Shown here: positions 1-64,000 of the stretch, in pieces
Position numbering within the stretch: the first letter of the stretch is position 1
How the letters are laid out: every line of letters starts with the position of its first letter
Origin: Rhina ancylostomus
Lineage: Eukaryota
NCBI GenBank assembly: GCA_030265395.1
Contig: JARFYF010000029.1
Location: 22,812,875-22,876,874 of the forward strand
Direction: 5' to 3'
DNA length: 64,000 nucleotides
Made by a program: the position numbers and the translations under genes
Notes under the pieces: generated by a model
The model's database searches: none
The model's input: the letters and a program-made list of their open reading frames with translations, nothing else
What the model was told of the DNA's origin: nothing

Positions 1-644
1 AAACTTCTGTTATTGTGGCCCTGGGTACCATTGTTTAAATGGAATTGAGGGTGCTGTGTACTCTGGCAATCTGTCACTCAGCAGATTACTAGGATTACTG
101 AGCCAGATGCCACCCCATGGAGTGGCATTGACTCTACAGCCATCTACTCTCAGCGTGCAGTATTTGGAATAAATTGTCACATAACCAGTGCCATAGTTGT
201 TGCTTGAGCTTTAGATTCAACAGACTCCTGTGACTCAGTGGCAATTCTGGGCCATTTAGCTCCAGGTCAAGGTCAAGCTTTGGGCTCATCCACAGTCTCC
301 TCCTCTGCAAAGAAGAAGCAGGCTTACTGTAACCTTTGTAAGAAGACAGCATATCATGGACTGCTTAATTTCTCAGGCTTTATGATTCAAATCAGCCTTC
401 CCATTGGAACAATAAGAAAATGATAGGCCCTAAAAGGGGCCATTATCAGCACCTGCCCCTTTGTTTCTCCTTCTTTTCCTCCTCTGTTTCTTCCCAATTT
501 TGCTCCATCACTCCATGTAAGGGCTTTGCCAGCATGATGGTAAGGGTGTGGAGGAAGCAACAAGCTACGTCCAGATGAAGGGCCTCAGGTGAGAAATGTC
601 AATGATCCATCTCCCTCCACAGATGCTGCCCGTTGTATCTCCAC

Positions 645-1787
645 TGTCTACAAGGACTTTATTAAAGCATTTGATAAAGTCCCTCATGGTAGACTGAGTC
701 AAAAGATTGAGGCTTGAGGCACATGGGATCCATGCAGACTTGGTAGATTACATTCAAAATAGGCTTAGCCATAGAAGACAGAGGGTCATGGTGGAGGGGT
801 GCCGTTCTGACTGAAACTCTGTAACAGTGGTGATCCACAGGGATCAGTGCTGGGACTTCTGTTGTTTGTGATGTATGTAAATGATTTGGATGAAAATGTA
901 GGTGGACTGATTAGTAAGTTTGCACAACATGGAAATTGGCAGAGTTGTGGATAGTGAGGAAGGTTGTCAAAGAATATAACAGCAGATAGTTCAGTTGGAT
1001 ATATGGGTGTAATAATGGCAGATGGAGTTTAAGTCCAGCAAGTGTGAGGTATTGCACTTTGTGAGGTCAAATTTAAGAGGAAAGTATTACTGTAAATGGC
1101 ATGGCCCTAGGGAGCATTGATGTACAGAGGGATCCTTGGATCAAGTCCTTAGCTCCCTTAAAGTGGCAACATCAGTGGACAGAGTGATAAAGAAGGCATA
1201 CAGCATACTTGCCTTTATCAGTTGGGGCTTTGGATATAAAAGTTGGCAAGTCATGTTGCAGCTGTATAAAACTCTAGTTAGGCTATTTTTGGAATATAGT
1301 GTGCAGTTCTGGTCCCTGCATTACATAAATGATGTGGAGAGTCTGGAAAAGGTGCAAAACATGTTCACCAGGTTTTTGCCTGGATTAGAGAGTATTAGCT
1401 ATTAGGAGAGGTTGGACAAACTTGGATTGTTTTCTCTGGAGCATTGGAGGTTGAGGGGTGACTTGATAGCAATATATAAAATTATGAGAGGTATAGATGG
1501 GATAGGCAGTATCTTTTTCCCATGGTGGAAATGTCAAACAATGAAGGGTATAGATTCAAGCTGAGAGGGGGAAATTCAAAGGAACCTTAGATGCGTGGAA
1601 CGTGCTGGCAGAGGTGGTAGAAGCAGGTGCAATAGCAAAATTTTAAAGGCACATGGGATCCATGGAGAAAGGCATGTGAACAGAGGATGGAGGGATGTAG
1701 ACTATGTGTAGGTAGGTGGGATGAGTTTAAATTGGCATCATAGTAAGCATAGACATGGTGGGCCGAAGGGTCTGTTCCTGCACCGTT
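645..1787 (+). mobile_element. CR1-type LINE, 5'-truncated and decayed (RT C-terminal half and 3' tail)
   Basis: Degenerate VYxDFxKAFDKVPH, SGxPQGSVLG and LYKTLVRxxLEYSVQFWS (ORF 1136-1405), and LDKLGLFSLE motifs. Ends in the typical tgggccgaagggtctgttcctg tail. Frameshifts and stops present. Confidence 0.9.
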
Positions 1788-1789
1788 CT

Positions 1790-2512
1790 CACCGACAACC
1801 TTTCTCACCGTTCGATGTAATGGGAGCCGGACAGTCCAATTTCACTGGATTCGTTGTTACACCTCAGGATGCTGTTGCTTTAATGGGGTTTATGTCGCGT
1901 TATTACTTCAAAATAAGTACTGATAAAAATTAATTCTTTAATATATTTCGTGTTCTTTATTGTCTTCATGTTTGTTTTGATCCTTTAAGTATATTGAACT
2001 TTACGTAAAACAGATGTGCAATATCTGAAAACGATGTTTATAATGAGATAGCCCCGTCTCCCGGAGCGACGATCCATGCAGACAGCCTGCGCCAGACAAC
2101 ACGGGTGATTCGTCGGAANNNNNNNNNNNNNNNNNNNNNNNNCGACCTCAATGGTAAGGTGGGGGAGAAGCAGATTGGGCTGATCGTCGCCTTTTATGGT
2201 CGGTGATTGGGTGGCGAAAACGGAACGAGAAGTGACGAATCTGAAGTGAGAAGGAAACCAGATTCAACAAATGAGCGAGCCGATTCGGAAACTTCATCTG
2301 AAATTCCTGGAAGCCGGAGTAAGCGTGAAGTGGGGCGCAATGCAGCGAGTGCCGCAAGATTCTGCGGCCAGACACTAATGCTGATAAATCAGCTGAAAGT
2401 CGCGCACTGCCTCAAGTCGGCCCTCCATGCAGGCTGAGGACAAATGCGCAGGTCTGGGTAAATGTAAATAAAAGCTGCAGCTGCCCACGGCCGGGCATTC
2501 CGCCCCGGGGCC
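1790..2512 (+). promoter_or_regulatory. CpG-rich promoter/5'UTR region of KLHL42
   Basis: CpG density rises clearly against the flanks. Two reverse CCAAT boxes (GATTGG near 2172 and 2205). Lies directly upstream of a strong-Kozak ATG (ggggccATGt). Confidence 0.7.
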
Positions 2513-3273
2513 ATGTCCTCCGACCAGACCATTGCCATCTCCATCGAGGATAAGACGTACAATGTCAGCAAAAGTAAGTTAATTGAGAAAAGCGACTATT
2601 TCAGAGCCCTTTATGAGTCTGGAATGAAGGAATCCGAAGGGGATTCGGTTCAGTTGCAGGGCTTGAGTGTTCATGGACTGGAGCTTGTCATCGAATTCAT
2701 CAACACCTCTAAAGTACATTTTGAGAACGACGCCCTGGAAGATTTGGTGGAAACGGCATCTTTTCTCCAAGTGACTTCCATATTGAAGCTGCTTCTCTCG
2801 GAGTTGAAGGTGGACAATTGTGTAGAGTTGTATAAACTTTCTGAAATCTATGGAATTAGTGACCTAATGAATGCTTCTCTCAGGTTTATGGCGTGGCACT
2901 ACCTCTCCATGCTCAGGAGGCAAGAATTTAGGCATCTGCCGAACGCTTTGCGTCGCCAGATTAAGGAGATGCGATTTAAAGGCACAGCTGTGTTGGTGGC
3001 AGTTGGGGATTTCTTCAGCACCTCCTTGGACCTGGTTCCCGGTGAACCCTGGTCGATGCTGAGATATGATGAGGTCGCCCAGAGATGGCTTCCCCTAGCT
3101 AATAGCCTCCCTCCTGACATGGTGAACGTGAGGGGTTATGGCTCGACGGTGTTAAATAATTACCTTTTTATCGTGGGTGGATACAGGATGACGAGTCAGG
3201 AAATTGCGGCAGCACATTGCTACAATCCCTGCAAAAACGAATGGAATCAGATCTCACCAATGAATCAAAAAAG
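2513..3273 (+). CDS. KLHL42: Kelch-like protein 42, coding exon 1 (BTB/BACK and start of kelch repeats)
   Basis: Translation SKxKLIExSDYFRALYxSGM, ASFLQV, LANSLPPDMVNVRGYG, NYLFIVGGYR, MNQKR is recognisably KLHL42. Donor AG|GTACTG at 3273/3274, phase 2. Confidence 0.96.
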
Positions 3274-3759
3274 GTACTGGAACGATGTAATATATTCTTG
3301 CCGCTTGATAATATTGCCTCCATCCAAGAAGCATTTTTCTGTTACCATAATTATTGCAAAATTAATTTACTTAAAGTAAATTTACACTACTCAACTTCAA
3401 TATTCCCATCCTACAAAATCTCTGAAAGTAACCTTGCCACAAGACTCGAGCAGTGCTTTTACACATAATAGATAATACGTCAAACGTGTTAGATTCATCA
3501 CCAAGAGTTTATCAGCTGAGATGTTTACCATAATGTTTATTCCTAAATGCAACATTTGCAACAAAATTAAATGATGCAAGTGTTTTTGAAGTCCAGTAAA
3601 TTGGTTGACACTATGTTGTGATGACAGTTTGACTTTCCACTTTTGTACCAGTAAGGGTATGATTTTGTTTTATCTACATTGATCATTTCATGCCAATATT
3701 TAAAATAAAATCAATTTTTTTTGCAGCAAGAGGTAAGTGTAAATGCAGTAGAGTTGTTG

Positions 3760-4800
3760 CAAAAAAAACTGATAGAAGAACTCAGCAGATCAGGCAGCCT
3801 CTGTGGAGGTAAAGAGGATGGTTGACATTTTGGATTGAGACCCTGCATCAGAACTGAGAGTAGAGGGAAGGCAGCTGGTATATTGGTGAGAGGGAGAGGT
3901 GACACAGAGGTTGGTAGGTGATGGGTGGAACCGGGGGGAGGGAATAGAGTTGAAACAGAGCTGGTAGAGTCATAGGTTGTACAGCATAGAGATGGGCCCT
4001 TCAGCCCACCATATCTACCCTGACCATTATGCCCATAAATAATAATCCTACTTACCTGCAATAATTCCATATCCCTTCATGTCCTGCTCATTCAAGTACC
4101 TATTCTTCTAGTGTAGCCTGAGGTCCCAGTTGCATCTCATTTACACTCCCCTTCCCATTCCCACACCAACCTGTCTGTCCTTGGCCTTCTCCACTGCTAC
4201 AGCCAGATGCAACTACAAGAACCTCATCTCATTTTCTGCATAGGCTACAGCCCAGTTCTATAAACATTGAATTTTCCAATTTCAGGATACGCACAACCCC
4301 CCGCCCCCTGGTTCCTTTCCTATTCCCACCAGTCCACCCAGAGCTTCTCTGCCATTGTTCACCTTTTCTATCCCTTCCTCCTTGTGCCCCGCATTTCCAA
4401 ATTCATCACCCTCCTGGTTCCATCTGCCCATCATCCACTTACCTACTGACCTAGGTTTCTCCTCCCTTGGTTCACCATTCCTATCCACTCCCCCACCTGG
4501 TTCCATCTGTCCACCATCCTTCTCTTATCACCAACCAGTCTTGCTCTCTACCTCCCACTTGGCTCCATCTACCCATCACCACCTCGCACATCTGGTTCCA
4601 CCTACCAGGTTTTGTCTCACCCCTCTTTCTCAGTTCTGTATACCAGCTATCTTCCCTTTACATTCTTGGTCCCGACACAGAGTCTTGGCCTGAACTGTCA
4701 GCCACTCCTTTGCCTCCATGGGTGCTGGTTCAACCGTTAAGTTCTTCCAGCAGTTTATTTTTTTGCTCCAGATTCCAGAATCTTCAGTCTCTGTGTCTTC
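3760..4800. mobile_element. Nested remnants: Penelope-like pLTR (-), CR1 3' tail (-), Penelope GIY-YIG C-terminus plus pLTR (+)
   Basis: 4125-4290 reads as decayed PVASHFxSPSHSHTxLSVLGLLHC..HLIF..NIEFSNFR. It is followed by a pyrimidine-rich tract and the shared pLTR end (..ttccagcag..ctccagattccagaatct). Confidence 0.7.
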
Positions 4801-6382
4801 AATATAGTTGTTGGATGTGTAGATAGGTTGCCATTAGATGTTTTTGTTTTTAATGTGAAAAAAGCACTTTCAACAATTTTGTAGCTATGTAACGTTCATA
4901 ACTGTGTCTTATCCTTCTGTATATAAGACTATAATTGCAGAATATTTGGTAGATACATTCTTTCAGTGAGCAAGAACTCTGCATCTAGTAGGGAAGACAT
5001 ACCAGTAAGTGTCTGCATTCTTCAATGGATCTTTTTCATAAAAAGCCTGTATGCTTCTCTCTGGATCAAACTATATTAAGGAAGTGGGCACACAACAAAT
5101 TAATTTGCAGGACAGTTTGTATACTTCAAATTTCTTAAGGATTCAAACAGCCATTAGTTTGTCCTATTTGTGTTGCCCTTCTGTCCTTGGCAGAACTTCA
5201 GAACAGTTGGATGATTTTTGTTACAGTGTGACTATACTTTTATCATCCTCTTCTTTCCCCAGATGTACATGAATCTCAGTACTTCAGTATAAGAATGAAC
5301 ACTTTTTTTCTTCTGATTCTAATATGAGTGTTTGTTTTTTTTATTTCTCAAGTCCAGTATATAGACTCCAATTCTATTTGAGTTTTTCAAATTATTACCA
5401 TGAGGATGTGTTTTATGCAGAACCTAAAGTATTCTTGAAGAATTCCTATAGTTTCCTTCCCACATGTGTACTGGTACCTGAAGAAAACATTGATGTAAAG
5501 GATTTAATGTTCCGGATAAGAGCAAAGGCAGCTCATTATTTCATTTGTGACTTGACAAGATTTGGAGTATGGACATTAGTTTACTTAGGTAGTGTGATAG
5601 CAGAAACCTCAGACAAGCCAAGGGAGAACAGTTATCATGGCAGTGCATGTTAAGCCAGGAACTGTACTGCTATCCTCAATTATTTTCTAAATTCCCTTTT
5701 CATGATATATCTCCAGTGGCTTGGTGATATCTTGGCTTTGTAATAGTATGTAAATATATAAATACATAAAACCTGCTGTCTTTTACATGTTGGCCTTGTT
5801 ACTTTTAGCTCACTCTTGCTCTTCTATTTTCTGACAAGCCAACCCTTGCAGCAGCATTATGGAACTGGAAAATTCCACCATGAACTTTGACTTCCAATGC
5901 ATTTTTATAATACTCCAAAACCTGGAACTAAATTTAGTCTGACTTGACAGTGCTCAACTCTCCTGTTTAGTGACTATAAATGTTGAATCTGAAATGGGCT
6001 AGATTAATCCCAGACTTTTGGATGCTTGCCCACAGTATTAAGTTGTCTAAACCTGAGCACTAATAAGCACTATATCATCAATCTCACTCAAGATGAAAAA
6101 TGATGACTGGTGTGAGCTCTGGGGAAATAGCATTAATCCACTAGACTATGTATTGGGAGTGGAGATTGAGGTAGTACTTGTTGAGAGCAGAATAGAGGAA
6201 CTTCAGCCAGTATTTAACCATGCCTCATCTGAACTGGGAATGATTGAGAGTGCTGATGGACAAACAAAATATTCTCTTGCCTAACATTTACGTACCTCAT
6301 TTTGACCATCGTATTATATTTAATGGTCAAATTCTATATTCTTGTTGAAGCTCTGTTCATGTTTTTCCTATTTTTCTTTCAG

Positions 6383-6576
6383 ATCAAATTTTAAGCTTCT
6401 GGCTGTATGTGGGAAATTGTATGCTGTAGGCGGACAGTCACTTTGCAATGTTGAATGCTACAATCCCGAGATGGATTGGTGGAGCTTTGTAGCTTCAATG
6501 CCAGATCCTCTTGTGGAGTTCTCAGCTTGTGAATGCAAAGGGATGATCTATGTAATAGGTGGATATACAACACGGG
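6383..6576 (+). CDS. KLHL42: KLHL42 coding exon 2 (194 nt, kelch repeats)
   Basis: Acceptor tttttctttcag|A completes the Arg codon. Encodes SNFKLLAV..YAVGGQ..NVECYNPE..EFSACECKG.IYVIGGYTTR. Donor G|GTGAGT at 6576/6577, phase 1. Confidence 0.96.
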
Positions 6577-8042
6577 GTGAGTTGTCATTTTTTTTTGCAT
6601 GGCTTTTGGAAGAGATTGATCTTTCTACACAATCAGAGTTTAACAAAATGCCATCGGTGCACTTGCAACTGGCATCACAGTAGTGAGGAGACACTGATTT
6701 GACTTTTTCTTTCAATGTCAAAGTCCTGGTCTTTGTTTCATGTTGTAAATGGAAGCTTGGACTTTATTCAGACTTGTAAGAAAAGTTGGATTGTGAGGCA
6801 TCCTGTACAAGGCTTTCTGGCAAGAAATAATATGCTCATATAAAGGTGTAACATCAAGGTGACGCTATGCAGTTTTTAACAACAATTCAACCAAAGGTAA
6901 TGTCGGTTTCAACACTGCCAAATTTGCAATATAAACTTTTCAAAACGTGGTATTCCTTGGAATCAAAAAAATATTGACACAGTAATTACTTGTCTCAAAA
7001 TATCTTGCTTTTAAAAAGCCTCTTCTATTCTTTTGCTATTTATACCAAAAATAGTTGAACTTTTGGCAGTTATCACCAACGCTATTCTGAATTTGCCATC
7101 AGAAAATTTCAAACCACAATGATCTAAGATTGAATTTTTCTCCCCATTTTGTTGAGATTTGGTTTTCTAGCAGGAATTTGTGTCCCCTACAAGTGGGTTT
7201 TGTGAACAAAAGGTTGAGAATTTCAATTCCTAAGGGTTATCTGATGCAGCAAAGGCAAAAAAGGCTCCACCAATGCTCTGTCATCTATTAGCTATTGGGA
7301 TAGCAGTATAATAGGACTGACTCAATTGCTGTAAAAGCAGCCAGCAGGGCCATAATGAGCTGAGTGGCAGCCTCCTGTGCTTGTAATGATTCTTTGATTC
7401 CGTAACATTTTGTTTTTGGTAATTTTTTGGAAGTTAACACCCTAGCTCCTGCTTGTAGTTTATAATTTTAGAAATGTATAATTTCATTACCATTTTGAAA
7501 TAAACAATTATGTTAATTCTTTTTATTGACTTTGCACATTCAATGTGATACGTGTAGCTCTGTCCCATTCATTTGATTTGTTTTCCAAACTAGAAATTGG
7601 AAAGAGGAAACAGCAGTGGGGAAATTAATGATTAAATGTTCCCTTTACACTTGTATCCATTCTGGTGTAGTACCTTGCTTCCATTCCCATGTATGCCTAA
7701 ACTGGTAATATTTCTGTGAGAAAGATTCTTCCTTTGGGGAAAGAAATGATTTGGAAATCTATGCCCAGGTTAACATACGTAACACCTAAACTGTTCATCT
7801 GCCCCTTGGATACCTTGGTTTTAGAGTTTCTGTAAGACTTGACCTTATTTAGTTGCTGTTCTCTTAGCTGCCAATAGAGCCTATTTTGCCCCATTACCTT
7901 TATCTCTTAACCTTCTCATTTCCCATGGATTTTAAGGTTTGCCCTTTAGAATGTAAAACTGCACTGAGAGTGTGACAGCACTGTAATGCTTGTTTAAAAT
8001 TATTTTGTTCTTGGGTTCACTTAAAATCACTTGTAATTCCAG

Positions 8043-8488
8043 ATAGAAACATGAACATATTGCGATACTGCCCTACATCAGACGCCTGGACTGTTATAGA
8101 ATCCTGTGAGGTTCATATTCGTAAACAACAGATGGTTTCTGTGGAAGATACTATTTATCTTGTGGGTGGCTGCATTCATGAGAAAGGTGGAAGTAAGAAG
8201 GGAAGCCATACTGAAGACATGCTCACTGTACAGTCGTATAATGTGAGCACTAGGGAATGGCTCTACCTTAAAGAAAACACATCAAAATCTGGACTAAATT
8301 TAACTTCTACGTTGCACAATGACGGAATCTACATCATAAGCAGAGATATTACACTATCAACCAGCCTTGAACATCGAGTATTCTTGAAATACAACATCTT
8401 TTCAGACATGTGGGAAGCATTCCGACGTTTTCCACCATTTGGTCAGAACATTTTACTCTGTTCGTTGTATTACCCTAATGGACTTTAA
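8043..8488 (+). CDS. KLHL42: KLHL42 coding exon 3 (terminal)
   Basis: Acceptor ttccag|AT completes Asp. Encodes DRNMNIL..HIRKQQMVSVE..LYLKENTSKSGLNLT..STSLEHRVFLKYNIFSD..stop. Spliced CDS is 761+194+446 = 1401 nt, giving 466 aa plus stop in an intact frame. Confidence 0.96.
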
Positions 8489-9217
8489 AAAGGTATTTTT
8501 GGTGTGAAAATGTGGTTGATTTACTGCAGCAAGATCACTAAATGATTACAATTTGGTTTATTTTTATGCTAAGTTGCTCTCGTGTAAAGAGAGTTGAACT
8601 GATCGCTGCTGTCAGGTATTGAGTAAAGAACTACGACATTACAAATNNNNNNNNNNNNNNNNNNNNNNNNNNNNNNNNNNNNNNNNNNNNNNNNNNNNNN
8701 NNNNNNNNNNNNNNNNNNNNNNNNNNNNNNNNNNNNNNNNNNNNNNNNNNNNNNNNNNNNNATAATGAATTATATTTATTGAAAAACTGAGAACAACAAT
8801 CTGTCAGGTACTAAACTGCATGAATACAATGCAGTGATTAATGATAGCCACTTGAGAGAAGTCTCCAATCTTGTTCTTTAAGAGGAAATTGATGGCAAAG
8901 CTATCTTCCAGTAAAGTATGATGTTAGGTCTGTAAGTGAAACTACGATGTGCCTTTAATGCAGTATGCCTACATTATAATAACAACTCACTTTAGATGCT
9001 TTGTGACCACTCCACAATGCAGTAGTTTCTAATATAATTTATATAGACAGTTCACCAGTATCTCACCAGCTTTCTAACTTGCAGATCACTGCAGTTTTAC
9101 ATCCAATTGAGTTTTTGAAATGTGAATTTCTAAACTCCATCAAGTTTACATTTAGAAATGAATCCATTGCAAAGTATTAATTCAATATTTGTTTCTGTCT
9201 TTGTATCTTTATTGTTG

Positions 9218-9345
9218 AATAAATTGACAATATTAGGCAAACAGGCATAAAGTGGATCTGATGGTATGAGGGTGCTCAATTAGCAATGAGTTTTTGGCAG
9301 ACATAATTTAATATTTGTACTGTTATAAATCTCTAATACATTAAA
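9218..9345 (+). terminator. Candidate polyadenylation signals for KLHL42
   Basis: AATAAA at 9218-9223, and ATTAAA at 9340-9345 followed by a GT-rich tract (tattgtgtatttgtc), before repeat sequence resumes. Confidence 0.45.
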
Positions 9346-9589
9346 ACATTGCTACTATTGTGTATTTGTCATAGTCTTGTGTCAGCTTCTTTTATAAGTT
9401 GTTATGCTTATTAATACAGTGGAATTTGTCTGTGCAAACTTGTCACCTTGAGATTACCACCACTTGGCAAATTCCTGGTAAGAGATCAGTGTCACAAGTA
9501 AATGTTTCTTGCTCCTCAGCTCCNNNNNNNNNNTTGATGCAAAATATTTAGATTTCAAAGGCATTAAAAAGTTTCTGCACAAAACAAGA

Positions 9590-10690
9590 TTGGGGGTAAT
9601 AAAGAGGAGTTCAGAGAAGGTTCACTAGTTGATTCCTTGATTAACAGTGTTGTCTAATGAGCACAGGTTAAGCCTATACATAAACAAGCTTAAAGATTCA
9701 AATGTGATCTCATTGAAACATAAGATACTGAGGGGGCTTGAGAGGATGTCTGTATGCTGAGAGGATATTTCCCCTCATGGAGGAATCTAGAGGCAGGGGC
9801 AATGAATGCTGAACACAAGTATGAAGAGCAACTTTGCTCAATGGGTTATGAATTTTGGAGTACCCTAGCACAGAGCAGGAGAAGCTGAATAGTTGAATAT
9901 ATTTATGTCTTGGTGAGATAAATTAGCTTGGATAGAGGACTGGATAAGTAACAGAAAACATAGCTGAGATAAATGGATTATTTCAGGTTGAAAAGCTGTA
10001 ACCAGTGGGCTGCACAGGCATTGGTGCCAGGAAGTCAATATTTGCAATCTGTGTTAATGCCTAGGATGAAATAGCCATATTTGTTGATGGTACAAAGATA
10101 GATGGGAAAGCCAGTTATGAGAAGGACACAAAACGCCTGCAAAGAGATATAAACAGATGAAGTGAGTAAGCAAAAATTTAGCAGATGGAGTATGATATGG
10201 GGATGTGTGAGATTATCCACTGTAATAGGAAAAATAAAAAAGCAAAATATTTAAACAGAATACAGAATGATGCTCTTCAAAAGAATTTAGCTGTCCTATA
10301 TGAAGTAGAGAAAGTTATCATGCAGGCATAACAAGATGTTAGGAAAGGAGTTATTTACTGCAAAAGGTAGAGTATAAAAGAATGGATGTCTTTATGTACC
10401 AGACATAGGTGAGACCAAAGCTAGAACAATGCATACAGTTTTGGTCTCTTGCATTGGAGGCAGTTTATGAAAGACTTAGTTCATGAAAGACTTACTCAGT
10501 TCATTCGTAGCAATGTGGTTGCCCTATGAGAAAAAGTTAAGCAGGTTAGGCCTGTACACATTGAAGCTTAGAAGAATGAGAGGTGATCTTGTTTAAACGT
10601 ACAAGACGCTGATGGGTATTGAGGTGTAAAAGTTGAAGTGTCTCTAGCAGTGGAGGAATCTAAAACTAAGGGGATAGTTATAGAATAAAC
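9590..10690 (+). mobile_element. Old CR1 LINE fragments
   Basis: Degenerate QRRFTRLIP, RPxLExCIQFWS and RRMRGDL-type motifs, heavily mutated. Confidence 0.75.
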
Positions 10691-10869
10691 AATCCAGAAG
10701 GAGTATTTGTAGCAGTGAAAATTTTAGTTACAGGAGATTGATTGGCAGTTATCAATGAATCACATTATTAAAGGGTACTTGCACTTGAAATAACAGGACT
10801 TAGAACTAGATGTCCTTGACAATTGCCAGAGATTTTGAGCAGAACTGCTGGAATTTAGCTGCTTAAATG

Positions 10870-12042
10870 AAATCATCACCAAATTCTGAGACCTGGGACT
10901 CAACACATCCCTCTGTAACTGGATCCTTGACCTTCTGACCAACAGACCGCAATCAGAACCAGGCANNNNNNNNNNNNNNNNNNNNNNNNNNNNNNNNNNN
11001 NNNNNNNNNNNNNNNNNNNNNNNNNNNNNNNNNNNNNNNNNNNNNNNNNNNNNNNNNNNNNNNNNNNNNNNNNNNNNNNNNNNNNNNNNNNNNNNNNNNN
11101 NNNNNNNNNNNNNNNNNNNNNNNNNNNNNNNNNNNNNNNNNNNNNNNNNNNNNNNNNNNNNNNNNNNNNNNNNNNNNNNNNNNNNNNNNNNNNNNNNNNN
11201 NNNNNNNNNNNNNNNNNNNNNNNNNNNNNNNNNNNNNNNNNNNNNNNNNNNNNNNNNNNNNNNNNNNNNNNNNNNNNNNNNNNNNNNNNNNNNNNNNNNN
11301 NNNNNNNNNNNNNNNNNNNNNNNNNNNNNNNNNNNNNNNNNNNNNNNNNNNNNNNNNNNNNNNNNNNNNNNNNNNNNNNNNNNNNNNNNNNNNNNNNNNN
11401 NNNNNNNNNNNNNNNNNNNNNNNNNNNNNNNNNNNNNNNNNNNNNNNNNNNNNNNNNNNNNNNNNNNNNNNNNNNNNNNNNNNNNNNNNNNNNNNNNNNN
11501 NNNNNNNNNNNNNNNNNNNNNNNNNNNNNNNNNNNNNNNNNNNNNNNNNNNNNNNNNNNNNNNNNNNNNNNNNNNNNNNNNNNNNNNNNNNNNNNNNNNN
11601 NNNNNNNNNNNNNNNNNNNNNNNNNNNNNNNNNNNNNNNNNNNNNNNNNNNNNNNNNNNNNNNNNNNNNNNNNNNNNNNNNNNNNNNNNNNNNNNNNNNN
11701 NNNNNNNNNNNNNNNNNNNNNNACATACCACCAGACTCAAGGACAGCTTCTATCCCATTGTGATAAGACTATTGAATGGTTCCCTTATATGATGAGATGG
11801 ACTCTTGACCTCACCATCTACATTGTTTGACCTTGCACCTTATTGTCTACCTGCAATGAACTTCCCTGTAGCTGTGACATTTTACTCTGTATTCTGTTAT
11901 TGCTTTTACCCTGTACTACCTCAATGCACCCTGTACTACCTCATTGCACTGTGTAATGAATTGATCTGTACGAATGGTATACAAGACAAGTTTTTCACTG
12001 TACCTCGGTACAAGTGACAATAATAAACCAATCCCAATTCCA
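10870..12042 (+). mobile_element. Rex1/Babar-type LINE spanning an assembly gap
   Basis: Left of the gap: DLGLNTSLCNWILDxLTNRPQS. Right of the gap: TTRLKDSFYP, then a 3'UTR ending aataataaaccaatcccaattcca. Confidence 0.8.
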
Positions 12043-13429
12043 GGACTTCTGGACATGTGCTGTCATGGGTGGATGTTCTGAATGTACTGGACAATAGGTA
12101 GCACCTTATCTGTTAATGCATTCCACCAGAGGACTCCACATTTGATCCAGTGGCTATGCTCAATCCTGTTGAGATTCCTTACCAGTTAGGCTGGGAAATC
12201 ACATCTTGAATATTGCCTCAGGCTAGACCAGGCACAGCATCTGAGATCCTATTGAATTTAATGGGGATTCTACAAATTGGAGGAGAGGCAAAAGGAAAGA
12301 TTTTTTTAAAAAGCTTCAGTTCAGTGCAATGTTTTAAATTTTTACAAGTATTTTAGATCTTTTTAAACAAAAACTAATAACTTTTTTGGCATTATTTCAT
12401 TTTTAATACATAGAGTCAAGAGCTGCACAACACAAAAACTGACCCTTCACCCTATCATGTCCATGCTGACCTTTTTTCCTCTGTTGCATGTCACTGAATA
12501 TCTATTTTAAAACTTTTAAAACAATCCCTAATGATTCTCAGGAACAAGCTGACTCAGTGAACTCCTGAAAGCCCATGCACTGGTCAGGCCAAGCCAGTGG
12601 AGTCCAGGATACCTTGGGGCAGTGAGACTGGCCCTCTGCACCTAGACCAGGTAAGTGAAGGCTCAGGTAGACACCAGGTGACAATTCTGTGCAGTGGGCT
12701 CAGGCCAGTAAGACTTAACCCTATGTTTTCTCTGGCAAGTCTACTTCATTATCTACCCCACAAATATGACCACTTCACATTAGAAGGGTGTCAATGGTGA
12801 GGCATTCTGGGAGAAGTCTTATTCACAAAGATAGTGCAAAAACACAATTGTTTGGACAGCAAATTATGGATATTGGCATTTAAGTGAGATCTGCTGTAAA
12901 ATATGTACACAATTCTGTATGCTTAAAGTGTAGGAAGCTTAGAGGGATTATGGGAAGAAACAGTAGGGAGAGAGATCTTAATAATTTGAGGGATTTGAAA
13001 AGTTCACTGTGAAAATCTTGCCTAGCAGCCAACTAAAGTGAAAGGGTTTTCATTTGTATCGGTACCAGTGCACAAAACAACATCTTTTGTACAACCACTG
13101 AGAATAAAATTATTGACAAAGTAAGTTAAGCCATGATGAGATTCATCAGATTTAAGAGAAAAGGAGAGGCGTGACTAATCAGAGCAGATATCTATTTATG
13201 GTATGGTAGAGGCATGGCTAAGGTACCAAATGAATTCTTTACATCAGCCTTTGGCCAAAGTACTTAAAGTGGCAGAAGCCCATTTTGCTTTTTCATCTGT
13301 ATATGTTTGCCCAGTATACGGCATTGCCCAGAAGGCAGGACAAGTCCAAACGAAAGAGAAAAACTGAGCCAAAATGATGACAGGCAGAAATGACCAGTTC
13401 TGATACAGACAGAAAGAAAGGGTGAGTTA

Positions 13430-13820
13430 CCTAAAACTGGGAAATTTGAATATATTCATTTGTATTAGAAGTAATAGAGATGTTGCACCACTGGGGCTAT
13501 TCTATGGACCATCAACTAATGGGGAGGATATAGAGGAGTAAGTTTGCAGGAAGATTATAGCTGCTGTACAATGACAACAGGAAACTTCAATCATCCAAAT
13601 ATGCACTGGGGTAATTGTACCACAAGAGGCAAAGAGCGGGAGGAATTTTTGAAATGTATCTATTGAAAGTTTTAAACACATTTCCATTGAAATAAGAAAG
13701 GAGACATTGCTGTAGATGGATCAGGAGAATGAGACTGCAACTGGAGCAAGAATGAGTGGGATAACATTTAGAGAACAGTAATTACAGTCTCATAAGGTTA
13801 AGACTGGCTTTGGAAGAGGT
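13430..13820 (+). mobile_element. Highly decayed CR1 endonuclease-region fragment
   Basis: Remnants resembling the TLLGxxYRPP, GDFNxP and HLGxSD segments of CR1 ORF2. Confidence 0.5.
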
Positions 13821-15949
13821 CATAAATGTTCAAGGTTAACTCTGTTTTGCTTTCAGATGCTACCTGATCTGCTGAGTATACCCAGATTTGTCTCTTTTTA
13901 ATTCAGAATTCCACCTTCTGCATTGTTTTGTTTCACCAGTATATGTGTCATTGTTCTAGCAGTTTTCTTTGTTTCTCCTGTTTTCATTCATGTCTTTCTA
14001 TTTATATTTTCCTCAGAAAGATCATTCACAAGTAATGAGCCTTCACTGGCCTCTCTCAGCCAGCTCTGCCATCACTTGTGTTATTCAGCCTCTCCCAATC
14101 TTCACCCATTGTTCTCTCTACCCTTCTCCTTTCTCTGCAACTTGAAACAGGTTTGATTTCCTGCTTGACTCAGTTCTGATGAATAGTCATCAACCCTATT
14201 TCTCTTTCCCTGAAATGGCAGAGTTTTTTCAGCATTCTGTTTTTTATTGAAGACAATGCAGTCATTTGGATGTATGAATTGTAAAATATTTCATTTTGGT
14301 GAGAAGAATATGGAGAGGAAATATGAATTAGAGAGCACAATTCTGAAAGTGAGACAGGAAAATACATACCTGGTGGTATGTGCATATAAATTATTGAGTT
14401 ATTCTATGCATTCTGATAGATCCCATTAAATGTCCCCAATGGAATGTCAATTGACTGCTCTTTAACCTAATTTGCCAGTTCACTTTAGCCAGCTCTGCTT
14501 TCAAACCCTTACAATTGATCTAATTTAAGTGTAGAATGCTCATTTTGGATCCTTTCTTCTCTTCTGCAAACCAAATTAAACCGAATGTGATGAGAGAATT
14601 AAAGTTCAAACTACTTCAGCAATTTAAGATTAGGTTCAGGAAATTTTTTTTCTCACAGTGAGCAGCTAAAGAAATAGATTTCCTGATGGACTGTTTTAAG
14701 AAAAATTAGATGCTGTAATGAAGGGTCTGTAGGATATCTTTGGATTTATGAACTAAATAGAATATCTTTCCCTGTCCATCTTTATTTTGTGATCTCACAG
14801 TGAGAGTGACAGACACAAGAAGAAGTCTAACGCAATCTCTTGCTATGGCATCCAGTCCACTCATGAACAAGAATCGATATTCTGATGAATGAACCAATGT
14901 CCTTGGATTAGTTATTTTAATCCAACCTGATACATGCTTTTAAAATTGAAATATTTATAATTCTACTTTGACTGGTATTCTGCCTGAACTAAAGATAATG
15001 AGGGTACAGGTTTATTACTCAATATTTTGAACAAAATGTTTTAATTAATATCCATCCGTAGTCATACATGTAATTTCATTAAGAAAGCATTTCAAACAAA
15101 TTCACATTTCTTCAGACATTCTGAATATTTTATCTGGACATAAGAAGCATTTTAAGCCAGTACAAAGGAAGTTTGCTTCTTTTTGATATTCTCTTCCTGC
15201 TGATATAAAAACAGTCTGAATGTTGCAAGACCTTTTCTCAATGTTTATATAATAATGAAAAATACACTGTCATTTATGAATGCAAGTTTCTTGGAGGTAT
15301 TTGGCAATTCAGTCCTATGTTGCAGAGAAACTATAATATCACTATCAATAACTTGGTTTTGTATTCTATAGTAATGTGAAATTGAACTTCCTATTTCTGT
15401 CCAGGGTATTAGCACCCTCTGTTGACTGTTTAAGGAAGGTGTAAAGCAGAAGGTGCAAAGCAGAAGGTGCATTCATTTATCATCCCATTTTGAGGTCCCT
15501 TTTAGCTCCCACATTCTGTTGGACATTTTACATGTCGATCTTTTGATATTTGAATGTGAAGATCTGAACATATTCAAGTGCACCCTTAATAATATTTAAA
15601 GACCACTTGGATATTTACTATATGATTATAAGTAACCAGTGCTACCAATAATGTTATAATTTATTCCCAAGAGCAATCAGAGTTTTACTGATGTTCTACT
15701 CTCATTCAGACCAAAGTCTGGGATTTCATTATAATCTCGTGGCAGCATAGCAACTGTGTGTGACCTTACATACAATGTAGAAAAAGAGTCACACTAAGGA
15801 TAGGTTTCAAGGTTAAATTGAATAATGTGTAGCTTTATTGAATGGTTGAAATATGATTGTGACCCAATTGGAACAAAAGAAGTAAAATTTGTGATAGGCA
15901 AAGTTCTTATCCTAAACCAGAAGGTTGATATCAAAGTTAAATTGCTATG

Positions 15950-16183
15950 TGTCACAATTTTTATACAGAGCAAACTCACAGAGAACCCAAATGCAGCACA
16001 CTGATACAAGACTGGAGTCAGGATACTNNNNNNNNNNNNNNNNNNNNNNNNNNNNNNNNNNNNNNNNNNNNNNNNNNNNNNNNNNNNNNNNNNNNNNNNN
16101 NNNNNNNNNNNNNNNNNNNNNNNNNNNTGGACAACAAGGCATTAATGGATCCAAAATGAGGGCCAGAACTCAGAACCATGACA
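15950..16183 (-). mobile_element. Solo LTR, Gypsy family (copy A, interior hidden by gap)
   Basis: Termini TGTCA...TGACA. 5-bp TSD CTATG at 15945-15949 and 16184-16188. Homologous to copies at 30.6, 44.4 and 48.8 kb. Confidence 0.9.
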
Positions 16184-16979
16184 CTATGGGCTTACCAGGT
16201 ATCCTCTCTGTCAATATGTCCTTTTTTAGGTATGGAGACAATTATCTAGGAAGGAAAGATTCACTATTCTGAGTTTTTTGGCTTCAAGTGTCTGTGCACT
16301 CCCCTAAATTGAGGTAATAAATGGTGAAGACTTCACTTGTGACATTTTGAAGGACAAAGCAAGGAGAAAACTGTTAATTATCTAGTGCAATTGAGACTGA
16401 GGCAGAGCAGAACTGTATTGGTAATTAGAGAGAACATGATGAGAAAATAATCAAGGAAAATTACCCCTAAGGAGTGAAGTGAGTGGAATAAACATCGGGA
16501 GAGGTTATTAGGGCAGCTGAATGAATTCTGGGGAGAAGATGTTCAAAGATAGGTAGTGGAACTGTAGGAAGGGCAATTGTCTTGGGAGGGAGGAATTCAA
16601 AGGTAAAAGTGTGATAGATGAGCCGGAGATGGGTTTAGGGACATAATGTATGTAGCTGTGTTGAATCATTTCAGACTTACTTACAGCTGAGCTTCTTAAT
16701 TTTACAATCCAATTTCACTTTTACCTGAAGTAGATCACACCAGAGATAATTTCTAGGCAAAATCACATGAATTGCAAAATTGTGCAATGCGTCTGGGCAT
16801 GATCCACGTTGCACTACCTGACCATTTCCTGATGCCAGGTCCACATCAAATAATCTCATTAGTCAGGCATTCAACTGAACCTGGTTCTGTCGGGGACTGT
16901 ACAGATCCTGTTTTAGCATTTGCTTCTGGATGCAGACCACCTTAAAGTAGTTTCAAAAATATTTTCCTTCTGGCTGCTA

Positions 16980-17310
16980 AAGTTGAGGTGATCTTGGTTC
17001 TGGAGTGGGTGGACAGCAGGTTCCCATTAGTTCTGTAGATTGGCTCCGGTCCCNNNNNNNNNNNNNNNNNNNNNNNNNNNNNNNNNNNNNNNNNNNNNNN
17101 NNNNNNNNNNNNNNNNNNNNNNNNNNNNNNNNNNNNNNNNNNNNNNNNNNNNNTCCGGTCCCAAAAGTAGAAGTGGGGCACAAGCTGCTCACTCCCCGCT
17201 CCACCAGGCACCTCCTGCCCCGTCTGTGGAAGAGTCTGCGGCCTCATCAGTCACCTCAAGGTCCAGAGACCCGGAAACAAGCCATTCTCCATCTGGTTCG
17301 GGAGAAGGTG
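16980..17310. mobile_element. RTE LINE fragments flanking a gap
   Basis: Minus strand IYRTNGNL..SRTKITST (RT region). Plus strand CPVCGRVC..GLISHL (C-terminal zinc motif and tail of RTE). Confidence 0.65.
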
Positions 17311-18589
17311 ATCCAGACACGCCGACGGTGATGAAATTCTCTGCCGCTGTTGTGGCGTTACGCCGGAGAGAGAACGCTACAGAGAGGCTCACAAGAACAC
17401 CGGCGTGACTGCCTCCATGGTCATTGCTCGGGGTTAGTGGGCTTCCATGATGATCCAGATCGGGTAATGGAGACAGTCACAGAGAGAAAGTGCCGGCAGC
17501 TACAATAGAGGCTAAGTGGAACTGGGACATTTTCTCACCGGTCCTTCGAACGGGCAGCGAGCAGTCCAGAAGACCTCTGGTGATGAAAGGACCTGGGAGG
17601 ATGAAAGGTGCCGCGGACATTGTCCAAGCGGGTTTATCCGGAATGAAACACTCTGGGAAGCTATAGACGCCCGCCAATGAGCGAACACTCAATTGACACA
17701 AGGGGCTGGCAAAGATGGTCCCTGGGTGTTCTGCAGACACACAGCGGAGTGAAGCGGTCAGGCACCTGGTGACAGGTGGACACTGACCGCGTCAATACTC
17801 GCTGACTGAACGTTGGTCACTTGGCTCCCACCGTTTTGTCCGACAGAATGGCAATGATTTACCAGGGCTTCGTATCGTCTTATGGCGTTAGGAAAACGCC
17901 CCAAACCATCACATGTTAACGAATTCGACCCTCAAAGCAGCATAGGAGCCCGGGTCAGCTCACGTCTCGGTTACGAAAATTAGCTCGATGTGAATAATTA
18001 ACTAATTTTTGTGGGTTTCTTAGACCCTCCTGTTGCAGTGAAGTCTGGTAAAATGATCAAGGGGATTTCGCTCGGAGGTATGTTGAGAGCAAATGTGACA
18101 CAAAGCCAGCAACTTGCTTTTAGATAACGACTTTATCATGAAATACACCATACCAGGTTTCCAGGAAAGTAATCGGTAAAACAAGATTTGACCAGATGTT
18201 GGGCGGAATAGCGCAAAGCCTGTTGAAAGGTGTAATGTCTTAGGAGGCGTTGAGATAATTGTTTTTATATTTGCGGAGTTGGAGGACGGCGCCTCTCCAA
18301 ATTTTCCACCTAACCAGAGAACCTGTGTCAAATCCGGCGAGCAGGCAATAAAAGCAGGAAATGCAGCATTGATGCACATGGGCATGCCAGTGTGCAGATC
18401 AGCACTGATACAGAGGTGGAAATAACTCACCTTTGTGTCTGAACTCTGCTCTGAAACAAGTTGGAAGTTGAGGCAATGAACAGCTTGTTCCAGTAAGTTA
18501 TTGGCCCAAGAGGGAATGGGGTCAATGACAAGGTGTAGCGTTTATAGTTGGGGTGTAGTTAATGGTTCCGCTTTTCCCAGGATTTTGAC

Positions 18590-19700
18590 ATCCAGAACTT
18601 GGCGTTCAACGAGTAGTCTCAAATTGCTGAGGCGGAGGAGGAAGTGAGGGGTGGGTCTGCGTGTCATCAGCGTACAGTGAAACCTGACGGCATTGTTTCT
18701 TATTGTTTACTAGCTCTGACTAACTGGTTAATTTATACTCCTCACACCGTTTGGAGCCTCGTTATCATAGCTCGTCTTACTTGTAAGGAAACAATTAACG
18801 CTCACATACAATCATTATGAAGCTCACACACAAGTGTGTAATAGTATTTTAATATAACGTAAAGTTTCCCACTCCACTTCCAGGAAGACGATTCCTCTTT
18901 CATTCCATTATCATGAGACATCACTTCTAATTCAGGCAGTCTGAGCAATTTATTGTGAAATCCGGTTATCTTCCTGCTTGATTTCCTGGAAATTTGATTA
19001 ACTCTATATCGGAGGAGGATTGTGATTTATTTTTGGGAGGGCGGAGAGACTATTGTGTTCATTTACTTTACCTTGTTCCCGTCTTATCATTAGTTTATAA
19101 TCGAAAACAAACGCGTGGAAAACATTATGCCCCAAGCTTAAACAACCCCTGGTAGTGATTTATTTTGAGATGTAGGTAAATCCCACATCTGTATGATGTA
19201 TTGTTCGATTTACTGAATTTTTTTTCTGCCTGAACAGATTTAATGAGTTTTTTTTACTAATCAGAAAACACTCTCCAGATAGACAGTAAATACCTTGACG
19301 GTTAAAATTAGAAGTGCATGAAGGGCAGAAGGCAAAGACCCTGAAGACATTAGGGCTGCAAGGTGTTTCTGGGAGAGTGGTGCGGGCCAGAGGCGGAATT
19401 AATTTGACATTGTTCTGACAGAAGCCACAGTCGGGATAAGCGCAGGTGTAACGCATGAATGAGATAAGTCACAGCAGAGGACTGAATGAGCACAAATCTA
19501 CATCTGGTAGAGTATGGGAGGCCAGAGAGGAGAGCACTGGAAAATTGAACTGTAGAGAAAACAAGGCACAGAGAAGGATTTCAGCAACAATGAGCTGGGG
19601 CCAGGTAATTTTTACAGAGAGAGAAATGGACGGTTTTAGTAATGGGACAGATGTGTGGATAAAACCTAACCATGTGGCAAACATAAGATCAAGGTTGTAA
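18590..19700 (-). mobile_element. Scattered L2-type LINE remnants
   Basis: Reverse-strand YADDT codons (gtgtcatcagcgtaca near 18661). Purine-rich L2-like stretches at 19330-19700. Similar remnants lie at about 16300-16660, 24700-25270, 25600-25830, 45960-46170 and 55500-55800. Confidence 0.5.
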
Positions 19701-21529
19701 ATGTCTGGCACAACTTCAAACAGTTTTGTGGGATGGGAATGGTAGCCAGAGGATGGAATGCAAGGGACAGAACATGTAGCCTGAGAACCACCACCAAAAG
19801 TCCCTTCCCATGACCCACCCCACCCCCCTTTCAGGCTGCCAGTTGTCGAAAGTGGATGCAAGGGGCCTCTCCAACCAGCCTTCGCAATCCAGAGTCCAGC
19901 GTGGCAACAAAACCCAGCCCTGAAATTCCTCTGGCAGTCCTTGACATCTGAATTCAAAGTCTTATAAAAACACTATTAAAATTGGAGTAAATAATTTAAA
20001 AAAATATTAACATTGCATGAAAATAGTTAATTACAGAAAAACACTGCATTATTTAATGGTGATCCCTCAGATATGGGAGATTCAGTGATGATAGAATATC
20101 AATGTTGGTTAGAATCTGCCTTCTGCCTTTTTGTTTTGAAAATGTCTTTGCCAGGCACTTACCAGGCAAATGCTTTCACCACACCAGCCTTTGTTAGAAC
20201 ATTATCCAGGTTGTGTTGCATGCAGACTGACATTCCCAATTATGTGAGGGGCTGAAAGTGGATTTAAGCATTATGAAATCATCATTAAGAAACTTCACTT
20301 CAGACTCTGTTGAAGGAGAAGTCATTGATGTAGTGGCTGAAGAAGCCACAATCTGGGATGAACAGCAATGCCCTGGTACTGAGATGACTTTATTTTGTAA
20401 GCTAGTCATCACCCAACCTGTCTTTCACAATATCATTATGCTCCACCACAGGAACTAGGTTGGGAGGTGATGGAACAAGAACCAACATTTTTATTGTTGA
20501 TCTTTTTCTTTTATTTAATTGAGTAAAGGCCACGTGTTCTAAATGTATTCTTTGATCTGTGCGGGCCCAACTCAAGGGCAATGGGTGTAGTTAACACTGG
20601 AAGAAAACAAATAAGCAAAGCACATCTGTGAATGATCTATTTTACGTGTTTTCTGGTTATTTTGGAAACTTAAGTGAAAATTTTAATTAATGACAGCTTT
20701 ACAAATGTTTGATTGACCTTAGATCACCTCAGTCTCACACACACATGTTCACAGTTGCACACAGAAATATAGCCTTGGAAATTTAAGGTTGAAGTTGCAC
20801 CCTCTTTGTGAAGCACTCTGTAAACTTTGTACCCTGATCACTAATTTATGATCATATACATCACATTGAAAATCATCACTTCTGCAATGTAAATTACCTT
20901 TAACTCTTCACTTCCACAACCAAAATAAAATTACTTTTTGAAGGCAGTTCTCCTTTAATAATTTGCTTTCATTTGTACTTTGTGACCTGTGATGGCAGTA
21001 TTTGCAAGAGGAAATTTCAATGGAACCTGAAACATGAATATTTACACAAGCAAAGCTTCCTTATTCAAGGACAACTGAAGAATTTTCATCCTCAGATCTA
21101 AAAATGTGTTCAGTGAATTGGAATGGATGTTTGATCCAGGATATAAAAATAATTATTTTGGTTAAAATCTTGTGATTCACTCCTTGAACTGGGCCAGACA
21201 AAGTAATGCAAAACAGTTTGAGTTCCCCAATAAGAAACACAATTATTTATATTTGTGGTAATAGTGCTGTGCACTCAATGAAAGATCAAAGGTCTAGATC
21301 AGCTATGTCCAAACAATGACCCCCAGCTCGTGTCTTAGTCCTCTGCAGAAGAATGTTCCTGAGGAGGAAGCTCAGAAATTCTATCAAGGCGAGTGAGTGG
21401 CGGAATAGGACTTTCTCTGCGACTTCCCACCTTTGTGAAGAGACAAGATTATGGAGGAGGTGAACTAGGAGGAAGATCACCTGGGTGAAATTGGGAAGAG
21501 GCTCACAACGAATGGTTAGGTGAGGAATA

Positions 21530-21930
21530 GAGCAAAATACACTGCAAATGCTGGGATCTGGAACAAAACACAGAATGCAGGGATCAGGCAGCATCTGTGG
21601 ACGCAAGAAGGTGTAAATTGATGCTTTGGGTCCAGACCCTGCACCACGACTGAGAGAGAAGAGGAAAGATTGCCAATATATAGCAGCATGAAGGAGATGT
21701 GGAACAGAGGCTGGAACGTGACAGCTGGGGCCACATGAGGAGGGGATGATGGGCAGATGGAACCAGGTGAGAGGTGCGGGTGTGAGAGGGGATGGCAAAG
21801 ATAAACCAAGGATGAAGAAAACTCGGTGGGCAGGTGAATGTGTNNNNNNNNNNNNNNNNNNNNNNNNNNNNNNNNNNNNNNNNNNNNNNNNNNNNCTCAC
21901 GCCATTAGGTTGAAAGCTACCCAGGCGGCA
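21530..21930 (-). mobile_element. Penelope-like element 3' end/pLTR
   Basis: ctgcaaatgctgggatctggaacaaaa...tcaggcagcatctgtgga motif, a purine-rich tract, and the RLGSxQPNG ORF end just after the gap. Confidence 0.7.
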
Positions 21931-22593
21931 GAAGTGGTTGGGGATGTTGAGTGGATGAAGGGGTTGGTTGGACAAAGGATCGAGGTCTCGGGTCCGCAAT
22001 GGCATTTTGTGCGTGCCGCCAGATGGGCAGGGTTTGCCGTTTGTTGGCATTGTGAAAAACACCTCCCTTCCAGGAGCTGGCAGGACATGTGCTCGGAAAT
22101 GCCAGCGACAATGTCAGTCCGAGCCTTCTGCTTCGGACAATGTCCCTCCAAACACAGAAGTACGGGCACCCCTGACCAAGACACAATCCGTGCGATGATG
22201 TGCGTTTTTGTATTATTTGCTTAACCGTTTGCTTACCAGTTGTGGTTACTATTTAACTCTAAAGAAGGATGATCGTTTCTTTTATCTGTTAAGAAAACAC
22301 TTCAGGAACGAAAACACGTTATATACAGAGACTCAGGAAACAATTTCTTATTTCCTAGTTTTTATGTTCAAAATTTAACTTCAATCCGCCGGTTTAGGTA
22401 ATTAAATGGCATTCACTGAACGGATTGGAGGTGTTTTTCTTTAGCTAGCCTTTTTTTCGATAAAACGATAACAAGGGATGATTTAATATGTATCATAGTT
22501 CAAAGCTCCGGATGGAATCTCTTTACATTTTTCCTGAGTGCTTTAATTTGGAAATTGAACTCAGCACTTCCTCGATTGCACTTTGAATGCGTT

Positions 22594-22607
22594 CTGCCCT
22601 CTAGTGG
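22594..22607 (-). promoter_or_regulatory. Candidate CTCF binding site
   Basis: Minus strand reads CCACTAGAGGGCAG, a close match to the CTCF core consensus, in unique sequence between the two convergent genes. Confidence 0.55.
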
Positions 22608-23189
22608 TACACAGGAAAAATGAACTTTACATAAATTCAATATCTGCTGTTTTTCCACCAGTTTCAGATCGCATGGCCTAATGAACTATGGTGTCGATCT
22701 ACTGCAAAAGAAAACTGATCCAATAAATGGCGTGTTTCTCCTTCACGGAAAATCACCACGGTGGAGGTGGGGGCAAGTTATGTCCCAATGTTGTTTCCTA
22801 GGATTAACCTAAATAAAAGCGATCCCATTTCACCCAATAAAACCATCGTTGGGATACGTTTTATGAAGCCTGACAATGTATTAAATACAAGTTTATCCTT
22901 TGGTTATATTCCTGTTCAAAAGCAACTTTTTTCCCCCTCAAATCAAAAACCGAAGTTCAAAAGTTAGCATATTTCCAGGAGGGATGTTCTGGGGCACACA
23001 AAGCATTCCTGGCTGAGCAGGTGTGTCTACTATTCCTCTGAACGCTATTATCGAGATTTCCTGTGCTTTTGTCAGCTATTTCTAGTAAAATATACTGGAA
23101 TACTTCCAATAACTTTGCTGCCATATAAATTACTTTGAAAAATAACCATTGAAGCGTTGTTATTAAAGAGAGTTACTCCTTTTTCCATT

Positions 23190-23520
23190 TCAACCACGAA
23201 ATCACTTTATTATTGGTCATGTAACAACATTACTTGAACTCTAAAGTGCATATCTTTACAATATATCAAAAGTTAGCAGCACCATGATACATAGTTCAAA
23301 TAAATAGGCGATTTAACAAATAAATTACGGTATGTGACATTAATCATAAATTGTCAGATATTCACAATGACCAATGTACAGCTCCATAGTGTACACTCGT
23401 GTTTTTATTCTCTTGTGTGTTTTATATTTACAATCAATAAATATGTTTAATATTTTAGTTATGATCACACGAACAGAATACTGCAAAAGATATTTTTCAG
23501 TCTTCACCTGCAGAGCAGAT
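23190..23520 (-). other. PTHLH: PTHLH non-coding terminal exon (AU-rich 3'UTR)
   Basis: Acceptor attttcctttatttccgcag| with the exon starting at 23520. Several ATTTA pentamers and AATAAA at 23211-23206. Blocks acattggtcattgtgaatat, atgtatcatggtgctgct and atgcactttag resemble the mammalian PTHLH last-exon UTR as I recall it. The 3' end is uncertain. Confidence 0.8.
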
Positions 23521-26500
23521 CTGCGGAAATAAAGGAAAATTAAACGGTCGCTAGATATTTTAAACAAGCAACCAATTTACCGCCATAAAATACTGTCTAT
23601 GAACAATGACTGATAACTCTACAGCAAGTAGGAACTTAATTGGGCATCTCTGTGTTAATACGAACTAACTGTCTTTTAATATCTGTGCTGTGTATGATTT
23701 CAGTCATGCATATTTGCATATTCATATTTACTGGATGGGAACCAACATCGTCGAGCTGTTAGTTCCCACCCTATATCCTCTAAAGAAGTACCGTCTTCAA
23801 ACTAATAACTACTATATTAGTTATAATAATTGAAATTGTATTTCGAAGGTTTGTGTCAATGTTGATCGGTGCAACAAGCTACAATGCATGATAGATAGGT
23901 ACGGGGCGTGGGAGGGGTGGTGGTGGTGAGGGGGAGGTCCAAACAAAGGCTGCCAGATAAATATATCCTATCAAACATGCATTTTCTCATCGGAAGAGTC
24001 CAAGGTATACAGCTCAGAAGGAGAATCAAAGCAGCCACCAAATGTAGTTGATCTGGAGCCTTCTGGTCATTACATCTAAAGATTAACTCTCACAGTGAAA
24101 AGCACAATTTTAAAATCAAGGAGAATCCACCAGAAGTCCTAATGCACTGCATATTTTGGTTTTCTTGTATATCAAAAAGCTCAGTGGGTAAATTACTGGA
24201 AGTTGTATTCATATTGTTTTGCAATGATCTAATTTTGAATTTTAGTCATCTTTTTATTCAGAATTACATGTTTGGCATCTTTGCAGAAGATTGCACATCA
24301 TTAGCAAGTGCTTCCTTTAAAATTCAAGAAAACTTTCAAACCTTCTGTACATTTTCAATCATGTTTTATCTTGAATACATGCTATGAATCAGCATTTTAA
24401 GAAATGATGTGTTGTTTCAGAGACAATTTAAGTGAACATTGTACAATACTTAACTTCTGAATTGATTATTAGGTGTTCCTCAGATTGCATTTATAGAAGC
24501 TCAATGTAATACCGATACAAATATAAATCTCTGGCTGGGAAACATAACAATTGCAGTATTTAAATTAAATGGTGGGTTAGGCATTTTTGCCAAATAGAAT
24601 CTATTGCTCAATAAAATTTATTTCACCCATTGAAAAGGCTGGACTTTAAAGAACATGAATTGAGTCATCTCTTCACAGTAAAGAACAATCTCTAATTATT
24701 AGAACAACAGTGCTTGTTCCCAGGATATAATTGTATGACAAAGACAATGTGATGTTATGTAAATAATTATAAATTAAAATTAATCCAGAGTCAGAAGAGT
24801 GGGAATGGAATCTCATTATTTCGGGCCTTGGCAGCTGAAAGCATGGTTTTATTATGATTGTAGCAATACAGTCAGAAATATGCACGAAGCCAGAATTAGG
24901 GGAGTGCAACTACCTAAGGGAGTTGTAGGACTAACTGAGATAGGGGTGGTTGAGGTTATAGAGGGAAATGTATACAAGGGTGAGAATTTAGAGTCAAGAC
25001 ATTGGTTAACCAGGATCCCATGTAGTGATGTGAGTGATCACAGGGGTAAAGGCTGAACAGAACTTGTTGCAAGTTAGAACCTGGAAGCAGAGGTTTGGAT
25101 GACCTCCAATTTAGCAAGGGTAGAACATTGCCAGCTGCAAAGAATTACTGTAAAGTCATGACCAGAGGTAACAAATCCAGGGGTGGTGGTTTCCTTGGCA
25201 GATGAGCTGAAGCTGGGCCAGAGTTAAGTAACATTACAGAGAAGGAAACTTGGTGATGTTGTGGATTTTATGATTAGAAACTTTGCTGGAATTAAGANNN
25301 NNNNNNNCGTCCGGAAGAGAAGACTGCACACGTGTGGTTACCTCTGCCAGTGATTAAAACCTGAAGTGTTGCTTGCAGAATGCGTGGCGTTTAAATTATC
25401 TTATGCTCAAATCATCAGATATCCAGGAAGACCCATAGATACTTTAAAAATGGATTCAACATTATGTTGTGCTTCTCCCTGAAGCTCACCACGGGTTTAG
25501 ATTTTAACCTTGTACAGTTACATTGAGATTGTACTATCCACTCAAGTTATGTGCTTGTGAGGTGTAAAAGCAAAGCCATTATATAGATGTCAGTGTAAAT
25601 GGTGTCATCCCTGCCTTATCTGGGATCTCTGTCAGCCTGCAAGCTTCCAAAAAATCACATTCAGACGTTTAGGCCCCAAACTCTGGAATCCTCTTCCTTA
25701 GCGTCTCCGCCCCCTCTCTCCTCATCTTAGGAGCCACCAAACTTGAGGAAGTTTTTATCTGTCTGGTTCATAATTTTTAGCCTCAGTTTGCCAGACGGTT
25801 ACTGTGAACTACTTCGGGCGTTTTCCTGCGCTAAAGGTATTGAACACAGTCTGCGCCAACCCGCATGATGCTTCATTCCTTCTGTGCCTATTTTTATTTG
25901 GGGTGGGGGGCGTGGGGGAAACCGAAGGGGACTGAATAATGATACTCACTTACTCACACTATGCATTCCAACTTAAAAAGAGATCCAATGGGTTGGAACA
26001 GTTTTTAAACCTGCTATGTGCACACGCGAGTGTTCGCCGCCGTAACAAGCCAGACATGGTAAAATTGACTTCTAAAGGAGTTTGCCATCGCTGGGATTTA
26101 GAGTTGGTGTACAATCAAATCTCAGGCTACAAAATTAGAATCGTCACCGCAAACAGAGGCTTTTAAGGCGGGATTATGTTCGTATAATGCTGTTTGGATG
26201 TCTTCAGCTATTATCTGGCTACAGTTCTTGGTACACTCTCACTTTTAAAGTGCTTTTGTCTATTAACTTCTAAAGGAAAGAACATATATGACTAGTTATG
26301 CTGTCAGTCGCATGTATGGAGTATGATTTTGTGCACGCATCAATGAGAAAAGCATAGTTTGGGTGCTGAACAAACACTCCGGTACTTTACACACGCTCTG
26401 TATAACGCCCTCTCAAACCACGTACAGTTTGCACTTGACGCGATATTGCAACGTTGTGCAAGGATGTATTTCACAAATGTGAACTAATCTCTGCTAACGT

Positions 26501-26740
26501 TAAGATGTAACTGAACGGGTGCACACGCCTTCAAGCGCTCGAGTGCAGTTGGCTCAGTGCTTGTTCTATCTGGATCAGCGTGTTAATCTGAGATCTCTTT
26601 GTTTACAATTTTACAGCACATCACAGCAGATGCCGAACTCGGGCATTGCCCGCAGTCTTTAAACTTTAAAGCAAGTGTGAGAGAATGCACTGGGAGAGTA
26701 CTGTGTAGTTACCTAAAAATGTATTTTACAGGTTGGCCCC

Positions 26741-27218
26741 TCAGTGCCACAGCCGTCCATAGACGGCAGTGAGGAGCGGCTTGGAACCGGGTCCGCTGCT
26801 GAGATCCCTGACTTCGGAAGCGGCGGAGCGTGCTCGTCTCCTGCTCTTCTCCTCACGACCCCTCTGTGCTTTGCGCCTGCTATTCTTGCCTTGCTTCTTC
26901 CTCTTGCCATTCTTCTTTGCGTTCTGGTATTTTAAAGCACCGGGCTTGTTAGTCTCTTGCAACTGCTCCAGCGGCGTCTTGGTCCCCTCGTTGTTGCTGT
27001 TGTTAGCTGCCAGTTTGATGAGTAGCACAGCGAGGTCCGGCGTGTCCGGCCACGTCGCCGGGTGTTTGGGATTGCGAGGCGGTTGTGACTGAGCCAGTCC
27101 CCGGCCCTCTGCTGTGTGCAGCTCGCCCATTACATTGTTCAGCCAGATCCGCCTCTGCAGCTCCTGGATCGACCTGCTCTTGTCATGCATGAACTGGTGC
27201 TCCGAGACAGACCTCTTC
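26741..27218 (-). CDS. PTHLH: Parathyroid hormone-related protein, mature-peptide exon
   Basis: Acceptor tgtgttttgtag|G. Encodes KR-SVSEHQFMHDKSRSIQELQRRIWL..LHTAE (PTH-family 1-34), QETNK, a basic NLS (KKNGKRKKQGK..RRRARSA) and a TGA stop. The exon continues to a donor at 26713/26712. Confidence 0.96.
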
Positions 27219-27913
27219 CTACAAAACACAGACACGAGATTTGTATTATTTTAGATTAGAAAGCTCGGCACAAGCTCAAGTACCAGTTCTGACCACTTCA
27301 AAACTCGACAATTAAATTCCGATCGACCGTACCAAGAACGCTCTGAACTGCATTCCAACTGAATTTACTACGCTGGAGTTATTGTAGAATCAACATTCTT
27401 AACACACGCTGTTTCCTTTTGGAAAGGTTTTATGCCGTTCATTTCCAGATGCCAGCGTCAAATATACAACGCCCAAAGCAAAAGATCGGTCCGAACACAG
27501 CCCTACGCGTTAAATCAATACACCCGAGTGCGCGGCGTTTCGAAAAACCTCTACAACTGGATGGCAGCACAGCGCTTCTGTCGAGATAAGCGCCGTGCGC
27601 AGGGTGAAAAAACGGGATCAGTTACTGACCCAAAGTGCTGGCAGCGCAGCGAGCACAAATTCTTCACTTTGTAGTTTCTGTATTATAAAACCACGAACGT
27701 TTCCGCGACCCGAATACCCTTCAGACTAAAGCTGGCGAAAACCAGCAAATCAGGTGCAATACCAAATAAAAAAAACCAGGACAATTTATGCTCATTAAAT
27801 AGAAAGCTCTATCCTTTTTTTGTATTTGACAGGGAGTCACTTGAATGCTGCGTGCACCCTGCAGTCTAAAACTGGACTGTACGCTCACTTTCTACTAATA
27901 GGTAAAAGCTTAC

Positions 27914-28020
27914 TTTATATTGGAGATTTCGTCCACTGGTTTCCCATATGTAGCCATTGAACAACATAAGAGAAATATCGCCAAGCTCAGATGCTGAAAC
28001 AATCTTCTGGTGTTCGACAT
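27914..28020 (-). CDS. PTHLH: PTHrP prepro (signal peptide) exon
   Basis: MSNTRRLFQHLSLAIFLLCCSMATYGKPVDEISNI is a signal/pro sequence. Donor AA|GTAAGC (phase 2) joins the next exon to give a KKR convertase site. Upstream acceptor cgcag| at 28036/28035. Spliced CDS is 585 nt, giving 194 aa (38 prepro + 156 mature). Confidence 0.95.
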
Positions 28021-28189
28021 TTCACCTCTCCCAACCTGCGAATACATGAGTTTGCGAGTTATAATTAAGTACAGGATTGAATCCCACCAGCTTCTACGTA
28101 CGATCTCAAGTCTTTCCACAAGAAAACTGTGAAAATCGTAAAACATTGTTACACTACACATGTAAACCGACTCCTCTTCCCTCACTTAC

Positions 28190-28720
28190 TTCAGGGTGGC
28201 CAGTTCCTGCGACGTTTGACTGAATTTGACGCTTTACTGAACAATAGCGGTCTTAAGGTGCTCTCGAGGACGAAACAGAAAGGTAAATGGATTGCAAAAG
28301 TTTATCCAGCCGTGCAAATGAGTCTTTTAAAAACCATGCCAATTCAGCTGGATCGCCTGCTGTAGGACCATCGACAGCGTGCTGCGTGTTTGGAACCAGC
28401 CGAGCCTCTGTTACGCCAGAGACGTGCAGAGCAGCGCCCAGAATTCCAGAATTCCAACTCACTAATCAAATTAAAGACACAGTATCCCCCTGCACCGTCG
28501 CATCGGGCACATTCACGGTAAAAGTGAACTTTAAAATAGCTCACCTTTCTTTAAATCCCAACTTGTTTTAAAAGCTGGGTCCTCTTTTGGAAACATTCAA
28601 ACCGAGAATGTCCATTATCTAACCTCTAGGTATTTAAAGAAGAATTGAAATGGCAATCGGTTCGTTGAAGTTTATAGGAACATGAAGTTCTGATATAATA
28701 GTTAGCACTTCATCCAGAAT
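28190..28720 (-). promoter_or_regulatory. Candidate PTHLH 5' non-coding exon and proximal promoter
   Basis: Strong donor GAA|GTAAGT at 28190/28189, 154 nt upstream of the prepro-exon acceptor. CpG-rich, with a TATA-like TATTATATAT near 28700-28691. The TSS cannot be determined from sequence. Confidence 0.5.
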
Positions 28721-30572
28721 ATCTGCCAATTTTACAACAACTATGCCGGTCGCGCATCTTACGTGTGTGCATTACAGAGATTCCTGGAAGGTCTGACCTT
28801 GCAAAAGTGATACTAGGAAGTTCAAACTGTTGAACATCATCAACCCATCTAAGACTCACCAGTACATTGATTGATAACTTACTAGAGCCGAATTCAGGTC
28901 GCAAGTTTGGGCAGGTCTCCGAATTCACAGTTTTCAATGGCACTCAGTATGTTTCTTTGAAACTAGAACTGGATCTTCGCCGAACAGATTCGAGACTAAT
29001 AAAAGAAATAAACGAGTTTAGCTCTTGCATGTGCCGCGCATGCTTACCGCACCGATTCTGCCCAGGGTTTCCCAGTCCGAGACCTAGCCTTGATAAGCAC
29101 CTTTTCTCTGACATCACGCCGCGTTAATTTGCGTTTGACTAAGTCATCGCCGGTTTGATGCTGTTGAACACATCTGCATAGTTATGCAAAACCAGTGAAT
29201 TGGAACAAAAAGGACAATCATTAAAGAAAAAAAATGTTGGCAATGGTCTCACGAAGGTTAACAATAAAATGGACTTCGTTATAGTCTCAGGCAACTGCAG
29301 CCAGGTAGCAATCACTTTGTCAGCAGAACTTCTTTCTCTGGCTCCAAAAGCAAGAGCCATTACTGGCGAGGAAACACGAGAAATCCCCTCCTCTGTGCTG
29401 CATGTTTCGTGTCTTTGACGAAGAAATCTTAATTTGAGACAATTAAGTTTAAAACGGCAAGTCTTCTGATAAGTTATTGACTTGTAACATTAACTGGTTG
29501 ACCTAAAACATTTACTTTTTATTCTCCCACCTGTCCACAACTTGACGCCCTTGAGTGAAAGTAAAATTATGTTCGGTAGCTGAATCAATTCATACCCGGT
29601 ATGTTGTATACGTTTGTCTACTGTCGATATAATTGTATAGATTTGGCTTTGAAACGACCGCGATACATCGGATATTATGTCTGGTACGGCATAGCATTCT
29701 CACAATATGGGTATTTGGTATTGCCTGTATACAATGAAACCAGTATTCTTCAGTCTTATTAGCACCAACATGTGCACCAACTCTACTTCTTTCGCATTTA
29801 AAAGCAAGGAAAGTGTACATTCATTAACAAGCACCCTCCACTGAAACATGGGGATGTTATGGTCCGGTCAGTACCGATTAACACGGAGGAAATATCATAA
29901 GCGCTTCGATTTTGCAGCCAATTGCGTAACACTGAGAGCTGTCCATGGTGATTACTAGATTTGTTCTTTGTCGAGAAAATTAAATCATAATTGGTTAAAA
30001 GACAGGGAAAATGCTTTGCAAAGCTATCTACAGGTCCTTGATGGAAATGCTTGTGATTTGATGCTTTCTGATGATTCTCTGAAGGAGGAAATTAGAATAT
30101 TCCTCGGTATACCTTTATTTATTTCAGCGTCGACATTAGTAAGTTTTCCTTACTGCAGTGTAAACATATGTAATGACGGAAACATGCAAAAAAATCTTGA
30201 TTAATTTAACAAAAATGACAATAAAATCGTATAAACCCGATTATTAATTATAAACTATAATTTAAGCTCGTAATTTAAACGTTGATTTATGATCGATGTT
30301 AGGTCTTTCTTTCGCACGTATGGTTTGGCTGCCACTGAAACGGGAATGCTAGATTCTAGCTCCCATGCTACATTTCTAGTTCACCATCTAGTTCATACCA
30401 AATCCAAACTTCACCTTGTCCGAGATCTTAAGAAACCAAGGGATAGGAAAATGCCGGAAATACTCAACGGACCAGAAAAAATGGAATCATTGTTGCAGAC
30501 TGATGATCTTTCATCAGAACTGGTCAGTTTTCTGAAATTGTTTAAGCCATCCCTGAGTCCCAAGGCTATGGC

Positions 30573-30924
30573 TGTCATGGTTCTGAGTTCTGGCCCTCAA
30601 TTTGGCTCCTTTAATGCCTTGTTNNNNNNNNNNNNNNNNNNNNNNNNNNNNNNNNNNNNNNNNNNNNNNNNNNNNNNNNNNNNNNNNNNNNNNNNNNNNN
30701 NNNNNNNNNNNNNNNNNNNNNNNGTGGTGTACTCTAGAGCAGTCCTGTGTTCTCTATTCCTTTGTGAAGATCCAGTTCATGTTGGGATTCCTCTTCTGAT
30801 TTCCGAGGCAAGATTCCTTCCAGTTACTGCCTGTGTTTGTCCTGAGGAAGCATCCTGACTCCAGTCTTGTCTCAGTGTGCCGCATTTGGGTTCTCTGAGT
30901 TTGCTCCGTATCAACATTGTGACA
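30573..30924 (+). mobile_element. Solo LTR, Gypsy family (copy B)
   Basis: TGTCATGG...TGTGACA termini. 5-bp TSD ATGGC at 30568-30572 and 30925-30929. Opposite orientation to copies A, C and D. Confidence 0.9.
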
Positions 30925-31334
30925 ATGGCGCGCCAAATCGGAAGTTGGTTTGCTGTTCCTCGGGCTGACATCGGACTTTGTTGGAACACTGCAAGAGGCG
31001 AAAGACGAAGAATGGAGTGCGATGGCCAATAAATGTGGCAGATAATTGGAAGACCAGGGCACCCTTGTAGATGGAGGTGTTCAGCAAAGTGGCGACTCAA
31101 TCTGCTTCCGGTTTCGCCAATGTAAAAGATTCAACAGTGAAATCTGATTGTCCTACACCGCACTCTTGCACTGTCCTCCCATTCTTCGCTCTTGAAACCA
31201 GTTGTTTAATAATCAGTTCACAATTGTCAGCACTGAATTGGAGCCACTTTCCTCATGAAGCTCAGATGGAAATTCCTAGAACTTGAGTCTTCCATTTGTT
31301 TTTTTTGCCGGCAACCAATACTTATTGTGTTACG

Positions 31335-31425
31335 CACACAAAATGCTCGTGGAACTCCGCAGGTCAGGCAGCATCTATGGAGGGGAATGAACAGTCAACG
31401 TTTCGGGCCGAGGCCCTAATCAGGG
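31335..31425 (-). repeat. Penelope pLTR fragment with hammerhead-like core
   Basis: Minus strand CTGATTA-GGGCC-TC-GGCCC-GAAAC followed by the shared atagatgctgcctgacctgc motif. Confidence 0.65.
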
Positions 31426-32499
31426 TGACATTGTGTTATTTTATTTCTTAGTACTGTGTCCATCTAACCTCGACTACGGATTGCATTACTTTGGCAATAG
31501 TTTGTGTTTCACGGGTTTTCAAGGTGGTTCTCCTAACACCATTTGTGGTGATTTGACAGTGTTTTTTGCTTTTTAATGCCGTGGTCAATCTGCGATGTTT
31601 TCTCTTTAGTATAAACAATCACCACCCTCTCCATTGGAATATACATTGTCGCCTGTGACGTGTGAATTCGGATGTGCTTTTAGGCAGTGGTAGGATATCT
31701 GAATGTACGATACTATAGATTCTATATAGTGATTTTATATTAAATATGACGTGTCCTCGTGTATCTGGCTCCTGATATGCATATCGTGTATAGCTGATGG
31801 CTCCCTGAAAGCAGACTTGGCGGGATTTGCTAAGCTTGGCCACCACGAGATGAGTCTTGGAAAATGTACTTTGGTAAGGCTGCCAGTTGCAGTTGCATGA
31901 TACCATAGGGAGTCAGCCAGCCAACAGCACCAGCTTACGCCAACATGAAAGTGGTTTTATACTGCCTGGCTGGAATTGCATTAACCTGGCCAGAAGACAA
32001 TCTACGTATATTTTTAAATGCACGCAAATAACTCCAAGAAGAAAAGAAATACTTGCATGAGGACAATTTGCTATGTATTTAGATCTACTGTAGATGGTTT
32101 CTCAGGTTGAATGGTGCCAGTCATTCTTGCGGGTATTCGAAGCATTTCACTTTTATGAGCATTGGCTCAGACTTTACCCACGGTAGTGGGGTCAGAGGTT
32201 ATAATAGTGACCTAAATGGGAGTCGCGTGCGTTTCACCAATGTCTCCCATGCAGAGCAAGTGACGATAGACGAGGAGAGGCTTTGTTCAAATTGTGAAAC
32301 GTCATTAACAAGAGTTGCAGTTACGATCAGACTCCCAGGTTCATGGAAGCTCACGCCGCAGAACGTGCTGTGTACCTGGCGACTGAAAAAAAAAGCAGCC
32401 CCATTTTCTAACTCTTTGACCACGGTCTCTTAGATTACGGAGCACGAAGCCCTGAGCTCAGTAGTTTTTCGATGTGATGAATATTTCCTCGTCTACCAC

Positions 32500-33160
32500 C
32501 AGCTCGTGGGTTTCAGAAACGCATGAACCTCTGGCGAATATTTTTCTCAACTCCCCTCAGATTCTTCTACCAGTAAATGTATTCTGCTGCCCCAGTTACT
32601 GATCTCCTTGCTAAGGGGAAATACTTCCTTCCTACCCGCTCTACCAAAGCTTCTCTTAATTTTACACTTCTCAATTCAATATCTCCTTGCATTCCTCTTT
32701 TCCAAAGAAAATCATTCCAGTACAGCCAATCTTACCCCCTTACTTTCATGCCAGGGTGACATTTATACTCTGTCCTGTGCAGTCATATCCTTCCCGTGGC
32801 ATAGTGACCAGAACTGTATTCAATACTCTGCCTTTGAGCTAACCAGTCGTTCATACCATTCAATTAAGACCTCCTGCTTTTTTTTATTCTTGGCCTCAGT
32901 CAATAGAGGAAAGAGTCTCACATGCCTTCCCTCTCCTCACCTACCTGTCCTACTATCTTCAGGAATCTATGGACCTGCACTGCCAAGCCTCTCTACATGT
33001 CTGTGTCCCATTATGTATAATGTATTCCTTTGTCTTGTTTGCTCTGGTCAGATGTGTTACTTCACGAATGAATTCCATTTGCTGTTTTTTTTACCCAATA
33101 GATTAGCTCGTTGATATTTTTCTGCACTCTACAGCTTTCTTCTCCACTACCAACTACATG
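32500..33160 (-). mobile_element. Decayed CR1 fragment
   Basis: Reverse-strand LVxSKxEYxIQFWS-like (gaccagaactgtattcaatactc) and flanking CR1 RT C-terminal remnants. Confidence 0.6.
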
Positions 33161-33899
33161 GCCAACAAGATCCCGAGCAATGACAATTGGATCACATTTC
33201 TTCCAGAATGTTTTTCACATTTGAAATATTGTGACTTTTGACATTTTCATACACACAACAGTTACTGTATAAGTGCATGCATTAAGATCCCACAGACTAT
33301 GCACCAATTAATCTCTATTGGTGGCAATGTTTGAGATTACACTTTAGCTTGATTTGGCCTACCCAATGTGGGCAGCCTCTCCACACCAAGGTGTGGGGTT
33401 ATTCATAGCTTGTGAACCACCAGTTGAGGGCAGAGATTTGTGCCAGGTCTCTGGCATTTAGGTTTCTGGTAGAGAAGCACACACCACATCATTTTCAAAG
33501 TACAGCAGGGTATGTATTGGAGTGTTTGGACTGGAGGACGAGAGTAAAAAAAGAATTCAGAACTCTTCTTCTGTAAGGAAAAACCAGAAGAGAAAATCCA
33601 TCTTCACAGAATGAGCTTTGCCATCAAGAAAGAGGTAGTCCGGCATGTCAGTGACTCTCCTTGTGGAATTAATGAACACCTTGTAACCCTTTGACTTATT
33701 CTAAAACAGAATCAGCACACTCTAGTCATTAATGCAAATGTCCTGACCCTGGGAGCTTCAGATGAGGCTTAAGGAAAACTTCTACTCCAGCCTTGAAAAA
33801 CTCTGATCCACATCCCAATCAGAGACAAACTGTTTTTCCTTTGAGACTTCAATGCCAGGGTGGGAAGGGGCACAACCACCTGGCAAGGCACATTGGTAA

Positions 33900-34410
33900 G
33901 GAAGAAGTAGGAACAACACCTTATATTCTGCCTTAGTAGTCTCCAACCCGATGGCATCAATATCGATTTCTGGCTGTGTCATCCCACTGGCCCCTTTAGC
34001 CCTCCTTTTCCCCTCTTCACCCTGATGACTTGCCCATCATCCACACCTTCCTTCGTCTGGTTCTCCATTTCCTTTTCTTTATTCCACGGTCCACTGCCCT
34101 CTCCTATCAGATTTCATTTTGTTCAACCCCTTGCCTCTTCCACCTATCACCTCCCAGCTTCTCTCATCATTTGCACTCCCCCCTACCTACCTCCCCCCTC
34201 ACCTGGATTCAGCCATCAGCTCATACTCCTCCCCATATCCCCACCCTTTTATTCTGCCTTCTGCCCTCTTTCTTTCCCATTCTTGATGAAGGGTCTTGGC
34301 CCGAAACTGTTCATTTCCATCCATAGATACTGCCTGACCTGCCGAGTTCCTCCAGCATTTTCTATGTGTTGCTCCAGATTTCCAGCATCTACAGTCTCTC
34401 TTGTGTCTTC
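33900..34410 (+). mobile_element. Penelope-like 3' fragment and pLTR inserted in the RTE
   Basis: EQHLIFxLxSLQPDGINIDF ORF end, a pyrimidine tract, then cttgatgaagggtcttggcccgaaac and the conserved pLTR end. Confidence 0.8.
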
Positions 34411-36614
34411 AATTGTGCCCTTATCTTGAAAAATCCTTGATGCATGGTCTTGTCATTATAAATACCATGTTTCATCAGAGGAACAAACACAAGATGTCAC
34501 AGCAACACCCTACAAGCATCAGCAGCTATTAGAATATATCATCAGCTGAGTGAGGGTGACAAATATATCCACATCATCCATGCCACGACATATACCAATG
34601 ACTACTAGAATGATACCACCTAATCTAATCTACTATCTTCATCAACCTAGAAAATGTCACCAAAGCATTACCAGAAGAAGATCAATGTTGAAACTTTCAT
34701 GGACTCCACACAGTTAGTTCTTTTCAGCCAATGCATTCGAGGCCACTTGTCAACTCCCAGCCAACTGGAGCTGCAGGGAGTCCACAGCTTGTGGGCAGTC
34801 TTAAAGCTTGCCATAATTTGTATTTGTGAAGAGACTCCTGGCTTCTCCATCAAGAAGAACCAGGACTGGTTTGATGAGAATGACCAGGAGATCGAGAAAT
34901 GAGATAACCACAAGCACACCAAAAACAGAAAATTATGGAAATGCTCAGCAGGTCAGGCCACATCTCTGAGGATGTGAAGAGAACTGCACCTCCAGAAATG
35001 TTTGATGCTTTGCACGTAAGTGTGATCCTGGTGGGTTTGAATTCTGAAGTGAAGAATTTCAGTTGGAATTCACGTTGGATGAGTTGGAGCCAAAGATATT
35101 TGCTAAGGAAAGAGATGTGGCTGTGGAAGTGGGTTTTTGTCAACATCTTATCAAAGACCAGGAGGGAAAAGGCACAACAGAGGGTGAACAAGGTGAGAGA
35201 GACAGACGGAAATCCCAGAGTAGAACTTCTTCAGGTCGGGCATTCCTGGAAGAGAAGTGGCACTGAATTCAACAGGTAAGTGAAAGTGAAAAAAACTGCA
35301 GATTATGGGATTCTAAAACAAAAATAGAAAATGCTGGAAATACTGGGATACATCCTGTCCTGCTGAGTATTTCCAGAATTTTCTGCATTTGTGGTAGATG
35401 TCCAGAATCTTCAGTTTTTTTTTCATGTACAGCTACAAACATAAGGTTGTTCCTACATTGGAAGCTCCATCATTTCTCCGGGGAAATAACATCTCTGCAG
35501 GCAACAATGTAAAAGCAACCAAACACTTAATGCTCCACTCCACTGAGAGCCAAAACTGGGGATGAAATCATCAAGTACAGAGAGACACTCAACACACTCT
35601 GGAAGGAACACATCAACGATTTTCTCAATTGTTATATGATCCCCCTTGACACATTTCCATTGCACCTATTCAGGCCAGCCTTGTCATCACTCCTGACTGA
35701 CAAGGTGTCAAAAAGACCACATTCAACTGAAAAACTAACAAGGCCTTTGGAGCAGATGGCATCCCCCCTGAAATCCTAAAACTCAGTCAATAAAGCCATG
35801 AATCCACAATCTCATTGTCTTCCTCTGGGAAAAGAAGGATTATACCAAGGAATCTTAGAGATGCTGTAATTATGACCATCTTTAGAAAAGGAGGCAGACC
35901 CTTCTATGTAACAACAGGAACATCTGCCTGTGGTCCGCCACAAATAAAATCATCACTAGAGTCTTCTTCAACTGCTTTCTCCCTGTGGCCAAGCAGTTGC
36001 TCCTCAAATTGCAGTATGGATACCATTCATCTAAACTCCCAGAAGGCATGAATGTTACCATATAAAAACTCCGAGAAAAATATGAGGAGCAGCAACGTTC
36101 ACTATACATGGTCTTCTTCAACCTCTCTAAAGTCCTTGATTCCATCAATCTAGATGGACTGTGGTGTACACTCTTTAAATTCAGATGTCCATAGAAATTC
36201 ACCCTGATCTTACATTTGCCCATGATCCTAGCCAATATATTTACAGGACTACTGATCTCACTAAAGGTCAGTGTCAAGCAAGCTTGTGTCATTTCCCTGC
36301 ACATTTCTCAGAACTTCTCACTATATGGTTCCGCTTTACTTCTTGCAAGAGTTGACATAATCCTCAGAAGGAGCAGGGAAACTATTCAACCTATGGCAAT
36401 TGCACTTCAGAACCTCTGTAGTCAAGTGGCACCATGCAGATGGCACTTGTGGTGTGCACACTCAGCAGCTAAGGTCCAAGCCATTGTTGACTTTGCACCA
36501 AAGCATTCAAGAGAATTGGCCTTACAATCAAAATCTACAAGACAAAGATCTTCTCCCAACCTGCCCCAACTGCACCACACTAACAGCAAGGCCCTAGAAA
36601 ACGTGGGCCACTTC

Positions 36615-36915
36615 TTTTTTATTCCAAAATAAACTTTATTCATCATAAATAAAAGAAAACCATATACCACAATAAAACAGTGCAAACCTTTACATTCATG
36701 TACAGATCCATCATTAGTGTTACCTTTTTATATAAAAAACGTGGCATCGATGCTACTCATGTGGCTCCCTGGAGGGCTACCTAATCCTATATTTACAATA
36801 TTTAAGGGGCTTTCTCGCCTGAACCCGCCCCTCCCTCTCTAGTGGCAGAAGAATCCTAAACTGTAGTCCTTCCCCACCGAGCCCTTGCATTGGCTGCACC
36901 CAGCTTCAGTGCCAC
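36615..36915 (-). mobile_element. Probable L1/Tx1-like 3' end inserted in the RTE
   Basis: Minus strand ends aataaagtttattttggaataaaaaa. The segment interrupts RTE collinearity. Family assignment is by recognition only. Confidence 0.5.
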
Positions 36916-39549
36916 TTCCCACATTATAAGATGTATTTCCCAGCAAAGGCAGATATCAGTGATGAAGTTTATCACTGCCTCTTTTCATCTGCCACCACAG
37001 TTGATTGAGGTTGATCAAGACCTCAATCCTGTTGCAAAACCCATCATCTATCAGGCAACACTGATTTTGCCCTGCAATGTCTCTCTGAGACACAGATTAA
37101 CTACAGCAGACACTTCCAGCCCCTGGAAAGACACCACCTCTGCTGTCTCCAAAAAAATATTCTAAGTTCACTGGAAGGATAAGTGAATCAATGTCAATAT
37201 CCCCTGTCAGGTCCATATCCCTAATACTGAGGCATTGGGCAGGCCATACTATTTGTATTCCCAACATTAGTCTCTTAAACCAGCCATTCCATTCCAAGAT
37301 CTGTCATGGGAATAGATTATCAGGCAGACTAGACTGAAGGAAAGATCCAAGCACGTGCTCAAAGCCTACATGGAAATTGGAACATGCCCACTGATTCCAG
37401 AGAATCTGTGGCTTGTTGCATTTAGGGGTATGTGGGATGAAGTCCATTCACCAGGAGCACATGGTAGCTCCACCTTAAGAGGAAAAGGAGCACAACACCC
37501 CACAAACTACCCACCCTACTCCATCGGCTACCTGCTCCCCATTCATGGAGGGGTCAGCAGTTCGCACAGTGGCCCCACTAATCACCACAAAATTAACGTG
37601 AAAACAAGCCAACCTTGATCCAAGGCACTTCCTAAGAAAAGGAAGACATCTCCTCAAGCCTGCTGACTTGTTTAGCCCGCCACTATTGTGCTATTGTGTT
37701 TCGGAGACTGTACTTTAGTGATGCATTGCACAAGGGTGTGTTATTGGTTGAAATGAAAACACTGCTGAAGCGTCCTACATCTACCACCATTTCCACAATC
37801 CTGAGGTTTTCAGGATGCAGTGAGCATTTTAACCAAGGAACAAAGGCCTCAGCGAAATGCAAGGGTAAAGAGATTGACGTAAATAAAATGAGCTTTGGTT
37901 GTTTTCACATGTCAACCAAATTGGATAATAGAAATCGTCTATTTATGGACACCCAAGGACCAAGCGTGTGCCAAATCACACAGGTGGAACAACAAGGCTC
38001 CTGCTCCTTTCTCTCCCACTGACGTCCACATGGAATGTAAATGAATGTCGCATTCACTGCGATCACTTGGACGGCGTGTTGAGCTTTTCTAGCTACAAGA
38101 TAGGGAGGCAAGGAGGCAGACTTTAGTGTTCGGTGGAAGTTTCGATATCATGCTCCCATTTCGGATGGACGTCTTCAAGGACAAGACTTTCAGCCATTTC
38201 AGCCGATCGAGCGCTGGTTTACACCCAACATTTCATGGCCGCTCCCTGTTAATTTACAATCTTATTGTGGCATACTTTTGGGGTCAGTTCGGTTCCAGGA
38301 ATAAAGGAATTGAAAAACGACAATCCAACGATTACAGATATGCAAAAATACAAAATAGTGAAATCATTTATCTTTAGTAATGCGCAGAACAGAATGAAAT
38401 TAGAACATGTTTAGTAGGATCTATGTCATTGGCGACTTATGGCAAAGTCATCATTAAAATGGCCAATAAGGTATTTTGGATCGATTATCGTATAAATCAT
38501 ATTCACGCAATTTATCCATTAGTAAAATAAATCGACAACGGTGAAATTACTTCCTAAAAGTAAGATACCATTAGGAATGGAGACAGGTATTGCCCGGTAA
38601 TCTTCCACGTGTTGTCTGCAGAGTTTGGTTGCTCCAACTTTTCAGGCTGACCTTTGCCCATGAACTACAGCTGGGAAGTTTCAAAAGTGTAACAGCAAAA
38701 GCGCAATAATTATTTAGAGNNNNNNNNNNNNNNNNNNNNNNNNNNGCGGTCACTCTTGATTTCCCCTTTGCTGCGTCCATAAAAGGAAAGGGGGCGATTT
38801 CTTGGTTGATGGTTTTTCCGTGCACTGGTCGAGACCGGTGGTTGCTTCATTCCGCCGCTTGAGTCACAAGTAAAGATTTTAAAAGCTGCATAATGCTACA
38901 ATTTTTACGATGTTATCTCAACAGCAGCCATTAAAAGTAACCTACTCCGGAAAAAATCGGTTTGGTTCTGAAGATATAGCATTTTAAAACGCTTTATTTA
39001 AAACGATTTATTCATGAATGACGAATTCTGTCCGGCCAAGTGCCTCTTATAAAAATAAAATCATTGGGTGGCTAAATAAAGTAACTAGTTAAAGGCTGGT
39101 AGCGTTCTTGCGAAACGCCATAAACCTGCGTGTGTTTCTCCTCCCCTCTTCCACCGCCACCCAATAATAGTTACCATTTCCCCGATGAAACCAAGGGCAT
39201 GAAATCTAATTGAGAGCTACTGTTAATGTTTTGCTAAAGTTGTAAAACAAAACTTTTGCAGCTGAGGCCGCACATGCATTGAACACTGTCATTTCACCTG
39301 TGGCAGTTGGGAACCTTCACATTCTCTGTGAAATGTATTCTTGCTGTGAGGGTTGTGTGTAAATGGCCATTCGGCAGCCGGCTTGCCTGTGTTCTAGCCC
39401 ATACTTTCTCGTTGTGGGATGAGTAACAATTATACAGTATGGTTTCTATCGCCTTTTGTGTTCTTGCTTGAAATCAGGGCGGCCATAAACATTTGCGGTA
39501 AAACAGATCTTTTATCCACCGTCATATTAAGTTCAAATTTCTCATAATC

Positions 39550-41900
39550 AGTTTTCTTCAGACGTTAACTTGGTCCAATCTCCCTCGATTCCATGCAACC
39601 TAACGTTCCAGAACAGGCTACTATGTGGAACCTTATCAAAGGTTTTACTGATGTCCATATAGACAACATCTACAGTCCTGCCCTCATCAACCTTCTTGGT
39701 CACAAAAAACTTAATGAAGTTCATAAGGCATGATGTCTCACGCACAAACCATGCTGACTACTATTAATCAACCCCTGTATTACCAGATACATGTATATCC
39801 CAGANNNNNNNNNNCTCCAATATTTTATCTACCACAGAAGTTAGATTTACTGATCTATAGTTCTCAGGTTTTTCTTTGCAGCCCTTCTTAAATTAAGGCA
39901 CAACATTCACTACCCTCCACTCTTCCGGGACCTCCCCCCTGGCTAATGGTGATGCAAATATCTCAGCCAGGGCTCCCACAATTTCTTCTCTAGCTTCCCA
40001 CAGTGTTCTTGGCCCCAGAGAAGTGTCCACCTTCATATATTTTAAGATATCCAGCACCTCCTCTACTGTAATGTGGACAATCCCCAAGACATCCCCATTA
40101 ATTTTCCCTAGTTTTTAACCACCCTCCTTTCTTAAATATTGGGGTCATATGCGCTATCCTGAAGTCTGCAGGAACCATTCCAGCATCCGTAGAATTTTGG
40201 AAGTATCCATTATTTCAATAATCACCACCATCAGAACTCTGGAATACGGATCATCTGGTCCTTGGGATTTATCATTTTTCAGGCTCATTAAACACTCTAG
40301 TTGTATTTACTAATTTCTTTCATGTCCTGTTCGCACTGGGCCCTTGGTTCTTCAGTTCCTCATTAAGCTTCCCTAGTTCAAGTTGATGGGGACTTCTTGG
40401 AGATAGTCTGCATTACAGTTAAGGTGGTGTTCAATGTCTTAAAATATATGAAGGTAGATGAATCTCCAGGGCCTGATCAGGTATATCCAAGAACACTATG
40501 GGAGACAAGAAACAGCGGGAGCTCTGGCTGAGATATTTGCACGTCTTCATGTCTTTCTCCATGGTAAAAACAGAGAAGAAATATTGATTGAGGGCCTTGC
40601 CCATCTCCTGTGGCTCCACACATGGATGTCTACTTTGATCTTTGAGGGGCCCTATTCTCTCTCTAGTTACTCTTTTCCCTTAATATAATTATAAATCTAG
40701 TTGTATTCTCCTTAATCTTCTCTGCCAAAGCTATCTCATGCTGTCTTTTTGCCCTCCTAATTTCCTTCTTGAGCGCACTCCTGCATCCCCTATATTCCTC
40801 CAGGGATTTACTTGATCCCAGCTGGCTGTATGTGACCCATGCCTCCTTCTCTATCCTGGCTAGGGCTTCAATATCTCTTGTCATCCAGGGTTCCCTACTC
40901 CTCCCAGCCTTGCCCTTCAATCCAACAGGAACATGTAGGCCTTGAGCTCTCACTATCTCACTTTTAAAGCTTGCCACATGCCAGAGGTCCCTTTGCCCAC
41001 AACCTACTCCAATCAACCATTGCAAGCTCCTTCTAATACCGTCAAAATTTGCCTTGGCCCATTTCAAATCTTGAACCTGTGGACCAGTTTAGTCCCTTTC
41101 CATAACTATTGTAAAACTGATAGAAGTATGGTCACGGGTCCCCCACTGTCACCTCAGTCATGTGCCCTGCCCTGTTACCCAGGAGTCAGTGGAGTTTTGC
41201 CCTCTCCTTTGTCGGGCCCTCTATATGTTGCCTGAGGAAACTTTCCTGAACACACTTGACAAATTCCACCTCATCTAAGCCCTTAACACTATGGCAGTCC
41301 CAGTCTATGTTTGGAAAGTTAAAATCCCCTACTATGACAACCTTATTATTCTAACAGCTCTCCACAATATCCCTGTATATTTGTTCCTCTAATTCCCATT
41401 GACTATATGGGGGCCTATAGTACAACCCCCAACAAGGTGATCATCTCCTTTTAATTTCTCTGCTCCACCTATAAAGCCTCACTAAATGATCCTTCAGTAA
41501 TTTTGTCTCTGATTACTGCCGTGTTGTTCCCCTTAATCAGAAATGCAACTCAGCCTGCCCTCTTTCCTCCACCTCTATCCTGCCTGGAGCATCTGTATCC
41601 TGGAACATTAAGCTACCAGTCCTGTCCCTCCTTTAGCCATGTTTCCGTAATGGCTATAATATCCCAGTCCCACGTATCTATCCGTGGCCGGAGTTCACCT
41701 GCCTTACCTGTCAGACCTCCTGCACTTAAGTAAATGCAAATTAATCTCAGAGACTTTCCTTGCTCCCTGCTGTGCTCCTGCCTGTCTTTACTTAACTTGC
41801 TGTTGCTGACTTCTGTATCACTTTCCAGCCTCTCATTTGCCTCCCTACTGCCTAAGATACCACCCCCCTGCCAATCTAGTTTAAACCCTCCCAAACTCTT
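39550..41900 (-). mobile_element. CR1 LINE ORF2 5' portion (endonuclease to RT start), rearranged
   Basis: WDWDIIAITETWLKEGQDW, KANFDGIRR, LKKEIRRAKRxHE, GEVPEEWRVxNVVP and VDEGRxVDVVYMDxSKxFDKVPH in minus-strand ORFs. Confidence 0.92.
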
Positions 41901-42547
41901 TAAATCTACAGGGGGAGAATATGGTGGAACCACATGGCCACCTTTGTCCCACCTGATCATGGTTTTGTTACCAAGATACAAAGAAAGCTCATTATATTTT
42001 TTTGGGAAGGGCTACTTCGAGGTTGAAGTGCTGCTAGTAAGTTAAAGTAAAGGCTTTAATAATACTGGGCTTTGGTGAGGAGGGCAAGCAGTGTTAACAT
42101 AAGGCAAGGTAAGATTGTTTCTCTTTTATAAGTCCACTAGTTTATTAAAGGACCAGTAATGGACACTGCAGAGATATCTCCTTCTCTTATTTCCAACACC
42201 TTTCTTGGACAATCTTCAGTTCCAATTGCCATCTGGTTAAACATGGCAGGCTGCTTTGATATCTAGCAGCATGGGAGCCCCCTAGTAGAGGAGAGTCTGT
42301 GCAGGAATCCTTGTCTTTCCCTCAGGGACCTGGGTGGAGTGTGTAACACAGCAATCAATTTTAAACAAAGTTTATGAACCCCAGGCTATCCTTATATAAA
42401 GAGTATGAGAGTTTGCAGCCCCTATTATACCTGAAAGGCAACACTACAAGTTTTGGATACACCTGAAACCAATGGTCCTGATATTTGAGGAGGGGGATGA
42501 GTTGCTGTAGGATTGTTCTAATTGGGTTGTTCCTGGGGCTGATCAGA

Positions 42548-42820
42548 TATCTTTATTAGTCACACATACATCAAAACACACAGTGAAATGCATCTCTGAG
42601 TAGAATGTTCTGGGGGCAGCCCACAAGTGTCGCCATGCTTCCGGCACCAACATAGCTTCCTAATCCATATGTCTTTTGGAATGTGGGATGAAACCGGAGC
42701 ACCCAGAGGAAATCCACGCAAACACCGGGAGAACAAACGCCTTACAGGCAGAGGCCGTAATTGAACCCAGGTTGCTGGCACTGTAAAGCATTACGCTAAC
42801 CTCTACACTACTGTGCCTGC
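42548..42820 (-). mobile_element. tRNA-derived V-SINE
   Basis: Minus strand A-box-like TAGTGTAGAGG, B-box-like GGTTCAATTAC, V-domain gtggatttcctctgggtgctccggtttcatcccacattccaaaagac, and a tail ending aataaagatatct. Confidence 0.85.
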
Positions 42821-44396
42821 ACGTGCGTGATCAGGGTGCCCATCCATAAGTCAAGGCAGTGGGCCATTGAGTAGTACATTCATCCTGACTGCTTGCCTTC
42901 TTCCAAGGTTGCACAATGCCAGGATATTGCTGGAGAGGATGTATGGTGTATCTTTTGGCAGGCAATGGGTGCCACAGGGACTTCAGTGCACCTTGGATGA
43001 GGGAGGTGGTATTTTAATAAATTATACTGTATATATTGATTTTATTGTGCAAAAGTTATTTTAAAATTATATACCAAAGCAGTCAAGTTAAGAGGAAAAA
43101 AAGAAAAATACTTTTGGCTTTGTACACCAGGTCATGTCTTACTTGGTCTTCTCAAATTTCTTTATTTAAACTCTGTAGCCATTGGCATCTAACTCTTACA
43201 GTTGGCCTTGTCTGCAGTTTACATGCCTACTTCATTTTGCTTCCTCTGCTCGTTGGTAACAGATGTCAGGGCTCACATCTACAGCATCACTTGGTGAGGA
43301 ACAGCCTTCACCATAGATGTCCCCAGTTTCTGATGGCTTCCAACAATTCCCAGCCCTATCCAATTCTATGCCAGATAATAGACTTCTAGCTTGTTACTTC
43401 ATATTAAAAGAACCTTATCTGGACAAACCAGGAATGTGGTTACAGTGGAGAGATAATATATATGATGGACACTGATAAAGTGTACAACAGAAAATGTTAC
43501 CTGTCACAAGCAGCGGGAAAATTGTCATGGATACAGTACTTCATACAAAGAGCACTAAAAGTGATAGGATATCCAGGATGTGACTAAATGCAGCATTAAT
43601 TGTTTAAACACTTGTTCCTAAAATGTACTGCTGTTTATGCTTTTATAGCTGGTTAGTTAGGGTATAGGGAATATAAAGGGAGTTGTGAGAGCAAGGAAAA
43701 AAAAGGCTTCTGGTTTCTAGTAGGTTTTTGCTTCTATTAGCTTTTCTGTTGCTCATGTGGACTTCTAGTGACATCTTTATTGTTTCGAATTCATTAAGTT
43801 TCCTTTCTGTTTTTTTTTAAAAACCTACAATAATAAAGGTATGGCATTACAATAAAATTCACCACAAGGAAATGTGCTTGTGGTTTTACGAGAAGGTGTA
43901 ATCATGGTGAGGTAAAAAAAAACAAGATCAGGGATGTTTATACACAACGGGGACCAGAAAGCAAAGGCCATAATAACACTTCATGCTTGTAAAAAGAAAG
44001 TAGAATGCAGCTTTATAAATCAGTGCCCTGAAGCATGCTTTCATTACTTGTTAAATGAGAAGTATTTGGGAATGGGAATGAGGCACACAGAGAAGCAGTG
44101 ATGGGGAATGATGGGGATTATTGGTAACAAGGGGAAATCCAATAAACCAACTCAAGAACTTGAGTAAAAATTGAAGAATGAAAGGGGATATCTCTACTGC
44201 GTAGCATTCCTTCTGTGGTGCATGAGAATATTCAGACCTCTGGATGTGAATTCACAATTTTCTGGCTCAAAAATGAGAGTACTACCACTAAGCCAATGCC
44301 AACACATAACTGAAAATACTTTAAAGAGCCAGGACATTATTATTGATATTGCTTTCACAGAAATTAAACAGTATGTAGTTTAGTAGTTAGGCTATG

Positions 44397-44802
44397 TGTC
44401 ACAATGTTGAGCAAGGAGCAAGCTCGCAGAGAACCCAAATGCAGTGCACCGATACAAGACTAGAGTCAAGATACTTCCTCAGGACAAACGCAGGCAGCAA
44501 CTGGAAGGAATCTTGCCTCAGATCTGAAGAGGAATCCCAACACAAACTGGATCTTCAAAAAGGAATAGAGAACACAGGACTGCTCTAGAGTAGACCACTC
44601 TAAGCAACTAGGAGCCAAAGTATACCCAAAGGTAGACCAATACTCTGGCAATGAGTGCCAGAGAAACACAGGGACTTATGCTAGGCCCCTGATGGGGCTC
44701 AGATGAGTGTCATTATTACAATCAGCCAGGCATGGAATCCATGTGCTGGACAACAAGGCATTAAAGGAGCCAAATTGAGGGCCAGAACTCAGAACCATGA
44801 GA
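44397..44802 (-). mobile_element. Gypsy LTR (copy C, complete, about 406 bp)
   Basis: Aligns end to end with copy D. Left flank CTATG, right flank GATAG, so it has no TSD of its own. Confidence 0.9.
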
Positions 44803-44965
44803 GATAGGATGTTTTCTGTGGTGCATCTACAAAAATTGCTGAGGGTCATTGAGGACATGCGGAATTTCTTCAGCCTTCAGCCTTCTGAGGAAGCAGAAAA
44901 CGCTGATATGCTTTTTTGGGCATAGCATCTACATGGTTGGACCTGGACAAGCGATTAGTGATATA
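44803..44965 (-). mobile_element. Rex1-type LINE fragment
   Basis: Minus strand FLRRLxKFxMSxxTLSNFCRCTTENILS motif. Confidence 0.75.
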
Positions 44966-45519
44966 ATATAAAAAAATAGAAGCAGGAATCGACCACTCAG
45001 CTGCCTTTCAATGAGATTGTGACTAACCTTATACCTCAGTACCACTTTCCTGCACCAACCAATGTTCCTCGATTCCCAATACCTAAATAGAATGCAGCAC
45101 AACCCATTATTTTATAGTTGCATTTTTTAGTGAAACATGTGGCTAATGATCGACAGAATAATCTTCTTGCCTCAGTTATGTTCCTGACTTCTATGTGGTG
45201 ACATTATCTTTCTGGAAGCTCGAGGCATTTTTCAGTCATACAAGGATTGTTGTGGATTGTATTAATATTCGATCACAGCACGGACCGAGGCTGCAGCTCA
45301 GAAATAATATTAACTTTTATGGTCAGGAGGCACCAGTTTGTGCTATTATTGAGGATCTAACTGCTCATGCAAAGCAGCTCATGCAAAGCAGCAAATAAAA
45401 GAAATGCTTGCACAACATCAGACTGCCAATAAAGAACCCAGATTGCTTCCCTGTATAAAGCAGTGCTCCAGAGCAGGACAAAGTGTGCTCCAGTAGATGT
45501 GTGTAAGTGTATGCTTTAT

Positions 45520-45925
45520 TAGAACATAGAACATTACAGCACAGAACAGTCCTTTCGGCCCACAATGTTGTGCCAACATAACTAATCCCTCCTATCTACA
45601 GAATGCCCATCTTCCTCCATTTTCCTCATTCATGTGCCCATCCAAGCCCCTCTTAAAAGCCCCCAATGAATTTGCCTCCACCACCCTATCAGGCAACACA
45701 TTCCAGGCATCCACCACTCTCTGAGTAAAAAAACGTACCCCTCACGTCTGTTCTGAACCTACCCCCTCTCACCTTAAATGCATGTCCTCTGGTGTTGGAT
45801 CGCTCAATAATGGGAAAAAGGTATTGCTTGTCCACCCTATGTACGCCCCTCATCATTTTATACACTTCCAACAGATCTCCCCTCAGCCTCCGCCACTCCA
45901 GAGTAAAGAGCCCAAGTTTGTCTCT
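45520..45925 (-). mobile_element. CR1 3' end
   Basis: KLGLFTLEWRRLRGDLLEVYKMMRG..TRGHAFKVRG and a (ttcta)n-type tail. Confidence 0.9.
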
Positions 45926-48420
45926 CCCTCCCTCCTTCTCCCATACCACTTCTTTCACCTGAGATCTTTCTGTTCTTCTGATGTTGGCTCCTTGCAGATT
46001 TACAGAGCCTTCAGGTGCCTGCATCCTAATCTCCGGAATTCTATTCCTAAATCTCTCTACCAGTGTCCCACCTTTGGACATTCAGATCCTCCCTCTTTGA
46101 TCACACTTTTCCAATACTTGGCTGGTTTTTGAATTTTCGATGATGGGTATCCTGTGATATTTTACTAAATTAAGTGTAGACAGTGCACAGACTATAGATC
46201 ACATTGTCCAACCAGGAGGTATAAAATGCAAGAACATCACCAGTTAAAATTAAAACAGCTCTGCTCAATGTATTTTCAATAGTTTAAAATTCTAAATAGC
46301 TACCTCAATACACAGCCAATTTATTTTTCTTTACCTTTGTTCTTTTTAAAATCAGTTTAGTATAGCAGTACTGTACAGCACCAATAGCCATTTAACAAGG
46401 ACACGAATCTTGTTGCCTTGCAATATTCAGTAATTCCACAAAAGTCTGAGGCATATTGTCTCCTCAGATTTTCGACACATCAAGTAAAATTATAAAATCT
46501 GTCTGGTTACCACATGCCAGTACATTATTAAAATACTTTTCTTAAGCAAAGTTTTTTAAACAAAAATCATCTTGATTGAATTGTCAGCCTATGATGTTTT
46601 TGAACAGCAAGAAAGACGGCTACATTCTCTGAACCCTCTGTCCTGAGGACTAATGCAGTAATGTTTAGTCTGTTCTATTGACACAGCCCTTTGCATTATA
46701 AAAGGTTTCATCAGCTTTCCTTAGGAGGGAAATAAATTGGAATTCTTTGTAAACTGTTAACTAAATTCTAAAATGTTAAACTAATCCTGTGGGTACACAT
46801 ATATCAGACTAAGAATACCATGAATTCCTGATGTTTTTCTGCACTTTAAGCAGATTTGAACATTGGTTTATTCTGATATCTTAGACCAATTTCCCACCAA
46901 CTCTGTAAGCTGCAGGTTCCAATCTTATTCTAAAGTCAACAAGATACTTTATTTAGACTGTAGTTGCAAATGTAATCTACTCCACAATCCTTAATCAATA
47001 TGTGCCACATTAAATTATACAGATTTACAAAGTTATAAAGTGGAACCATCTAGTTCTGGGTTTTCAAATTAAAACATTGTTCAGAAGAAATTTAAATAAA
47101 ATAAGGGTAATATAAACCATACGAGTCCTATCCTGCTTATAATTGTTAAATAGACTGGAGCAACAAAGATTTTTGGAAGATAAATATAAAATAAAATGAA
47201 CCAAGAAAGAAAATATATAAGTGTGTATTATCAAAATGCAAATTTCAAGAAAAACCCTTGTAAGTCTGTGATATGATAGCTTCTTGATTAATCCAGTTAA
47301 GGCCTTATTTTAATAGAAGCCTTTATGCCTTTTCACTGGAAACTTTAAGGATCTCTTTAAATTCTGGCCATAGTGCTTAAACTTAAAATGATAACTATGA
47401 AATGTCAAGAAGTTGTAACACAAGCCCTCATTCCACATTGAATAAAATAAGTAGAAACAGAAGGAAAATTACATTGCCTGTAAATAGAAGGCTCATTGTT
47501 AGCAGCACTCATTCTTCAGGGTTGAAACCTGAATTCAACAACACCTTTAACACCGACAGTCAAAATAGTGTCACAACTTGGAGAATACACTACAAAGGTA
47601 AAATATTTGTATTGCCACCTAAAACTCTATTGTGCATTATACACCTCAGCACTCTGGCTATAGGAGTGTGTTTTTTGAACTGATCTACTAATTTATCATC
47701 TATCAGAACCTAATGATTCTGCAGCACTAATTAGTGCCAAGTCAGCAATGTGAAGTCAGTGTCATTAAAAAGGGAGCTGATAAAATACTACACTCCTTCA
47801 GTTCCTCCCATCCTGAGACCAGTAAGTCATCATAAGGTACAGTTCCACAGATATTCCCAATTTTACAGCCAGATAGTCATTCTTCATGTGGGAGACTAGA
47901 TAATTGGTGACACATTCTTTCAACAATAGGGCTCTAAAATATTAAGTCCTAACTCAACATAAAAACACACTTCTCTGGAAGTTTTGCTGATTATGATCAG
48001 AAATTAGAACATTGGTTGCTGCCGAGCCTGGAGACACTGAGCCAACTGAAGTACTTGAATGCCAGTCACATCACAATGAATGAACCTTGCTGCAAAGTCT
48101 ACATTTGAGTGTCAGTACTAAAAACAGGTGCAGTCTTAAATAAGATGTCCACATTTCACAAATAAAGAGCAATGATGCAGATGAGATGCAGTTCAACTCA
48201 CGACTTTGGAACTTCCAGAAGCAAACAATATTAAGAAGCTTACTAGTCGACTGTTTATCTCCCTCCATAGATGCTGCCTGACCTGCTGAGTTCCTCCAGC
48301 ATTTTATGTGTGTTGCTTGTNNNNNNNNNNNNNNNNNNNNNNNNNNNNNNNNNNNNNNNNNNNNNNNNNNNNNNNNNNNNNNNNNNNNNNNNNNNNNNNN
48401 NNNNNNNNNNNNNNNNNNNN

Positions 48421-48786
48421 CTCAGTGGAGTACATGGAGGGCCACAGTTCAAAAACTAACAGGCATTGTAGTAGGAAGGACCAGCATTTTCCCAGATTCC
48501 CAGTGTAGGGTTCTAGGTCAGGTACATGTGGTTCCCTGGGTGGTTGGGACATCAGATTGTACTGTGGCACTCCAACTGATGGCCCAGGCTGGTCAGACAG
48601 AATTCCACAATTGGCAGAGGCAAGGAGAGCAGAGACTCAGCTGACCTGTTCACTGAGCTGCCCAACAGACACAGTAAAGGTATGGAAGTCTTCCACAACC
48701 CCTCAGAGCTCCTGGTTATGCCAGCCCAGAAGTGAGCTCTGGCTGGCGAGGGCTTCATACAGGGGATTCCTGTCTGCTGGGTTCAT
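48421..48786 (-). pseudogene. Ty3/Gypsy (sushi-like, PEG10/RTL-type) gag N-terminus, disrupted
   Basis: In-frame MNPADRNPLYEALASQ..EL*..VS*..REPHVPDLEPYTGNLGKCWSFLLQCLLVFEL.PSMYSTE. Two in-frame TGA stops. Truncated by the gap at 48321-48420. Confidence 0.85.
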
Positions 48787-48788
48787 TC

Positions 48789-49181
48789 TGTCACAATGTT
48801 AAGGAGCAAGGTTGCAGAGAACCCAAATGCAGCACACTGATACAAGACTGGAATCAGGATACTTCCTCAGGACAAACACAGGCAGCAATTGGAAAGAATC
48901 TTGCCTCAGAGATCAGAAGAAGAATCCCAACACAAACTGGAATCTTCAAGAAGGAATAGAGAACACAGGACTGCTCTAGAGTAGAGTACACTAAGCAACT
49001 AGGAGCCAAAGGTTGACGAATACTCTGGTAACTAGTGCTAGAGAAACACAGGTACTTACGCTAGGCCCCTGATGGGGCTCAGGTGTGTGTCATTATGTAA
49101 GCAATCCAGCATGGAATCCATGTGCTGGATAATAAGGCATTAAAGGAGCCAAATTGAGGGCCAGAACTCAGAACCATGACG
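48789..49181 (-). mobile_element. Gypsy 5' LTR (copy D, about 393 bp)
   Basis: Same LTR family as A-C, directly followed by gag on the minus strand. Outer flank CTATG at 49182-49186. Confidence 0.9.
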
Positions 49182-52100
49182 CTATGTTTCATAAGTTTCA
49201 TATAGTATATTAAGTAACTACAAATACCTTTCCTTAACATACTCTTGTTCAATTAAAAAAAGACATTTGTTTGAATTTGAAGTTAACTAATTATCTAACC
49301 AGAGTCTACTTGATCATTAAAGAATTTAACTGCACCTATTCATATCTGCTTAGTCTGTCACACCTAAGTGTAAGTCTGCCCCAGAGACAAATTTTTCTAT
49401 GGCATTTGGTCAGGTCCTACCAGAATACATCTGTTATCATTATATAGCAAAGGAGGGTTGAGTGTAGTTGGGTGCTTGATAGTCAACTTCAGTGTGGTGG
49501 CAGAGGTCTGTTACTATGCTATGTCATTCTCTGATATCGATGGTGCTACCTGCAATGATCAATGCTGAAAGCTGAATTTGGGAAATATGCTGCTGAAACC
49601 TTCCCGCAGAAGAGCAACTTTGAGACGTGTACTAGTTATTAAGCTGCTGAAAATAATACCACCAAAAATACAGATGCAATGGTATGGTGGACTGGGATTG
49701 TCAGCGTGAGTTGGCAACCAATCTTGAAGTAGAATCCCAAAAGACAGATGGACTGAAGATCTTCATGCCACTAGCTCCTCCAGTCAAGCTGGCACCAGGC
49801 ATATTGGCTTATTTCTTTCCATTGGGACGAACCAGCTTGGCTGAGAGTGGGAAAATGATACACCTCTGTATCAGCTGCCAGTCTGATAAACAGATGCCAA
49901 ACAAATTTTAAAAAAATTAGGAAGTCTTTCAGAGTTCCAACAGTTTTTAACATCTCAAAACAGCCTCTAATTTACCAAAAAGGATGCAGAAAATACTGCC
50001 ATAAAATACATTCAGACATCTTCTAATCAATTAAAGAATCTGTTAACATTAATAAGCTTCGCTCCCCTGAATAGATCAGTTATTAAATTTGACTCTAAAG
50101 AAACTATCAGGTGTGCCAGAACCTGATAGTTTCTGCTCCTATATCCTATATTGTATGGTCTTAACTATACCTCAGCCACAAAATAATACATTTCATATGA
50201 TATACAACAGATTCACCATTGGTATAATGCAACCTACTTTGGATATTCATATTGCACATTAAACTGGCATTGTGGATCAACCTCCAGTTATGGAATGTAG
50301 CTAAGTTCCATTACTCTTGGAATCTCATAGAAAAGTGTTACAGGATGATTGAACTGACAGTATCTTGAGGAAATTTTTCATAACATTTACTGTATTTTGT
50401 ATATATGAATATATTATATATAGCTTTCCTCTTTTCACATGAAATTTCCACATATTGTTTGGTTTTACTAATATGTAATTACTGCACTTAGATGGGTGTA
50501 AGAGTTTGATTTAAGTGTAAAATAAGATCAACAGTTCTTTCAATAGTAATCATTGGGATATAGTTTAGTTTTTTGGATTTCAATGTTTGATTTAGAATCA
50601 GTTGGATGAGGCTTTAATCTCCAAATGTATAAAATAGAGAAGTCAATTTGAGTTCAGTATTATTCATCATTTGAACAATTACTTTATATAGCTGATGGAT
50701 GAGTTGTATCAACTTCAATTGGATTAAAAAGCTGTTTTAACAACCACTGCCTTGTGCAGAACACAATGAAAATCTAACCATTATTTCCCTTGGAATTTCA
50801 CAGAAACATATTTGATGATACTTATGTAAACATGTATTGTCAGTTGGGATTGGAATTTTGTGATCATGGAGTCGTAGAGTCATAGAGCAACAAAGCACAG
50901 ATACAGGCCCTTCAGCCCAACAAGTCCATGCTAACCACAGTGCCCACCCAGCTAGTCCCAATTTCCAAGATCATTATATACTCGGGAGACTGTTATTTCT
51001 GTGTAACATTTGCTCTTAACTTTATTGAAATGTATTGGGATGGCAGTTTGTTGAAATTTAATTGTCTTGTTTTCAGTACAAAGCAACAATCTGATGCCAA
51101 GAAAAGTAATAGCAGCAGCTTCAGTGTAGTTTATGATGATTGTAGATAATACTGTTATTTTGTTACTTTAAAAGCTTTTTGTAAAATAGTTTAATAGTGA
51201 AATTAACTAAAATCTCTATATCAGATTCTCATGATTTACAACCTGTGGCTTTAACTTTAACTGTGTTTTTCTGTTATTGCTAAAAATCTCCTTTATTATT
51301 AGCGGTTGTGATGTGAATCTAAATGTACTTATTGTGAAAACACTTAGACAGTGAGTGAGTCATCATTTCCTGAGGGAGAGCATTGTAACTTTTTATTGTC
51401 CCTGGACAAAAGTTATATTTAAAACTGTTTACTGAAGCATATGATTGAGCATATTGAACATCATTTATTATTTATTAGTTTTAAAATATAATTGGAAATG
51501 GGGGGGGGAGGGTGAAATACCCCAAGATATTTTGTGGAAAAAAACTTAATGGAACTATTTTTTCCTTTAGAACCCAGGTGCAGTCTTAACCACAGCACAA
51601 AATTTCCATCTGGTATACAGCTGCGTTACATTCATTTCCAGTGTGTCACAACAGCAATCACATCACTTACATTATTGTGTGCATGTCCAAGAAGTGAAAG
51701 GGTAAGTTCCTTGCTTAGCTTCTCATCCAGGTGGTCCTAATTTCCACTGTAAATCTTAGATCCTTATTCAATTCCTTTTTAAAACTTCCAAATTAAACTT
51801 TGTTATTGTACCAACTGGGCCAGAGGCCATTCACTGATGTTAATGCTGTCACATTTGTTTTGATCTTGTACAATCAAATTTAATATAATACAGGAATATC
51901 CTTAATAATAATGCAGAAAAGAAAGTTATATTTTTATTTAAAAATAGCCCAGGGATTCATTTGCTATACTTGGTAACATTTAAAGTTATTGGAGGCTAAA
52001 TTGGTCCGAGTGGTAGCATTTCAGAGTCTAATGATTAAAATGGCATCCAAGGGCAAATACATACTTTTGATAGAAAAATGTGGAGGATGCATTATGGTAA

Positions 52101-52236
52101 AGATTAGTGTGCACATTGAAGGCTACCTAATGACTGCTGGAAGCGTACAGAGTAGATGACAGTGATGCAATCTAGTGTGCAATGCTGATTTCTATCAAAC
52201 CTGCCACTTTCTAAGTGCACACACCTGAGAATTACC

Positions 52237-52895
52237 TGTTCTAGTATGAAAGCACGTGACAGTGACAACACTGACCCCTCTGGTCGGAGGACAGCATTGC
52301 CTATCGGATCAGAAGTGACAGCACTGCCAATCAAGGTTCGACTCCACCCCACCCATCAGGTGTGGGCAGAGGGATTGGCCTCAGAGAGCATCTTTGTTCC
52401 TGGGCCTGCCTGACCATTGGCCTTGGTAAACACCTTTGTCTTTGACCTCCAAGCCACTGGCCTGTCTAAATTACCTGGCCGGGCTCCACCCAGCCTATAA
52501 AGAGTGCTGCACATTCCTAGCTCTCTCTCTTTCAACTGCCCCAGGAATAGTGAAACAATGCTGCAGAGACCATTGGTAAGAGTGTGCACCACCATGGTTT
52601 GGGAGCATCTTAGTCAGATTCCAGGGAGTGTTAGGGCCAATGCTTGTTTGGGTCAAGGTGCTCAGGCTTTGAAGTGTTTATCCCTTGATAAGCTGCACCT
52701 TGTTTATTGTGTGTTTGTCTCATCCTCATTGCAATCCCCCTCATGTTTATGGTCTCCTGTGTGTGTGAGTGTGCATCTGTTCCCATTCATTCCGTTCCTG
52801 TGTTTGCCTTTGCAATTAAACTCTTTTTAAGATCCAAATCCTGTGCCCAGAGTCCTCCATCTTTAAGATTCCAAAAGAGTCTTTTTCACACAACA
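52237..52895 (+). mobile_element. Possible solo LTR of a second family
   Basis: TGTT...AACA ends, TATAAA near 52497 followed by ctctctct, and ATTAAA near 52815. No clean TSD was found and the left boundary is uncertain. Confidence 0.45.
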
Positions 52896-53904
52896 CCTGT
52901 GATCACACAGATATGAAGAAGACATTAAACTAAATGTTGGTACTTCATTAGTGTTAGCCATCTTAAAGTATCCTCATCACCAGCATACAAAGCATAAATG
53001 CCAATAAGGTACCTCAGTTAATAGACATGATGTCGTGCTGTAGGATGTGGCTTTTGTGTGTCCACAAAGGTATTTGCTGCAGTTGTGAAGGATGAAGAGT
53101 TCAGGTGTGGTGTCAGGTCCAGATTGAAAGCATTTGAGAAGAATGCAACTGAGCACTGATACAAACAAGTAGGTGATACATCAGCAATTTCTTACTCATA
53201 GATATCAAGCCTACTAATATCTCTCAAGGACTCCGTTGATTTCTTTGTTACCTATTTGCTGTGAAATACAGCATAGCATGCAAGGTCAATTTGATATTTT
53301 GGGCTTTTATGAATGGGTATAGCAGTTTCATTGCAGTCAAATTACTGGACCAGTAACCTAAAAGCCTGGTAGATGTGTAATTTAAATTCATTTAAAACCT
53401 GGAAAGTTAAAAAAAATTATTAGTAGCAATGACCACAGAATTTTTATAAAAATCCATCTGATTCACTGATGCCTTCAGAGGAGGAAACCTTTCATCCTGG
53501 CTGACAGGCAATTCCTGACCCAATGTGGTTGACTGCAATGGTCTTGCAATCTACTCAATTGTATGAGAGCTGTTGTGTTGAAACAGGGATAGAATACAAT
53601 TGGGCAGATCACCTGACATCGACCTATGGATCAAATTTGGATGCAGCAAGTTGGTCTGGTCCAGTCAGCTTTCAAAATACTCCATTAGGGATGGACAATT
53701 AAATGCTGGCTGAGCCTGCAAAACCCACATCCTTTGAATGAATAAAATGATGTTAGAGACCCATGCCACAGATTAGTCAAACAATAGCTTGACACAGCCA
53801 TGCTTATTGAATCATACCTTACATACGATACTCTAGAATCTTCCATCACACTCCCTGGGTATATCCTATTCCACAGGTAAGACAGATCCGTTGTGATGGT
53901 GGTG

Positions 53905-54650
53905 GCAGTGATGGGGAAATTACTGTAGAAGATTCTTAGGGATAGGATCTACTCAATCTGGAAAAGCATAGACATTAGGGATAGTCAACATGGCTTTGTG
54001 CAGGGGAGATCACATCTTACAAACTTGATTGAGATTTTTGAAGAGGTGACGAAGATGATTGATGAGGACAGGGCAGTGGATGTTGTCTGCATGGACTTCA
54101 GTAAAGCTTTCGGCTTGGTCCCTTGTGGTAGACTGATCCAGATGAGTCACCAAGATATTGCCTGAATTAGAGAGCATTAGCTACAACGAGAGGTTGGACA
54201 AACTTGGATTGTTTTCTCTTGAGCATCAGAGGCTGAAGGGTGACATGATTGAAGTATGTGAGTTATGAGAAGTATGTAAATTTATTGAAGTATATAAGTT
54301 ATGAGGAGGTAAGAAGACAGTAGAGAGTCAGTCTTTTTTCCAGGATGGAAATGTCAGAAACTGAAGGGTATAGCTTTAAGGAGAGAGGGGAAAAGTTTAA
54401 AGGAGATTTAAGTGGCAAGTTCTCTACACAGAGGGTGGTAGGTGCCTTGACTACACTGCCAGGGAAGGTGGTGGAAGTACATATGATAGCAATGTTTAAG
54501 AGGCACTGAGATAAGCACATGAACAGGCAGGGAATTGAGGAATATAGACCACGTGCAGGCAGATGTGCAGTTTAAGTTGACATCATGGTTGACGCAGACA
54601 TGGTGGGCTGAAGGGCCTGTTCCTGTCCTATACTATTCTGTTTTATGTTA
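53905..54650 (+). mobile_element. CR1 fragment with large internal deletion
   Basis: SQHGFVQGRSxLTNLIExFEEVTKMIDExRAVDVVCMDFSKAF joins directly to the C-terminal ERLDKLGLFSLE segment and the 3' tail. Confidence 0.88.
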
Positions 54651-57600
54651 AAAGCACCAGATTACAATTTCCAACAAGAATGAATCTAACAGCTACATTT
54701 CGTAGCCATACAATTGACAAATATCCGATCGTCAACATCCAGAGAGATCAGCATTGACCAGAAATTCAACTGGACCAGTCACATAAATAGGGTGGCTACA
54801 AAATCGGTTCAGAGGCTGGGTATCCTTTGAGTAAACATTTATCCTGTCTCAAGGCTCTTTAAATAGGCATGATCAGATAAAAATGGCCAACAAGCCGATG
54901 AAGGAGATGGTAGATGCGTAATTGTTTTAACATTCATTCAGAGAGCTGTCTAGGATTTTTAGCTTACCTTTATGTTGTGAGAAAGGTTCTTTTGGGATCT
55001 TGAAGGTAAAAGGTATCTGGACACAGTGTCTTTGTACTTTAAAAGGAGGATTTTTATTGACAAAGACAGACNNNNNNNNNNNNNNNNNNNNNNNNNNNNN
55101 NNNNNNNNNNNNNNNNNNNNNNNNNNNNNNNNNNNNNNNNNNNNNNNNNNNNNNNNNNNNNNNNNNNNNNNGAGTGGTCCAGCAAGGAGAAAGGTGTTTA
55201 CCTAGAGTGGTGGAGTCAAACCTTGATTGACAGTGGTGTCGCTTTTGGCCATGTGCTCAATGGTGTCACTGTCGCTTGACAGCGATGACCTTTTACACTA
55301 CACTTTATTTATCATAAATCGCTGGTGTATTAGAAGACAACCAGGATTCAACCAAGTGATTGTCTATGGAACTGATGTCAATATAAGCCAGACTACTTGA
55401 AAATAATTGCACTTCCTTCTTCAAAATACATTCATTTTCAATGCTGCTTTGTTTTTCTCACTTATCTTTACAACCAAATTCAAATTCTCTTCCAGGTGTG
55501 GGAGAAGAGAAGTGATATTTCAAAAGACATTTTGGAGGGGAAAATGTTTTAAAAGGACAGTTCCAGAACCGAGGACCTGGATGGCTGAAGATAAGGCAAA
55601 CAGAGATTTACCAGAAGCCAGTGCCATAGGATTGCAGGGAAATATAGAATATAGCAGGAAATGTAGGGATGTAAAAGATTTTGGAAAAAAGGACTTGACC
55701 ATAAGAGGAGTTAAAAATAGGGATAAAAATTTTATATCTATGCTGTTGCAAAACCTTAGCTTTAAATGTCATGGCCATGAGGTTAACATAGATAAATCAG
55801 TTCTATCAAGTTGCACTTTTGTTTTGTGAGCTTTATAGTTTTTGTGGTAAGTACATAATCTAATTTTTAGGTGGGTTACCACAAACAAGAAGAGTATTGT
55901 TGAGGTCAGATGTTTCGAATAAATGTTTTTGAAATAAAACTGTGTAATAACATGGAATTGAAATATTAAAAAATAATGCTTTATTGCAGTGAGGTGATCA
56001 TACAACACTTTAAACCAAAAATCAGTGATTGTTAGTGGAATTAAGTGAGATTACACAGCACTGCAGCATAATTAATTCTAATAGTTTTGCAAGAGGTTTT
56101 GCTGGACTACTTTTTGACAATAATAAGTCAAAGATTGCATTTAAATGTCTGCTTAGTACACTTTAATTTTCTTTCTTTGCAACACATTTGTAGCAAGCTG
56201 GCTGCGGTATTTAGAACCCGAGACTGCAGTTTCAAAATATGGGATCAGCCATTCAGGATACAGTTGAGAAGACATTTCCTCACACAGACAAAAGTGAATC
56301 TTTGAAAGAGGGTTGTTGAGGCTTAGACACAGTACTTTTAAGACAAGGATGATAGATTTAAATATTAAAGGAATCAAGGGACATAAGGTCATTGCAGGAA
56401 GGTGGCGCTGAGGAAAAAAAAATCCATGATTCTAGGGATTGCCAAGGAGGCACAAGGGGCAAGATGGCTGACTTTGGTTCTGTTTCTTATGTTCTGATGT
56501 CTTTTTGCAGGTGAATTTATTTATTTGGTTCATCAATAGGATGGATCAAATTTTTTTCAAAGTCAGTACATGATGAACTTTACTAAGCTTATTCCACAAG
56601 TACTTTATATTTATTACATAATCATAAAAATTTTCAGCACAGAAGGAAGCCTTTGGGTCTGTCATAGCTATGCTGGTCTTTCAAATGATTTTTTCCCCAC
56701 ATCTCAGCATTTTGTTTATATATTAGATAATAAACAATTAAGGGATTTTTCATGAAATTGTTATTAGATCTACAATTATTTTTACACTGTATGTCCCTGA
56801 CAGAATAGTGTATTTAATGTTAAAGAATGTTATTGCATCATAAAGAAAACATTAATTTTAATGCCATTAGCATAATTCCTCTTCAATATTGCATTCATTT
56901 TTATTCTGTAGAATAGCTATGATCTTTCTTGAACATAAAAAGTTATAAATACATGCTCCGTCAAGCACAAGAATGTACTATTCAAGGATTTAAAAAGAAG
57001 TCAGATTAAACATTCTTTCTGCAAGGCTGCACAGCCAATCATCAGTGAGGTTTACCAACCATGAGACCTAAGTTGCCTTAGGATGAGGGAAAAGCTAATT
57101 TAGTGCAATACAAATATCACCTTAGGGGTAGCTTTGGACAAACTGTTCTGCTAATGATAATTTTGAAATGTAATTTACTTCTAGTATGGGCCTGATTTTT
57201 CTAGTACATTGGATGTCCGTTGTAACCAGACAAACCAAGTCACCATTGATAGCAGAATGAAAGGAGGGTGAAATTCAACTTTGGTAGTAGTGTCAAACCA
57301 GATTGTAAATCTATACCCCATTTTACAACTTGCTGGATTTTTCTTTTCCATTGACTATTGTGCAAAATGGTCAACTGACTTACTGATCATTTTATACTAC
57401 TGACAAAGTCAAATTTCACTCCCAATAATTCTGAGTTGCTTGTGCATCTGTGTTTACTTCACATAAGTTTTCATTTTTGAAACTTCATTCAAATGCCTGG
57501 GGACTCACAGACTTGTTTCTCAGTAATAGCATCCTTTGCAAGTTTCATCACTGGTCTTGATTTTTTCAGCTGTATGTCAATATGCCGGCAACTTTGATCA

Positions 57601-58249
57601 ATGATGAAACCAAGTGGCTCTTGCTGAGATGTGAGAGGAGAAAGAAAAGAATCATTAATATGTGCAGTTTAAATTAAAATTTAAAATAACTGTTGTTATG
57701 TAGTAAGTTAAGATTCCTCTGGTCATTTGCAAAGGGTCACTTTCCCTTTGAGTCTCACTGTAAGGTTTCATGTTTGTTCCCACCCAGACAAAAGGTTTTC
57801 TTAAGAAGTCCTGTGAGCAACCAAAAGAAGTAGAAATGATGGACCAGAATTGGATTCTTGTACGTTATGGGAAAAGTGATCTGAACAGAATGAGTGATTC
57901 AATCAAAGAAAATCTGACAATTAGGACATGGAAACAGGAATACACTATTTTGCCCTTGAGTGTATTTTGCCACTCATTGAGATCAATGTGATCTCTTCTT
58001 TAAGCTCCTACATCTACATGTTTTGGCTCCATATCATTTTATATCCCAGACTTTCAAAGATTCATAGATGATACTTAAATAACATTATTATAGGTTCAAG
58101 CATCACCTGATTTTGTAAGAGAAAGTTTAATATTTTGGTCAACAATTGCCTAAAGGAGTATCTTAGGTTTTTTTTTACCTTTTTTGTTGTACTAGAGATG
58201 CCATGTATATAGCTTTAGCCTGATTAGATCCATTTCTTGTTAGGCTGTG

Positions 58250-58560
58250 CCTCAGGATTGAGATGACATGCTTCCACTCCTGTTTTGTGCGTTCTGAAAT
58301 AGCTGATGAGGATAATGAGAACAGCAGATTCTTATAAAGATGGGCAGCAGGTGCCTGATGGGGCAGGCAGATGGGTGGTCTGTAATCTGGTGTTCTCCCT
58401 CTATTACTTATGCTGGGCTTCTGTATGCTGCTGATGCATGGACTCAAAGTTCTCAATATCATCCTGAGTGTTCCTTCTCCACTGTGAGTGATCGTGGCCT
58501 AGAGGTTGTCTGGACTCAGTGGGAATCTTGTACACAGAAACGTGCTAAAATTGGGTCCTG
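58250..58560 (-). mobile_element. RTE-like 3' fragment
   Basis: Reverse complement resembles the RTE tails seen at about 17200 and 37550 (ctcatcagc..agtggaagcatgtcatc). Confidence 0.5.
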
Positions 58561-59704
58561 TGAAGTCCCTGATAGGACTGGGCTTAATTGAATGTTTGCT
58601 ACAAATCTATCTGAGAATGACATCACTCCTTAAAGGCACAATCCCCATGAAAGTACATAACAGAGTATTTCATCATGTTAAGGTGAGCAAGCATTTGAGA
58701 ATGGAAGCAAACTCAAGAAATGTTTCACTTCAGAGTAACAGTAGGCAACAGCCCTGATATGATTATCAACAAATAACCTACTAGAAAAAGATGAATTTTC
58801 CACAGGCTAAAATCTAACAGTAATGACAGTCCTCGGTCTCCTCCACTGTCAGGAGAATTCATTTTCTTTTTCAATCTTTTTTATTAGTTTTCAAATCAAT
58901 ACAAAATGGTATATAACATCAAAGTTTGAACATATCTTACAAAGAGATCTGGATATCACTCAAATCATAGATAACCATACAANNNNNNNNNNNNNNNNNN
59001 NNNNNNNNNNNNNNNNNNNNNNNNNNNNNNNNNNNNNNNNNNNNNNNNNNNNNNNNNNNNNNNNNNNNNNNNNNNNNNNNNNAACATATTGTTGCAAGAA
59101 AAGGAATGAAGTCCAGGCTATATCATTGTATCATTCAATGTCCCTGCTCCACCCATCCAAGGCAGATGCTCATTCCCATTGGTGACCCAGCGGAGAGCTT
59201 TCATAACAAGCACAACAGGAAATAGATGCTCACGCATTGCAAGTAAACTGCCATTTCCTTTCCAGAAAGTAATTGTGAAGGTTCACAGCTTAACCACCCT
59301 GCATTATATTCATCACTGGCCTGTCCAGAACTAAGGCAAATTTACACATCCTTCCAACAAGACCTCCTTTTAGGAGACCTCTATCCTTGCTTAAGGATCA
59401 GGACTGGGGAAGGAAGAGAAAATAGATTCAAAACTAGTGCTAGTAAATGCATCAAGGAGCCTGATGCTGAGCTCTTTGGGCTGGGACTTGCCAGGTTCCA
59501 TCCAGATTGTGAACCGGGTTAGCTGAGTCAGGGCAGTGGGCTGGACACAACTGCCTTTAGCATGCCAGTTCTTTACCTCTCCCCTGCAACCCTGTGTATG
59601 ATTACATCAACATTGTGAGTGCGTGTTTGTGTTGTATGTATACATCAAGTGAGCGTTGGCCATTGAGAGACAATAGCTGCTGAGCTCCGCGATTTCCTCT
59701 CTAA

Positions 59705-60320
59705 ACCTAAAAACACGATGATGCCAGAGCAACTCAGCAGGAGGCAGCACCCCGGCCTGCTGAGTTCCTCCAGCATTGTCATGTTTTTCACCTAGATTCC
59801 AGCATCTGCAGTCCTTTTGTTTCTCTAAAATCTGACAGGTGTTGTAGTGTCAAAACAAAACATACAGGTGCCTGAAACATGAAATAATGCTGAAAATGCT
59901 GCAGATACTAAGCAGGTCAGGCATCATCAGTGGAGAGAAATGGAGTAAACCTTTCATGTTGATGATCATTTATCAGAACTGGAAAAGGAGATAACAGGCA
60001 CGTTTCAAGTTGCAGAGAAGGGAAAGGAGTGGCTAGAAGGAAGGAATTGTTTGTGATATCATAGAGAGCAAGAGAATCCAGGTGAAACAAATGAGAGGGT
60101 GGTAAATGCTCGGTAGCTGATCTCCCAATGTAAGTACAGGGATGGCAACAGAGAGTAGAAAAACAGTTCAGGTACTGAGATACAGAGCACAACATGTACT
60201 GGAAATGTAAAGCAAGACGGAATGCTGGAAATATCCAGCAGGTCAGGTAGTATTCATGGAGAGGAAAAACAACAACTTAATGTTACAAGTTGATAGCCTA
60301 ATATCAGAATTAGTCAATTC
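59705..60320. repeat. Cluster of Penelope pLTR-derived units
   Basis: Repeated atgctg..agcaggtcaggcagcatc-type motifs in direct and inverted orientation. Confidence 0.7.
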
Positions 60321-61129
60321 TGAACATAGTCTGGCAATATCTGCTTTAGAATCACAAAGAGCATAAACTGATACAATTTTCCTTTTCCAAGTTAGTGTAA
60401 AAACTGAAAAAAAAACTACAAAATTCTCAGAACATTTTAAATACAAGAAAATAAGCCAGATAGAAATTATTCTTAAAGTGAAAATGCTGTTTGAGGTAAA
60501 AGATAAACCATTATTGTTGAATGCCGGAGCAAGTTTGAGGGCCAATGGTTACTCCTGCTCCTATTCCTTATGAACTTATAGAATTTCTTCAACATTTACA
60601 ATATTACAACAGTTTTTATTTGTCTATGGGAGCAGGTGATGCATTGGGGTAATTGGGTAATGTGGCAAGTCCAAGAGAACAGTGAAGTGAATTTAAGGCA
60701 CATAGCAATAGATTCTAGAAAAATGCTTTCCTGTGGTTCTGTTCAATTATTAAAAGAACTATATGCCAATGACCTTTATTGAATGATAGATGGACATATT
60801 AAAAAGCAGCTGAGAAATGCCAATGGCATCTTTAATTCATTGAAGGCTTTGGCAAATTTTGCACAGATTAGAAATAAGTCATCTGGTATCCAGAATTTCT
60901 GGGATAATATTTAAACATGTTGTTTTTCTCTTTGGAAACTTGTTGAATAAAGGATGCCAGTAGAATTAATCGATGATATAATTATCTTGTGACTCATATA
61001 ATGTCCCTGGTAGGACCTCTCCCTTTTTACACCTTTGGTACATAGGTGAATTTACTGGTCTCTTACCAAAGCTGCTTGTAATTTCCTTCAATCCTTTTGA
61101 GTCAATGTTGGCTAATCCCCACTTATTTC

Positions 61130-61380
61130 CCTGTAACATATTTGCTCTCACATGCCCACTAACACCCCTCTAATTCTTTTACTATTCATCTAGACTAGCA
61201 GCAATTTACTTATGCCAATTAACCCAGCAACTAGCATATCTTTGGGAGGTGGGAGGAAGTCAAAGCATCCGGGGGACCTCAAGCAGTCATAGGAAGAACA
61301 GGCAAACTCCACACAGAAGGCACCAGAGGTCAGAACCAAACCTGGGTTGGTGAAACTGTGAGGCATCACTGTGCCGTACA
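61130..61380 (-). mobile_element. Older V-SINE copy
   Basis: V-domain remnant (cccggatgctttgacttcctcccacctcccaaaga on the minus strand) and a tRNA-like head. Confidence 0.65.
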
Positions 61381-62269
61381 TGATTTGGCTGTAAAGAAGG
61401 CCATGTCACTATTGCTTCTTCTGTGAGCTTGCTTTCTGCCTACATCACCGAATCGTACCCTGGAGTAAAATGTNNNNNNNNNNTCTCAATTCTGCTGGTG
61501 ATTCTTCGTACTCCTTCATCGAGTGTGTTAAATGTTTTACTTGGATTCTCCCATGTGTCAGCCCTCATGTTAAACAATCCCATAACTGATCCAAAAAGGT
61601 CCAAAAGTTGCACCTTTTAGCTTTTGTTTTTATGCTGACCAGATATTCACAAACTATTTCCTCTGGTCTCTGCTTGCGTATGGCAAATTTGTAACTCTCA
61701 AATCTTTGAAGTCACTGGTTTAAAATGACCCATCAGAACTTTTACAATGTCCTAATCTGGGATACTGGAAACTCAACAATGTCTCATGTNNNNNNNNNNN
61801 NNNNNNNNNNNNNNNNNNNNNNNNNNNNNNNNNNNNNNNNNNNNNNNNNNNNNNNNNNNNNNNNNNNNNNNNNNNNNNNNNNNNNNNNNTGCCTCAGGCC
61901 ACACTGCCAGCAACAATGTTGTCTTCCACTTTTTGAGTACAGCTGCAATCCTGTCTTTTGTGCCTTTTCCTGTGATTTCAATTATATTATTTGCTTTCAG
62001 GAACATCTTCAATCATTCCATATACACAACAAACAGTCGAGATTTCTCACATTTCTCAAGCCTGCTGACATAATTGCAATATCCAGCGCCTGCAATCACT
62101 ACTGCTTTATCAAGAAAACCCCATTCATTATTACCTCAAGCTGCAACACCCCAAAATCATCAACAATGTGGTGACTGCTGGCTCTTTTGTGTTGCTCTTT
62201 ACTAAGGCAAGTTATGAGGACAGACCTACCAACATAACCTCCTTTATGGATGTTGGTCAACGCTCATCT

Positions 62270-63025
62270 AAGAGCAAAAACAGAGTGCTGGAAACACCCA
62301 GCAGGTCAGGCAGCATTTATGGAAAGATAAACAGTTAAAGCTCCAGGTCAAAGACCCTTCACCAGAAAAGGATACAAAAAAAGAGAAGACAAGTCAGTCT
62401 TCAGTTTCAGAGAGAGTGGGGGCAGGGATGAACAAGACAAAGGGGATATCTCTGATAGGGTAATGCCAGGGTTGCCATGGTGATTATGTTATGAAACCAT
62501 CTGGTTGACAGATTAATGAGGGCAGTTAGAGAGAAGACAGGGATATGTAAAACTATGAAAAGCAGATTACATCTGCTGCTGAGAACTGAACCAAAAAGAG
62601 AATATTGAAAATGCCTAGCAGATCAGGCAGTGTCTATGGAGAGGCCCCAATTGGGTCAAATTGTTGGAGAAATTAAAACAGAAAATATTGGAAACACGGT
62701 GGACAGAGAAACAGAGTTAACTTTTCAGGTCCAAGATCCTTCATCTGAACTGGGAAAAAGAGAAAACAAGTTAGTTTTTGGTTACAGAGGTAGGAGGGAT
62801 GGATTGAACAAAGGGAGTATCTCTGATAGAGTGAGACCAAATGGAGGCACAAAAAAGACTGCAGATGCTGGAATCTGGTGCCACACACAAGATGCTGGAG
62901 GAGCTCAGCAGGTAAGGCAGCAGATATGGAGGGAAATGGACAGTTTGTTTCAGGTTGAGGCCTTTGTTTTGTCCATTTCCCTCCACAGATGTTGCCTGAC
63001 CCACTGAGTTCCTCCAGCATCTCGG
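62270..63025. repeat. Tandem and inverted cluster of Penelope pLTR-derived units
   Basis: At least 3 minus-strand units (about 62280, 62600-62700, 62855) and one inverted unit (about 62970-63022). Confidence 0.75.
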
Positions 63026-63109
63026 GAGACCACATGTGTAGTTAGAGGCAGATTATGCTTCTTTATTTGTGTTATATATTGCTAAAAGCAGGCTGTGAAA
63101 CATGCCCAG

Positions 63110-63558
63110 ACTAGAATTATAGAATCATGTAGCATGGAAACAGGCCTCTTAGCCAACTTGTCCACACTGACCATTGGGCACCCTTCTGTGTTAATCCCAT
63201 TGCCCTCCTTGTATAAGCGATTCGTGTGCTCATCAAAACACTTCTCAAATGCTGTCAGTGACCCAGCTTCAATTACTCATTCATGTAGTGCATTCCAGGT
63301 ACTTACCACTCTTATCCCTTCTAAATTTCTTCCCCCTTACCCTAAACCTATGTCCTCTAGTTTTATCTACCTCTAATATGGAGGAAAGTTTCCTGCTGTC
63401 TACCCTATCTTCACCCCTCATAATTTTATATATGTCAATCAAGTCCTCTCTTAACCTTCTCCACTCCAGGGAGAACAGACCTAGCTTCTCCAGTCTCTCC
63501 TCATAACTGAACTGCTCCATCCCAGGCAACATCTTGGTGAATCTCCTCTGCACCTTCT
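63110..63558 (-). mobile_element. CR1 3' end
   Basis: QRRFTKMLPGME.FSYEERLEKLGLFSLEWRRLR.DLI.IYKIMRG. Confidence 0.92.
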
Positions 63559-63584
63559 TTACAAACGCAAAGAAAATGTTACCG

Positions 63585-63960
63585 AAGAGAATTTGATATT
63601 GTGTCCAGAAGGCTGCAATATGCCTAAATGTAACATGAGCTGTTCTTCAAGCTTGTATTGGGCTTTGTGATAGTTCATGCAGCCACAGACAGATTAGTCA
63701 GATTGGGAGTGGAACACAGGATTAAAGTGGCAAGTAACCAGAAGCTCACAATTACTCCTGCAGACTCAGTGCTAGTCTGGCACAAAGCAGCTGGCCAATC
63801 TGGCATCCTTAATTGGAAAGTAAATTCCAACGTAGAGGAGGTGGCATTGTGAATACTGCATGCAGTACAATAGATTGGGACAAGTGCAAGTGAATTATGG
63901 TTTCACCTGGAAAAATTGCTTGGGTCCCTGGATGGTGGGGGAGAGGTGAAAGGACAGATA
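63585..63960 (-). mobile_element. Penelope GIY-YIG endonuclease remnant
   Basis: Minus strand TIQGPKQFFQV..FTCTCPNLLYC..C.LLYVG.. and KLEEQL..GILQPSG.NI. Confidence 0.7.
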
Positions 63961-64000
63961 TTACAATTTCTTGTTCAATGTGAGGTTCAGCCAGATGAAT

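Follow-up and report, generated by a model that had tools for sequence, protein, structure and literature searches.

This locus raises the question whether a stretch separated by an intron from the coding part of a hormone gene is a hidden last exon of that gene, and whether the microRNA sites that it carries are as old as the jawed vertebrates. The window (the whole stretch of DNA that was analyzed, 64,000 nucleotides from Rhina ancylostomus) has a PTH-family gene on its minus strand; the mature-peptide exon matches Pfam PF01279 with an E value of 7.4e-22, and comparison of the protein with the PDB returns PTHrP as the best match. Cartilaginous-fish PTHrP accounts for 14 of the 15 protein matches, headed by that of the sawfish Pristis pectinata at 96% identity, which by itself places the window in a ray or close relative. 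(Among elasmobranchs the skate and catshark proteins, P0011-P0014, diverge much faster than the rest (51-67%) and have C-termini that differ.) Judged by its sequence, the host gene is ray PTHLH, which encodes PTHrP; the stretch under study is single-copy, occurring once in the 2.2-Gb genome. A BTB-BACK-Kelch gene at 2468-8488 on the plus strand is convergent with PTHLH, and we take KLHL42 to be the human neighbor of PTHLH. The answer argued here, which we hold to be very probable, is that the stretch is a non-coding last exon of ray PTHLH, spliced onto the message in a relative, and that it likely dampens PTHrP through a cluster of miR-29, miR-15/16 and miR-17 sites handed down from the jawed-vertebrate ancestor. 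The grounds are the identity of the gene, the splice in the relative, seed matches to the genome's own microRNA hairpins, near-invariance in six relatives and, by eye, collinearity with the human sequence.

Splicing was followed in relatives, 8 of 24 listed runs (coded X1, X3 and so forth) being compared. X1 (organism A) contributes a single 1,192-nt contig across five exons, in pieces that align at 29050-28883, 28264-28188, 28033-27913, 27217-26711 and 23518-23228. The first of these lies in a 5' non-coding exon (28883..29050, in part) and the second is a further 5' non-coding exon (28188..28264) whose joint with the next, 28033/28188, has GT-AG ends in X1 and X3. The third is the prepro exon (27913..28033), recognized by its translation and by matching N-termini in the alignment, and spliced in both X1 and X3; the fourth is the mature-peptide exon (26713..27217), identified by the Pfam, PDB and sawfish matches. 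The final joint of the contig omits 3,192 nt, a stretch exactly as long as the GT-AG intron predicted at 26712-23521 (donor GT at 26712-26711; acceptor AG at 23522-23521; exon start at 23520). An earlier note on this DNA had postulated a spliced PTHLH 3'UTR exon with the junction 26713->23520, and this junction is borne out by one contig from one run of a relative of R. ancylostomus, no RNA of the species itself having been found. The aligner places the joint 2 nt off, likely reflecting a changed first exon base in the X1 species. The last exon (23180..23520) is covered by contigs in six of the eight runs; its 3' end we infer from an AATAAA.

Two tandem acceptors (23507..23529) precede this exon. 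The AG for an exon start at 23520 is in place on the minus strand as the earlier note had read it, and likewise that for a second start at 23507 (AG at 23509-23508). X1 splices at the first acceptor; X3 (organism C) is without 13 nt there, so that only the 23507 acceptor is left. (Within 23529-23507 on the minus strand, a 13-nt stretch that resembles a tandem duplication yields both acceptors.) The intron within the 3'UTR (23521..26712) is spliced out in X1 and retained or read through in X3: the X3 contig has two upstream introns spliced, yet continues through the last intron and over the acceptor. An intron-retaining or read-through PTHLH RNA thus also exists, although contigs cannot separate pre-mRNA from isoform. 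Two raw RNA runs of the relative that supplied the X1 contig (X23 and X24), with 6 and 2 partial reads, all intronic and none on exons, are uninformative.

The TGA stop codon (26743-26741) is followed by 28 nt of 3'UTR ahead of the donor. Because the stop precedes the junction by these 28 nt, and because the protein C-terminus falls at the window's alignment column in 10 of 14 relatives, the last exon is non-coding in this group: the window's protein stops in the coding exon, and the last exon does not encode the final residues of a longer isoform. Nonsense-mediated decay follows a rule of 50-55 nt between stop and junction; since the junction is only 28 nt past the stop, the spliced PTHLH mRNA would escape it. 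Human PTHLH exon IX (PTHrP 1-141) is likewise a last exon following the mature-peptide exon. In chicken (exon 6) and human the final exon consists of the last residues and the 3'UTR, as described in a portion of PMC3009671, whereas the last exon of the ray adds no residues and is wholly non-coding. In portions of PMC3009671 and PMC4354418 the splice complexity of PTHrP is tied to the radiation of tetrapods; the last exon as a separate unit predates tetrapods.

Sequence identifies an 8mer site for miR-15/16 (TGCTGCTA, 23274..23281) and an 8mer site for miR-17/20/93/106 (GCACTTTA, 23242..23249) in this exon; a 7mer-m8 site for miR-29 (23278..23284), identified by the seeds of the genome's mir-29 hairpins, overlaps the miR-15/16 site. 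The two 8mers, together with a 21-mer discussed below, had been located correctly on the minus strand in the earlier note, whose list of sites, confined to miR-15/16 and miR-17, missed the overlapping miR-29 7mer-m8 at 23284-23278. Hairpins of each family are present in the genome, with five mir-15 loci above the Rfam cut-off and one below it, 10 of 12 mir-17 matches above the cut-off, three mir-29 and three mir-27. Seeds (nt 2-8) taken from these hairpins, the mature 5' ends being set from the usual position of the seed, match 23281-23275 (mir-15), 23249-23243 (mir-17) and 23284-23278 (mir-29). The site flanks are 72-73% AU, and the predicted accessibility of the three sites is middling to low (39th, 56th and 12th percentile). 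Among 20,000 dinucleotide shuffles of 23520-23190, the miR-15 8mer appears in 153, the miR-17 8mer in 128 and both in 1, before any correction for the many possible seed families; because these figures ignore the choice among families, conservation is the real test. (A second miR-17 8mer, at 26253-26246 on the minus strand, is intronic, ~460 nt past the donor; a read-through isoform would carry it in its 3'UTR.)

Parts of the exon are covered in six runs from six coded organisms. In X1, 5 of 291 exon nucleotides differ (98.3% identity), as against 45 of 640 in the alignable intron pieces, which are 91-96% identical (Fisher p=0.0005). The X1 coding exon differs at 19 of 507 nt, and relative to it the last exon is not significantly more conserved (p=0.13). 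Among the 18 substitution positions listed for the six runs, two lie within a named motif (in each case the ATTTA at 23351, in X12), and none falls inside a microRNA site; the changes listed are 5 of 5 for X1, 10 of 25 for X3, 3 of 4 for X8, 3 of 5 for X10, 3 of 4 for X11 and 8 of 11 for X12, one difference table giving 40 of its 204 rows and another leaving out changes close to contig ends. The miR-15/29 site has no listed change in the five runs covering it, and the miR-17 site none in the four covering it (the list being complete for X1 only); an insertion adjoining the miR-29 site in X3, X8 and X10 leaves that site intact. (The intron pieces 24218-24388, 23587-23859 and 25715-25910, of which the first is common to X1 and X3, are present in RNA-like contigs at 91-96% identity in X1 and 84-91% in X3. 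Conserved non-coding elements and an alternative read-through 3'UTR are both possible interpretations of such pieces.)

Comparison with human was made by eye, setting the 78 non-adaptor nucleotides of an 83-nt PTHrP reporter oligo (Table 2, the part of PMC6425345 used here) against 23292-23232. Five identical blocks of 7, 10, 6, 12 and 6 nt occur in the same order, making up 41 of the 78 nt. The starts of the miR-15 and miR-17 sites are 34 nt apart in human, 32 in the window and 34 in X12, which also carries the human base at 23285. The shared 10-nt block contains the miR-29 7mer-m8 site, and in human exon IX the miR-29/miR-15 overlap and the miR-17 8mer follow one another as in the ray, at nearly equal spacing. 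The collinearity with the human 3'UTR that the earlier note had proposed accordingly holds, by eye and over 23292-23232, for the miR-15/16 and miR-17 sites, which implies that these arose before cartilaginous and bony fishes diverged. The proposal of two 8mers needs an amendment: the miR-17 site is an 8mer in ray and human alike, but the miR-15/16 site, an 8mer in the ray, ends in G in human and is there a 7mer-m8. Past the miR-17 site, the human oligo has a short stretch with a match that we assign to the miR-190 seed and that is absent from the ray exon. (A conserved degradation-trigger site at miR-15 was considered and rejected: 3' pairing is predicted, at -21.9 kcal/mol with a miR-15b-type microRNA, but by eye the human oligo has other bases at the paired positions.)

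The microRNA module is not new in mammals, where repression of PTHLH by miR-15a, miR-29b/c and miR-106b is already published. The mutant described in the part of PMC6425345 used here alters exactly the TGCTGCT site, and the wild-type PTHrP reporter is repressed by a miR-15a mimic. A cattle PTHLH 3'UTR reporter falls by 37% with miR-29c and by 49% with miR-106b, with no drop when mutated, and a miR-29b reporter test on human PTHLH has been published; these mammalian repression tests are mimic-overexpression reporters. The cattle 3'UTR has miR-29 and miR-17-family matches in common with the ray exon, and the forward primer used for it spans a similar acceptor-exon boundary; miR-190a also acts on the cattle 3'UTR, whereas the ray exon is without a miR-190 match. 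A literature search returned no paper on the miR-29/15/17 cluster in cartilaginous fish (which did not extend to the cloning papers for elephant shark and for chicken; these may describe the exon). One supplementary file of PMC13394485 (chimeric eCLIP) has no PTHLH row, which is no test of absence. What is new here is the age of the control, together with a lead to miR-27; mainly, a known control turns out to be old.

How the cluster would work is suggested by these mammalian precedents. Argonaute loaded with miR-29, miR-15/16 or miR-17 would bind its site and, as reported for human and cattle, would speed decay of the PTHLH mRNA or lower its translation. Of the overlapping miR-29 and miR-15 sites only one would be occupied at any moment, and the miR-17 site, 32 nt off, could cooperate with either. 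Intron retention, or use of an upstream AATAAA, would yield mRNAs that are free of these sites. The candidate main poly(A) signal is the downstream AATAAA at 23206..23211; relatives' contigs end at 23192-23228, and contigs cannot show transcript ends. A candidate proximal AATAAA (23404..23409) stands ahead of all the microRNA sites and, from its sequence and position, is a candidate short-UTR switch; neither X1 nor X3 has a change listed in it, and a loose end of X12 contains it.

The microRNA cluster does not exhaust the conservation of this exon. The conserved 21-mer of the earlier note is found at 23378-23358, but an insertion near its 5' end (in X3, with the same letters in loose ends of X8 and X11) interrupts it in three relatives, and what is invariant is a core of 19 nt (23358..23376), unchanged in the relatives covering it. 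This core may be present in mammals as well. It constitutes a further constrained element, and a search of literature text found no paper printing the 19-mer. (As a dispersed motif the core was rejected: the genome holds five matches with at most one mismatch, its own included, where ~4.6 are expected. Another exact copy, 0.1 being expected, lies among repeats with dissimilar flanks and is treated as chance.)

One account of the block, possible though open to considerable doubt, is that it is kept because it forms one arm of a hairpin whose other arm is 23346-23337, or because a protein binds it, and not as a target of microRNA. The stem with 23346-23337 appears in both the minimum free energy and the centroid structures, with pair probabilities of 0.6-0.72 for 23377-23368, and the positions changed in X12 (23348, 23349 and 23357) sit in the bulge and loop of the hairpin; for a protein site speaks the binding of HuR to the 3'UTR of human PTHrP-141 mRNA, reported in an excerpt of PMC10376784. 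Against the hairpin, folding of 23400-23230 gives a z-score of only -1.0, with 29 of 200 shuffles equally stable, the listed differences include no compensatory changes, and Rfam covariance models give no match at E<=1 in 20000-32000.

The best single guess at the function of the block, itself rather unlikely to be right, is a wobble, 3'-compensatory-like site for miR-27, of a rare kind with a wobbled seed and extended pairing, which would give the exon a module of four microRNA families. The segment 23374-23361, all 14 nt of which fall within the invariant core, pairs with nt 1-14 of all three of the genome's own miR-27 hairpins, continuously over nt 2-14 and with an A opposite nt 1; G:U pairs occur at nt 7, 10 and 12. 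Additional 3' pairing past a bulge brings the predicted duplex to -21.5 to -23.9 kcal/mol, and the change at 23382 in X3 (the same letter is seen in loose ends of X8 and X11) turns a G:U pair of this 3' pairing into A:U. Thirteen continuous pairs from nt 2 are reached by 25 of 300,000 shuffled miR-27 sequences (~1e-4 per microRNA) and by only 10 of ~116,000 other genomic 21-mers, some of them overlapping, and the match is unique across 124,572 window positions. (Helices of miR-23 and miR-24 with the block are of 5 and 4 pairs only.) But miR-27 was picked post hoc among known families, and over 200-300 conserved arms the chance of such a match is ~2%. The wobble positions are without listed change in relatives, which hints that the exact letters matter for some other reason, and the block is predicted to lie within a stem (pair probability ~0.7), which also argues against miR-27. 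The titles and abstract openings of 11 papers naming PTHLH, PTHrP and miR-27 show no link of the microRNA to the gene. Effective 3'-compensatory and centered sites make up less than 1% of predicted effective sites, according to the part of PMC4532895 drawn on here. The same part describes 3'-compensatory sites such as those of let-7 on C. elegans lin-41, which combine a seed wobble with pairing past the seed, as predicted for miR-27; those sites resume in a long Watson-Crick 3' helix, whereas the block is predicted to pair nt 9-14 with two more wobbles. The fullest form of the miR-27 proposal holds that the block has been a hidden wobble-seed site since the first jawed vertebrates, that the four-family module (miR-27, miR-29, miR-15/16 and miR-17) could be dropped wholesale by intron retention or upstream polyadenylation, and that this switch predates tetrapods; we regard it as quite unlikely.

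AU-rich elements, rather than microRNA sites, might be the main conserved control of the exon, but this too is improbable. Four dispersed ATTTA pentamers (23301..23442) begin at 23442, 23351, 23325 and 23305, within 2 nt of where they had been reported before, and four against a mean of 1.2 in shuffles (P=0.025) counts for such control. Human PTHLH is listed among the ARE mRNAs, in class V, the weakest one shown, and HuR stabilizes human PTHrP-141 mRNA (excerpts of PMC2921490 and PMC10376784); the ray exon is alike in being a U-rich last exon with dispersed ATTTA. The ray pentamers differ in being unclustered and not all conserved: exon 23520-23190 has no overlapping pentamers and no TTATTTA[AT] core, and the only listed substitutions within a named motif destroy an ATTTA, that at 23351, in X12, so that the earlier claim of AREs survives as a weak enrichment, short of a demonstrated conserved element. 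Adjoining the first ATTTA is a putative Pumilio-type element (TGTAAATA, 23425..23432), unchanged in X1, which we assign from the motif. (By the same motif, the X12 change at 23254 makes a perfect Pumilio-type element at 23260-23253 on the minus strand, just ahead of the miR-17 site.) Least credible of all is that conservation of the stretch reflects chiefly a role as DNA (an enhancer) or slow elasmobranch evolution, with incidental seed matches, a reading that alignable intron pieces (84-96% between relatives) and coding exons 96% identical in X1 would allow, but that has against it the splicing of the stretch as an exon in X1, the centering of the human-shared blocks on seed matches in the mRNA strand, and the RNA-level function revealed by mammalian reporter mutants.

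The preferred reading remains that of a non-coding last exon with an old microRNA cluster. The dose of PTHrP, a bone-and-cartilage hormone, determines how fast chondrocytes mature. Were the miR-27 pairing genuine, it would rank among the very few non-canonical sites with deep conservation, and a pre-tetrapod switch, if true, would run counter to the published view that the 3' splice variants of PTHrP arose on land. Among the reported PTHLH sites, that of miR-190 may be a later addition; the presence of the cluster in rays and sharks marks the miR-29, miR-15/16 and miR-17-family sites as the old ones, and as probably important in vivo.
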